In this document: positions 1-64,000 of the stretch, piece after piece
Numbering within the stretch: the stretch's first letter is position 1
How the letters are laid out: every line of letters begins with the position of its first letter
Assembly: GCA_965368975.1 (NCBI GenBank)
Contig: CBDUPA010000009.1
Coordinates: forward strand, 1 to 64,000
DNA length: 64,000 nucleotides
Source: an uncultured bacterium
GTDB lineage: Bacteria > Acidobacteriota > Thermoanaerobaculia > Multivoradales > JAHZIX01
Direction: 5' to 3'
Position numbers and translations under genes: made by a program
Notes under the pieces: generated by a model
Databases searched by the model: none
Told to the model about the DNA's origin: nothing
What the model saw: the letters and a program-made list of their open reading frames with translations, nothing else

Positions 1-283
1 CGCCACCGCCACCGCCACCGCCACCGCGCGGACGTTCCTCGCGCGGGCGAGCTTCGTTGACGCGCAGGCTGCGGCCGCCGTAGTCGTGACGATCGAGGGC
101 CGAAATGGCCGCATCGGAGTCGTCATCGCCCATCTCGACAAAGCCGAAGCCACGCGGCTGGCCCGTCTGACGATCATTGATTAGGTTGACCGAAACAACC
201 TCACCATAAGCTTCGAACAGTTCGCGAACTTCCTGTTCGGTAGCGCTGTAGGGAAGGTTTCCGACGTAGATCCTCTTACTCAT
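1..283 (-). CDS. RNA-binding protein (RRM/RNP-1) with Gly-rich tail, 3' end outside the window
   Basis: Not in the ORF track. Manual translation from ATG at 283 gives MSKRIYVGNLPYSATEQEVRELF...RGFGFVEM...LRVNEARPREERPRGGGGG, with RNP2 (IYVGNL) and RNP1 (RGFGFVEM). GGAG lies upstream. Confidence 0.95.
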   Translation of the reverse strand, partial: MSKRIYVGNLPYSATEQEVRELFEAYGEVVSVNLINDRQTGQPRGFGFVEMGDDDSDAAISALDRHDYGGRSLRVNEARPREERPRGGGGGGGG

Positions 284-297
284 GTCTCGTGCACTCC

Positions 298-435
298 GCG
301 TTCCTCCGTGGGAACGCTCTCATTCCGAAAGGGCTAGCGCCTCGGCACTAGCGGCGACACATCCCTGAGGTGGTTGTGTTGCGAGTTAACCTCGGGATAC
401 AACTCGGGAGGTTTCCCGTCATATCTCGGGAAATC
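298..435 (-). promoter_or_regulatory. Putative structured 5' leader of the RRM gene (series of hairpins)
   Basis: Inverted repeats at 298-304/311-317, 333-340/345-352 (G-U pair on the minus strand), 361-371/389-398, 382-387/401-406 and 412-418/427-433. Confidence 0.4.
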
Positions 436-564
436 GGCTGGCGTCCTGTCTGGAAGGGGATCGAGTTTGGGTCGGCCGCTTCGGAAGGATTCTGCTAATT
501 TGCCCTAATGCACCTCAGAGGCCGGTAGCGTAGCACAGAAGAGATTTCCAACGCCAGCAGAATC

Positions 565-2445
565 TCACCCCCCGGTCTGCGGCTGCGCACCGTGTCCGTG
601 GGCAGGCTGCACGCCGGTCGGGTCGTCGAGTGCCGGTTCCGGCGCGAAAGCGAGAATTCGAGACACCTTCTGCCGGCGTACCTCGATGGCGAACCCACGG
701 TACAGCCACAGCTCGCCCGCGGGGGTGTACAACTGCCGTCTCGGCGGCCCGAAGACTTCGCGAACCGCTGCAGGCTCCTGAACACCGGACCAGGGCGCTT
801 CGACGAGAGCCAGTTGAAAGTTGACTTCCAGAAGCCGTAGACCCTCAGTGTCGCGGTGGAAGGCTCCATCGAGGGAGCCCAAGCTGAAGGCTCGCGTGGA
901 CAGTTCTGTGTCACCGCGAGCCAGCACCTCGGGCACGGGTCCAGGCTGCCATGGTAGGAGGCCTTGCAGGTCGACCCGGACATCGGCATTGACATCGCCC
1001 GATGGTGACTCGGAATCGGCTTCAGGCGCCGAGTCGGCTGGCCGCGAGCGTAGCCGTGCGACCTGTGCCCAGGGTCCGGTCGACTCCAGACGCAGGAAAG
1101 CTTGCCAAGCCCGTTGAGCATCCGAACGGCCCAGCTGCGCAAGGAGCGCGGCATGGTTATAGGCTAACTCGACATCGGCGGGATACTGGCGGCGCAAGTT
1201 GGCCAAGTCAGCCAGTGCGTCCTGTGCCAGTGCCGGCACGCCCAAGGAATCTGCCATCAGGGCCTTCCCCAGTTCACTCAGCCAGCGCAGTCGCAGATTG
1301 TCTGGATGCTGCTCGAGACCACGGACCGCGATGCCATGAGCAGTGCTGTCGCGGTCCAGGAGTAGGAGCGAAAGCAGGTTCTCGCGCGCCGGCAGATAGC
1401 TCGGGTCGATCTCCAGAGCGTTCTCCAGGTAGGTACGTGCCAGTTTCGCTCGCCTGCGATAGTCGCGGCCCTCGAAGCAGGGAGACTCCGCTTCACCGCC
1501 TCGCCGGAGCAGGCGGCTCGCCAAGGTCGTTTCATCGACCACTACGGGTAACCGGAAGCGCGACACCAAGGCGGCGTCGCACTTGGCAAGCTCAGCAGCA
1601 GCCAGCTGCACGTGCACCAGGCCAAGGTTGTTCAACACCTCGCGGCCGGGGAAGGTCTCGTTGAAAGCTTCCAGGAAGCGCTGTGCCAGCTCGTAGTGCC
1701 CGACCTGCAGCAATCGTACGCCAGCGTAGAAGTAGTCGAGCTCAGCGACCACCTCCTCGCGACTTTCGAGCAACGCCGCGGCGCGCTGACGGGCGGCTTC
1801 AGCCGCCGCTCCGTCGGCCTGGGATGGACCACGGTACGCGCCCTGTGCGACCCGCTGAGTCATCCACTGGGCGAAAATGGCACCATCATCGGCCAGCACG
1901 ACGTGCGGCTCAAAGCCTGCCATCGTCATGAACAGCAATCCGTGACGATCCGCCCTTTGTTCCTGACGCAATGCCTCGTCATCCGGCTCTCCGAAATGCC
2001 CGCGACCGGCGAAGCTCTGCAGGTGCTGGAAATCTTCTCCGGCCAGGTGGGCCAGCTCGTGACCGAAAAGGAAGGCGGCGCGCGCATCACCATCGCTGGG
2101 ATTCGGCGAGCGGTAGCAGAGTTCCAGAGCGCTGTAGGACACCAGGACAGCCCCATCGCGCAGGCTCGCGGCAAACGGTCGCGTTGCCCGCGGCGAGCGC
2201 TCCAACACCACCAGCTTCGGGGGGCGATTGCGGCGCTGGTAGGCCGCGGCTGTGACTCGCTCGAAGACGTCACTAGCCCGCCTGACCCACGGGTGCCCGA
2301 CCTCGATGCTGCCGAAGGTCTGAATCCAGGCGTCGGCGGTCTCGTACTGCTGCGAACTCTGCGCCACCGAGGGCGACACAGCCAGCAGTACTCCTAACAG
2401 CAACACTCCCAGGGAGCCGGCTAGCATGCCCACCGGCCCTCTCAT
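565..2445 (-). CDS. Exported M48-family Zn metalloprotease with TPR repeats
   Basis: Signal peptide (LLLGVLLAVSPSVAQ), HELAH zinc motif, downstream EQRAD (ExxAD) motif, TPR-like helices. Start overlaps the anti-sigma stop (ATGA). Confidence 0.8.
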   Translation of the reverse strand: MRGPVGMLAGSLGVLLLGVLLAVSPSVAQSSQQYETADAWIQTFGSIEVGHPWVRRASDVFERVTAAAYQRRNRPPKLVVLERSPRATRPFAASLRDGAVLVSYSALELCYRSPNPSDGDARAAFLFGHELAHLAGEDFQHLQSFAGRGHFGEPDDEALRQEQRADRHGLLFMTMAGFEPHVVLADDGAIFAQWMTQRVAQGAYRGPSQADGAAAEAARQRAAALLESREEVVAELDYFYAGVRLLQVGHYELAQRFLEAFNETFPGREVLNNLGLVHVQLAAAELAKCDAALVSRFRLPVVVDETTLASRLLRRGGEAESPCFEGRDYRRRAKLARTYLENALEIDPSYLPARENLLSLLLLDRDSTAHGIAVRGLEQHPDNLRLRWLSELGKALMADSLGVPALAQDALADLANLRRQYPADVELAYNHAALLAQLGRSDAQRAWQAFLRLESTGPWAQVARLRSRPADSAPEADSESPSGDVNADVRVDLQGLLPWQPGPVPEVLARGDTELSTRAFSLGSLDGAFHRDTEGLRLLEVNFQLALVEAPWSGVQEPAAVREVFGPPRRQLYTPAGELWLYRGFAIEVRRQKVSRILAFAPEPALDDPTGVQPAHGHGAQPQTGG

Positions 2446-3452
2446 CCGGCAAAGCCCCCCAGCAGCAAGACGGTCTCGAAGCGCTTCTCGAGGCGGCGGA
2501 AGTCGGCACGCTGGGTTGGTGGCGACGCGAGCAACTCTCGCACCTGCTGCAACTCGGCCACCAGGAGTGGGTCACCAGCGCTGTCGAAGCCAGAGCCTTC
2601 GGCCCCAGCCCCGGCGGGCATTGCCAGCACGATCCAGGCATCGAGAGTTCGCAGGAAGGACGGGTGGACCAGAGGGGCCGAAGCGCGGGCACCGGATGCC
2701 AACCGCCCGAGTTCTGCCCAGCGTCCGAAGCGCTGTGGGTCGTTGGCCGCTTCGGTGGCCAACGGCCCAGCGGCAACCAGGGTCACCATCGGCAGCAATT
2801 CGGGCTGCTCTTCCAGGCGCAGGCGAACCGTCTCGAAGTCCGCGACCCACTCGGAGTCTTCGCTGCCGGCGACGCGCATCAGTTGCTCCAACGCGGCCTT
2901 GGCCCCCTCGACATCCCCGAGGTGTACTGCCAGGCTGAGGTCGGTCAAGTAGACACCGCGGCGGAACATCTGCTGAGCCTCGGACGCCGCGGCGGATGCG
3001 AAACCGGCGATCGCAGGCGGCTGGAAAACACTCACTCGTGGTAGGTCGACGTCGGGCCAGAGTTGCTGCAAGTCCAGCGTGTCGGTCGCCCGCACCGTCG
3101 GCGCACCGCTCCCCGACGGCACCGGCGACACAGGCGGCAGCGCCAGCCACAGGAAGAGCCCCACCATCAGAACCGACAATCCAGCCGCGGCGGCGAACGC
3201 CCATTTGCGCCAATGCAGGGGAGCACTCTGGCCACTGGTCGGTGCACCGAAGGTCACGACGGAAGCCGACCGCTCCGAGGTCTCCACGCGATAGCGCGCC
3301 GTCTCGGAGAAGACTTCGAAGCAGGTTGGACATCCCTCGACGTGCTGCAGCAGCCGCTTGCGATCGTGCGCGGCGACGGTGCCATCAATCAAGGCGGCCA
3401 GCTCTTCGGAGTCGGGGCAGCTCGCTTCGGCTTGAGATCGATCCTGGGACAT
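2442..3452 (-). CDS. Membrane-anchored anti-sigma factor (zf-HC2/ZAS domain)
   Basis: CPDSEELAALIDG...HVEGCPTC (HxxxCxxC), followed by a TM helix (WAFAAAAGLSVLMVGLFLWLAL) and an extracytoplasmic domain. Start re-assigned to ATG 3452 with AGGAG RBS. Confidence 0.85.
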   Translation of the reverse strand: MSQDRSQAEASCPDSEELAALIDGTVAAHDRKRLLQHVEGCPTCFEVFSETARYRVETSERSASVVTFGAPTSGQSAPLHWRKWAFAAAAGLSVLMVGLFLWLALPPVSPVPSGSGAPTVRATDTLDLQQLWPDVDLPRVSVFQPPAIAGFASAAASEAQQMFRRGVYLTDLSLAVHLGDVEGAKAALEQLMRVAGSEDSEWVADFETVRLRLEEQPELLPMVTLVAAGPLATEAANDPQRFGRWAELGRLASGARASAPLVHPSFLRTLDAWIVLAMPAGAGAEGSGFDSAGDPLLVAELQQVRELLASPPTQRADFRRLEKRFETVLLLGGFAG

Positions 3453-3546
3453 GTGCTCTCCTGGCCCTGGGCCGGGCTCGAAAACTCGGCTGGCCATCAG
3501 TGGATCCGGGCCGGGGGGCCATCGCCACGTTCCGTTCTCTGGGTTA

Positions 3547-3573
3547 GACGGTTGCGAAGTACGGAATTCCCAT
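3547..3573 (-). promoter_or_regulatory. Putative ECF promoter for the anti-sigma/M48 operon
   Basis: Minus strand reads ATGGGAATTccgtacttcgcaaCCGTCtaa: GAA -35-like and CGTC -10-like elements, same motif and spacing as 4373-4399. Confidence 0.5.
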
Positions 3574-3597
3574 AGTGCAGCGCCCCCTGGCAGGACG

Positions 3598-4350
3598 CTA
3601 CTCCTGGAACAGTCGATCGATGTCACTGGCTGACACCTGGCGCTCCTCTAGGCGCTTGCGCAAATCACGCAGGAGGTGCTCGAGGCGCCGGTACAGAGGC
3701 TTGGCTGGCAGCTGCAGGGTGCGTGCAATGTCGACGATTTTGAAGCCCTGCTCGTACCGCAGACGCAAGATCATCCGATCTTCGGTTTCCAGGTCACCTA
3801 GGTTACCCCTCAGCAGCTCGGCAAGCCTGCGCCGCTCGCCATCGCGCTCGCGCGACAACAAGGCCAGTTCAGCCGTAGCCTCCGGCCCTGGCCTTTCTGC
3901 CAGTTCCTCGGCACCCTCGAAGCGGCGCGGCGGACGTCCTGGCAGACGCGCGGCCATGTCCGTCAACGCTTCCCGCGACAGGGAGACCTCCTGCCGCAGC
4001 ACCAGCTCGACGGCCTCCTCAAGGCCATAGCCGTCGCGGCTGATCAGCTTCTCCAGCTCCTCGGCCTCCGGTCCCAGCTTGCGTGCCGCCGCCGAACAGC
4101 GCCAGCGCCCCTGCTCGCGCACCCGGTAGTCCAGGAACAGGCGCTGAATCACCGTCGTCAGGTAGGTGCTGAAGCGACTGTTGCCCTTGAATTTGCGGAG
4201 TACGGCGTAGTCGTCCGCGATCAGGCGCAGGTGCACGAAGGACCGAAAGTCGTCCGCCTCGTCGGGCCGCGACCGGCGTCGGCGGCAGACGAAGCGAATG
4301 ACGTCTTCGATCACATCCAGGTGAGCGAGAAACTGTTCCTCTGCGTTCAT
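3598..4350 (-). CDS. ECF-type RNA polymerase sigma-70 factor
   Basis: Region 2 (DEADDFRSFVHLRLI...FSTYLTTVIQRLFLD) and region 4 HTH (DRMILRLRYEQGFKIVDIARTL). Start re-assigned to ATG 4350. Confidence 0.9.
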   Translation of the reverse strand: MNAEEQFLAHLDVIEDVIRFVCRRRRSRPDEADDFRSFVHLRLIADDYAVLRKFKGNSRFSTYLTTVIQRLFLDYRVREQGRWRCSAAARKLGPEAEELEKLISRDGYGLEEAVELVLRQEVSLSREALTDMAARLPGRPPRRFEGAEELAERPGPEATAELALLSRERDGERRRLAELLRGNLGDLETEDRMILRLRYEQGFKIVDIARTLQLPAKPLYRRLEHLLRDLRKRLEERQVSASDIDRLFQE

Positions 4351-4372
4351 CGTAGGTCGGTAGCACCGAATG

Positions 4373-4399
4373 ATGAGAAAGTAGGACGATTCGTCCGTC
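4373..4399 (+). promoter_or_regulatory. Putative ECF promoter for the CHAT protease operon
   Basis: ATGAGAAAGtaggacgattcgtCCGTC matches the 3547-3573 motif with identical spacing. The spacer overlaps the palindrome GGACGA-T-TCGTCC (4384-4396). Confidence 0.5.
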
Positions 4400-4488
4400 C
4401 CATGGAGTGGGAAGGCATGGGTTTGGTTGCGCTGCTGGAGCCGGGTGAGAACGCCCACTGATCCGCGCACCTCCGAAACCTCGCCAGC

Positions 4489-7400
4489 ATGAACGTGAGA
4501 CACGTTACTACATCTTCACTACTCGCGATTCTGCTAGTCCTCGCGGCCCCCAGCAAGGCTACGAGTGCAGCACCAGGTGTGTCCGCGGACGCGTCCAGCG
4601 CTCGTGTACTGCGCGGACTGTGCGGCGGTCAGCGAACCCTGGAACCGAGGCTCAGCGGCTTCCCCTTCGCACCTCTGCCCGTCACGGCCTGCACGGCGGC
4701 GGCCGACAGTGCCACGTTGATCCACTTGGCCCAGGTCGACAGCCAGCTACAGCGCATGCTCCGCGAGCGATCGGACCACCTTGCAGCCCTGCATGAGCGC
4801 GGCCTGCTGCTGCTCTTGCTCGGCCGCACGGTCGAGGCGGTCGGATTGCTGCAGCGCGCAGCCGCCAGTACAACCGATCCGTCCAGCAACCTGCTCAGCG
4901 ATCTGGCGGCGGCTCATTGGCAACGTGGTCAGGAGGATGCCCCGTTCGACCTCGTTCGTGGCCTGCTGCGGGCCGATGAAGCACTTGCACGGCAGCCGAG
5001 CCACCCTGGGGCCCTGTTCAACCGAGCCCTGCTTCTCGAGAGCCTGTACCTGCGGCCGGTAGCGGTCGAGGCCTGGGAAGCGTTCCTGGCGGCGGACACG
5101 GCCTCGCCCTGGGCAAGCGAAGTGCAGGAGCGAATCGCACACCTGCAGCAGCCGAGCGAACGCGAGTCCTGGGACCGGCTGTGGCCGCAGATCGAAGCAG
5201 CCGGGCAGGACCCGACAACGCTCGACGAGTTGGTTCGGCAGCGCCATTGGCACGTGCGCCAGCACGTCGAGAAGGTCTTGCTACTCGCCTGGGCACAGGA
5301 CCCACAAAGCCCCGACGGTCGGCAAGCGTTGGCACTGTCCACGGCACTCGCGGCAAGCGTGCAGCGGCTGAGCGGCGACGCTCTGCTCGCGGATGCCGTC
5401 AACCGCATCCAAGACGCCCAGAGTCGCCAGGAAGACGTGCTGTCGCTGCTCAGCCAAGGAACAAAGAGCTTCGCTGAAGCGCGCATCCTGCTGGACCACG
5501 GCGCTCTGGTTGCTGGCTTGTCGAAAATGACTCGGGCGATTTCGGATCTGGAGGCTGCAGGTAGCCCCATGGCTCTGCGTGCCCGTCTGCACTTCGCGAT
5601 CGGCGTCTTCCGTCAAGGCGACTTCCACACGGCACAGCGGGATCTACTCGAGCTAACCAAGGAAGCGGAGAGCTACCCGCTGTTGGTGGGCCGACTCGGT
5701 TGGATGATCGGCCTCTGCCTGGGTGTCACGGGCAAGCAGCGCGAGAGCCTGGTCTGGCACCGCAGGGCAGCGGCCACCTATGCACGAACTCCTGAAGTCG
5801 AAGCTCAGATGGGGATGGAGTCCATGCTCGCCGAAGGCCTGGAGGACATGGGCCGCCCGAATGAAGCTTGGCAGCATACTCACCGAGCGCTGAGTCGGTT
5901 GGCGGAAGTGGACCGCACGGTGCGGCGCCTGGTCACCCTTGGGACGGCGACCCAATTGCTCTTGCTCCGCAACCTGCCTACCATCGCACTCTACTTCCAG
6001 GACCTCGCAGTGGAAGAAACCCTAGACGGCGGAGATCCACTGCTCATGAGTTCAGCACTACAGGCCCGAGCACAGCTCCTGCTGCGGTTGGGCCAACTAG
6101 AAGCTGCGGCGCAGGACATCAAGGACGCCAGGTACTATGCCGAGCAGCTGGAAGACAAGACCAGCCGCTGGGTTCGTTTCAGCTCAGTCCTCCGCATGGA
6201 GGGTGCCTTGCAGTGGCGCACTGGCTCCCCAGGAGAGTCGGTCGAGACCTTGAACCGGGCCATCAGAATCACCGAGGCGCACGACTACGGCTACCGCCTG
6301 GTGCCGCTCTACCTAGAACGCAGCCAGGCTCACCTGTCTGCTGGCAAGGTGGACCAGGCGGCGCAGGATCTCGACGCCGGGATTCGGCTGGTCGAGCGAT
6401 GGCGGTACGATATCGAGGATACCGCCGAGCGCGGCACCTACCTGGAGCATCGCAGACGGCTCTACGACCAAATGACCCTCCTGCAAGCAGGGCAAGGCCG
6501 GATCGAGCAGGCATTCGACTACAACGAGCGCAGCCGTGCCCGCTCACTACTCGATCGGCGACGTCAAGGTGACGACACCGAGGATACGGAAGCAACCACG
6601 GGAGTCTGGCCGGTTACTCGCATCCAAAGCGGCCTCCCCGAGGGCAGTGCTCTGCTGGTCTATGCGCTGCCGAGCGCGGGAGATCGTGCCGAAGACGACC
6701 GGAACGTCCTGTGCTGGCTGGCCACCCCCGATCGCCTGCAGCTGCGAGCGCTGGACGTGGCCGCACTAGAGCTGCGCACGATGGTGCGAGAAGTAGCGCA
6801 GCTGCTGCAGCAACAAGCACCGGCAACAGATCTCGACCCGTACCTACAGGACCTGCATCGGCATCTCCTGGAGCCAGCACTGGCCGAGCTGCCCGGGGTC
6901 GACACACTCCTGATCGTGCCGGATCGAGAGCTTTCCGGGTTGCCCTTCGCCGCGCTGCGCAACGCCAACAGCGGCCGCTACCTGGTCGAGGACTACGTGC
7001 TGGCGCAAGCCCCTAGCGCCAGCCTCTTGATGGAGACGCTGCACCCGGATACCGACCAGCCAACCAGGGCGCGCCTGATCGAGGCTCTGGTGATCGGCGA
7101 TCCAGCCTTCGAGGCCGAACTCTTCCCCGAACTGTCAGCGCTGCCTGCGGCCCGAGAAGAAGCTCGCCAGATCGCTGACTTGTACCCGCGCTCCCGCTTG
7201 CTCCTGGGACTGGACGCAAAGGTCAGCAGTATGCTGCCATCTCTACACGAGACCCATGTCCTGCACTTTGCCGGCCACGCGCTTGTCAACGAGGCTTCGC
7301 CGCTCCTGTCGGCGTTGGTTCTAGCACCCGAGCCGGACGCCAGCGATTCGAGCACCGGGGGCTCGGGTGCGCTGGAAGCGAGAGATCTTTACACCTTGGA

Positions 7401-7773
7401 TCCCGGTGCGAGTCCTGACCTGGTGGTGTTGGCGGCTTGCCGCAGCGGCGGTGATGTCCAGGCACTGACAGGCCCATTCCTGGCGGCCGGGAGTTCCGCG
7501 GTCGTTGCGAGCCAGTGGGACGTGCTCGACGAGGTCTCTGCACAGTTACTGACCTACTTCCACCAAGAACTCCGAGTCGGCCAGACTCCGGCATCCGCCC
7601 TGGCTCATGCCCAGAGGGACTGGCTCTCTCAAACGGTGAATCCCACGCCCGCCCACTGGGCGGTCTATGCAATCCATGGCGGCCTCATTCCGGTCTTTCC
7701 GGCCGCGCCAAGCACGCCAGGCGCGGCGACGCGGACGCCAGGACACCCTGGCACCAGGAAGCCCAGACACTAG
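4489..7773 (+). CDS. TPR-CHAT (caspase-like, clan CD) protease with N-terminal signal/anchor
   Basis: Hydrophobic N-terminus, long TPR region, ERSRARSLLD helix, and CHAT motifs LLIVPD..L..LPF, HVLHFAGH (catalytic His), LVVLAAC (catalytic Cys), SQWDV and HWAVY. Confidence 0.9.
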   Translation: MNVRHVTTSSLLAILLVLAAPSKATSAAPGVSADASSARVLRGLCGGQRTLEPRLSGFPFAPLPVTACTAAADSATLIHLAQVDSQLQRMLRERSDHLAALHERGLLLLLLGRTVEAVGLLQRAAASTTDPSSNLLSDLAAAHWQRGQEDAPFDLVRGLLRADEALARQPSHPGALFNRALLLESLYLRPVAVEAWEAFLAADTASPWASEVQERIAHLQQPSERESWDRLWPQIEAAGQDPTTLDELVRQRHWHVRQHVEKVLLLAWAQDPQSPDGRQALALSTALAASVQRLSGDALLADAVNRIQDAQSRQEDVLSLLSQGTKSFAEARILLDHGALVAGLSKMTRAISDLEAAGSPMALRARLHFAIGVFRQGDFHTAQRDLLELTKEAESYPLLVGRLGWMIGLCLGVTGKQRESLVWHRRAAATYARTPEVEAQMGMESMLAEGLEDMGRPNEAWQHTHRALSRLAEVDRTVRRLVTLGTATQLLLLRNLPTIALYFQDLAVEETLDGGDPLLMSSALQARAQLLLRLGQLEAAAQDIKDARYYAEQLEDKTSRWVRFSSVLRMEGALQWRTGSPGESVETLNRAIRITEAHDYGYRLVPLYLERSQAHLSAGKVDQAAQDLDAGIRLVERWRYDIEDTAERGTYLEHRRRLYDQMTLLQAGQGRIEQAFDYNERSRARSLLDRRRQGDDTEDTEATTGVWPVTRIQSGLPEGSALLVYALPSAGDRAEDDRNVLCWLATPDRLQLRALDVAALELRTMVREVAQLLQQQAPATDLDPYLQDLHRHLLEPALAELPGVDTLLIVPDRELSGLPFAALRNANSGRYLVEDYVLAQAPSASLLMETLHPDTDQPTRARLIEALVIGDPAFEAELFPELSALPAAREEARQIADLYPRSRLLLGLDAKVSSMLPSLHETHVLHFAGHALVNEASPLLSALVLAPEPDASDSSTGGSGALEARDLYTLDPGASPDLVVLAACRSGGDVQALTGPFLAAGSSAVVASQWDVLDEVSAQLLTYFHQELRVGQTPASALAHAQRDWLSQTVNPTPAHWAVYAIHGGLIPVFPAAPSTPGAATRTPGHPGTRKPRH

Positions 7774-7784
7774 GAAGGAATCTC

Positions 7785-8936
7785 ATGGCCTTTACTCTGC
7801 ATTCGTACTTCGCTGGACTGAACCTGTTCACGCCCAACGCACGCCACACCGAGATGACCTGCATGATGCTCGACGTCAGCCGGCCGTACTGGTCGTCAAC
7901 CGGGCAGAGGATCCCTCGTCACACCGCGGCGATGGTCTACGATCGAAGACAGCTGCACCACGCGGCAAAGACAGCACCACAAGCCGCTGATACCGACTTG
8001 TCTCTCAAAGAGCTTCTCGCTCACGAAGCTCCCGCCGGCCTGCCGACCGAGAACGTGGCCGCGACCCGGCAGATCGGCCTCGCCCCACCCATGGCTCCGC
8101 AGCACCAGGTTCCCGAGGAGCTGCGGCACCTGGCCTTCTGGCGCCTGGATGAAGAAGATGTCGCCATTCGCCCCGGCAACGAGCCGGCACCGCGCCATCG
8201 CCTCCAAGTGGTCTATGACCGGCGCATTTACAATCCGGACGGCACCCCCAAGAACATGCTCCCTGACTTCAGCGCGGGCGAGGAACGGGACTTCTCCTGG
8301 GTCATCGATATCCGAGATCTCAGTCGCGAGATCGGCGTGCAGCGCGCCACCGCCGATCCTGACATAGTGTCCGAGTCACCGCAGCTGAACCTTGTCGCCA
8401 GCCGTGTAGCGCTGACCGTCGGCGAGCTCTCGACGAAACGACTGGTCGGCAACAAGGATGGTATCTACGCCTATGAGTTCCGCTCCCTGGGTGAACCGGA
8501 CACCCGCGTTGGCCAGCGCCAGGCAGTCGCAGAGATCGCCGAATGCCAAACGGTGATCGACGCTGACTCGGTCACCCTCACGGCGACCCCCTTCGGTGGC
8601 GGCGCTCAGCGCTCGATCGAGCTGGCACCGAGCAACGCGGCCGACCCGCACGTCCACATCGGCTTCATGAACTACCCCTTGCACGAGGGCTGCTGCGAGG
8701 ACGGCGTGGGCATCAACGACCTGGAACTCTACTACGAGTTGCTGCGCACCCGACCACCGATCCGGCGCCGGCCGGTGGCGCACCGGATGGCGCAGAAGGT
8801 CACGCAGGGGCCTGAGCAACCGACCCCGCCCATCCTCGACTGGATGTACGAGCGCAAGTGGGTCACGGGTGACCTGCAACACAGGAGCCAGCTAGACATC
8901 TGCCCCCTCGGCCAGGGCCCCGGCGGCGGCGACTGA
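7785..8936 (+). CDS. Hypothetical protein (383 aa) coupled to the CHAT gene
   Basis: ATG 7785 with GGAAGGAA RBS, 11 nt after the CHAT stop; host-like codon usage; no recognisable domain; ends ...LDICPLGQGPGGGD. Confidence 0.8.
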   Translation: MAFTLHSYFAGLNLFTPNARHTEMTCMMLDVSRPYWSSTGQRIPRHTAAMVYDRRQLHHAAKTAPQAADTDLSLKELLAHEAPAGLPTENVAATRQIGLAPPMAPQHQVPEELRHLAFWRLDEEDVAIRPGNEPAPRHRLQVVYDRRIYNPDGTPKNMLPDFSAGEERDFSWVIDIRDLSREIGVQRATADPDIVSESPQLNLVASRVALTVGELSTKRLVGNKDGIYAYEFRSLGEPDTRVGQRQAVAEIAECQTVIDADSVTLTATPFGGGAQRSIELAPSNAADPHVHIGFMNYPLHEGCCEDGVGINDLELYYELLRTRPPIRRRPVAHRMAQKVTQGPEQPTPPILDWMYERKWVTGDLQHRSQLDICPLGQGPGGGD

Positions 8937-8956
8937 GGGCTCGACCCGCTGCGAGC

Positions 8957-10105
8957 TCAGGTCCCGACACCGCCATCGGCGCGGACACCGGTGGCAGCCA
9001 ACTCATCGGCACGCTGCTTGGAGGTCGCAGCCTCGGTCGCGGCGGCTTCGGCGTCCCACTGGCCCAACGGCGCGACCCAGCCCTGGAGGTTGCGCAGGAG
9101 GACGTCAGTGAGCATGTCGAGGTGGTCGGGCCGAGCGTTGAGCGCCGGCAAGTAGCGGAAACGCTCACCGTTGCCCCCGGCTTCTTCGAAGAACTCACGA
9201 TTCTGAACGTCGATCTCTTCGATCGTTTCGAGACAGTCGGCCGAGAAGCCGGGACACACGACGTCGACACTGCCAACGCCAGCCTTACCGAGCGCGCGGA
9301 TGGTCTCGTCCGTGTAGGGCTTGATCCACTCCTCACGACCGAAGCGAGACTGGAAGCTGACCACGTAGCGCTCACGCTCCAGGCCCAGATGCTCGGCGAC
9401 CAAACGCGCGGTCTTGTGACACTCGCAGTGGTACGGATCGCCATTGCGGAAGTAGCGCTCCGGGATGCCGTGGAAGGAAAAGACTAGCTTCTCCGGTGCC
9501 TGACTCTGCTCCCAGACTTCGCGGATACTGGACGCCAGCGCGCGAACATAGCCGGGCTCGTCATGGTAGTGGTGGATGGTGCGCAGCTCCGGAATCCATC
9601 GCCAGCGCATCAGCTCTGTAGCAACGGCGTCAAAGGTGGAGGCGGTAGTCGCGGCGGCGTACTGCGGGTACAGCGGCAGCAGTAAGATGCGCCGACACCC
9701 CTTGTCCCGCAGCTCGCGCAGACCGCTGGCGATCGACGGATTGCCGTAGCGCATCGCGTAGGCAACGTGGAATGGGCTGCCGACCGCCTTGCGCAGACGC
9801 TCCTCCATGCCTTCCGCCTGTTGCCGCGTGATCACCAAGAGCGGCGATCCCTCATCCGTCCAAACCGTCTCGTAGGCCTCAGCGGACGCCTTTGGGCGCG
9901 TGGTGAGGACGAAGCAGTTGAGGATGATCTGCCACAGCCAGCGTGGTAGCTCGATCACTCGGGGATCCGACAAGAACTCACGCAGATAGGGACGAAGGGC
10001 CTTCGAGGTCGGAGCGTCGGGTGTACCTAGGTTGGTGACCAGGATGCCGACCGCGGGGATCTCGCCGTGCTGGAAGTTGGCTTCGCCGATGTACTGAACG
10101 CTCAT
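8957..10105 (-). CDS. hemH: Ferrochelatase
   Basis: NLGTPDAP, FLSDPRVIE, LYPQY, SFHGIP, FQSRFG..W..PYT and FSADCLET.EEI motifs. Confidence 0.97.
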   Translation of the reverse strand: MSVQYIGEANFQHGEIPAVGILVTNLGTPDAPTSKALRPYLREFLSDPRVIELPRWLWQIILNCFVLTTRPKASAEAYETVWTDEGSPLLVITRQQAEGMEERLRKAVGSPFHVAYAMRYGNPSIASGLRELRDKGCRRILLLPLYPQYAAATTASTFDAVATELMRWRWIPELRTIHHYHDEPGYVRALASSIREVWEQSQAPEKLVFSFHGIPERYFRNGDPYHCECHKTARLVAEHLGLERERYVVSFQSRFGREEWIKPYTDETIRALGKAGVGSVDVVCPGFSADCLETIEEIDVQNREFFEEAGGNGERFRYLPALNARPDHLDMLTDVLLRNLQGWVAPLGQWDAEAAATEAATSKQRADELAATGVRADGGVGT

Positions 10106-10230
10106 TCGTTGGGGCTCCCGGGCAAGAGATGAGTGTAGACGGTCGGCGTGGCATTCGCTGGCCTGCGCGACTCGGTTTCAGCCGCCGTGTCCTTCGAGCA
10201 CAGACGCTGCGTAGACGCACTGCTTGGATG

Positions 10231-10845
10231 TCAGCCGCGGCTGCGAGAGAGGCGCTGCAGACTGAGCCGCAGCACTTCGTGAAAGGCGGCTTCCGGCGTC
10301 TCGCGGCGCGCTTCCTGGACGGCACGTTCGGCCACCTGCGGTTTGTAGCCCAGATTGACCAGTGCCGAGACCAGGTCGGCGTCGCGCGGCGAGGACGGCA
10401 CCTGGGTGACCGGCGTACCCGCCAGCTGGGCTGCCAAGTCGGCAACCTTGTCGCGCAATTCGAGCACCAGTCTCTGGGCCGTCTTCTTGCCGACGCCCGG
10501 CGTGCGCGACAGTTGCACGATATCGGCGCCGGCAATAGCGGCGACACGTTCCTCGATCGGACCACCGGACAGGATGGCGCGAGCCAATCGCGGCCCGATG
10601 CCGCTAACCTGGATCAGCCGCTCGAAGAGGGTGCGCTCGGCCTCCTGCCAAAAGCCAAAGAGGGTGATGCCGTCGTCACGCAGGTGCGTGTGGATGTGCA
10701 GGGCGATCGGTTCAGCCGGATCGGCACCCTGGATCTCAGAATAGGTGGTGAGCGAGACGTGGACGTCGTAGCCAACTCCGTTGACGTCCAGCAGGACGCG
10801 CTCGGGCGAGTGGCTGAGCAACATGCCACGCAGATAGCCGATCAT
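10231..10845 (-). CDS. ruvA: Holliday junction branch migration protein RuvA
   Basis: MIGYLRG...VNGVGYDV, LFGF, VSGIGPRLA, PGVGKKTAQRLVLEL, ALVNLGY. Confidence 0.97.
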   Translation of the reverse strand: MIGYLRGMLLSHSPERVLLDVNGVGYDVHVSLTTYSEIQGADPAEPIALHIHTHLRDDGITLFGFWQEAERTLFERLIQVSGIGPRLARAILSGGPIEERVAAIAGADIVQLSRTPGVGKKTAQRLVLELRDKVADLAAQLAGTPVTQVPSSPRDADLVSALVNLGYKPQVAERAVQEARRETPEAAFHEVLRLSLQRLSRSRG

Positions 10846-10869
10846 CAGGGGCCTTCAGGAGACTCCGGC

Positions 10870-12846
10870 TCAGCCCTCGCTGCCGTCGTCGAGCACTCCG
10901 GCGTCCTGCACCACCTGCGGATGGTACTGAACGTTCAGCTGCCGGCGACGGTGCTCGACGAAGGCGTTGAGCGCGCGCTGATACTTCTGGGTCTCCAGCG
11001 TGCTGCGGATCTGGTCGCGCTCCTGCACCAGTTGCTCGTCCGTGCCACGCTGGCGCTCGGCCACCTCGAAGAGAGTGCCCCCCAGCGGATACTCGAACGG
11101 ACCACCGATGTCGCCCTGGTCGAGAGTCATCGCCTGAGCCACCACCTGATCCCCGGCCGGACCCAATTCGACAATGGTGCCGTTGCGGTTCAGCTCGTCA
11201 CTCTCCTTGACCTCGACGCCAAGCTCACCGGCCAAGGCGTCGAGAGTCAGGCTGCCATCAGCCAACTGGGTGCGTGCCTGCTCGAGACGTGCCAGCGCCA
11301 GCTGACGCTGTTGCTGCTGACGCACTTCCTGCGTCACCTGCGCCCGCACCTCGTCCAGTGACGGAATTCTCGAGGGCAGGATCTCGTCCAGGCGGACGAT
11401 CACCCAGCCGCGCGGCACCTTGACCGGCTCGGACAAGTCACCGGCCGACTCCAGCTCGAAGGCGGCCTGAGAGAAGGGACCGGAGCGGCCGAAACCGGGC
11501 ACCGGCGTCGTGCTGTCGAAGGGCTGAGTCGTGGCGAAGGTCACCGCCGGGTCCGCCTCGGCGAGGCTGCTCAGACCTTGCCCATCGGCACTATCATCCG
11601 AACTGGCACTCGGCAGTTCGTTGACCTTGGCCAGCAGTTCTCCCGCCCGCTGCTCGGCCAGATCCTCGGCCTGCTCGATGCGCAAGCGGCTGAGAATGGC
11701 ACCGCGCAGCGCGTCGTCGAGCGCCTGCAAGCCGGGCGGCAGCTTCTCCATGACTTGCAGCAGGTGGACACCGAAGGGCGTCTCGATCGGCCCGGCCAGC
11801 TGGCCCGGCTCGGTGGAGAAGGCGGCGTCCTCGAACTCGGGCACCATGCGGCCACGGCCGAAGAAACCGAGATCACCTCCCTGGGCCTTGGTTCCGGTGT
11901 CTTCGGAAAGCTCGGTGGCCAACGCGGCGAAATCCTCTCCCTGCTCGACGCGCTGGCGTGCCTGCTCGAGGAGAGCTCGCGCGTCTTCGACGCTGCGCTG
12001 ATCGGTGCGTAGCAGAATGTGGCGCGCCCGCACCTGCTCTTCGCTGCGTGTGAATTCGGTCGGATTCTGGTCGTAGTACGACTGGACATCCTCATCGCTT
12101 GGCGAAACGCTGCCACGCAGCTGCGCGGTGTCGACCATCAAGTACGAGGCAACGCGTTGCTCGGGCAGGCGGTAGTCTTCGGCATTGGCTTCGAAGTGAG
12201 CGGCGACCTGATCCTCGGCTGGGTTTGCCTGATCAGCAAACTGCAAGCTCGGCAGCATCACGTAGCGGACCTTGGCGCGCTCGACCCGATCCCGAAAGCT
12301 GTCTTCGATCTCCTGTTCGGAGATGAAAACGGTGCTCTGCAGGGACGTCTGAAGCTTTTCCGTCAGCAGACGGTCACGCATCCACTCTTCGAAGGCAGCA
12401 GGACCCGCATAGCCGAAACGGCGCAGCATGCGTGCGTACTCGTCCGACCCAAGGAATCGCCCATCTTCGTCCCGGAAGGCATCGAAGTCGAGGATGGCGT
12501 CGCGCACTTCGCCGTCCGTGACCTTGAGACCGAGCCGGCGCGCTTCGTCTTGCACGATGGCGCGATTGAACGCCGTCTCGAGCGCCCGCAGGCGCAAGCC
12601 TTCGGCGACCTCGGGCGTGAAGCCCTCGCCCAGGATCTGCCGGTACTGAGTCTCCTGGTCACGATACTCTCGCTCGTAATCCGCGAAGGAAACCTCGATT
12701 CCGCCACCCCAGGCCGCGACGTTGCCGCCACCGGCACCCATAACGTACGGGAGTACTTCTAGAAAAACGATACCGACGAAGGCCGCGATGACGACCCAGA
12801 GAACCCAGCTCAGTGAGCGCAGATTTTCGCGAAACATCTTCAGCAT
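10870..12846 (-). CDS. ppiD: Membrane-anchored SurA-N/parvulin PPIase chaperone (PpiD-like)
   Basis: N-terminal TM helix, SurA-N-like region, parvulin motifs VRARHILL, SEDTGTKAQGGDLG, VPEFEDAAF, ETPFGVHL. Start set at ATG 12846. Confidence 0.85.
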   Translation of the reverse strand: MLKMFRENLRSLSWVLWVVIAAFVGIVFLEVLPYVMGAGGGNVAAWGGGIEVSFADYEREYRDQETQYRQILGEGFTPEVAEGLRLRALETAFNRAIVQDEARRLGLKVTDGEVRDAILDFDAFRDEDGRFLGSDEYARMLRRFGYAGPAAFEEWMRDRLLTEKLQTSLQSTVFISEQEIEDSFRDRVERAKVRYVMLPSLQFADQANPAEDQVAAHFEANAEDYRLPEQRVASYLMVDTAQLRGSVSPSDEDVQSYYDQNPTEFTRSEEQVRARHILLRTDQRSVEDARALLEQARQRVEQGEDFAALATELSEDTGTKAQGGDLGFFGRGRMVPEFEDAAFSTEPGQLAGPIETPFGVHLLQVMEKLPPGLQALDDALRGAILSRLRIEQAEDLAEQRAGELLAKVNELPSASSDDSADGQGLSSLAEADPAVTFATTQPFDSTTPVPGFGRSGPFSQAAFELESAGDLSEPVKVPRGWVIVRLDEILPSRIPSLDEVRAQVTQEVRQQQQRQLALARLEQARTQLADGSLTLDALAGELGVEVKESDELNRNGTIVELGPAGDQVVAQAMTLDQGDIGGPFEYPLGGTLFEVAERQRGTDEQLVQERDQIRSTLETQKYQRALNAFVEHRRRQLNVQYHPQVVQDAGVLDDGSEG

Positions 12847-13018
12847 GGTGAAATTGTCCTTTCGCTGCCTTGATATGCTGCCCAGGAGGATCCGCGCGGG
12901 CGGCTGAGGAACGGGGAGTGTACCAACAGCTCCGCAACCGGGCAAGCTATGCTATCGTTTCAGCCTTAGTACGCGACCCTTCGGACCGCTTCGAGCAGTA
13001 GCCAGTGAGCCGTCAGCC

Positions 13019-14440
13019 GTGAACAACCCAGCGCCCAGACGCGACGAGTGGATCAGTATCTCGATCGAGGCCCTGCGGGGCTGGATCGTCTTCTGCGTCA
13101 TCACCGCAGTTTCCGTGATCGGCTTCTTCGGCTGGCGCATGTGGGAACAGTACAGCGTCGAGCGCGAGGCCGAATCGGTAGTGGAAGAAGCGCGCGGCTT
13201 GCTGCAGCGGGTGGACCGACAGCAAGAGGGGGACATCAACCTCTACCGAGAACGCCGGGAAGATGCCCGCGACACTCTGGGACGCGCCCGCGAGAGTCTG
13301 GCTGCCAGCGAGTTCGATGGCGCCGTACAGCAAGGCCGAGTCGCCATCGACCTGCTGTCGTCGATCCTCAACGAACTGCAGGACCAGGGCTTGATGGGCG
13401 ACGCCCACTTCTTCAACGTCACCGGCACCGTCGAGTTTCGGCGCGGCGAGTCGGGCGACTGGGAGGAAGCCCGAACGCGAGTCAGCTTGCGCGACGGCTA
13501 CTACGTGCGCACCTCCGGTGGCGGCTCGGCCGAAGTGATGTTCTCGGACGGCACCCTCTATCGAGTGCGCCCGAACACGCTGGTGCAGATCAACCGTGGC
13601 CGTAGCGCCGGCGAGGGCAAGACGATTCAGATGCAGTACGGCTCACTGGACCTGTCGACCGCGCAGCGTGCCAGCCGCGTCCAGACACCGGGGGCCTCCG
13701 CCCAGGTACAGCAGTCGTCCAGCGCCACGGTGAGCTACGACGAAGGCTCCCGACGTGGCCGCTTCGCCGCGTACAGTGGCGGCCTGACCGTGCGTAGCGG
13801 CCAGAGCAGCCGCGAAGTAACCGCCATGCAAGAGGTCAATCAGAGCGGCGAGCAGCTGTCCGAGCCCAAGCGACTACCACGCTCGCCGGACCTGGCTTCG
13901 CCGCGCGACAATTACGAAGTCGAGCTGCAACCGGACGGCCGCCTAGTGCTGTCCTGGGAACCGGTCTACGGCGCACGACGCTACGTTTTGCAGGTATCGC
14001 GCCAGCGCCTGTTCGCGGATAACATCATCGAAGACAACGAGCGCACGACGCCGCGCGCGACCCTCGGCCTACGCAACGAGGGCAGTTTCCTCTGGCGCGT
14101 CGCGGCGGTCGATGCCAGCGGCAGCCGCGGCCCCTGGAGCGCTGTGCGCAAGTTCCGCGTCACCTCCGAGACGGGCCGGCGTGGCGAGGACACCGAGCCG
14201 CCGGAGCTCGTCATCTCCTCGACCCAACAGTACGGCAGCATCTACATCATCGAGGGACGCACCGAACCCGGCGCCGAGCTGACAGTCCGCGGCGAGGTCA
14301 CCCAGGTGAACGCGGACGGCTCCTTCCAGTCGACCCTGCAGCTCTTCGACGAAGGCTGGAACTTCGTCGAGATTCGTGCAAAAGACTCTTATGGCAACGA
14401 GACGGTGCGGCCCGTGCGGCTGTACGTCGACAGCATATGA
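13019..14440 (+). CDS. Membrane protein with coiled coil, FecR-like domain and FN3/Ig-like C-terminal domains
   Basis: TM helix, FecR-like V.TSGGGSAEVMFSDGT...VRPNT, FN3-like LSWEPV.GA..Y.LQVS...WRVAAVD, Ig-like EGRTEPGA...GWN.VEIRAKD.YGN. Confidence 0.7.
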   Translation: MNNPAPRRDEWISISIEALRGWIVFCVITAVSVIGFFGWRMWEQYSVEREAESVVEEARGLLQRVDRQQEGDINLYRERREDARDTLGRARESLAASEFDGAVQQGRVAIDLLSSILNELQDQGLMGDAHFFNVTGTVEFRRGESGDWEEARTRVSLRDGYYVRTSGGGSAEVMFSDGTLYRVRPNTLVQINRGRSAGEGKTIQMQYGSLDLSTAQRASRVQTPGASAQVQQSSSATVSYDEGSRRGRFAAYSGGLTVRSGQSSREVTAMQEVNQSGEQLSEPKRLPRSPDLASPRDNYEVELQPDGRLVLSWEPVYGARRYVLQVSRQRLFADNIIEDNERTTPRATLGLRNEGSFLWRVAAVDASGSRGPWSAVRKFRVTSETGRRGEDTEPPELVISSTQQYGSIYIIEGRTEPGAELTVRGEVTQVNADGSFQSTLQLFDEGWNFVEIRAKDSYGNETVRPVRLYVDSI

Positions 14441-14456
14441 CCGCCGCCCACCCTAG

Positions 14457-15623
<1,167 letters not shown>

Positions 15624-15635
15624 GCCTGCGCGAGC

Positions 15636-16472
15636 GTGAGCGAACGACGCATCGTCTGGCTGCTGTTGTTCGTTGTTCTAGGTCAGCTGATTCTGCTCGC
15701 AGGACAGGTACCGGCAGAAGACGGAGAACAGAGCCAGCTGGCAGCCGGGGCGTTATGGCTGGTCGGTCCCGTGGCTAGCCTAGTGGCGGGTAGCGTCGCT
15801 TTCCTGAACGAGTTCGCGGAGACGCTGCAGGACCGCGGGGCGCTGATTGCCGACAACCGGCGCCTGCACGAGGAGAACCGCGACCTGCGCCAGCAGCTGC
15901 AAAGCTACGGTGACATGGAGGTGCAGTTGCGTCGCATGGCGACCGCGGTCTCCTACTCGGCACCGCGCGGCACGCGGCCGGTTGCAGCCGACATCGTCTA
16001 CGCTGACTACGCCTCGTGGGTGCGCACACTGCTCATCTTCGCCCCAGCACCGGCGGTGCAATTGAACCAAGCCGTGGTGGCACCGGACGGCCTGGTGGGA
16101 CGCATCATCGTGCGCAGCGGTGAATACGCCAAGGTGCAGCTGATCACCGACCGCTCCGCTGGCGTCGGCGCGACGCTCGCTGGCGTACGGCGCCAGGGTC
16201 TGGTGCGCGGCACGGACAGCGGGGAGCTGGAGATGGTCTACGTCCCGCAGCAAGCCCAGGTGCAGGTGGGCGAGCGCGTCGTGACCTCCGGCATCGACGG
16301 CGTGTTTCCGCGCGGCCTCGAGATCGGGACGGTGATCGATGTCCAGACCACCGCTGGCGGTCTCTTCCACGAGATCCGTGTGCAGCCAGCCGTCGACCTA
16401 CAGTCCCTCGACCAGGTATACGTGCTGACTCAGGCGCAGATTCCTGAAGACCTCCTGGAGCCGCCCCAGTGA
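15636..16472 (+). CDS. mreC: Rod shape-determining protein MreC
   Basis: TM helix plus coiled coil, GLVGRI, VVTSGIDGVFPRGL.IG; directly after mreB. Confidence 0.93.
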   Translation: MSERRIVWLLLFVVLGQLILLAGQVPAEDGEQSQLAAGALWLVGPVASLVAGSVAFLNEFAETLQDRGALIADNRRLHEENRDLRQQLQSYGDMEVQLRRMATAVSYSAPRGTRPVAADIVYADYASWVRTLLIFAPAPAVQLNQAVVAPDGLVGRIIVRSGEYAKVQLITDRSAGVGATLAGVRRQGLVRGTDSGELEMVYVPQQAQVQVGERVVTSGIDGVFPRGLEIGTVIDVQTTAGGLFHEIRVQPAVDLQSLDQVYVLTQAQIPEDLLEPPQ

Positions 16473-16485
16473 GCGAGACGCGACC

Positions 16486-16995
16486 ATGAGCGTACGCGGC
16501 TTCCTCGCGGCGACGGTGGGCGCGCTGCTGCTGCAATTGATCCTGGTCACCTGGGTGCCCGGTGCCGCCGGCCGCGTCGACTTCCTGCTGGTGGCGATGA
16601 TCGCCTACGCACTGACTGGCAACAGCCTCGGAGCCCTGCTCGCGGGCATGTTCTGCGGCCTCCTCAGCGATGCACTGAGCGGCGCGCCCTACGGCCTGTT
16701 CGGCATCGCTGATACGATCGTGGGCTACAGTGTGGCGCAGGTCGCTCAGCGACTCGACACGCAACGTCCTGGGGCTTTGCTACTCGTCTTTGGCGGTGCC
16801 GCCGCGCTGCAACAGAGCATGCTGATGCTGCTGGAATTGCTGGTGATGCCGCGACCGGCACTGCCGCACCCCATGACTCTCGCAGCCCTGGTCGTCAGCA
16901 CCGCTGTCCTCGGTCCCGTACTCAAGGCGCTGCGGGAATCGCTGGCGCGGCGCGCCCGCCTGCGACGTTTGCGGCGCCCGAAGCCTCACCTCTGA
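16486..16995 (+). CDS. mreD: Rod shape-determining protein MreD
   Basis: Hydrophobic 169-aa protein with G...GLL.D..SG...G motif, located between mreC and mrdA. Confidence 0.88.
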   Translation: MSVRGFLAATVGALLLQLILVTWVPGAAGRVDFLLVAMIAYALTGNSLGALLAGMFCGLLSDALSGAPYGLFGIADTIVGYSVAQVAQRLDTQRPGALLLVFGGAAALQQSMLMLLELLVMPRPALPHPMTLAALVVSTAVLGPVLKALRESLARRARLRRLRRPKPHL

Positions 16996-17056
16996 GGGCT
17001 CCCCTGGAGGTGAGCTCGGCAGGAACCATCAACGAACGTATCCGCATCGGAGGCAC

Positions 17057-18862
17057 ATGATCAGCGCTCTGGAAGACAGCGAAGTCCGCGAGAAGCGGCA
17101 TCTGCTGGTGCTGCGCACGCGCCTTCTGATGGGTGGTGCCTTGCTGCTCCTGGGCATCGTCGCGAGCGCCTTTTGGGTGGTGCAGATTGTCGGCGGCGAG
17201 GAGTACCTGGCGATGGCCGAGAACAATCGGCTGCGCAAGCGCTCCGTCGAAGCGGTACGAGGCCTCATCTACGACCGCAACAACAAGCTCTTGGTGGCGA
17301 ACATCCCGAGCTACGAGCTGCAGCTCAACCGCGTACGCGTACGCGACCCGCAGCTGTCCCTCGAGTACGCGGCCGACATACTCGGGCGCAGCACCGAGGA
17401 ACTCCAGCGCAGTCTGCAGCGGCACCAGGGAAGCCCACCTTTCCGGCCGGTCCGCCTGGTCAGCGACATCGAGTTCGCACACGTGGCCCACTTCGCCGTC
17501 ACGGCTTTCGAGCATCCGGAGTTCGAAGTGACGGTCGGCAGCCAGCGCTCCTATCGAGAGGGCTCAGGCACGGCGCACGTGCTCGGCTACCTCGGCGAAG
17601 TGACCGAACGCGAACTGCGGGACGGCGGCTGGAAGGTCGGCGACCTGGTCGGTCGCCGCGGACTGGAGCGGCACTACGACCAGGCACTGCGTGGCCGGAG
17701 CGGCCAACGCATCGTGGTGGTCGATAGCCGGGGCCGCGCGGTAGAGCAACACGCCGTCGAGGCGGCCTTGCCTGGCAACGACTTGGTGACCACGCTGGAC
17801 CTCGACTTGCAGCGTGCGGCCGAGGCTCAACTCGAAGGCAAGGTCGGCGCGGTGGTGGCTCTCGAACCAGCTACGGGCGCGATTCTGGCCATGGTGTCTT
17901 CGCCCTCCTACGACCCGAACCTGTTCATCCGGCGGCTGGCACCGGAAGAGTGGCAACGGCTGCTCGATCACCCACACGACCCGCTGCAGAATCGTGCCAT
18001 TCAGACCACCAATGCCCCGGGCTCGGTATTCAAGATTGTGGTGGCCCTGGCCGGTCTCGAAGCCGGCCTGATCGACGCGCAGCATCGGGTGTTCTGCAAC
18101 GGCGCCGTAACGCTCTACGATCATCGTTTCCGCTGCTGGACGCGCGGCGGCCACGGCTGGACCAACCTCGAAGAGGCGCTCGAGCGCTCGTGTGACGTCT
18201 ACTTCTACCACCTGGGACAGCGTCTCGGCATCCAGGCGATCGCCGACAAGGCTCGCGAGTTTGGCTACGGTAGATCCACCGGCATCGACCTCGACGGCGA
18301 GAACCCGGGATTGGTTCCCGACCCCCGATGGGCCCTCGAGAAACGGGGCAGCCGCTGGTTCGCCGGGGAGACGATCTCGGTTGCGATCGGTCAGGGTCCG
18401 CTCCTGGCCACGCCGCTGCAAGTGGCCGTCATGATGTCGGCCGTGGCCAACGGTGGCACCCTGGTGCAGCCGCACTTGGTGGCCCCCGACAGCCTTCCAC
18501 CACAGCGCCGCGTACAACTCCCGCCGGATCACCTGGAACTCATACGCCGGAGCCTCAGGCGCGTCGTCCAAGGGCGCAACGGCACCGGACACCTGGCGGC
18601 TCTGCCTGGAATCGAGGTCGCCGGCAAGACCAGCACGGTTCAGGTGATCAACCAGAAGACCTGGACGGAGAGCGACTCACTGCCCTTCGAACTGCGCGAT
18701 CACGCCTGGTTCGCGGCCTACGCACCGGCGCAGAACCCAGAGCTGGTCGTCGTCGCCTTCGTCGAACACGGTGGTGCCGGCTCCCGAGCCGCCGCGCCGA
18801 TTGCCCGAGCCCTGTATGAAGTCTACTTCCGCGCTCGCCTTCGGGCTGAGCACACGCCCTGA
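17057..18862 (+). CDS. mrdA: Penicillin-binding protein 2
   Basis: RGLIYDRN, PGSVFK (SxxK), SCD (SxD/N), GKTST (KTG-like) motifs; operon position. Confidence 0.95.
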   Translation: MISALEDSEVREKRHLLVLRTRLLMGGALLLLGIVASAFWVVQIVGGEEYLAMAENNRLRKRSVEAVRGLIYDRNNKLLVANIPSYELQLNRVRVRDPQLSLEYAADILGRSTEELQRSLQRHQGSPPFRPVRLVSDIEFAHVAHFAVTAFEHPEFEVTVGSQRSYREGSGTAHVLGYLGEVTERELRDGGWKVGDLVGRRGLERHYDQALRGRSGQRIVVVDSRGRAVEQHAVEAALPGNDLVTTLDLDLQRAAEAQLEGKVGAVVALEPATGAILAMVSSPSYDPNLFIRRLAPEEWQRLLDHPHDPLQNRAIQTTNAPGSVFKIVVALAGLEAGLIDAQHRVFCNGAVTLYDHRFRCWTRGGHGWTNLEEALERSCDVYFYHLGQRLGIQAIADKAREFGYGRSTGIDLDGENPGLVPDPRWALEKRGSRWFAGETISVAIGQGPLLATPLQVAVMMSAVANGGTLVQPHLVAPDSLPPQRRVQLPPDHLELIRRSLRRVVQGRNGTGHLAALPGIEVAGKTSTVQVINQKTWTESDSLPFELRDHAWFAAYAPAQNPELVVVAFVEHGGAGSRAAAPIARALYEVYFRARLRAEHTP

Positions 18863-19958
18863 ATCCCGCGGCGCACTGCGCCTGTTCACCAGTGTCGACT
18901 GGACACTGTTGGGCAGTGCCTTGCTCCTCGCGCTGATCGGCCTGGCGACGATTCACAGCGCCAGCACGGAGCTGGCCGTCAATTACCTGCCGCGACAGGT
19001 GATCTGGTTGCTGCTCGGCGTGGTGGCCATGATCCTGGCTGCCAGCCTGGACACCGAGGAGTTGGTGCGCTGGTCACCGTTCTTCTATGGCCTCGGCATC
19101 CTGAGCCTGATCTCGGTACACATCTTCGGCTACGAAGCCGGCGGTGCGCAGAGTCGGATCGCCATCGGCAGCGTGAGCGTACAGCCATCGGAATTCGCCA
19201 AGCTGGCCACTGCCCTGCTGCTGGCACACTACCTCGGTAGCTTCAACCGCTCCTTCCTCGGCCTGCGCCACCTGTTCATCGCCGCGGCCATCGTCGCCCT
19301 ACCGGTACTGCTGGTAGCAGCCGAACCAGACCAGGGCAGCGCCGCCATGTTCCTGCCCATGGTCGCCGGAATGCTGCTGGTAGCGGGTGTACGCAAGCGT
19401 ACCCTGATCGCCGTCGGCCTGCTGGCCATGGTCCTCGGCGCGGGCATCTGGAGCTTCGGCATGCGTGACTACCAGCGTCAGCGTGTCCTCACCTTCCTGC
19501 AGCCCGGCAGCGACCCTCTGGGAGCCGGCTACCAGGTTCGCCAGAGCCAGATTGCGGTCGGCTCGGGCGGGCTCGCAGGACGCGGTTACAAACAGGGCAC
19601 ACAGAGTCAGCTGCGCTTCTTGCCGGCCCGGCATACCGACTTCGTGTTCGCGGTCTTGGCCGAAGAGTGGGGCTTCGTCGGCGTGACCACGACACTGAGT
19701 CTGTACGGCTTGTTCATCGTCAGCGCCTCTCGCATCGCGACGCGCGCGCGTAGTCGCAGTGCCACCCTGCTGGTCATTGGTTTGACCGGCCTGCTCGCGT
19801 TTCATGCGCTCTACAACACGGCCATGGTCGTCGGCCTGGTGCCGATCACCGGTATTCCTCTACCCTTTCTCTCGTATGGAGGCTCGTTTACCCTGATGTG
19901 CTTCGTCATTACCGGATTGATTCTAGGTGTCGATCTGCGACGGTATGTCAACCGCTGA
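18816..19958 (+). CDS. rodA: SEDS peptidoglycan glycosyltransferase RodA
   Basis: QPSEFAK, PDQG, GYQV.QS.IA.GSGG, HTDF.F...EE.G, P.TGIPLPFLSYGGS. Exact start uncertain. Confidence 0.95.
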   Translation: MKSTSALAFGLSTRPESRGALRLFTSVDWTLLGSALLLALIGLATIHSASTELAVNYLPRQVIWLLLGVVAMILAASLDTEELVRWSPFFYGLGILSLISVHIFGYEAGGAQSRIAIGSVSVQPSEFAKLATALLLAHYLGSFNRSFLGLRHLFIAAAIVALPVLLVAAEPDQGSAAMFLPMVAGMLLVAGVRKRTLIAVGLLAMVLGAGIWSFGMRDYQRQRVLTFLQPGSDPLGAGYQVRQSQIAVGSGGLAGRGYKQGTQSQLRFLPARHTDFVFAVLAEEWGFVGVTTTLSLYGLFIVSASRIATRARSRSATLLVIGLTGLLAFHALYNTAMVVGLVPITGIPLPFLSYGGSFTLMCFVITGLILGVDLRRYVNR

Positions 19959-20084
19959 GCACCCGATCACGGACCGTCGAGGCTGACGTTCCTTCGGGAT
20001 GCTCGAAACTACCGCTCGAACGAAGTACACTGCCAACCTCCGATCTACTGCGACGCCCCGAAACCCCCGTTCTTGGAACCCCCT

Positions 20085-21587
20085 GTGACCGTAAACAAGA
20101 AACTTCTGATTGAAACCCACAGGCACCAGACGCGTGCGGCGGTGCTGGAAGACGACATCCTGACGGAACTGCTGGTCGAGCGACCGCGCGAGCGCGGCCT
20201 GGTGGGGAATGTCTACAAGGGTCGCGTCACCCGCGTCCTGCCGGGTATGGAGGCCGCCTTCGTCAATATCGGCCTCGACCGCGATGCCTTCCTCTATGCC
20301 GGTGATGTGGTGGATGACTCCGACGACTCTCCGCACGACGAGACCGCCTTCAACCTGGGCAATTTGCCGTCCAAGCCGGGCCCCACGGCGCCGATCGATC
20401 AGCTGCTCAAGAACGGGCAGGAACTGCTCGTGCAGGTGCTCAAGGATCCACTGCCCAACAAGGGCGCTCGGATCACCACCCACATCACGCTGCCAGGACG
20501 CTACCTCGTCTACTTGCCCACCATGCGCCACTTTGCGGTGTCGCGACGCATCGACGACGAGGCGGAGCGCCTACGCCTGCTGGAGCTGATCCAGAGCCTG
20601 CCCGTCGTCAGTGGCGGCCTGATCGTGCGCACCGTGGGCGAAGACCGTGGGCGCGAGGACTTCGAAGTCGACCTGGCTTACCTGCAACGCCTCTGGCAGT
20701 CCCTGACGCACAAGGCCACCGACGCGAGCGCGCCGAGCCTGCTGCACAGCGATCTCGGCCTGCCGCTACGCGTGGTGCGCGACATCTTCAGCGCCGAGTT
20801 CTCGATGCTGTGGACCGAAGACGAAGACACCTACGAGCGCATCGTCGAGTTCCTCAGCACGGTCCAGCCGTCGCTGGTCGAGCGCGTACGCCTGTACCGC
20901 AAGCAAGAACCTCTCTTCCGCCGCTATCAGGTCGACGAAGAGATGGAAGCGGCTCTGCAGAGCAAGGTCTGGCTGAAGTCGGGCGGCTACATCGTGATCC
21001 ATCCGACCGAAGCCCTGGTCGCGATTGACGTCAACACCGGCCGCTTCGTCGGCAACAGTGACTTCGAGGACACCGTGGTGCGCACCAACCTGGAGGCGAT
21101 CAAGGAGGTCGTGCGCCAGATCCGCCTGCGCGACCTCGGTGGCATCATTGTGTTGGACTTGATCGACATGCTCGAGCAGGAGCACAAGGATCAGGTTTTC
21201 GAGGCCCTCACCGAGGAGTTGAAGCGCGACCGGGCGAAGAACAAGATGCTGCCCATCTCGGAGTTCGGACTGGTGGAGCTGACGCGCAAGCGTAGCCGCA
21301 CCAACCTGGCCCGCCTGATGACACAACCATGCCCCTACTGCCGGGGCAGCGGCCGCATCTACGCCACCGCCACCGTTTGCCTCGACCTGCGTAACGAGCT
21401 CCTGGAGCGCAGCTACCGCCCCCGCCGCGGCAAGGTGGTCCTGCGCTTGCACCCGGACATTGCCCAAGCCCTCGAAGGCGACGAGATCGCCATTCTCGAT
21501 GAGCTCGAGGAAGTCCTCGGCGAGCGCCCCGTCCTGCAGCCGGACTCGTCGCTGCACCGTGAGCAATACCGGATTTCCGGCATCTGA
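20085..21587 (+). CDS. rng: Ribonuclease G (Rne/Rng family)
   Basis: GNVYKGRV.RVLPGM.AAFV, IDVNTG, RLRDLGGII..D.IDM, CPYC.G.G. Start is GTG 20085 or TTG 20073. Confidence 0.93.
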   Translation: MTVNKKLLIETHRHQTRAAVLEDDILTELLVERPRERGLVGNVYKGRVTRVLPGMEAAFVNIGLDRDAFLYAGDVVDDSDDSPHDETAFNLGNLPSKPGPTAPIDQLLKNGQELLVQVLKDPLPNKGARITTHITLPGRYLVYLPTMRHFAVSRRIDDEAERLRLLELIQSLPVVSGGLIVRTVGEDRGREDFEVDLAYLQRLWQSLTHKATDASAPSLLHSDLGLPLRVVRDIFSAEFSMLWTEDEDTYERIVEFLSTVQPSLVERVRLYRKQEPLFRRYQVDEEMEAALQSKVWLKSGGYIVIHPTEALVAIDVNTGRFVGNSDFEDTVVRTNLEAIKEVVRQIRLRDLGGIIVLDLIDMLEQEHKDQVFEALTEELKRDRAKNKMLPISEFGLVELTRKRSRTNLARLMTQPCPYCRGSGRIYATATVCLDLRNELLERSYRPRRGKVVLRLHPDIAQALEGDEIAILDELEEVLGERPVLQPDSSLHREQYRISGI

Positions 21588-21596
21588 ACCTCTTCC

Positions 21597-23894
21597 ATGA
21601 CGCGGTCCATGAGTACGACGGCGAGAAGCGAGCGCTTCAACTTCGGCGACCTGCGGGGCGAGGTACTCCCAGCAGGCCTCCCTCCAGACGTTCCACTGAC
21701 CCAGCTGGAGCCCGCGCTGCGCCGCGTGCTGGACCCCGGGTCGGCCGAGAAGACGCTGCACTGGGGCCGCAACTACATCTACCGCTCACGACTGACCGGC
21801 GCACCGGATGCTGCCGCCGACCAGGAAGGCAGCGGCTCGAGGGTGGTGGTCAAACAGTTCCGAGCTGAGACAGGCTGGAAGGGCTTGCGGCGCCGCTGGA
21901 CCGGTACCAAGGCAGAGCTCAGCTGGCGCATGGCGCGCGCCTTTGCCGACGCAGGTATCCCGACCGCTGAACCCGTGCTCCTGGCCGAGTCCACCACCGC
22001 GGGTGGGCCTGGCTTCTTCGTCACTCGCGACCTCGGAGACGTGCTCGAAGCTCGCTACTTGCTACGCGCCGTCAACGCCGGCACGGCGGACGAGGACTTT
22101 CCGCAGGTCGATGTCGGAACTTTTCTTGACAACCTCGGCGCCCTGCTACGGCGTATGCACGAGGCCGGCCTGTGGCACCGAGACTTGTCGATCGGCAACG
22201 TGCTGCTGGGCAACCACCCGGAAGGGACGAGTAGCGCGACGCTCTACATCATCGACCTCAACCGAGCCCGCCAGCGGCGCCGGCTCACGCTGGCACAGCG
22301 CACGAGCGACTTGTGCCGCCTGGCGCTGGAACGCCCCGAGCACCAGGGGCGCTTTCTGCGCGCCTATTGGGGTGAGCCGACGACGGTGCAGCGGTTCGCC
22401 TATCAACTCTATCGCCGCTCGTTTCTCGGCCGCATCGGAGCCAAGAAGCAGATCCGAGGCGGGCTGCGCAGCTTCTTCGACCTGTTCCGGCGGCGCACCG
22501 CGCACGCCCACATTCCGCCAGCACCGGAGGGTGCCTCGGCGCGCGACAAGATCGTCTGGGACACCCTCTCCGACCAGCCACACCAGCACGCCGGACGCTG
22601 GGAGAAACTGGGCGTGCGTCTCGGTGACTTCGGCTCACACGCCGTCAACGCCGTCTGTGTCGCCCTCGCCTTGCCCGCTATCTGGCGACGCTACCGCCAC
22701 TTGCAGCGCCGGCTCCAAGAGCCCTCCGCGGACGGCGACTCGAGTTTCACTGCTGGCATCGGCGTCTGCCTGCGCCCCTGGCCGGAACATCCGCAAGAGC
22801 TCCTGTCCGCGGTCGACGACCTGGGCGTGCGCAAGCTGCTGCTGCGCCTGCACCCCTGGGATGACAAGCACGACGCCGAACTAGAGCTGGCTGCAGAGCT
22901 CTATCGCCGCGGCTACGAGCTCGCCTTCGCGCTGCCGCAGAATCGCGAGCTGGTGCGCGACTCGGCACGCTGGCGTACCTCCATCGAACGCCTGGGCCGC
23001 GCCTTCCGCCCCTATGGTCGCCACTTCCAGGTCGGCCAGGCCGTCAATCGCAGCAAGTGGGGGATCTGGAGCTACCGTGAATACATCCGGCTGTATCAGA
23101 TCGCTGCCGAGGTCTTGCGGGGCATGGATGTGGAGTTCCCCGAACCGGTCGAGCTGATGGGGCCGGCAGTCATCGACTTCGAGTACCACGCCACCGCCGC
23201 ACTGCTACGCCAGAAGGCGCCCGGTTTCGCCTTCGACATCGTTTCGTCACTGCTCTATGTCGACCGTCGTGGCGCACCGGAGAACCGCCAGGTCGGTCTC
23301 GACACCGTCGACAAGGTGGTTCTGCTCAAAGCGGTCGCGGATTGTGGCCGCAACGTACGCCAAGGGCCAACCGGCGCGCGCAGCTGGATCACCGAAGTGA
23401 ACTGGCCACTGTGGGAAGGCCCACACTCTCCTGCCGGCAAGGAAGTCTCGGTCGACGAAGAGAGCCAGGCCAACTTCCTAGTGCGCTACTACATCCTGGC
23501 CCTGGCGACCGGCATGGCCGAGCGCGTCTACTGGTGGCAGATCGCCGCCAAGGGCTACGGCCTGATCGATCCGTCTGAGCGACGTCGGCGACCGGCGTTC
23601 CATGCCCTGGCCACGCTGCACCGGCAACTCGAAGGCCTGGCATGCACTGGCCCGCTGCCAGCACCACCCGATGCCCGCCTCTATGGCTTCCGGCGCCGCG
23701 CAGACGGCAACTCGGAACAGAAACGGCAACCGGACATGATCGTCGGTTGGAGTGTGCTCTCGGACGGAGCCGTCAGCGTCGAGTTACCGTGCTCTCCCCC
23801 CCGTATTCTCGACCGTGACGGCGAGGAGCTGGACGTTCCGGGCGACGCGCGGCAGAGCCTACGCTCCGCTCCGCGCTACTTCTGCTTCGACTAG
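21597..23894 (+). CDS. LPS/Kdo-kinase-like (InaA/WaaP) domain fused to a glycoside-hydrolase-like TIM barrel
   Basis: N-terminal VVKQF, HRDLSIGNVLL, IIDLNR kinase motifs; C-terminal clan GH-A-like segments MGPAVIDF, WITEVNW, ERVYWW. Confidence 0.7.
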   Translation: MTRSMSTTARSERFNFGDLRGEVLPAGLPPDVPLTQLEPALRRVLDPGSAEKTLHWGRNYIYRSRLTGAPDAAADQEGSGSRVVVKQFRAETGWKGLRRRWTGTKAELSWRMARAFADAGIPTAEPVLLAESTTAGGPGFFVTRDLGDVLEARYLLRAVNAGTADEDFPQVDVGTFLDNLGALLRRMHEAGLWHRDLSIGNVLLGNHPEGTSSATLYIIDLNRARQRRRLTLAQRTSDLCRLALERPEHQGRFLRAYWGEPTTVQRFAYQLYRRSFLGRIGAKKQIRGGLRSFFDLFRRRTAHAHIPPAPEGASARDKIVWDTLSDQPHQHAGRWEKLGVRLGDFGSHAVNAVCVALALPAIWRRYRHLQRRLQEPSADGDSSFTAGIGVCLRPWPEHPQELLSAVDDLGVRKLLLRLHPWDDKHDAELELAAELYRRGYELAFALPQNRELVRDSARWRTSIERLGRAFRPYGRHFQVGQAVNRSKWGIWSYREYIRLYQIAAEVLRGMDVEFPEPVELMGPAVIDFEYHATAALLRQKAPGFAFDIVSSLLYVDRRGAPENRQVGLDTVDKVVLLKAVADCGRNVRQGPTGARSWITEVNWPLWEGPHSPAGKEVSVDEESQANFLVRYYILALATGMAERVYWWQIAAKGYGLIDPSERRRRPAFHALATLHRQLEGLACTGPLPAPPDARLYGFRRRADGNSEQKRQPDMIVGWSVLSDGAVSVELPCSPPRILDRDGEELDVPGDARQSLRSAPRYFCFD

Positions 23895-24199
23895 TCGAGG
23901 TCGAACGGCCGCCGGGGAGGTCCGTCGTCCGGATCTTCCTCAGCCCGCTTCAACGCCTCCTGAAATTTCTCCTCCAGGAGGCGGTCCCGGTCCTTGAGCG
24001 CCGCGAACTCTTGATCGAACAGGGCTTCCGCGCGTTGTTTCGAGTGGTCCAGATCCGCCAACAGCTCGTCGAAGTCATGACCGCCCGCCAACGGATCCTT
24101 GGGCTTGCGGTGGCGCAGCACTTGACCGGTCGCCGCGTCGACCAGGATCTCCGTCTGGCATTCAGGGCAGAGTACGGTGAAGGTTCCATCCTTGGCCAT
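23891..24199 (-). CDS. Small conserved-type protein (CxxC knuckle plus helical tail)
   Basis: MAKDGTFTVLCPECQTEILVD...LEEKFQEALKRAEEDPD..PRRPFDLD; ATG at 24199. Confidence 0.75.
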   Translation of the reverse strand: MAKDGTFTVLCPECQTEILVDAATGQVLRHRKPKDPLAGGHDFDELLADLDHSKQRAEALFDQEFAALKDRDRLLEEKFQEALKRAEEDPDDGPPRRPFDLD

Positions 24200-24306
24200 G
24201 GCCCATATTCTACGCGATCCCGGGCGCTGTTCGGGCTCACTGACTCCCACGTCCGTTCTCTGTCGACACGATGCGCCTGCGCACAAGATCGTCAGTCTGC
24301 TAACTT

Positions 24307-24903
24307 ATGGGCGCCATGAGCGAGACACGCCCCATTGATCACACTTCCTTACCCAGCCGCGACGACGCCTGGGCGCTGCTGTGCGAGTACACCCAGAAAC
24401 CAGGCCTGCGCAAGCACGCCCTCGCCGTCGAGACCGCAATGCGCGCCTACGCCCGCCGCTTCGACGCCGACGAGCACCTCTGGTGCCTCACTGGCCTGCT
24501 TCACGATTTCGACTACGAGCGCTGGCCAGCCCCGGAAGACCACCCGTACCGCGGCGTCGAGATCCTGCAGAGGCTCGGCTACCCAGAGGTGATGCGCACG
24601 GCCATCCTGGGGCACGCACCGTACACAGGCGTAGCCCGCGAGACCGATCTTGCCAAGGCTCTGTACGCCGTCGACGAGTTGAGCGGCTTCATGGTTGCAG
24701 TGGCGCTGATCAAGCCGAGCAAGAAGCTGGCGGACATCGACGTGCGTTCGGTCAAGAAGCGCTTCAAAGAGAAGGCGTTCGCGCGCGGGGTGCACCGCGA
24801 GGAAATCTTCCGCGGTGCCGAGGAACTGGGCGTCGAGCTGGACGACCATGTCGCTACGGTGCTCGAGGCGCTGCAAAGCAACGCCACGGAGCTGGGTCTG
24901 TGA
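24307..24903 (+). CDS. HD/HDIG-domain metal-dependent phosphohydrolase
   Basis: KHALAVE, GLLHDFDYE, AILGHA, DELSGF, SVKKRFKEKAFA. Confidence 0.9.
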   Translation: MGAMSETRPIDHTSLPSRDDAWALLCEYTQKPGLRKHALAVETAMRAYARRFDADEHLWCLTGLLHDFDYERWPAPEDHPYRGVEILQRLGYPEVMRTAILGHAPYTGVARETDLAKALYAVDELSGFMVAVALIKPSKKLADIDVRSVKKRFKEKAFARGVHREEIFRGAEELGVELDDHVATVLEALQSNATELGL

Positions 24904-25625
24904 GCGGCACCCCGTCGAGGCACGAGATCCCGGTACGCGATCGGTTGATCTTCGCCCTGGACGTACCGAACCGCGAGGAAGCACACCAGATCATCGACCT
25001 CCTGGGCGACAGTGTCCAGTTCTACAAGGTCGGCCTGGAGCTCTTCACGGCGGGTGTCGCCTTTGGTGTGATCGAGACCTTGCAGGCACGGGGCAAGAGG
25101 GTCTTTCTCGACCTCAAACTCTTCGACATTCCGCAGACCGTGGGTGCCGCCGTGCGCCAGCTGGGCGGACGGGGCATCGACCTGGTGACTGTGCACGCGG
25201 GCAACGAGGCGATCCTGCGCGCCGCCAGTCAAGCGGCGATCGAAACCAGCGGCGGCAAGCTGGGCATCCTCGCCGTCACTGTGCTCACGAGCATTGCCGC
25301 GGGTAGCGAAGAAGAGGTGCAAAGCTTGGTCGTGCAGCGGGCCCGGCAAGCGCATGATCAGGGTTGTGCGGGGATCGTCGCGTCCGGGCTGGAGGCCTCC
25401 GCTGTGCGCGCCGAGCTCGGGGACGACCTGCTGATCGTGGTTCCTGGCATTCGACCCGCAAAGAATCGTCCCGCGGACGACCAGAAACGCACTGTAGATA
25501 TAGAGGAGGCCTTCGCAAAGGGAGCCGACTACATCGTTGTCGGTCGCCCCATTCGAACCGCGGCACAGCCGCTCCAAGCTGCCGAAGCCATCCAAGCTCG
25601 GATCGCGGCGCACTTTCGACGCTGA
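24900..25625 (+). CDS. pyrF: Orotidine-5'-phosphate decarboxylase
   Basis: LIFALD, YKVG, FLDLKLFDIPQTV (DxKxxDIPxT), VPGIRP, DQKR, VVGRPI. GTG start overlaps the HD gene stop. Confidence 0.96.
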   Translation: MSGTPSRHEIPVRDRLIFALDVPNREEAHQIIDLLGDSVQFYKVGLELFTAGVAFGVIETLQARGKRVFLDLKLFDIPQTVGAAVRQLGGRGIDLVTVHAGNEAILRAASQAAIETSGGKLGILAVTVLTSIAAGSEEEVQSLVVQRARQAHDQGCAGIVASGLEASAVRAELGDDLLIVVPGIRPAKNRPADDQKRTVDIEEAFAKGADYIVVGRPIRTAAQPLQAAEAIQARIAAHFRR

Positions 25626-25769
25626 GACGAGTTCGGGATGGCTGGGTGGCCGGTGGACGCTGGAGATGTCTGGACACGCCACGGCCGCAGTTCGACCTCT
25701 TCTCGCCACCATTCGACTTTCATCTGAGCAGCGTTTTGATCTGAGCTGGCACTGGAGGGACAGTCAACC

Positions 25770-26096
25770 ATGCCGACCATGGGCCGCTACTGCAAGGCCT
25801 ACCCGGTCGCGCAATTGCGCGGCTATCCGGGCTGGTGGGAGCGGGCAGAGAATATGCGCAGCGAGGCGGTGGAGCAGGACGGGCGCGAAGTGCGCCAGCG
25901 ACGCCAGCTGCACGAGGAGTCTTTTCTCTACCTGCATGAGAACTACGTCGTGACCGACGGCATCTACCTGGACGAGAATGTGATCTTCGACGGTGTCACC
26001 GACGAGTGGAAGCTCTTTTGCCAGGAGCAGCTCGGTTTCCGGCTACCTGTCTTTGCCGCCAACCAACCTGCCCCCGACCCCGCAACGGACCCCTGA
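25770..26096 (+). CDS. Hypothetical protein (108 aa)
   Basis: GGAGG RBS; aromatic-rich sequence MGRYCKAYP...LYLHENYVVTDGIYLDENVIFD...WKLFC; host-like codon usage. Confidence 0.8.
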   Translation: MPTMGRYCKAYPVAQLRGYPGWWERAENMRSEAVEQDGREVRQRRQLHEESFLYLHENYVVTDGIYLDENVIFDGVTDEWKLFCQEQLGFRLPVFAANQPAPDPATDP

Positions 26097-26108
26097 CGAC
26101 TCGAAGAG

Positions 26109-26309
26109 CTAGTCTTCGTGCCGCCAGCGGCGGTGCGGAGGATTCCGCAGCTGCTCGATGGAATTCGCGACGCTATAGGCAAGAAGACCGATCCCGGCCG
26201 CCACCGCGAGCGCCAGCTCCCAGGGATACGCTCGCCCCCACATCAGTGACGGCATGGCGATGCCGCTGGCAGCCAACGCGATCCAGATCTTGGAGCTGAT
26301 GCGCCACAT
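26109..26309 (-). CDS. Small two-TM membrane protein (66 aa)
   Basis: ATG 26309 just after the FAH gene stop; two hydrophobic segments and a basic tail. Confidence 0.55.
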   Translation of the reverse strand: MWRISSKIWIALAASGIAMPSLMWGRAYPWELALAVAAGIGLLAYSVANSIEQLRNPPHRRWRHED

Positions 26310-26340
26310 ACTTCTCACCTGTGCCGAACTGCCAAAACCA

Positions 26341-27174
26341 TCATTCGGCCGCTGGCTGCGTGGCGCCACGCCAGGCCTCGACCGGATTGCGCAACACGCC
26401 GATGCCCGAGACTTCGACCTCGACCTCGTCCCCATCTTGCAGCGGACCAACACCCGCCGGCGTCCCTGTCAGCACCAAGTCTCCGGGTTCCAGGGTCATC
26501 ATGCGCGAGGTGTACACCAACAAGTCGAGCAGCGGAAACTCCATGTCGCGAACATGTCCGCGCTGGCGCTCGTCTCCGTTGACCCGCGTCACGACCTCGA
26601 GGTCGTCCAGGTCGGTCTCGCCCTCGACACAGACACGAATGGCCGGCCCGAGCGGACAGAAAGTATCGAAGGACTTACCCCGCGCAAAAGTGGCGTCCCG
26701 GCGTTGCAGGTCACGCGCGGTGACATCGCAGGCGCAGGTCACGCCAAAGATCGCCCGTGCGGCGGTGGCCGCATCCGCACGATGAAGGCGTCGGCCGATC
26801 ACCAGTGCGATCTCACCTTCGAATTCGACGCGCTGGCTCTCCGGCGGCAGCACGATCGGGGCACGGTGACCAATCAGGGTCGACGGAGCCTTGAGGAAGA
26901 GTAGCGGCTCGTCCGGCATCGGGTTGTTCAGCTCGGTGGCGTGCGCCCGATAGTTGCGCCCGATACCGATGATCTTGCTTGGCATCACCGGCACCAGGTA
27001 GGCCGGACGCGGGTGGCGCACCACCTCGCCCAGACGCCACTCGGAAGGCGGCGTCTCGAACGGCTCGGACAGCAGGATACGCAACTCACCACCACTGCCT
27101 TCCGCCGCAATGTGCGCGGAGTCCTGCACAGCGTAGAGGCCTTCGGGACCCAGTCGATAGAGCAACATCGTCAT
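26341..27174 (-). CDS. Fumarylacetoacetate hydrolase family protein
   Basis: KIIGIGRNY..H, FLKAPS, EFEGE, DVTARDLQ, GKSFDTFCPLGP, LEPGDLVLTGTPAGVG. Confidence 0.93.
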   Translation of the reverse strand: MTMLLYRLGPEGLYAVQDSAHIAAEGSGGELRILLSEPFETPPSEWRLGEVVRHPRPAYLVPVMPSKIIGIGRNYRAHATELNNPMPDEPLLFLKAPSTLIGHRAPIVLPPESQRVEFEGEIALVIGRRLHRADAATAARAIFGVTCACDVTARDLQRRDATFARGKSFDTFCPLGPAIRVCVEGETDLDDLEVVTRVNGDERQRGHVRDMEFPLLDLLVYTSRMMTLEPGDLVLTGTPAGVGPLQDGDEVEVEVSGIGVLRNPVEAWRGATQPAAE

Positions 27175-27791
27175 TCGTCCTTGTGCTGAGGGTAGAACTC
27201 GAGCTGCGTGGCGGCCGGGGTCCCCGGATCGTTCAGCTGCTTGGTTACCCAGACGATCTGTCCAGTATGGTAGGCCATGTGTTCGACGGCGTGGAAGACG
27301 ATGCCCAGTCCATTGCTGGCATAGCCCTGCTGTGAGCGGGCGGCGGTCAACTCAGCGTCGTCGACATCGTCCAGGATAGCCCGGCACCGGGTCACCACAG
27401 CCGTCAGTCGCTGCGCCAGTGCCTCCCTGCCCTCGTCACCCCGGCGGGTGAACTCGGCGGCACGATGACGCGCGTGTGCTTCCCCCGCCAAGCCGTCCAA
27501 AATCCAGGCGGTGAGATTGCCCTCCAGGTGCAACACCAGATTGCCCACCGAGTTGGCTCGGCTGGCGTCCGGACGCCACCAGATCTGCTCCTCGCTCAGG
27601 CGCTGCAGGCAGGCGGAGATCTTCTCGCTGTACTCTTGAAGATAGCGCCCAGCCAGCTCGGTGAAGCTATCGCAAGGGCCGAGGGAAAGCGCCGTACGGG
27701 GGAGCTCGGGCAAAGTCGCATTCACGATGCGCGGCACCTTACCACCGCGGCCCCGACCGCTGGAACACTCATCATGGGGATCCAGCCCCAC
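27171..27791 (-). CDS. DinB/DUF1572-like protein
   Basis: LSEEQIWWRP...NSVGNLVLHLEGNL and HAVEHMAYHTGQI. Start uncertain. Confidence 0.85.
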   Translation of the reverse strand: MGLDPHDECSSGRGRGGKVPRIVNATLPELPRTALSLGPCDSFTELAGRYLQEYSEKISACLQRLSEEQIWWRPDASRANSVGNLVLHLEGNLTAWILDGLAGEAHARHRAAEFTRRGDEGREALAQRLTAVVTRCRAILDDVDDAELTAARSQQGYASNGLGIVFHAVEHMAYHTGQIVWVTKQLNDPGTPAATQLEFYPQHKDE

Positions 27792-30132
27792 GGAAGGGTG
27801 GCTGCAAGTGATCTACGAAGTAGCGCCGATGTGCTCTGAGCCAAAACTCCCGGCTGACGCCCTCCGGGATGTGTGTTTGTTCCGGCAGCAGCTGGAGATT
27901 GAAATGACGACCGGCTCGGATGAGAGCCTCGACCATCTTCATGGTGGTCGACAAGGTGACATTCACATCACTAGTCGAATGGATCAACAGCAGATGCCCC
28001 CGGAGCTGGTCGGCCAGGCGCAGATTCGATCCATATTCGTAGCCCTGCCGATTCTCCTCGACCAAGCCCATGTAGCCTTCGATGCCAGTAGCCTCGTGAT
28101 CGTAGAGGTCGACCAGGGAATTAGTCGCGACGCCGACGTGGAAGACGTCAGGCTGCAGCAACAACGCCCGCAGGGTCATGTAACCGCCCCAGGAGCCACC
28201 GTAGATACCGACGCGGTCCAGATCGATGTACGACCGGTCGGCGGCCAGCTGGCGCAGGCTGGCTACGTGGTCCGGGATCTCGTGACGGCCGAAGTTGCGG
28301 TAGACGACATCCTGGAACGCTTTGCCGCGGCCGGGGGTGCCGCGGCCATCAACCAGAAAGATGACGAAACCTAGCTGGGCGAGCGCTTGCGTGTTGTGCA
28401 GGCGGTGGTCGTTGAAAGTGCGCGGCACCCAGGTGCTGAAGGGACCGTTGTAGATGTAATCGATGACGGGGTACTTGCGTGCAGGATCGAACGGATACGG
28501 CTTGAGTAGTACACCGAAGAGCTCGGTCTCCCCATCCGCGGCCAGCACTCGAAACTCCTCCGGTGGTTGCCAGCCCGCATCCTTCAGGGGCCTGATGTCG
28601 CTGCGCGTCAGTTCCAAGACCACGTGGCCGTCGACCTGGCGCAGCTCGCTACGCGAAGGTCGGGCAACTGTCGAGTGGGTATCGACAAAGTAGCGCAATG
28701 ACGGAGCCAGGGAGACCTGGTGCGCACCGGTAGCCTTGGTCAGGCGTTGCCGGTCTCCACCAGAGAGGCGCACGCGGAGCAGGTGCTGGTCGTAGGGACG
28801 AGCGGCATCGTCACTCCCGAGGAAGTACACCCACCCGGTGCGCTCGTCAATGGCTTCTACCTTTTGCACGGGTAGCTGCCCGTGTGTCAACTGACGCAGT
28901 AGTCGGCCGTCGAGGCTATAGAGGTAGATGTGGTACCAGCCGTCGCGTTCCGACAGCCACAAGAAACGCTTGCCATCGGCCAGTGGAAAGAACATTCGGT
29001 GCTGCAGCTCGGTAATCAGCCGCAACGCGCCGATAAAGGTGTCCGCCGTTTCTTCCAGCACCGTACGGACGGCCCCGGTCGCCGTGTGCGCCGCCAACAA
29101 CTCCAACCGGCGGTAGGGGCGGTCGACGCGCAGCAGGAAGAATTCCGAGCTGTCTTGCGACCACTGCAGCGGGAAGATGTGGAAGTTGCGCGTGTCGCCC
29201 AGCTGGACCTCCAGGCGTCTCCCAGAATGGATGTCGAAGAAGTGCACCTCGCGCCGCGGCAGCAGCCCGCCAGCTTTGGGCATCGGTATCAAGTCGACCT
29301 TCTCGTGGACATCGAGCCAGCGCACCACCGGCACGCGGTGTACCCCCGTCTCGTCGACCTTGGTCACGGCCAGCCAGCGGCTGTTCGGCGCCCAGCGTGC
29401 CGTTTGCACATCCCAGGCGAACAGATCGGTGCCGTCCGCAGTCAGCGGACGCCCCTGCCCCTCGGTCCTCGGACGCAGAGACAGGTTCGGTCCAGACTCG
29501 CCCACTAGCCATCGACGGTCCGGTGATGGCTGCTCGTACACGCGCGGATAGGGGGCACGCTGCGACTGGCGCAGGAAGCGCGGCGTGGCCAGGTCGCGCA
29601 GGCGGGTCTGCGCCGCCGGCTCTTCGCGAACCGTATAGTCGTCCAGGCTGAGCAAGAAGACATGGCCGGAAAGTTCGAAGCGAGCCACGCGACCGTTCTC
29701 CAGCAAGTCGAAGGCGTCGAACGGCAGTCCCGCTTCGTTCCCAAGGTCGCCCACCAACGGCTCGAGTACACGGCGCAGACGAACCGAGTCGAAGATCTCC
29801 CGCCGCTCCCCACGCACCGCGTCGACCCAGTAGGCTGTCCGTTGCCCAGCGTGACCGGTCACGAACCAAAAGTGCGTATCGTCGACCCAGTGGGGTGCGA
29901 TCTCGGCACAGGTCAAGGCCTCGAAACGAGCCATGTGCTCGGCGAAGAGCGCTTCGTACTCCGCCTCGTGCTCCTCGTACTGCCCCTCCAAATGCGGAGT
30001 AGCTGCATGAGCCGATACCGCGCTTGCTCGCGGCAGGAACGCCAGGAGTAAGACGAGCATGACCGGAACCGGGCCCGTCTGGAACCCCGCTGGCCAGGTC
30101 CGTGCTCTCCGCGCCCTCCTCAACGCTGTCAC
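27772..30132 (-). CDS. S9B dipeptidyl-peptidase IV-like exported peptidase
   Basis: DPPIV N-terminal propeller (SERDGWYHIYLY), DGRGTPGRG, nucleophile motif GGSWGG, D.NV, late His; signal-like segment near the N-terminus. Confidence 0.92.
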   Translation of the reverse strand: MTALRRARRARTWPAGFQTGPVPVMLVLLLAFLPRASAVSAHAATPHLEGQYEEHEAEYEALFAEHMARFEALTCAEIAPHWVDDTHFWFVTGHAGQRTAYWVDAVRGERREIFDSVRLRRVLEPLVGDLGNEAGLPFDAFDLLENGRVARFELSGHVFLLSLDDYTVREEPAAQTRLRDLATPRFLRQSQRAPYPRVYEQPSPDRRWLVGESGPNLSLRPRTEGQGRPLTADGTDLFAWDVQTARWAPNSRWLAVTKVDETGVHRVPVVRWLDVHEKVDLIPMPKAGGLLPRREVHFFDIHSGRRLEVQLGDTRNFHIFPLQWSQDSSEFFLLRVDRPYRRLELLAAHTATGAVRTVLEETADTFIGALRLITELQHRMFFPLADGKRFLWLSERDGWYHIYLYSLDGRLLRQLTHGQLPVQKVEAIDERTGWVYFLGSDDAARPYDQHLLRVRLSGGDRQRLTKATGAHQVSLAPSLRYFVDTHSTVARPSRSELRQVDGHVVLELTRSDIRPLKDAGWQPPEEFRVLAADGETELFGVLLKPYPFDPARKYPVIDYIYNGPFSTWVPRTFNDHRLHNTQALAQLGFVIFLVDGRGTPGRGKAFQDVVYRNFGRHEIPDHVASLRQLAADRSYIDLDRVGIYGGSWGGYMTLRALLLQPDVFHVGVATNSLVDLYDHEATGIEGYMGLVEENRQGYEYGSNLRLADQLRGHLLLIHSTSDVNVTLSTTMKMVEALIRAGRHFNLQLLPEQTHIPEGVSREFWLRAHRRYFVDHLQPPFRGAGSP

Positions 30133-30310
30133 CCCACGCCCCCTCCGTCACGGTACGAAGCCCCTGCGCGAGTCAATCGACCCAGGTGCACATCGAGGCC
30201 GACAACTGCTCGCGATCCCATCATCTTCTTCCTCCTAACACACTGCATCACATCGAAGATAGGGAAAATGATAGCGCACCTTGTGCCCGAGCCGGAAACG
30301 GAGCTGCAAG

Positions 30311-30338
30311 CAAAAGCCCCCTCGGGCGAGAGGGGGCT
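30311..30338 (-). terminator. Intrinsic terminator after the first abgT
   Basis: 9-bp stem AGCCCCCTC/GAGGGGGCT followed by a short U-tract on the minus strand, about 30 nt after the stop. Confidence 0.65.
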
Positions 30339-30371
30339 CGGTCAGAAGCGATGATCAGCCGCGTGGCGGCG

Positions 30372-31958
30372 TCACGGATAGACGTAGGGAGCCTGCAGGC
30401 CCAGCGGCATTCCAAGCATCCAGTAGAGCACCAGGAAGCCGGTCCACAGGACCAGGAACACGACCGAGTACGGCAGCATCACCGAGGTGATCGTACCGAT
30501 GCCGGTCTTCTTCACCCAGCGCTGACTGAAGGCCACCACCAGCGGGAAGTACGGCATGAGCGGCGTGATGATGTTGGTGCTCGAATCACCTACGCGGTAG
30601 GCCGCCTGCGTCAGCTCTGGCGACAGACCGACCTGCATCAGGATGGGCACGAAGATCGGCGCCAACAGCGCCCACTTGGCCGACGCCGAGCCAACCAGCA
30701 AGTTGACGAAAGCGCTGAGCAGGATGATGCCGACGATCGTCACCTGGCCGGAAAGACCGAGCGACTTGAGGAATTCCGCCCCCTCGACCGCGAGCAATGC
30801 ACCCAGGTTGGAGCTGGCGAAGGCAGCGGTGAAGAGCGCGGCGAAGAAGGCCATGACGATGTAGTACTTCATCGTCCCCATCGACTCGCTCATGCCCTTG
30901 ATGATGTCGCGATGCCCCTTGATGGTGCCGGCGGCATAGCCATAGACCACACCTGGCAAAAGAAAGAGCAGGAAGATCAGCGGCACGATGCTCTGCATGA
31001 TCGGCGCCGAAAAAGCCGTGATCTCACCATCCGGTGAACGCATCGGCGAGGTCTCCGGCAGAGTCACCAGTACCAGGGTCGCCAGGCCGATAACCATGGC
31101 CACCAAGCCTGCCCAAAGACCGCGGGTCTCCTGCGGTGTGAGGCCTTCCATCTTGACCATGTCGGCCTCGTCGCCGTCCAGCTCGGTACCGCGCAGACGC
31201 GGCTCGACGATTTTGTCAGTCAGGAACCAACCGACCAGAATCACCAGCAAGCTGGAGGCAGCCGTGAAGTAGATGTTGCACAGCGGATTGACCGAGCGCG
31301 CGGGATCGAGCAGCTGCGCGGCCGACTCGGTGAAGCCCATCAGCAACGGGTCGATGCCGGATGGGATGAAGTTGGCGCTGAAGCCACCCGAGACCCCCGC
31401 GAAAGCACAGGCGATTCCTGCCAGCGGATGTCGCCCCGCGGCATGGAAGATGACGCCGCCAAGTGGAATCACCAGCACGTAGCCCGCATCCGCTGCGGTA
31501 TGGCTGACGATCGCCACCAGCAGCAGCATCGGACTCAGCAGCGCGCGCGGCGTGATGTTCAGCATCGCCTTCAGGCCAGCATTGATGAAGCCCGTGTGTT
31601 CTGCAACGCCGACGCCCAGCAAGGCCACGAGTACGATGCCCAGCGGCGGGAAGGTGACGAAGGTATTGACCATGTTGGCCAGGAAGTTAGCCAGCGAACC
31701 GCCGGTGAGCTGGTTCTGCACCGCCATCTCGCGCGGACCGTCGACCGATGGCACGGTGAACTGGTGTCCGGCCAGGAGCCACGAGACCACCCACACCAAG
31801 ACCAGAGCAATGACGAATAGTGCTGCTGGGTCCGGCAGCTTGTTGCCTACCACCTCGACCCAGTTGAGGAAGCGGTAGACCGCACCTCTTGGCTGCTGCG
31901 GTGCCGGCTTCGAGCCCCCCGCCACAGCTTGATCCTCCGACGATTTGTCTTCCGACAT
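30372..31958 (-). CDS. abgT: AbgT family transporter (paralog 1)
   Basis: GNKLPDP, FPPLG.VLV..LGVGVAE, GRHPLAG, GGFSAN, GSASAKW, YRVGDSSTNIITPLMPY. Confidence 0.93.
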   Translation of the reverse strand: MSEDKSSEDQAVAGGSKPAPQQPRGAVYRFLNWVEVVGNKLPDPAALFVIALVLVWVVSWLLAGHQFTVPSVDGPREMAVQNQLTGGSLANFLANMVNTFVTFPPLGIVLVALLGVGVAEHTGFINAGLKAMLNITPRALLSPMLLLVAIVSHTAADAGYVLVIPLGGVIFHAAGRHPLAGIACAFAGVSGGFSANFIPSGIDPLLMGFTESAAQLLDPARSVNPLCNIYFTAASSLLVILVGWFLTDKIVEPRLRGTELDGDEADMVKMEGLTPQETRGLWAGLVAMVIGLATLVLVTLPETSPMRSPDGEITAFSAPIMQSIVPLIFLLFLLPGVVYGYAAGTIKGHRDIIKGMSESMGTMKYYIVMAFFAALFTAAFASSNLGALLAVEGAEFLKSLGLSGQVTIVGIILLSAFVNLLVGSASAKWALLAPIFVPILMQVGLSPELTQAAYRVGDSSTNIITPLMPYFPLVVAFSQRWVKKTGIGTITSVMLPYSVVFLVLWTGFLVLYWMLGMPLGLQAPYVYP

Positions 31959-32079
31959 GAAATCTCCTCCGAAGCAGACGACCGAGAACGCTCACCGGTT
32001 GGAGCAATCTCGACCGCGTTGGGTTCGCTGATCGATGGCCAAGCCTACCGCAGGCCGTTGTGAAAATCTTGCGCGGACG

Positions 32080-32106
32080 TGTCGATTTCAGCCATCCTGG
32101 ATCGTC
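32080..32106 (+). promoter_or_regulatory. ECF42-type autoregulated promoter
   Basis: TGTCGA-N17-CGTC upstream of the YciI/ECF42 pair, matching the ECF42 consensus as I recall it (TGTCGA -35, CG(A/T)C -10). Confidence 0.7.
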
Positions 32107-32210
32107 TACCTGCTGAAGACGACAACCCCGGCGGGCCATCAGGAGCCCCATGGCACCAGAAGACAGCTCGCCGCCCGCAACACAGCCTCAAGAGCACAGG
32201 AGACGAGAGA

Positions 32211-32558
32211 ATGCCGAACTACATGCTGCTATTGCGCGACAATCCGGAACAGGCCGAGATCCCAAGCCCAGAAGACATGCAACGGGTGGTCGAGAAATAC
32301 AAAGCCTGGGGGGAGCGCCTACACCAGGCCGGGCACCTGGTCGACAGCAACAAGCTCACCGACGGCGCTGGCCGCGTGGTCGATCGGTCCAACGGCCAGG
32401 TACGGGTGCTCGATGGTCCGTACTGCGAGACCAAGGAGGTCGTGGGCGGCTATTTCACCGTGCAGGCCGAAACCTACGACCAGGCGGTCGAACTCTGCCA
32501 GGACTGTCCACACCTGGACTACGGCAGCATCGAGGTCCGTGAAGTCGAGATCCACTGA
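32211..32558 (+). CDS. YciI/DGPF-family protein
   Basis: MPNYMLLL...DGPYCETKEVVGGYF...IEVREV; AGGAG RBS. Confidence 0.92.
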   Translation: MPNYMLLLRDNPEQAEIPSPEDMQRVVEKYKAWGERLHQAGHLVDSNKLTDGAGRVVDRSNGQVRVLDGPYCETKEVVGGYFTVQAETYDQAVELCQDCPHLDYGSIEVREVEIH

Positions 32559-32574
32559 CGCGCAGCCAAGAGAC

Positions 32575-33888
32575 GTGCCCGCCCCTGTACCAGTACCCAA
32601 CCTGGTCGACCATCTGTTCCGGCACAAGGCCGGGCAGATGGTCGCGGTTCTGGCTCGGGCCTTCGGGCCGGCGCACCTGGACTTGGCTGAAGAGGTCGTC
32701 CAGGAGGCGCTGGTGCGTGCCCTGCGCTCGTGGCCTTTCCGCGGCGTGCCCGAAGACCCCGCCGCCTGGTTGTACCGGGTGGCCCGAAACCTGGCACTCG
32801 ACCACCTGCGGCGCGACACACGCTTGCACGGCAAGGAGTCCGAGGTTCGAGCCTTTCTCGACCGACGAGCACCTCAGCATCCAACCCGCGTCCACTTTCG
32901 CGAGGAGATCACCGACGATCAGCTACGGCTGATCTTCCTGTGCTGCCATCCCGACCTGCCGATCGACAGCCGCGTCGCCTTGACGCTGAAGACGGTCGGG
33001 GGCTTCAGCGCCAAGGAAATCGCCCGCGCCTTCCTGGCCAAAGAAGCGACGATTGCACAGCGCCTGACGCGGGCCCAGCGGCGTATCCGCCAACGGCACC
33101 TGCCGCTCGCAGTTCCCGACCCCGAGCACCTGGGCGACCGCCTCGATGCGGTGCTCGAAGTGCTCTACCTGATGTTCAACGAGGGGTACGGCTGCCACGG
33201 AGGTGACGCGCTGGTACGTGCCGACCTGTGCGCGGAAGCTCTGCAGCTGACGATCCAGCTGACCCACCTTCATTCCACCCGGCGACCTCGAGTGCACGCT
33301 CTGGCGGCGCTCCTCGCGTTGCAGTTCTCGCGCCTGTCAGCCCGCCTCGACGATCAGGGCGAGCTGGTGCCGTTGGCGGACCAAGACCGCGGCCGCTGGG
33401 ACCCAGCGGCCCTCAGTCTGGGCTTCGAGCACCTGGAGCGGGCTGCCCAGGGACAGGCGATGTCCACCTACCACCTGCAGGCTGCCATCGCCGCTCATCA
33501 CGCCATGGCGGCCGACGACGCGAGTACCGACTGGGTCACCATCCTGGAGCTCTACGACCAGCTATGGCAGATGACACGCTCACCGATCATCGCGCTCAAC
33601 CGTGCGGTCGCAGTCGCCAGGGTCGAGGGCCCCCCGGCCGGACTGGCGGCTCTCGACGACGTCACCCACCATCCATCGCTGCGCGGCTACTACCTGCTGC
33701 CCGCGACCCGCGCCGACTTCTTGCTGCACGACGGCCAGACAGCTGCCGCGCTGCACGCCTTCCAGCAGGCGCTCGGCTGCTCGTGCAGCGAGCCCGAGCG
33801 CCGTTTCCTACAACGGCGGATCGCCGAGTGCGGCGGTGCGACTCAGAGCTCAGCGGCCGAGGGCTCAGCGGCCGAATCTGCCAAGTAG
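32575..33888 (+). CDS. ECF42-type sigma factor with C-terminal TPR extension
   Basis: LAEEVVQEA...W...GVP..PAAWL, DDQLRLIFLCCHP, EIARAFL, YLMFNEGY, YHLQAAIAAHH, LNRAVA; directly after the DGPF gene. Confidence 0.92.
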   Translation: MPAPVPVPNLVDHLFRHKAGQMVAVLARAFGPAHLDLAEEVVQEALVRALRSWPFRGVPEDPAAWLYRVARNLALDHLRRDTRLHGKESEVRAFLDRRAPQHPTRVHFREEITDDQLRLIFLCCHPDLPIDSRVALTLKTVGGFSAKEIARAFLAKEATIAQRLTRAQRRIRQRHLPLAVPDPEHLGDRLDAVLEVLYLMFNEGYGCHGGDALVRADLCAEALQLTIQLTHLHSTRRPRVHALAALLALQFSRLSARLDDQGELVPLADQDRGRWDPAALSLGFEHLERAAQGQAMSTYHLQAAIAAHHAMAADDASTDWVTILELYDQLWQMTRSPIIALNRAVAVARVEGPPAGLAALDDVTHHPSLRGYYLLPATRADFLLHDGQTAAALHAFQQALGCSCSEPERRFLQRRIAECGGATQSSAAEGSAAESAK

Positions 33889-36029
33889 GGCAGAGCCACC
33901 AGCGCCATGGCCGCCGCCGCCAGCGTACCGATGACCACGGCGATGCCGAAGTTCTGCGTCGGCGGGAAGCTCGACAGCGAGAAGATGCCGAAACCTGCAG
34001 CTAGGATGGCGGCGGCACCGGCGATCGGCAAGGCCATGCGCTGGCGGGCTCGGCTCCAGGCGTCCGCCGGCTGCACGCCACCAACGGACCTACACAAGCG
34101 ACGCCAGCACGCCACCAAGTGGATCATCGAGTCGACGCCCAGCGCGATGGCGATATTGGCCGCCGGCGAGGCGATGACGTCCAGGGGTAGACGCAGCAGT
34201 CCCAAGCTACCGACCGTAATCATTGCCACGGCGATCAGAGTGCCGACCATCGCCAGCGCCGGCCGCCAGTGCCGGGCCACCAGCGCGGCGATGCCGACGA
34301 AGAGCACCAGCAAAGCGCTCAGGCCGGTGAGCAGGCTGCGCGCAACCAGCTCCGCCAGGCGACCTTGCAGATCGTAGAGGCCACCGACCAGCTCGACCTC
34401 CAGCTCCTTGTCCGCGGCCGCAGCGGTCAGGCGCTCGACGACCTCGCGCCGGTCGACGGCGCCGACTTCGAGTAGCTGGGCCTCACGCATTCGCAGAAAG
34501 TAGCGGGCATGTTTGCGATCTTCCGTGACGAAGCCGGCGCCGACATTGCCCATCAACTGCGTCGACAGCAGATCCAGCAGCTGCGGCAACGGCGCAAAGC
34601 CCATCAACGGTGCCTTGCGAGCCTGTGCGACCAGCGCCGGCAGCCCGATCACCGAACCCACCGCCGTGTCCGCCTCCAGATCGTCCTGGAAGGCTTGCAG
34701 GCGCTCGAAGGCTGGTAGCGTGTCGAGGCGTCCACCGTCGCGCAGGGCGACCACCAGCTCGAGCGGACTGCTGCCACCGGCTTCGTCAACCGCTTCCAGA
34801 CCACCGCGCAGCTCACTGCCGGGCTCGAAGTAGGCCAGCAGACTCGGGTCCGTCTGGACGCGCCCCAGGCCGAAGGCCCCGAGCACCGTCAGCAAAGCCA
34901 GCACCACCACCGCACGTGGTCCGGGGCGCCCCCACCGTGCTCGACCAGCTGCCTCTCTCGGACGGACCTCCTTGCCGCCAGCGCTCGTTCCCACACTGGC
35001 CGCGCGCAGAAAGAGCGGATAGATCGAGAAGGCGACGACCAGGGCGATCAGTGCGCCCAGGGCACCCGCGGTTCCCAACTCGCGCATCGGCTTGGCGTCG
35101 GCGAACTGCAGACTGAGGAAGCCCAGCAGGGTGGTCACCATGCACCAGAACGAAGCGGGCAGTGTTTCCCGCACGGCTGCGGATGCAGCACTCTGGCGAC
35201 GCCACGAGGCGGTGAGAAACACGATGTGCGACAGCGTCAGCACGAAGACGATCGTGGCAAGGTTGGCGGTCAGAGGACCGATCGTGACGCCGGTCACCGG
35301 CAGCAAGGCGAGCACCGCGGCACAGGCGGCCAGGCACGAACCGAGCGTCCCGGCGACCACCCAGGCCGAGCGGAAGATCAACGCGACCGCGATCCCGAAG
35401 ACCAACAGCGCCACGAGGCTGAAGCGCCGCAGATCGCGCTGCAGTTGCCGCCGGACCAGCTCGACGACCACCGGTACGCCGGACATGTCGAGCTGGAAGC
35501 CCGGCTCCTCGAGCTGCTCCAGCACCGTCTCCAGCTCCCTGACCAAGGTTGGCGTATCGGTGGCGGCCACCTGCAAGACCAGATTGCTACCCGCCAAGCC
35601 ATCGGACAGTAGGAGGCGACTCCACAGTGGCCCCGTGGCCGCCGCCGAAGGACGGGACGGCCCCTCGGTCAGGCTGAGCACGTCCTCGACGCCCGGTACC
35701 GTCGCCAGCCGATCGCTCAGTTCGCGCACGCGCGCGATGTAGTCGGGCGTCATCCACTCGGCTTCTCCTCCCGCAGAGGGTGTCTCCGAAGAGGGTGTCG
35801 CCTGAGAGGCCGCTCGGATCAACACCTGCGGCTTCGACGGGAACATCGCCTGGATGCGCAGCGCGCTTTGCAGCTGCGGATCGTCCGTGGTGAAAAAGAA
35901 GTCGCTCTCCACCTGAGGCGTCAAATCGACCAGCCACAGTACCGCTGCCACTCCCGCCAGGATCAAGACGAGGAGCCCGATGGCCATCCAGCGGGCGGAA
36001 GTTGGCGTCGGTTTCGTCATCGGGCTCAT
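33843..36029 (-). CDS. MMPL/RND-superfamily exporter
   Basis: Two repeats of 1 TM + soluble domain + 5 TM; TTLLGFLSL, IALGVDSMIH, GFGIFSLSSFPP. 3' end overlaps the ECF42 gene convergently. Confidence 0.88.
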   Translation of the reverse strand: MSPMTKPTPTSARWMAIGLLVLILAGVAAVLWLVDLTPQVESDFFFTTDDPQLQSALRIQAMFPSKPQVLIRAASQATPSSETPSAGGEAEWMTPDYIARVRELSDRLATVPGVEDVLSLTEGPSRPSAAATGPLWSRLLLSDGLAGSNLVLQVAATDTPTLVRELETVLEQLEEPGFQLDMSGVPVVVELVRRQLQRDLRRFSLVALLVFGIAVALIFRSAWVVAGTLGSCLAACAAVLALLPVTGVTIGPLTANLATIVFVLTLSHIVFLTASWRRQSAASAAVRETLPASFWCMVTTLLGFLSLQFADAKPMRELGTAGALGALIALVVAFSIYPLFLRAASVGTSAGGKEVRPREAAGRARWGRPGPRAVVVLALLTVLGAFGLGRVQTDPSLLAYFEPGSELRGGLEAVDEAGGSSPLELVVALRDGGRLDTLPAFERLQAFQDDLEADTAVGSVIGLPALVAQARKAPLMGFAPLPQLLDLLSTQLMGNVGAGFVTEDRKHARYFLRMREAQLLEVGAVDRREVVERLTAAAADKELEVELVGGLYDLQGRLAELVARSLLTGLSALLVLFVGIAALVARHWRPALAMVGTLIAVAMITVGSLGLLRLPLDVIASPAANIAIALGVDSMIHLVACWRRLCRSVGGVQPADAWSRARQRMALPIAGAAAILAAGFGIFSLSSFPPTQNFGIAVVIGTLAAAAMALVALPYLADSAAEPSAAEL

Positions 36030-36103
36030 CAAGCGGAAACCCTATCACCCGGCACCGCGCCCGCTTCCCTGGCTCCGAGACCGAGGATGGCGAGAATCGG
36101 GGG

Positions 36104-36132
36104 TTGCACGGCTCCAACCCTTCTTGTACAAT
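36104..36132 (+). promoter_or_regulatory. Sigma-70 promoter of tRNA-Glu
   Basis: TTGCAC-N17-TACAAT about 80 nt upstream of the tRNA. Confidence 0.75.
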
Positions 36133-36214
36133 CCGGCCGTTCGCTACGGCGAGCACGGAATCGCAGTCTCACAAGAGCCTTCACACACAGTAGCGATTCC
36201 CTCTTTGACAGCGT

Positions 36215-36290
36215 GGCGCATTCGTCTAGGGGTCTAGGACGCCGGCCTCTCACGCCGGTAACAGGGGTTCGAATCCCCTATGCGCTACCA
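36215..36290 (+). tRNA. tRNA-Glu (anticodon CTC)
   Basis: Acceptor stem GGCGCAT/ATGCGCT, anticodon arm CCGGC-CTCTCAC-GCCGG, T-arm AGGGG-TTCGAAT-CCCCT, encoded CCA; 76 nt. Confidence 0.97.
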
Positions 36291-36342
36291 ACCGAACTTT
36301 TCCGAAGCCTCTCCACGGAGATCCGCTTCGTCGCCATATCGA

Positions 36343-36370
36343 GCAGCCCGGTTCACGCCGGGCTGTTTTT
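36343..36370 (+). terminator. Intrinsic terminator of tRNA-Glu (overlaps the end of the convergent CHAT-STAND gene)
   Basis: GCAGCCCGG-ttcacg-CCGGGCTGT followed by TTTT. Confidence 0.8.
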
Positions 36371-43955: not shown

Positions 43956-46823
43956 TTATGCATGCCACATCACCTCAAGGTGCTGCAAGTCTTCCACTCC
44001 CAGGTGGATGGCGAGATCTCGGAAAAGCGACATAACATTATTGAAGCGCTTTTTATATCTATCCATCTCTGCTTCCATGCACAGTTCTGGAATGTTAAAA
44101 GAGTTCATCTCGAGATTTCGCAATGCCGCCTTCAGAAACTGCTCCTCCTCCAAGAACCACTCCAGAGTTGAGGTGCCCGAACTGGCATGTTTTCTGGCAG
44201 CACCAACTACATACTCGACGCTAGTAACCAACACACGCAACATGGTGTCGACCTCGGAATAGGTCGGCAGACGTCTCCTGAGAAGTGCCTTGAGCGAAGC
44301 CTTTGTATGGATGAATCTCTTAATGTAAGCCGCCGTTATCTGCTGCTTATCCAGATTCTGAACAAACCCCTTGAGGCCGGGTATGCCACCTCCCAACTTG
44401 GAGACCAGGGAGACTATATCTTCCTTCGGCAACTCACCACTTAGCTGGGGACGAAGGTCGTCCTGCCGTGCATCTTCCGACCACGCGGAGATGATGCTCT
44501 CGATTTGCTCCTTGATTTCCGGAGCTAAAGACTCGCTAAAGTGCAGAGCAGTCATTGCAGTTGTAGCGCGAGTAATCGCAGGGGCATACAGCACCAGGTA
44601 ACCGGTGCCACCATAAGCCATTCGGTACCGTCGCTCCCACAACTCGACTTTTGTAACAAGCTGACTCACAAGCAAATTGAGGTATGTCTTATATTCCGGA
44701 CTCACCTTCTTCAGACCCAAGACGATCTCTGTACTATTGAATGCCGTAGCAAGTGTTTCATACAGGATTCGTAATGTAATCATCTCCGTCTGATTAAGCT
44801 GTCTCGATATATCAGGTATCGCATTAAGGCTACTCCGATAGAAACCTATTTGTTTCCACTCAGTTTCACCCAACAGATCCAGAAGACGAAGATACTCCTC
44901 TAGCTTCGTCTGAAAAGTCAGCGAACGATCATTAACGGGTCTCTCTGCCAGCTCAATCGCGCAGTACCACACATATTCAAAATTACCCAGAACTCGACGA
45001 AAGTACTCATGCCCATGCTCGGAAAGCACAACATCCTGTCGCAAATCTCTTTTCTTCGCCCGAAGAGAACTGTTAGTGCTAAACCAGAGAAGTAACCTGA
45101 ATTTATTATGCAAGGAATTCAGGTTATCCAAAACAGCCTCAAGAGGAATTCCCGTCCGGGCCAGACGAGAGGCGACTTCGCTTACTACCATGCGCGGCTT
45201 GGCATTGAGCAAAGCTAGTATCCGAAGCTTCGAAAGCGTCGGATAGTTGGGGTGGGATCTAGCACGGGCGGGCAAGAAGAGATTTGAGACCCGCGGAATG
45301 GCTATCGGATGACGGCTCTCAGCCAACAACGTATAGACCAACTGCCCATACGGTACAGGAACACTCCGGGAGATTCCTTTCAAGTCGGTCCGACCGACAG
45401 CAGAACTCAAAATTATGGGCCTAATATAGAAATTCTGAAAAAATCGCTGCAGTTGATTGAGTGCATAACGGCAACACCTCCCCACTAAAGCATCCAGAGT
45501 ACCTGCAAGCTCCCTCAAAGCCTGCGAGGGAATCTGCAACAGGAACAAATAGTGGTGGTCGGCGTGGACCCGCTCCTTTAACTTTACAACAGGGTCTCCA
45601 CCTTTATCCTCACCCACAACCAAGATTAGTGCATAAAAGTAAGAACAAACCACAAAGGCCTTCACCTCCTCGTCAGTGGGTTCTTCGCCTGCTTGCCATG
45701 GACTGGGATAACTCTGTCCAGACTTGAGATCCTCTACAGACCTCCCAAGAACATACTTGATTAATCTATGCAAGACCATTGTGAAATTATTGGGCCCGTG
45801 ATGATACCGAAAGATCAGCTGCCGCTTATAGCTTCGATTCGCTATCGAACTCGGGCGTAAGGGTACCAAGATTGAAATCTTTGGGATCTCTGATGCTGCA
45901 TCTAACAATTCGTCTAGTATCGCCTCTATATGTGCCGTTGGCAGCTGGTCAAGATTGTCAATTATTAATATATTGAGCGGGTTCTCCGTAGAGCATCTCT
46001 GGACATAGAACTCCAGTAGAAGCCGCATGAAATCTCGGCTCTTCTCTGAATCTTCCGTGAGATCTTGAATCAGATCATCAAGGTCCGGCGCCGCCTCTCT
46101 GTAGGTGTCAATTAATTTCTTCACGACATCAAGGGTTGGCTCGAGTTCTAGTAGCGTGCCACCCATGGTTAGGGATCTTGTGACAAGCCCAACATGATTG
46201 GGATGCAAAGGCTCCTTCCAGCCAACGATGTCATTGACAATCAGCAACCTCCTCAGAACCGTGTATTCATCGTCCAAGAAGAGAACCTGTTGCGGCGTGA
46301 GTTCAGTTGGCGCCAACCACTCTTCTAGAAGCCGTGTATAGAGCGCGAACCGGATCTCCTTCATTGCACGACGGACAGCCCCCTTCTTCTTGCGGACATT
46401 ACCAGTCTTGAGAAAATCGATAATTAGGGGGCGCCGGGGACAAGCGATCCTGCCGCACGGGCAGTTGCTGGATCCAGCCAACTCAGCCAACTGCCGGGAG
46501 ACGTAGTTGACTGTCGTACTCTTCCCGGCTCCAAGGCCACCTACCAATATCAACAAATTGAAGTTTGGGCGGGTGTGAAGCCTCTGGACTAACTCGCTTT
46601 CATAGTTCACTCGTGGACTTCTTCCGGAGGTATCAGCTTCGATCACAATCGCTGGACCGTCACTATCGACCCCTGGATAAAGATTAATCCTCTCAGACCC
46701 GGGTATATAGTCTTCTCTGTCTAATAACTGCTCCGCTCCAATTACCTCTCTCAAGAAACCTATAATTCTTCCAAGAAAGACCTCATACTGGCCTTTTGCA
46801 AGCTGCGTCTCTACTTCTAGCAT
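43956..46823 (-). CDS. Low-GC 955-aa P-loop NTPase with putative winged-helix region (horizontally acquired)
   Basis: Walker A GGLGAGKST, Walker B LIIDNLD, sensor-like VPLRP; GGAG RBS; GC about 45-50% by eye versus about 65% in the flanks. Confidence 0.8.
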   Translation of the reverse strand: MLEVETQLAKGQYEVFLGRIIGFLREVIGAEQLLDREDYIPGSERINLYPGVDSDGPAIVIEADTSGRSPRVNYESELVQRLHTRPNFNLLILVGGLGAGKSTTVNYVSRQLAELAGSSNCPCGRIACPRRPLIIDFLKTGNVRKKKGAVRRAMKEIRFALYTRLLEEWLAPTELTPQQVLFLDDEYTVLRRLLIVNDIVGWKEPLHPNHVGLVTRSLTMGGTLLELEPTLDVVKKLIDTYREAAPDLDDLIQDLTEDSEKSRDFMRLLLEFYVQRCSTENPLNILIIDNLDQLPTAHIEAILDELLDAASEIPKISILVPLRPSSIANRSYKRQLIFRYHHGPNNFTMVLHRLIKYVLGRSVEDLKSGQSYPSPWQAGEEPTDEEVKAFVVCSYFYALILVVGEDKGGDPVVKLKERVHADHHYLFLLQIPSQALRELAGTLDALVGRCCRYALNQLQRFFQNFYIRPIILSSAVGRTDLKGISRSVPVPYGQLVYTLLAESRHPIAIPRVSNLFLPARARSHPNYPTLSKLRILALLNAKPRMVVSEVASRLARTGIPLEAVLDNLNSLHNKFRLLLWFSTNSSLRAKKRDLRQDVVLSEHGHEYFRRVLGNFEYVWYCAIELAERPVNDRSLTFQTKLEEYLRLLDLLGETEWKQIGFYRSSLNAIPDISRQLNQTEMITLRILYETLATAFNSTEIVLGLKKVSPEYKTYLNLLVSQLVTKVELWERRYRMAYGGTGYLVLYAPAITRATTAMTALHFSESLAPEIKEQIESIISAWSEDARQDDLRPQLSGELPKEDIVSLVSKLGGGIPGLKGFVQNLDKQQITAAYIKRFIHTKASLKALLRRRLPTYSEVDTMLRVLVTSVEYVVGAARKHASSGTSTLEWFLEEEQFLKAALRNLEMNSFNIPELCMEAEMDRYKKRFNNVMSLFRDLAIHLGVEDLQHLEVMWHA

Positions 46824-46956
46824 GATTCATCTCCAGGGTTTTCCAATAAATTGCCTTCGCTCTCTTGCGAGAGCTTCTGCAAGACTTCCTTCGCTCGGCG
46901 CTTCTATCTTTGTGCTCACGTCTCATCAAGGGATCAGTCTGGCAGAGAGCTAATTG

Positions 46957-48687
46957 TTAGCGGCCAGAGGCCTGCGGGTAGATCGGCTTCAGGTCGACGG
47001 GCACATCCCGCAGACGCTCGATCGCCGCCACAAGTTCAGGACTCGGACGACCGTAGCGCTCCAAGAAGTCCTTGGTGGCCGCGTAGTCGCCGGTGGCTTG
47101 CAGCATGACGAGACGGTGCAGCAGGTCGCGGATGGCGCCTGGGAAGGCGCCGCTGACGGTGGCGAAGCGACCCTCTTCGTCGACGGTGAGAGCGCCCTTT
47201 TCGAGCAGGTAGTTGAATTGCGCCACGACGCCTTGACCGTGGGCTTCGTCGTAGCCGAAGCGCGCGGAACGGAAGAGGCCAGCGACGTAGGTGGGCTCGA
47301 CGTAAGGGGCGAGATCTTCCGACATGTCACCGGTGCCGATGAGAGAAAGGATGTTGTAGATACCCATGACGTCGGCCTTGGCCTCTTCCATCACCGAGTA
47401 GAACTCCTTGAGTTCGAGACGGACCTCGGTCTCGCGACCGTCGACTTCGATCAAGCCGGGGCCGAGTCCGTGGGAGAGCTCGTGGTGCAGAACCTGGTTG
47501 AAGAAGGCCTCGAAGCTGACGTTGGCGGCATCCTCCGCACTGAGGGTGCGCTGCGCGATGGGCATGAGCATCTGGTCGTACTTGGCACGGATGACGTTGC
47601 GTAGCAGAACCTTCTTCGAGCCCTTGGCCTCGCGTACACGTTCGTCGTTGGGCAAGTTGTAGGCTAGCGCCTGGACGCCGGGACGGGCATCACCGTGGGC
47701 GTAGACGACATCGACGACGCGCAGCGGGCTCTCGGAACCGCGGTCGAGATTCTTGTGCTGCTCGGGGATCGGCAGGTTTTGTTCCAGCCAGGGCAAGCGA
47801 GCCTTGTAGGCGTCGAGCTTGGCGGACTCTCCAGGCAGCGCAACGGTGACGTAGGAAGTGAAGGCAGCCTTGAAGTTGAAGAGTTCGTCTTCGTAGACTT
47901 CGTAGGGTCCGATGGTCACCTCGACGAGGCCGTCGAGATCCATCCAAGCCAGGTCGCTCTCGTAGTAGTCGTCACTCAGGAAGGCGTCGGCGCGCAGTTC
48001 GAGGAAGCGCCGTAGCGTCGGATCGTCGGTCTGGCTGGCGGCTTGGCGCAGCAGCTCGGCCGCCGGCTGCAACCACTCGGCGTATTCCTCCGAATACGGG
48101 ACGGCACGCAGACCTCCGTCCTCGGTGCGTCGAACAACGCTGTTCAGGCTCTCGAAACCGGCGCGCTGGTCTGGATGCTCGGTGAGCCAAGCCTCGAACT
48201 CTTCCGCGGTCAGGTCTTCCGGATAGAAGCCCGCACCGGGCGGGTGCTCTTCACTACCGATAAACGGTTCGCGCTCGGCTTGCCGATCCCAGGGCCCCAT
48301 CATGATCTCGAAGTAAGAACGCGCGGCCTCGGGTCCGGGACCGCTCCAGCTCTGCAGACGTTCCCGCATCTCTGGATTGCCGCGCCAGGCCTGGCGCCAG
48401 AAGATCTCGGCCATCAGGTCACTGGCTTGCACCAGGGTAGCGACGACGGCACGATCGGACTCGGAGAGCGGCGACATGTCGGCCTGGATCTCGGTCGGGG
48501 CGAACTGCTCGACCCGCTGCTGCACGTCGTCGGCGTACGGCAAATCGGCGACTGCTGCAGCCACTTCGGGCTCGGAGGTCGCATCTTCACCGGAAGGACC
48601 GCAAGCCCCCGGGAGTACCAGGACGAGGGCCAGAGACAGGAATATCCAGCTAGAGGCGGAAGATCGGGGGTTGTGCTGTCGAAGCAT
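46957..48687 (-). CDS. Lipoprotein Zn-peptidase, M49/DPP III-like with HExxH pentapeptide
   Basis: Lipobox-like LPGAC, IGPYEVYED, AYNLPND, HELSHG, EEAKAD. Start set at ATG 48687. Confidence 0.85.
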   Translation of the reverse strand: MLRQHNPRSSASSWIFLSLALVLVLPGACGPSGEDATSEPEVAAAVADLPYADDVQQRVEQFAPTEIQADMSPLSESDRAVVATLVQASDLMAEIFWRQAWRGNPEMRERLQSWSGPGPEAARSYFEIMMGPWDRQAEREPFIGSEEHPPGAGFYPEDLTAEEFEAWLTEHPDQRAGFESLNSVVRRTEDGGLRAVPYSEEYAEWLQPAAELLRQAASQTDDPTLRRFLELRADAFLSDDYYESDLAWMDLDGLVEVTIGPYEVYEDELFNFKAAFTSYVTVALPGESAKLDAYKARLPWLEQNLPIPEQHKNLDRGSESPLRVVDVVYAHGDARPGVQALAYNLPNDERVREAKGSKKVLLRNVIRAKYDQMLMPIAQRTLSAEDAANVSFEAFFNQVLHHELSHGLGPGLIEVDGRETEVRLELKEFYSVMEEAKADVMGIYNILSLIGTGDMSEDLAPYVEPTYVAGLFRSARFGYDEAHGQGVVAQFNYLLEKGALTVDEEGRFATVSGAFPGAIRDLLHRLVMLQATGDYAATKDFLERYGRPSPELVAAIERLRDVPVDLKPIYPQASGR

Positions 48688-48803
48688 GGGATCGGCACTC
48701 CTTTCAGGCGGGTTCGGGAACCTCGGCCGTGAGCTTGTGGGCCGCGAGCTTGCGGGCCGCGTAGTCTTGAGTCTTGCAGTAGGTAGGGCGAAATTGTAGC
48801 GCG

Positions 48804-49481
48804 TCACGGGTCCCGCAGCAGCGCCCGGGCGGCCAGTTGCAGCAATTCCTCACCGGCCAGAATCTGGTCTTGCTCGCTGGCGATCTGGAAGCGGACCTCC
48901 AGCTCGAGACTCCAGCCGCGGTCGTCGAGCTGCAGGCGCAGTTCGGCGGTCAGATCCTCGGGCCGGTAGCTCCAGGACTCGATCAGGATATGGTCGACGC
49001 CAACGTCGCGGCCTCGGTCTCGGCCGGATTCGAGGGACGGCGACGCGCGGTATTGCTGGCTGAGCACGCTGGGCGGACCGAGCAAGATGTGCGCTCGGCC
49101 GCGGGCGGTCAGGCTGCCCCGCAGGTCGCCGGCACCGAACAACATGTCGGCTTCCTGGACACGCAGCAGGAAGCGGTCCAGATGTGGATTGCCAGCGACT
49201 TCGGGCGCCGGGTCGCGGCGGCGCCAGAACTCTTCGATGAACTGGGCGATCTCGCCCCCACTGCGCAGGCGACGGTACTCGCGCTGTTCGGAGGCCAGCA
49301 TGAGCCAACGTACGGGCCCTTCACCCCAGGTGGCGGCACGGCCTGGCGACTGGACACCGCGTGTCTGGGCACCCGCAGGCATCACGAAGGCCAGGAACAG
49401 AAGCAAGAGAATCGACAGAGGAAACTCTCGACTCTTGGGGCCCTGGAGGGTCCCCCGCAATGGACCCTGAAATTCACTCAT
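48804..49481 (-). CDS. GWxTD-domain protein (motif degenerate)
   Basis: W..GPVRWLM...E...FIEEFWRRRDP.P....N....F..RV..AD..F...GSLTARG...I.LGPP; signal-like segment. Confidence 0.8.
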   Translation of the reverse strand: MSEFQGPLRGTLQGPKSREFPLSILLLLFLAFVMPAGAQTRGVQSPGRAATWGEGPVRWLMLASEQREYRRLRSGGEIAQFIEEFWRRRDPAPEVAGNPHLDRFLLRVQEADMLFGAGDLRGSLTARGRAHILLGPPSVLSQQYRASPSLESGRDRGRDVGVDHILIESWSYRPEDLTAELRLQLDDRGWSLELEVRFQIASEQDQILAGEELLQLAARALLRDP

Positions 49482-49603
49482 CTCGGCATCCGAGGTCTGC
49501 CCTCCTGGCGACACGAGTGGCGAACGCACCGCACAGGTGCAGCGCAGTGGATCGGGGCACACAGAAGGGAAATCGTGGACACGCAAGCTGGATTCAGCTC
49601 TCC

Positions 49604-49894
49604 TCAGTTGACACCGTCCGGGGCCATCGGATCGATGGCTTCCTGAATCTTGCCGTGCTGCTGCTCGTAGCGCTGCAGGTTTTGACTGAGCGCGTTGATG
49701 ATGCGCTTGAGGTGCCCGGGGCTGGTGACCACACGGGCGGTGACGGCACCCTGCGGCGGCACCAGGTTGATGAAGTCGAGAATGAATTCTTCGCGCGTGT
49801 GGGTGATGCGCAGCAAATTGGCGTAGCGACCCTTGAGTTCGTCGTCGTCGATCTTGATGTTGATGTTGCGAGAGCTGGACGGATCGGGGGTCAT
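49604..49894 (-). CDS. DUF3467-like small protein
   Basis: INIKIDD...G.YAN...I.H..EEFILDF...ARVV.SP.H.KR...AL.QNL..YE...G.I. Confidence 0.85.
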   Translation of the reverse strand: MTPDPSSSRNINIKIDDDELKGRYANLLRITHTREEFILDFINLVPPQGAVTARVVTSPGHLKRIINALSQNLQRYEQQHGKIQEAIDPMAPDGVN

Positions 49895-50005
49895 GAAGGC
49901 TCCTTGAATCGACTATGCGCCGACGCTACCTGTAGTTTCGTTCAGTTTGGTTCGGTTCCAGACGGCCGGTTGCACCGGTCCGTTGGATGATCGCGAGTGT
50001 CGCGG

Positions 50006-52015
<2,010 letters not shown>

Positions 52016-52070
52016 CGCTTCTGTGTCGTTCCGGTGGATCGTCTGGTGATGTCGTTCCGTGGATTGCGCT

Positions 52071-53267
52071 TCAGTCGTAGCGGAGCTTGCGCGCACCGAG
52101 CAAGGTGCTCGCGAACCCGAAGCCCAACAGTACCAGGGAAGGCAGCCAGACGGCCTCCCAACCTCGGCCGAACGAGATCAGCGCGTGAAACGCGTTCATG
52201 GCCCAGGCGGTCGGGAAAGCGAAGGCAGCTGTCTGTAGCCACTGGGGCATGATCTCCGACGGCCACCAGCAACCACCCAGAGAACCGAGGATCATGCTCA
52301 GGATCCAGCCGACGCTCGACGCCTGCTCGGCCGTCGAAACCGTCGCGCCAAGGAGCAGCGACAGCCCCGCCACGGCGAGCGCATAGGAGAACAGCACTGT
52401 GACCAACGCTCCGGGATGACTACCCCAGCTGACGCCGAACAGCACGCTTCCGACGACCAGCAGCAGCACGATCTGCGCCGCCGCGATCAGCAGGCGGCCA
52501 CCGAGCTTGCCGAGCAACAGTTCCGACGGACGCAACGGTAGGGTCGCCTGGCGCTTGAGCATGCCCTGCTGGCGCTCTTTGGTGAGGAAGATGGCCCCGT
52601 AGATCAGCGTCATCATCAGCACAATGAACGTCAGCGTCCCCGGGACGCTCTGGGCTGTACCTTGCGGCACGGGCTGGCCGCGACCGGCGTCGGAAGCCTC
52701 GACCACCACCTTGGGCGGGCGCTCGGCCAACAACGAATAGGCTTCCGGTGTCATGCGAGCGTTGACATCTTCGCCTTCGGGTGTCGTCGAGGCCAGCTCT
52801 GCCATGCGTGACACCAGGCGCACCGAGGCACGGAAGATCACGGCTTGGGCCGCCAGCGTAAACGTCGGGTTGGCCTCCGTCTCGGCCTCGAGGCGCAGCG
52901 TCTGTTGCTCACCGGCCAGGGCTCCGGCGGTGAAGCCGGCGGGAATGATCAGCACGCGCGGCGCGGCATCCTCGCCGTCGAGCGCCGGCTGAGACCCGAC
53001 CTCCTCGAGCCGGACGTGCTCGACAGTAAGCTCGTCAACCAACGACCGGGCCAGCCAACCGCCGTCCTGGTCCTCGACTGCCAGCGCGATCTGGGGCTGC
53101 TGCGTGCTGCTCGAACCGGTGTGACCAAACAGCCACATGAAGGCCACCGGCAGCAGCAGCATCCAGATGATCGAAGCGCGGTCCCTGAGGGTCAACCTCA
53201 AGTCCTGCATCGCCATCCTACCGACACGAGAGAGCGACGCCTTCCAGCCACCCGGCCGCCCCATCAT
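52071..53267 (-). CDS. ABC-2 exporter permease
   Basis: N-terminal TM, large periplasmic loop, ERQQG.L.R, LGK, GGCWWP, P.W. Confidence 0.9.
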   Translation of the reverse strand: MMGRPGGWKASLSRVGRMAMQDLRLTLRDRASIIWMLLLPVAFMWLFGHTGSSSTQQPQIALAVEDQDGGWLARSLVDELTVEHVRLEEVGSQPALDGEDAAPRVLIIPAGFTAGALAGEQQTLRLEAETEANPTFTLAAQAVIFRASVRLVSRMAELASTTPEGEDVNARMTPEAYSLLAERPPKVVVEASDAGRGQPVPQGTAQSVPGTLTFIVLMMTLIYGAIFLTKERQQGMLKRQATLPLRPSELLLGKLGGRLLIAAAQIVLLLVVGSVLFGVSWGSHPGALVTVLFSYALAVAGLSLLLGATVSTAEQASSVGWILSMILGSLGGCWWPSEIMPQWLQTAAFAFPTAWAMNAFHALISFGRGWEAVWLPSLVLLGFGFASTLLGARKLRYD

Positions 53268-54538
53268 ACCGAGACTCCTTGACGGAGATGGCGGTGAAGC
53301 CGCGACGCACCAAGGGTCAGCGACAGCGCGCCAATCAGCGCCAGCACCAGCGCGTTGGGTGCGATATCGAGCATACCGCCGCCGGTGAGCAGCGAGACAT
53401 AACCGTCAGTGCCCCAGTAGAAAGGTGACAGCGGCGATATCTGGCGCAGCAGCGGCGGCAGGCCGTTGAGCGGAATGAAGCTACCGCCAGTGAAGGCCAT
53501 CACCAGGAAGATCACTGAACCGGCAGTACCCGCGCGCCCTTCGTCCGGCGCCAGACCGTAGAGCAAGGCCGCGACGCCGGTCACGCAGAGGATCAAGGTC
53601 GCCGACAGTAGCAGTGCGGCCAGCGGATCGCCCGTGCCCGCTCCCTGGACCCAGGCGATGATGCTGATCACCAGCAGGCAGCCGGTGGCGACCACCGCGG
53701 TGACCGCCACCTTGGAGGCGACGACGGTCGACAGGGTCACGGGACCCGCCAGCTGGCGCTGCAGGGTGCCTTGCTTCAACTCGGTGATCAGGTCGCGCAT
53801 GCACAACTCTCCGATCATGAACAGAGAGAAGACGGTGACTCCGGGCAGGATGAAGAGGAAGATCGAGTCGGTGCCATCACCGCTGTCGCCGTCTTCCTCG
53901 GCATCCGGCGTCGACGCTTCGAGCGTGATCACCGGCGGAAGGATGTAGGGCGAACCGGCCTGGATCAACCGATGGCTGCTCACCGCCACCGCTGCCACCG
54001 CGGCGGCGGTGGGGGCCTCTTCGGTGTCGAGGAAGGGCCGCAGTTCAGTGAGCGGTTCACTCAGGACGTAGGAGCCGGCGCTCAGGATTTCGGCCAACAC
54101 GCTAGTGATCTCCTCGGCGACCCGGGGCAGAATGCTCTGCGCCGGGTTGCGCACTAGCTCCAGAACGAGTGGCAACTCCGTTCGCGCCTCCGGATGGACT
54201 AGCAAAGCGTCGGTCAGCTCCGGCGGCAGCACCAGAAGCGCCGACGCCTCCCCGGCCTCCATGCGTGTCCGGCCGTCCTCGACGCTCACTTCCTCGGCGT
54301 CGAAGTACTGGGCTGCCTCCTCGTTGGCGAAAGCACCCACGAGGAAGTCACCCAGGAAACCTTCGTCCTGGTTGGCAATCAGTAGCTGGACCTTCGGTAC
54401 TCGCTCACCATCTCCCCCGAAAGCCAGGGCGAGCACCCCGGCGTAGATGAGAGGGAAGAGCAAGAGGATCAGGGTGCCCAGGGGACTGCGCCGGCGGCGG
54501 CGCAGATCCTTGCCCAGCATGTTCAGGATGGTGTTCAT
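53264..54538 (-). CDS. ABC-2 exporter permease
   Basis: KDLRR, E.KQGTL.R, GGSFIP; overlaps the neighbouring permease gene. Confidence 0.9.
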   Translation of the reverse strand: MNTILNMLGKDLRRRRRSPLGTLILLLFPLIYAGVLALAFGGDGERVPKVQLLIANQDEGFLGDFLVGAFANEEAAQYFDAEEVSVEDGRTRMEAGEASALLVLPPELTDALLVHPEARTELPLVLELVRNPAQSILPRVAEEITSVLAEILSAGSYVLSEPLTELRPFLDTEEAPTAAAVAAVAVSSHRLIQAGSPYILPPVITLEASTPDAEEDGDSGDGTDSIFLFILPGVTVFSLFMIGELCMRDLITELKQGTLQRQLAGPVTLSTVVASKVAVTAVVATGCLLVISIIAWVQGAGTGDPLAALLLSATLILCVTGVAALLYGLAPDEGRAGTAGSVIFLVMAFTGGSFIPLNGLPPLLRQISPLSPFYWGTDGYVSLLTGGGMLDIAPNALVLALIGALSLTLGASRLHRHLRQGVSV

Positions 54539-54568
54539 CTCAGGGCCCGCCGCCTCAGTCGCTCTCGC

Positions 54569-55498
54569 CTAGTCCCGAAGGGCACGGCCGGTGAGTTTCA
54601 GGAACAGCCCGTTGAGGCTCGGTGGCTCGATCGAGACGCTGTCGATCGGAATTCCTTGCTGGTAAATCACGCCCAGCAGTTCGGCGGCTCCCCGGCCTTC
54701 GCCCTCGGTGGCCAGCACCAAGCGCCCCTCCTCGGCGCTGATCAAGCGCACACCTGCCAGTGCTTCCAGCTTCTCGCGTGCCTTGTCGACGATGAAGCCA
54801 CCACGCAGGGTAACGACTTCCGCTTCCCCAACCATGTGCTGCAACTCCTCCAGCGTCCCTTCCGCGAGGATCCGCCCCTGGTCGATGATGCCGATGCGCT
54901 GGCACAGGCGCTCGGCCTCTTCCAGGTAGTGCGTGGTGTAGAGCACCGAAGTTCCGTTCTCAGCCACACGCTTGACCACGTCGAGCAGCTTCTCGCGCGC
55001 CTGCGGATCGATGCCGACAGTCGGCTCGTCCATGAGTACTGCTTGGGGCTGGTGGATAAGACCGAGGCTCAGGTTCAAGCGGCGCTTCATGCCACCCGAG
55101 AAGCCCTTCACCGGTTCTTTCGAGCGACCCGTCAGGCCCACCAGGTCGAGGGCTTCGTCGATCGCCTGACGCAGCTTGCGGCCACCGAGACCGTACATGC
55201 CACCCCAGAAGCGCAGATTCTCGCGTGCAGTCAATTCCTCGTAGATCGCCACTTCCTGCGGCACGACCCCCAGACGGCTCTTGAACAGGATGGGATCGGC
55301 AGCCAGGTCGACACCATCGAAGGTGATACGACCGGCGTCTGGAGCGAGCAGGCCGGCGATCATCGACATGGTGGTGGTTTTGCCCGCTCCGTTGGGGCCG
55401 AGCAATCCGTAGATCTCGCCGCTCCGTACCTCGAATGACACACCGTCGACGGCACGGATCTCGCCGAAGCGCTTTGCCAGGTCTTCCGCCCGGATCAT
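54569..55498 (-). CDS. ABC-2 exporter ATP-binding subunit
   Basis: GPNGAGKTT, FSGGMKRR, DEPTVGID, TTHY. Confidence 0.96.
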   Translation of the reverse strand: MIRAEDLAKRFGEIRAVDGVSFEVRSGEIYGLLGPNGAGKTTTMSMIAGLLAPDAGRITFDGVDLAADPILFKSRLGVVPQEVAIYEELTARENLRFWGGMYGLGGRKLRQAIDEALDLVGLTGRSKEPVKGFSGGMKRRLNLSLGLIHQPQAVLMDEPTVGIDPQAREKLLDVVKRVAENGTSVLYTTHYLEEAERLCQRIGIIDQGRILAEGTLEELQHMVGEAEVVTLRGGFIVDKAREKLEALAGVRLISAEEGRLVLATEGEGRGAAELLGVIYQQGIPIDSVSIEPPSLNGLFLKLTGRALRD

Positions 55499-55650
55499 GG
55501 GTTCAGGCTCCTTGGATGGTTGCTGGATGAATGCTAGCAGACCGTCACTGTACCGCTACGGAGATCCCCTGCTAGATGTTGCAACCTGTCGGCATCGTAT
55601 TCATCACACACTACAATCAGCCACACATCCCGGCAATGAAAGGAACCCGT

Positions 55651-56070
55651 ATGCTGCTCGCTGACGCATCCGAGCTCACTCCGCCCATCGCGCAATTCGA
55701 TGGCTTCTTACACTTCATCGCTCAGAGCATCGGCTTGGTCGGCGTGTTGGTCATTCTCTGGGGTCTTTTGCGCGCCCTGGTGCAACTAGGACGGCTGGAA
55801 GCGGCGGCGATGCGGGGAGCCATCGATCCACAGGGCCGTGAGCGACTACGGACCGACCTCGGCTACTACCTGCTGCTGGGCTTGGAATTCCTGGTCGCCG
55901 CGGACGTCGTCGAGACGATCCGTGCGCCCAGCCTCGAACACCTGGCGGTACTCGGCGCCATCGTCGTGATCCGGACCGCGATCAGTATCAGCCTGAACTG
56001 GGAACTTGCACAGCACCGACGTGCTGCCGAGGAGCGTGATGCTTCCGCTAACCTGGAGACCGCCGGGTGA
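55651..56070 (+). CDS. DUF1622 membrane protein
   Basis: LG.YLLLGLEFLVAADVVETI..P......LG.IV.IRT..S..L..E. Confidence 0.88.
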   Translation: MLLADASELTPPIAQFDGFLHFIAQSIGLVGVLVILWGLLRALVQLGRLEAAAMRGAIDPQGRERLRTDLGYYLLLGLEFLVAADVVETIRAPSLEHLAVLGAIVVIRTAISISLNWELAQHRRAAEERDASANLETAG

Positions 56071-56501
56071 GCCAGCAGCTCTTTCTCACGCCGCTCTTCT
56101 TGCTTCCTGGTGTTGCCCTGCTGGTCCTCTCGACATCGGCGCGCTACAGCTCGCTCCATACGGAAGTCCATCATCAGATCCACGACGAAAACGGTGACCC
56201 TTGTGGTCACCACCTAAGGCGGCGTGCGCGACTCTTCCGCAACGTGTTGGTGTGCCTCTACAGTGCTATCTGCCTACTGTCGCTGGCTGCCTTGAGCGGT
56301 GGCGTAATGAAGGTGGCAGGGCTGACCGCAAGTGACGGGCTCGTCCTCGGCTTGTCGGTTTTTGCGGTAGCTCTCGTTGTGGTCGCCACTGCTCTGCTGG
56401 TACACGAAGCAACCCTGTCGCTGCAGGTCATCGAAGACCATCTGAATGAAATACCTGACTCGGCCCCTCGCCGCCGAAAGGAGTCCTGTGAGTACCGATA
56501 G
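56067..56501 (+). CDS. DUF2721-like membrane protein
   Basis: P...LPGVALLVLSTSARY, RARLFRN.L..LY, three TM segments; GTGA overlap with the previous gene. Confidence 0.7.
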   Translation: MSQQLFLTPLFLLPGVALLVLSTSARYSSLHTEVHHQIHDENGDPCGHHLRRRARLFRNVLVCLYSAICLLSLAALSGGVMKVAGLTASDGLVLGLSVFAVALVVVATALLVHEATLSLQVIEDHLNEIPDSAPRRRKESCEYR

Positions 56502-57294
56502 AAACTACCAATGGCAACTGTTGAGCCTCGACCCGGAAGAACTGCGCGATGCACGGCTGCAGGTGCACTGGGCTGCCCAGATCATCGCCGCTACGGCCAA
56601 CGTCTTGCTGGAGAAACGCGATGACGACAGCCAGAGTAACCTCGGCTGGCGCCGCGACCAAGGGGCACTGGTGACTCATGCGTTACCTGGTGTCGGACTC
56701 GCGGCGTTGCGGCTGGCCGACCTGACTCTGCTGCTGCTCGACGAAAACGGCGGCGTACGGCGCGAGCTGCCCCTAGCCGGCAGCACGCTGGCCCAGGGGC
56801 TCACCGACTTCGGCGCTGCCGTGGGTACGGAGCTGAGCCTCCGCGACTACGACATGCCCGAGCATGCGGTCAGCCAGGGCGCTGCCTTCGATGCCCCAGG
56901 GGAGGCCCATCGCGAACTCGCCCGCTGGTACGGCAACGCCGCCGCACTGCTCAGCCAGCTGCAGGCAGAGGACCACCGCGCCTCCGACTTGCGCTTGTGG
57001 CCACACCACTTCGACATCGCCTTCCTGATCTCTCTACCCGATGACGCCAGCATCGGCGTCGGCTTCCTGGCCAGTGACAGCAGCTATGCGCAACCATACT
57101 GGTACGTCAGCCCCTGGCCCTATCCAGACGAACCCCCAAGCGCACTACCGGCGGCCGGGGGTCACTGGCACACCGAGGGCTTCACCGCAGCGGTGCTGAC
57201 CGCAAACCACCTGCTGGCGGAGAGAGACGCTGCCAGCCAGCAACAGAAGGCGGAATCCTTCCTCCGCTCGGCCCTCGGGATCCTGCTACCTTGA
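56488..57294 (+). CDS. Hypothetical protein, DUF5996-like
   Basis: LQVHWAAQI, LWPHHFDIA, GF...D.....PYWYVSPWP, G.WHTEGF; AAAGGAG RBS before GTG 56488. Confidence 0.65.
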   Translation: MSTDRNYQWQLLSLDPEELRDARLQVHWAAQIIAATANVLLEKRDDDSQSNLGWRRDQGALVTHALPGVGLAALRLADLTLLLLDENGGVRRELPLAGSTLAQGLTDFGAAVGTELSLRDYDMPEHAVSQGAAFDAPGEAHRELARWYGNAAALLSQLQAEDHRASDLRLWPHHFDIAFLISLPDDASIGVGFLASDSSYAQPYWYVSPWPYPDEPPSALPAAGGHWHTEGFTAAVLTANHLLAERDAASQQQKAESFLRSALGILLP

Positions 57295-57340
57295 CCAGGT
57301 ACCCTGGCTTGGCAACCACCCCTCTTAGGAGAACTGCAGA

Positions 57341-58954
57341 ATGAGAAAGCAAGCTATTGCCGCCTGGGCGGACCTAGGCGACCGCACGCCGACCTACGCG
57401 CTGGTAGAGAACGTCGACCTGGTGATCATCCGCTACGGAGACGACGTCTCGGTCCTTTACGGCCGCTGCCACCACCGCGGCGCCCTGCTGGCGGATGGCC
57501 ACATCGACGGCCATAACCTGATCTGCGGTGTGCATGGCTGGGACTACCGCTACGACACCGGCATCAGCGAGTACAACAACGATGAACAGCTGCACAAGTT
57601 CAACGCCTGGGTCGAAGACGGCCAGGTCTACATTGACGCCGACGAGATCGCAGCCTGGGAAAGGGACAACCCGCAGCCTTACGACCGTGAGTCCTACCAG
57701 GGCACCTACGCGGACGTCCACGGCGCGCCCGAAGAGCCGCACACCAAGCTGATCCAGGAGCTGGCGACCCACGGTCTCGACAAACTCGGACACCATGGCC
57801 CAGTGAACGCCATGGGCGTAGCGCGCCAGCAGCTGCCGAACTGGGACGACCTACAATTCGTGACCGCCCAGCTTTACAAAGTGCCGCAGCTGGATGATGT
57901 CGAGGTGGACACAGACCTGGTCATCGGACCGAGCAGCGCCAAGCCGCTGAGACTCGACATTCCGATCTTCGTCTCGGACATGAGCTTCGGCGCGCTGTCG
58001 GAGGAAAGCAAGATAGCGCTGGCACAAGGGGCTCAACTCGCTGGCACCGGGATTTGCAGCGGTGAGGGAGGCATGCTGCCCGAGGAACAGCAGGCCAACA
58101 GTCGCTATTTCTACGAACTCGCTTCCGCGCGCTTCGGCTTCTCCTGGGACAAGGTCAAGCAGTGCCAGGCCTTTCACTTCAAGGGCGGCCAGGGCGCCAA
58201 GACCGGCACCGGCGGCCACCTGCCGGGCGAGAAGGTGCAGGGCAAGATCGCTGACGTACGCGGCCTCCAGCCCGGACAATCGGCGATCTCGCCGGCACGC
58301 TTCCCGGACTGGGACAACGTCGAGGCCTTCCGCGAGTTCGCCGGCCAGGTGCGCGACGCCACCGGCGGCATTCCGGTCGGCTTCAAGTTGTCGGCGCAGC
58401 ACATCGAGAAGGATATCGACGCCGCCCTGCACGCTGACGCCGATTACGTCATTCTCGACGGTCGCGGTGGTGGTACCGGCGCGGCACCCTTGATCTTCCG
58501 CGACAACATCTCGGTCCCCACGATCCCAGCACTGGCGCGCGCACGCCGTCATCTCGATCGCCAGGGACGCAGCGAGGTCACGCTGATCATCACGGGCGGT
58601 CTGCGCACGCCGGCAGACTTCGCCAAAGCCTTGGCCCTCGGCGCCGACGGCATCGCCGTCTCCAACGCCGCGATCCAGGCCATTGGCTGCCTCGGCATGC
58701 GTGCCTGCCACACCAACAACTGCCCTGTGGGTATCGCGACGCAGAAGCCGCACCTTCGCCAACGCCTGGTGATCCAGCCCGCCGCGGAGCGCTTGGCCCG
58801 CTTCTTCGGCGCCGCGGTGGAGATCATGAAGCTGATGGCCCGTGCCTGTGGTCACACCCACCTGAGCCAGCTCTGTCCCGACGATCTGACCACCTTCGAT
58901 CGCGACATGGCCTACCTGTCCGGCGTCGCCTATGCGGGCGTCGTGCCCGTCTGA
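57341..58954 (+). CDS. Rieske [2Fe-2S] domain fused to FMN-dependent glutamate-synthase-like domain
   Basis: CHH...CGVH Rieske ligands; MSFGALS, GEGG, GQGAK.G.GG.LP, DGRGGGTG, GGLR; [3Fe-4S] motif C.GMR.CHTNNCPVG. Confidence 0.9.
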   Translation: MRKQAIAAWADLGDRTPTYALVENVDLVIIRYGDDVSVLYGRCHHRGALLADGHIDGHNLICGVHGWDYRYDTGISEYNNDEQLHKFNAWVEDGQVYIDADEIAAWERDNPQPYDRESYQGTYADVHGAPEEPHTKLIQELATHGLDKLGHHGPVNAMGVARQQLPNWDDLQFVTAQLYKVPQLDDVEVDTDLVIGPSSAKPLRLDIPIFVSDMSFGALSEESKIALAQGAQLAGTGICSGEGGMLPEEQQANSRYFYELASARFGFSWDKVKQCQAFHFKGGQGAKTGTGGHLPGEKVQGKIADVRGLQPGQSAISPARFPDWDNVEAFREFAGQVRDATGGIPVGFKLSAQHIEKDIDAALHADADYVILDGRGGGTGAAPLIFRDNISVPTIPALARARRHLDRQGRSEVTLIITGGLRTPADFAKALALGADGIAVSNAAIQAIGCLGMRACHTNNCPVGIATQKPHLRQRLVIQPAAERLARFFGAAVEIMKLMARACGHTHLSQLCPDDLTTFDRDMAYLSGVAYAGVVPV

Positions 58955-59004
58955 GCATGAAGCCCCTCTAGGTAGAGACAACGGAAACCAAGGAGCCTGC
59001 AAAC

Positions 59005-60966
59005 ATGAGCGACAACACCCACCTGATCTGGCACCGCGTGGCAGGTCTCAACGAGCTGCCCGAAGGCCGGGTCAAGACAGTTACCGTGGGCAAAGAGAGC
59101 ATCGCGCTGACCCACCATGACGGCCAGTATGGCGCGCTCGAGAACGCCTGCCCGCACCAGGGCGGCCCCCTCGGTGAGGGTTCGATCGAGAACGGCTACC
59201 TGCGCTGCCCCTGGCACGGCTGGGACTACTGCCCACTCTCCGGCAAACCACCAGGAGGGTACGACGACGGAGTGCGCACCTTCCCGGTGGAGGTGCGCAG
59301 CGACGGCATCTACATCGCGCTCGAAGCCGAGGAGCCGGAAACGCGCACCGTGTCGGACGTCATGGCCGAGACCATGGTCAACTGGGGGGTGAAGCATGTC
59401 TTCGGCATGGTTGGCCACTCCAACCTCGGTCTTGCCGACGCACTGCGCCGACGCGAGGAGGCCGGCGACCTGACCTTCATCGGCATCCGCCACGAAGGCG
59501 CGGCCGCCTTCGCCTGCTCGGCCTACGCCAAACTGACCGGCAAGCCCGCCGCCTGCCTGGCGATTGCCGGCCCCGGCGCCACCAACCTGCTCACCGGCTT
59601 GTGGGACGCCAAGGTCGACCGCGCGCCTGTGCTGGCGCTCACCGGCCAAGTCAACACGCAGGTGCTCGGCCCCGGTGCCTTCCAGGAGCTCGACCTGGCC
59701 GCCGCCTTCGCTCCGGTCGCCGGCTGGAGCCAGACCGTGCTGTCGAGCTCGAAGCACGCTGAACTCATGAACCTGGCCCTCAAGCACGCCGTCCAGTACC
59801 GTGAAGTCGGACACCTGATCTTCCCGGACGAGGTGCAGGAGATCGAGGTAGGCAGCATCGACGATGGTGGCCCAGAGGCTTCCGGCCCGGAAGGCCGGCT
59901 TACGCCTACCGACATCACCCCACCACCCACGGCCCTGGGGGCAGCAGTCGAGAGGCTACGCAGCGCCCAGCGACCAGTGATCATCGTTGGCCACGGTGCT
60001 CGCGACGGCATGGACGAGGTCACCAAGCTCGCCGAGCACCTGCGCTGCCCGGTGCTCACCACCTTCAAAGGCAAGGGCCTGATCTCCGACTTCCATCCGA
60101 ACGGTTGTGGTGTGCTCGGACGCAGCGGCACCCCGATCGCCAGCTGGTTCATGAATGAATGCGACACGCTGCTGGTATTCGGCGCCTCGTTCTCCAACCA
60201 CACCGGCATCACACCCAAGAAACCGATCATCCAGGTGGACTTCGATCCATGGCAGCTCGGCCGTGTCCATGCCGTCGACGTGCCGGTGCTGGGCGATATC
60301 GCAGTCACCGCGCGCCTGTTGCGCGAGGCACTGCACGACGCCAACCCAACGGACCAGACTCCGGAGATCACCGAACGCTGGAGGCTCTGGCGGGCCGAGA
60401 AGGCGAGTCGCCGGCAGGACGACCAGAGTCAGGGCTTGGGAGCAGCTACCATTTTCGAGACTCTGACCCACCTGACACCCGAGAACGCCGTCATCGCCGT
60501 CGATGTGGGAAACAACACCTATTCGTTCGGTCGCTACTTCGAGTGCAAGCAGCAGGCCGTCCTCATGTCAGGCTATCTGGGATCGATCGGCTTCGGCTAT
60601 TCGGGCGCCATGGGTGCCTGGGCGGCGGCAGGACATCAGCGGCCGATCATCGCGGTCACCGGCGACGGGGGCTTCGGTCAGTACCTGGCCGAGGTCACGA
60701 CGGCGGTCAAGTACGGCATGAACCTGACGCACATCCTGCTCAACAATTCCGAGCTAGGCAAAATCTCCAAGGAACAGCGGGGAGGACGCTTCGAAGTCTG
60801 GCAAACCTCGCTACACAACCCGAATTTCGCAGAGTACGTGAGCAACTGCGGCGGCCTCGGAATCCGGGTTTCCAAGGTCGAAGAACTCGAACCGGCGATC
60901 CGGCGAGCCCTGGCGTACGATGGGCCGGCGACGGTCGAGGTGCTGCAGAACGTCGAGTTGCTGTGA
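59005..60966 (+). CDS. Rieske [2Fe-2S] domain fused to ThDP-dependent pyruvate-oxidase/ALS-like enzyme
   Basis: CPHQ...CPWH Rieske ligands; RHEGAAAF, GPGATN, GDGG...NN ThDP motif. Confidence 0.9.
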   Translation: MSDNTHLIWHRVAGLNELPEGRVKTVTVGKESIALTHHDGQYGALENACPHQGGPLGEGSIENGYLRCPWHGWDYCPLSGKPPGGYDDGVRTFPVEVRSDGIYIALEAEEPETRTVSDVMAETMVNWGVKHVFGMVGHSNLGLADALRRREEAGDLTFIGIRHEGAAAFACSAYAKLTGKPAACLAIAGPGATNLLTGLWDAKVDRAPVLALTGQVNTQVLGPGAFQELDLAAAFAPVAGWSQTVLSSSKHAELMNLALKHAVQYREVGHLIFPDEVQEIEVGSIDDGGPEASGPEGRLTPTDITPPPTALGAAVERLRSAQRPVIIVGHGARDGMDEVTKLAEHLRCPVLTTFKGKGLISDFHPNGCGVLGRSGTPIASWFMNECDTLLVFGASFSNHTGITPKKPIIQVDFDPWQLGRVHAVDVPVLGDIAVTARLLREALHDANPTDQTPEITERWRLWRAEKASRRQDDQSQGLGAATIFETLTHLTPENAVIAVDVGNNTYSFGRYFECKQQAVLMSGYLGSIGFGYSGAMGAWAAAGHQRPIIAVTGDGGFGQYLAEVTTAVKYGMNLTHILLNNSELGKISKEQRGGRFEVWQTSLHNPNFAEYVSNCGGLGIRVSKVEELEPAIRRALAYDGPATVEVLQNVELL

Positions 60967-61064
60967 CGTCGAACGTCCCTGCTATGCTCGACCGGTAACT
61001 ACCCGTTGTCAGTGCCTTTCCCGAGAGGGTGGCCGTCCAGATGAGACCTAGAGGAGCCTACGCC

Positions 61065-61403
61065 ATGACCGACCGTGTCCGGAACCTTGTCCAGTTCGCC
61101 GCCGTGCTGCTGATCGCCACCGCCTTTCTCACCGCCGCCCCCACGCTCTCGGCTGAGGACGAGCAGCCCGCTACCGCCGAGGTCACTTCGATTTTCAAGG
61201 TGACCGGCATGACGTGCACCAACTGCGAGGCATTGATCCGCAGCAACGTGCAGGCACTGGACGGCGTCAGCGCGGCGAGCGCGGACCACATGGCGGGAAC
61301 CGCCGAGGTGACCTACGATCCGGCGAAGGTGACGACGGAGCAGGTCATCCAGGCGATCACGAACGCTGGTTACGGCGCGGAGTTGCTGGAGACCAAGGAG
61401 TAG
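61065..61403 (+). CDS. Exported heavy-metal-associated (HMA, MerP/CopZ-like) protein
   Basis: Signal peptide, GMTCTNC metal motif, I..AGY; GAGGAG RBS. Confidence 0.9.
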   Translation: MTDRVRNLVQFAAVLLIATAFLTAAPTLSAEDEQPATAEVTSIFKVTGMTCTNCEALIRSNVQALDGVSAASADHMAGTAEVTYDPAKVTTEQVIQAITNAGYGAELLETKE

Positions 61404-61523
61404 GGCCCCACGCGCTCGCTACAGGCCGCTGATCACAGGCCGCTGGCCAGAGATTGGGCGCTCGTTCTGCTCTCTGGTTTATACTCGGCGGATCTATCCA
61501 CAATTCGTTGGGAGGAAGTACCG

Positions 61524-61727
61524 ATGAAAAAGCGGAGAAAGCTGCAGCTCAGCCGTGAGACCCTGCACACGATGGATTTGCGCACGGCGCAGGGCGGTGA
61601 CGTGATCCAAGCGACCGTTCAGGCCACCACGATCATCATCAAAGAGACGATCGAAATCGCCGTCCGGTCCGAAGAGGGGTGCCCGACCTACTCTTGCTGC
61701 TGCCTGACTTGCCCCCCCTGTCCCTGA
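61524..61727 (+). CDS. Putative RiPP precursor peptide (67 aa, Cys-rich core)
   Basis: GGAGG RBS; leader MKKRRKLQLSRETL...AQGG; core ending CPTYSCCCLTCPPCP. Confidence 0.75.
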   Translation: MKKRRKLQLSRETLHTMDLRTAQGGDVIQATVQATTIIIKETIEIAVRSEEGCPTYSCCCLTCPPCP

Positions 61728-61752
61728 GGCTCATCGCCGCCTCCGAGCCCTG

Positions 61753-61771
61753 AAGCGGCCCAGCCGCTTTT
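61753..61771 (+). terminator. Possible terminator after the peptide gene
   Basis: AAGCGGC-cca-GCCGCTT followed by a short T run. Confidence 0.45.
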
Positions 61772-61823
61772 AGAGTTCGTAGGCGGCCCAACCGACTTAT
61801 AGCTCGTAGGCGGCCCAGCCGCC
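61770..61823. repeat. 2 x 27-bp tandem duplication of the final codons of the STAND/TPR gene
   Basis: TTAGAGTTCGTAGGCGGCCCAACCGAC followed by TTATAGCTCGTAGGCGGCCCAGCCGCC; a degenerate third copy lies at about 61743-61769. Confidence 0.85.
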
Positions 61824-64000
61824 GGGGGCCAACACATTGGCCATCAGGTCGGTGCGTTTGATGCTCTGGCTGGCGATCCACTCATCGGCCTGTCGCATCA
61901 GGTCCTTGCCGCGCGAGCCCCGCAGCTGGCCGAGGCGGCGGCGGGCGGCGGCAGCGTAGAGGCGCATGTCGTGCTTCTCGAGCCCCTCGATCGCCTGCTC
62001 CAGGAGCCCTTCCGCCTCTTCCTTCAGACCCTCCGTGGCACGAATGCCGGCCCGCAGGAGCAGCGCCAGCGGATCGGACCAGAAGAGCTTCTCGCTCTCG
62101 ATTTTCTTCAGGTCGCCCTGGACGACCTTGATCAGCTGCTTGTACTGCTCGGTGTCCAGACCGGCCTCAACAGCGGCGGCGAGCGCGCAGCGAGCGCGCA
62201 GGCACGAAGCCTCGGTGCGCGTGAACTGGATACGCAGCAGCATCGACTCTTGTAGACCACCCCACAATTCCTGCAGCCGCCGCCAGGCTTCCAGGCCACC
62301 GGCCGAGTACATGGCGATCTCGACCATGCCCGTCATGTGCCAGTAGTGTTGCAGGTGGAAGCCCTGCTGCGACCAGCGACTGATCGACTGCTCGACTTCC
62401 TCTTCCGCCAGCTTCGGCTCGTCGTTGACCAGCCAGGCGACCCAGGTGACGCGGCTGCGCAGGTTGGTTTCGGCGTAGAGGTCACCACGCTCCTGCACAT
62501 CTTTGAGCAGCGACGGCAGGCGACGGCAGATCTCCCCGTACTCGCCGAGCAGCAGCAACGCTCGCAGCTGGAACTGCATCGTGGTGTCCAGCTCCCACGT
62601 GACGCCGGTGCAGCGCTCACGCAGGATCTCTTCGCCGTAATCCAGGCGCTCGACCGCCTTCTGCCAGTGACCTTCCAGATAGGCCGCCATGCCCGAGGTC
62701 ATGTGCGCGAGGCCGAGGGCATGCGGGTGGTTGACCTTCTGTGCCAGGCGCATCGACAAACGAATGAGATTCTCGGTGCGATCCAGCCCCTTGTTGCCGG
62801 AGGTCGCCGAGGCGATCGTCTCGATGCACAGGGCGCGCGCCACGCGGTACGGCTCGCCTGCCTTGAGTGACAGCAGCAGGTTACGCTTGCTGTAGTCCAT
62901 ACCGCGAATGGTGTCGACGATCGCCAGGCCGACGGACACGGACCAGCAGGTGTCGATCTGGATCAGCTTCTCAGCGGCGATCTGCGTCGAGTCGCGTTCC
63001 TTGAACTTGAGACCCCGGATCTTCAGGAAGGCGATGCTGCGTAGCAGCGACAGCAACGCCTGGCGCGGTGTCTCCGCCAGCTTCATGCCGATCGACTCGA
63101 GCACGTGACGGATGGTGGCCAGCCCCTTGTCGATGCGGCCGCTGATCAGCAGTTGCTCGGCGGCGCGGCGGCGCAGCTCCAGGGCGTCCGCGGCCATGCC
63201 ACCTTCGGCCGACAGCAGATAGGCCTGCGCTGCTTCGGCACCTCGGCCGGCGTTGGCCAGGGCATCCGCGAGCTTGATCTGCAGCTGCCGGTAGGCCTCA
63301 CCCTCGTCGACGGCGAGGTCGAGAGCGATGCGATAGAGACGGCTGGCGCGATCGAAAGCCAGGGCTTCGGCAGCCTGATCTGCCGCCTGCGCGGCAAACT
63401 CGGCGGCGCGGTCGCGCTGGCCTGCTTCTTCGAAGTGGATGGCCAGGACTTCAGGATCGACGTTTCCGGCTGCCTGCAGCGCTTGCGCCAGGCGCAAGTG
63501 ATAACGCTTGAGCAGGGCCGGCTCGAGCAGCTTCGGGACGATCTCGCGGATGCGGTCGTGGTAGCACTCGACTTGGTCGTCCTTGTGACTGCTGCCACGC
63601 AGACGGATCAGGTTGGCCGAACGCAGCGCAGCCAGGGCCGCCTGCACCTCCTCGACCTCTGCGGCTTGCTTGGCGACGTCCAGACTGACCGGCTGGCCAA
63701 TTACCGAAATGACTTCCAGCAGGCGCCGCGCTTCTTCTGGCAGGCGATCCAGGTGCGCCAGCATGACCTTCTCGATCGTCGCTTCGCCGACCGCGCGTTC
63801 GACGTCGCCGCTCACCGCCTCGTCGCCGGAGACAGTCTGTGCATACCGCACCAGCGTGTCGATCAGGAATGGGTTGCCGCCGGACTCGCGTACGATGGTC
63901 TCGGCCAGCGCTTCGGCGGCTGGCGAGTCGCTGCGTAGCAGTTGCAGCGTCAGACGCCGCGACTCCTCGGGCCCCAGCTCTTTGAGCACAACCTCCCGTA
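61797..64000 (-). CDS. C-terminal part of a STAND/AAA ATPase-TPR protein (often Ser/Thr kinase-fused); 5' end outside the window
   Basis: ESGGNPFLI (GxP), wHTH YHDRIRE, LA.HFEEAG, helical TPR-like repeats. No kinase domain is visible within the window. Confidence 0.8.
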   Translation of the reverse strand, partial: REVVLKELGPEESRRLTLQLLRSDSPAAEALAETIVRESGGNPFLIDTLVRYAQTVSGDEAVSGDVERAVGEATIEKVMLAHLDRLPEEARRLLEVISVIGQPVSLDVAKQAAEVEEVQAALAALRSANLIRLRGSSHKDDQVECYHDRIREIVPKLLEPALLKRYHLRLAQALQAAGNVDPEVLAIHFEEAGQRDRAAEFAAQAADQAAEALAFDRASRLYRIALDLAVDEGEAYRQLQIKLADALANAGRGAEAAQAYLLSAEGGMAADALELRRRAAEQLLISGRIDKGLATIRHVLESIGMKLAETPRQALLSLLRSIAFLKIRGLKFKERDSTQIAAEKLIQIDTCWSVSVGLAIVDTIRGMDYSKRNLLLSLKAGEPYRVARALCIETIASATSGNKGLDRTENLIRLSMRLAQKVNHPHALGLAHMTSGMAAYLEGHWQKAVERLDYGEEILRERCTGVTWELDTTMQFQLRALLLLGEYGEICRRLPSLLKDVQERGDLYAETNLRSRVTWVAWLVNDEPKLAEEEVEQSISRWSQQGFHLQHYWHMTGMVEIAMYSAGGLEAWRRLQELWGGLQESMLLRIQFTRTEASCLRARCALAAAVEAGLDTEQYKQLIKVVQGDLKKIESEKLFWSDPLALLLRAGIRATEGLKEEAEGLLEQAIEGLEKHDMRLYAAAARRRLGQLRGSRGKDLMRQADEWIASQSIKRTDLMANVLAPGGWAAYEL

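Follow-up and report, generated by a model that had tools for sequence, protein, structure and literature searches.

A divergent TPR-CHAT protease cassette of Thermoanaerobaculia as a putative two-chain counterpart of DdvA/DdvS

Described systems and the layout of the cassette

The closest described counterpart of the locus analyzed here is DdvA/DdvS of Myxococcus xanthus (PDB 8ROT, 8RW5; PMC11506125, PMC6061681), which shares with it an ECF sigma factor, a zinc-finger membrane anti-sigma head, a periplasm-facing scaffold-TPR-CHAT fold with a His-Cys dyad and a promoter of the type AA-n15/16-CGT (GTAA-n16-CGT for DdvS). Self-cleavage of DdvA has been proposed (PMC11506125). Craspase of type III-E (Csx29/Csx30/CASP-sigma) also combines a TPR-CHAT protease with a sigma factor, yet it is cytoplasmic, RNA-guided and Cas7-11-bound and lacks a membrane anti-sigma factor. 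For type III-B, a SAVED-CHAT protein, triggered by cyclic oligoadenylate via SAVED, has been shown to activate PCaspase, whose targets are a sigma factor and the partner of that factor (10.1101/2023.06.23.546230); the relay predicted below would share a CHAT protease activating a second protease that acts on the sigma partner, the second protease being here a predicted exported M48-like metalloprotease. ECF54 (PMC7826278, PMC8999054) is likewise encoded near a TPR-CHAT protein and another protease, and proteolytic control has been proposed; it is, however, actinobacterial, has no anti-sigma factor and is accompanied by subtilase and carboxypeptidase-regulatory partners, whereas our locus has an anti-sigma-like gene and relatives in Thermoanaerobaculia.

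In a stretch of 64,000 nucleotides (the window), a sequence-only reading had proposed a five-gene cassette in which an M48 protease gene is translationally coupled to an anti-sigma gene and a CHAT protease has an intact His/Cys dyad. All of this was confirmed: the 5/5 ORFs lie within 565..8936 (Table 1), the anti-sigma stop overlaps the M48 ATG by 4 nt, and the dyad consists of His930 (7276-7278) and Cys984 (7438-7440). X starts 11 nt behind the CHAT stop, and the cassette is flanked by housekeeping-like genes for an RRM protein, ferrochelatase and RuvA. The accompanying remark that no characterised system of this layout was known, made with Craspase as the precedent, needs correction: DdvA/DdvS has the same logic (PMC11506125), and by fold it is closer than Craspase. 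Nor is the cassette the only one of its kind: a paralogue lies on C6 of the same genome, which contains 21 CHAT-domain ORFs.

Table 1. Positions of genes, candidate cut sites and promoter motifs in the window.
Feature	Position	Strand	Remarks
M48-TPR, predicted exported M48-like zinc metalloprotease with TPR, 626 aa	565..2445	-	HELAH 129-133, E162
Likely anti-sigma factor P0002, 336 aa: zf-HC2, TM from ~residue 84, linker, ~190-aa outer domain	2442..3452	-	
ECF-type sigma factor of 250 aa; a conserved insert separates regions 2 and 4	3598..4350	-	
TPR-CHAT P0004, predicted exported protease, 1094 aa	4489..7773	+	homologous to periplasmic part of DdvA
Protein X of 383 aa, beta-rich, unmatched by family and fold	7785..8936	+	
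Arg315-Gly316 of M48-TPR, candidate CHAT cut site	1498..1503	-	Cys289-Cys323 loop
Anti-sigma linker 148-152 (IAGFA), candidate M48 cut region	2997..3011	-	other members: xx-Arg-Gly
ECF-type promoter motif, looser copy, upstream of anti-sigma gene	3547..3570	-	from sequence
Predicted sigma-dependent promoter GAAA-n15-CGTC, facing TPR-CHAT-X operon	4377..4399	+	

The TPR-CHAT protein matches Pfam CHAT at E 1e-55, and its structure model (pLDDT 89) has DdvA as top fold match (E 5e-20, TM 0.55/0.66, 1055 columns), with Craspase (E 1e-14) and separase ranking below. A single-sequence search did not match DdvA; profiles and fold did. Furthermore, relatives contain 11 fused zinc-finger-TM-TPR-CHAT chains, 10 of them with X as next gene, and the profile of these chains matches DdvA at E 8e-35 and aligns with the split proteins across 1014 columns. 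Judged from the model, the TPR-CHAT protein corresponds to the periplasmic portion of DdvA encoded as a protein of its own, and by sequence comparison and modelling the cassette represents DdvA/DdvS divided between two chains. In DdvA a single chain combines zinc domain, TM and TPR-CHAT, whereas two divergent genes encode them here; in addition, the anti-sigma factor brings an outer domain of its own, the sigma factor is longer than DdvS and its gene is not predicted to be self-driven, and X and M48 are added. A DdvA-type anti-sigma factor is further characterised by a dimer whose active sites face the partner and by control of a CBASS/CRISPR defence island; CBASS or CRISPR genes do not adjoin the cassette, a Cas gene, the Cas7-11 partner included, is found neither in nor beside it, and PADLOC gave 0 matches for the five proteins. 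Since a conserved helix (886-898) falls in a stretch unaligned to DdvA, the TPR-CHAT protein may, unlike DdvA, have a three-helix motif.

Conserved core, accessory protease and promoters

In Thermoanaerobaculia, the conserved core comprises the sigma gene followed by the anti-sigma gene and, divergently, TPR-CHAT followed by X, and these genes co-occur far above chance. The expectation that CHAT, M48 and X would all recur in sigma neighbourhoods is thus borne out for CHAT and X; M48 is rare. Relatives of the sigma factor (TIGR02937, 57.6 bits, above cut-off, with regions 2 and 4 present) were found in 30/40 related genomes. The anti-sigma family, with predicted zinc ligands of the CHCC type (C12, H37, C41 and C44), lies directly behind 33 of the 57 sigma matches; at 16 of these 33 loci, 4 of which are incomplete, the divergent CHAT neighbour is absent. 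X is directly behind a CHAT in 76/80 X-centred loci, and two different sigma/anti-sigma families share the same layout around CHAT-X. Among 94 X-adjacent CHATs, the catalytic His is kept in 92 and the Cys in 93, and a hydrophobic N-terminal segment is present in 79 of 82 scorable CHATs. Tat export was rejected, as both RR and KK occur before the hydrophobic stretch. The proposed export of both proteases is backed by hydrophobicity and homology, rather than by a signal-peptide predictor.

The M48-TPR subtype occurs in 8/300 genomes of the order, always behind an anti-sigma gene, and CHAT-X is kept at 6/8 of its loci; at locus L166, the sigma factor, anti-sigma factor and M48 are present with no CHAT within ~12 kb. 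M48 had been regarded as an integral member of the cassette; given its rarity, we rejected it as a core part, and it is accessory to one small subtype. Its Pfam M48 match (E 0.002, 18.4 bits) falls below the 20.3-bit cut-off, and its profile search matched no M48 structure. HExxH is found in 8/8 members, followed by E162-x-x-A-D in 4/4 aligned ones, in which Cys289 and Cys323, bracketing the Arg315-Gly316 loop, are invariant.

The promoter motif precedes anti-sigma genes in the sense direction in 21/35 cases (25/35 for the loose motif) and in 0/35 cases in the antisense direction for either form. Toward the divergent gene it occurs at 16/39 loci and toward the sigma gene at 0/39, which led us to reject self-activation of the sigma gene. 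CHAT-X operons without an adjoining sigma gene also carry the motif, and the family-1 motif is found at 1/39 family-2 loci. In a genome-wide weight-matrix scan, 15 sites scored at least 17, a narrow margin over the 12 and 5 in shuffles. The top matches lie in front of CHAT cassettes and exported unknowns; when left out of training, the window's own site did not rank among the top 30. A 3+3 dyad search did not recover the motif. Support for the motif thus consists of the positional and strand tests. The idea that the sigma factor amplifies the cassette survives in part: predicted promoters point toward CHAT-X and toward the anti-sigma/M48 genes, but none toward the sigma gene.

The Arg-Gly motif and a putative protease-gated switch

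Among 33 family-1 anti-sigma factors without M48, the linker contains R[G/S/A] in 32 (background 39%) and RG in 24 (background 9%), and family-2 anti-sigma factors have Arg in one column in 38/40. The linker Arg column aligns with M131-G132 of DdvA, which belong to V129-P140, the stretch closest to the dyad of the partner (PMC11506125, Fig. 3B legend); the predicted cut site thus falls on the loop that DdvA turns toward the active site. RG following the scaffold motif was found in 6/11 fused CHATs vs 6/52 split CHATs. At the M48 loci, RG is present in 0/8 anti-sigma factors vs 8/8 of their M48s, 4 of the 8 loci having been retrieved after the idea had been noted; the M48-linked anti-sigma factor of L166 retains Arg-Ser. 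A quick tree indicates that the 8 M48-linked anti-sigma factors may have one origin, so the swap may be a single event. At family-2 loci, an exported C14 caspase carries Arg-Gly after the catalytic Cys.

Altogether, the cassette probably forms a protease-gated sigma switch. The swap of RG between anti-sigma factor and M48 suggests, from sequence, a relay from CHAT via M48 to the anti-sigma factor, whose full course we consider to have slightly less than an even chance of being correct. Activated, periplasm-facing TPR-CHAT would cut M48-TPR at Arg315, Arg specificity being presumed as well; activated M48 would clip the outer linker of the anti-sigma factor, and an RseP-type intramembrane cleavage might follow, by analogy with DdvA. 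The freed sigma factor is predicted to activate transcription of the CHAT-X operon and of the anti-sigma/M48 genes, with CHAT presumably feeding back positively and the anti-sigma factor negatively. Where M48 is missing, as in the more frequent forms, the anti-sigma linker would be the direct target of CHAT, with the cut at xx-Arg|Gly. Co-occurrence, fusions, the dyad and the candidate site hence favour the extracytoplasmic caspase-like switch put forward by the sequence-only reading; the direct cut of the anti-sigma factor that it envisaged is less likely than a relay in the M48 subtype, because the anti-sigma factor there is without the Arg site. If the CHAT promoter requires the sigma factor, resting CHAT would have to arise by leaky expression, and this would suit an output no less than a sensor.

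CHAT might instead cut this anti-sigma factor directly at a non-Arg site, with M48 as a second substrate and an output rather than a relay. DdvA, for which such a cut has been proposed, has Met-Gly at the aligned site; CHAT specificities differ, craspases cutting after Met or Leu (PMC11506125); most systems do without M48; and the window linker still holds Arg in TVRA and LPRV. Yet one CHAT would then need two specificities, for RG in M48 and for an Arg-less linker, and the loss of RG tracks M48 in 8/8 loci, so that we regard this reading as unlikely. That neither protease controls the anti-sigma factor, with outer-domain sensing or another protease acting at Arg and with CHAT, X and M48 as a stress or defence output, would accord with the many anti-sigma loci that have RG without an adjoining CHAT, with the motif at CHAT-X operons lacking a neighbouring sigma gene, and with the secreted trypsin-like, subtilase-like and caspase genes that often follow X. 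It is quite improbable, however, given the anti-sigma heads fused to TPR-CHAT in relatives, the RG that remains on the anti-sigma chain while mostly lost from split CHATs, and the recurrence of the layout in two sigma/anti-sigma families. Least probable is that M48-TPR alone senses the signal and cuts first, CHAT-X being an output operon of the sigma factor: the coupling of M48 to the anti-sigma gene, L166 and the sigma-type promoter before CHAT-X speak for it, but it leaves the RG loop in every M48 unexplained, and most M48 loci retain CHAT-X.

Returning to the relay from CHAT via M48, the M48 subtype predicts that a cysteine protease hands over to a metalloprotease outside the cytoplasm. Since enzyme and presumed substrate are distinct gene products, and both a cut site and a promoter suited to a reporter are predicted, a first cut by CHAT in sigma release is directly testable. 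A wider proposal, that an Arg-specific three-step periplasmic relay had its Arg-Gly address shifted among anti-sigma factor, caspase and M48 in evolution, with X as a new-fold His-Cys-Asn enzyme and constant output, is rather doubtful as a whole.

Protein X

For the 383-aa protein, nothing usable was obtained from Pfam, NCBIfam, PADLOC, PDB sequences or Atlas. Foldseek searches of PDB and viral libraries with the whole-protein model yielded nothing at E <= 0.001, and the best Z was 2.2 among 48,161 chains; a missing match does not prove a new fold. A gasdermin-like X was rejected, as neither sequence nor fold matched. Most likely, X is a dedicated partner or output of CHAT. A prediction of the complex of CHAT (560-1068) with X scored 0.00 ('no answer', evidence neither way). 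The window X has no signal peptide, and because a signal peptide is absent from 102/107 copies, X may not meet CHAT. Longer fused forms of X numbered 0 among 8000 scored candidates, which is weak evidence. The conserved residues G11, H46, N296 and C373 include a His, an Asn and a Cys that hint, from sequence conservation, at a catalytic or thiol-reactive role. X is thus an unannotated family without fold match that accompanies these proteases throughout the class; one 700-aa protein starts with an X domain.

Relation of the cassette to DdvA/DdvS

The five-gene cassette (565..8936) was borne out as the sequence-only reading had described it, including the 4-nt overlap of the anti-sigma and M48 genes and the CHAT Cys codon at 7438-7440. 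It is a real, conserved and uncharacterised variant of the DdvA/DdvS kind. Its marks are a cut site and a promoter, both predicted, a likely M48 relay, and X, a partner without a fold match that is encoded directly behind TPR-CHAT. The closest described system is DdvA/DdvS of Myxococcus xanthus (PMC11506125, in part), and DdvA was the first-ranked match to the model of the window's TPR-CHAT. Furthermore, 11 relatives carry fused zinc finger-TM-TPR-CHAT chains, 10 of them followed by X; their profile covers DdvA from zinc finger through CHAT and aligns with the split TPR-CHATs over 1014 columns. At the place of the fused chains' TM, 79 of 82 split TPR-CHATs show a signal-like or lipoprotein-like segment (16 of 98 were unscorable). 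The DdvA match, the fused relatives and the signal segment replacing the TM together suggest that the window system works like a split DdvA. It resembles DdvA cut in two and, not being one chain, is no member of that system.

The discussion of PMC11506125 gives the range of DdvA-like proteins as Myxococcota and one Comamonas, and its homologue table S7 may bear on this; the fused anti-sigmas of the present phylum widen the range given in that discussion. Accessible literature on CHAT with ECF/anti-sigma, DdvA, Thermoanaerobaculia and caspase-like TPR-CHAT, which included few subscription papers, yielded DdvA, Craspase, SAVED-CHAT and ECF54 (PMC7826278, PMC8999054, in part). Neither a split periplasmic system nor an M48 relay nor X turned up there. 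Within that literature, the claim that no characterised system has this layout holds for the split layout, the M48 relay and X, but has to be qualified, as a characterised system of this logic exists in DdvA/DdvS (PMC11506125, in part).

Conservation of the gene neighbourhood

Relatives of the window sigma occur in 30 of 40 related genomes; public records name same-class relatives Thermoanaerobaculia. The expected company of CHAT, X and M48 was found in part: among 57 sigma matches (53 stretches examined; 8 matches too close to a contig end for judging neighbours), 33 are followed by the anti-sigma family, 17 have a divergent TPR-CHAT and 14 CHAT then X, but M48 is present in only four sigma-centred loci, the window counted. 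One match adjoins a fused CHAT and 11 a divergent Ser/Thr kinase. At L012, L013, L029, L031, L032, L035, L036, L050 and L052 the same sigma family lacks the anti-sigma and diverges from such a kinase, which suggests control by phosphorylation in this sister subtype.

Within the class, the X profile matched 62 of 301 genomes, a tally that takes in one unpublished genome, G201, used for no other result; across the phylum it matched 13 of 401. CHAT lies directly upstream in 76 of the 80 X-centred loci examined, out of roughly 140 matching places; the profile was built from genes next to a CHAT and may therefore underestimate X copies found elsewhere. The same divergent layout, with a different anti-sigma family, CHAT and X, recurs at 38 of 43 matches to a second, canonical ECF sigma; most of these belong to a single family, and they do not count as independent cases. 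Next at most of these loci come genes for a small lipoprotein and for an exported C14 caspase in which RG (Arg-Gly) is located after the catalytic Cys; such loci likely encode a CHAT-to-caspase cascade outside the cytoplasm.

Loci and features related to the cassette (G000, the window's own genome; C, contig; L, related locus)
Feature	Location	Content
Paralogous cassette L051	G000 C6:255371-265161	anti-sigma <- sigma; TPR-CHAT -> X -> 534-aa exported protein -> second X -> trypsin-like protein
Other-type sigma/anti-sigma/CHAT cluster	G000 C1:443741-449227	
Other-type cluster	G000 C23:28141-33722	
Other-type cluster	G000 C46:11261-15750	
Other-type cluster	G000 C3:290854-295145	
Other-type cluster	G000 C6:278964-285472	
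Other-type cluster	G000 C7:148510-153198	
Second family	L084-L123	canonical ECF sigma, Cys-less anti-sigma with conserved RG, lipoprotein-type TPR-CHAT, X, 125-aa lipoprotein, exported C14 caspase
Fused DdvA-like anti-sigmas of this phylum	L017, L142, L146, L150, L152, L153, L156, L157, L158, L160	
X copies with lipoprotein-type signal peptides	L002, L136, L150, L154, L160	

Candidate cut site, likely M48 relay and predicted promoter

In the linker past the TM, the motif R[G/S/A] occurs in 32 of 33 anti-sigmas of the window's family that come without M48 (background 39%), and RG itself in 24 of 33 (background 9%). Arg occupies one column in 38 of 40 anti-sigmas of the second family and in 8 of 11 fused chains (10 of 11 within one position). 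This column aligns with DdvA M131-G132, in the segment placed nearest the partner's catalytic dyad (PMC11506125, in part). RG occurs in 6 of 11 fused versus 6 of 52 split CHATs (19 rows without anchor left out), and in about 1 of 12 membrane anti-sigma candidates of the own genome distant from a CHAT. Separases cut after Arg and craspases after Met or Leu, according to the same partial source, and bacterial orthocaspases after basic residues (PMC6426788, in part). We infer that the window CHAT may be Arg-specific.

Of 300 genomes of the order, 8 contain the M48 subtype, which always lies behind the anti-sigma. CHAT-X accompanies it at six of eight loci; of the other two, one stops at a contig edge and the second lacks CHAT-X within about 12 kb. 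The linkers of its anti-sigmas contain RG in 0 of 8 and R[S/A] in 2 of 8 cases (one at the edge of the scanned segment) and an RG loop is present in 8 of 8 M48s, counts that overstate a motif swap, as these loci may share a single origin; four of the eight were collected after the idea had been formed. On the simplest reading of the RG distribution, the CHAT target would have shifted from the anti-sigma to M48, and M48 would have taken over the cutting of the anti-sigma. For a cascade from a CHAT to a second protease, SAVED-CHAT/PCaspase offers a precedent (10.1101/2023.06.23.546230, in part).

The sigma-CHAT gaps contain a motif, AA-n12-14-[G/T]TCCGTC, like the DdvS promoter GTAA-n16-CGT (PMC6061681, in part). 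It is directed away from sigma in 16 of 39 gaps and toward sigma in none of the 39, a partly circular count as the motif was derived from these gaps; of the regions before anti-sigma genes, which had no part in motif discovery, 21 of 35 have it in sense orientation and 0 of 35 in antisense. It also lies upstream of CHAT-X operons and X genes without a neighbouring sigma; a genome-wide scan gave a weak result. A housekeeping-type -10 hexamer points toward sigma in 21 versus 2 of 39 gaps. Sigma would accordingly be made steadily and, once freed, raise CHAT-X and its own inhibitor.

Protein X and the wider genome

X measures about 300-380 aa and has a confident, beta-rich model (pLDDT 81, pTM 0.85). 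G11 and H46 are invariant, C373 is kept in 84 of 85 and N296 in 81 of 85 copies. No family match was found in Pfam, NCBIfam, PADLOC, PDB sequences or Atlas, and no fold match to the whole-protein model in PDB and viral libraries. A lipoprotein-type signal in 5 of 107 copies suggests that X acts outside the cytoplasm, at odds with the signal-less majority, the window's X included. P0008, a 700-aa protein, joins an N-terminal X domain to a C-terminal region with an HExxH motif. Genes behind X are often subtilase-like or trypsin-like (L002, L005, L037, L116, L126-L128, L130-L132, L135, L139, L143, L144, L150-L152), and L146 and L150 encode another, different HExxH protein downstream.

The window's own genome holds 21 CHAT-domain ORFs, several adjoining sigma/anti-sigma pairs, and a paralogous cassette on contig C6, in which a second promoter motif begins immediately past the first X stop. 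RG or RS (Arg-Ser) is present in the anti-sigma linkers seen at the C1, C23, C6 and C7 clusters. Sigma or CHAT genes at L001, L023, L033, L108, L114, L128 and L164 are apparently split over two frames or shortened, through either assembly error or decay. Within the window, 44001-47000 has a GC content of ~0.48-0.51 versus 0.64 elsewhere and is possibly acquired DNA.
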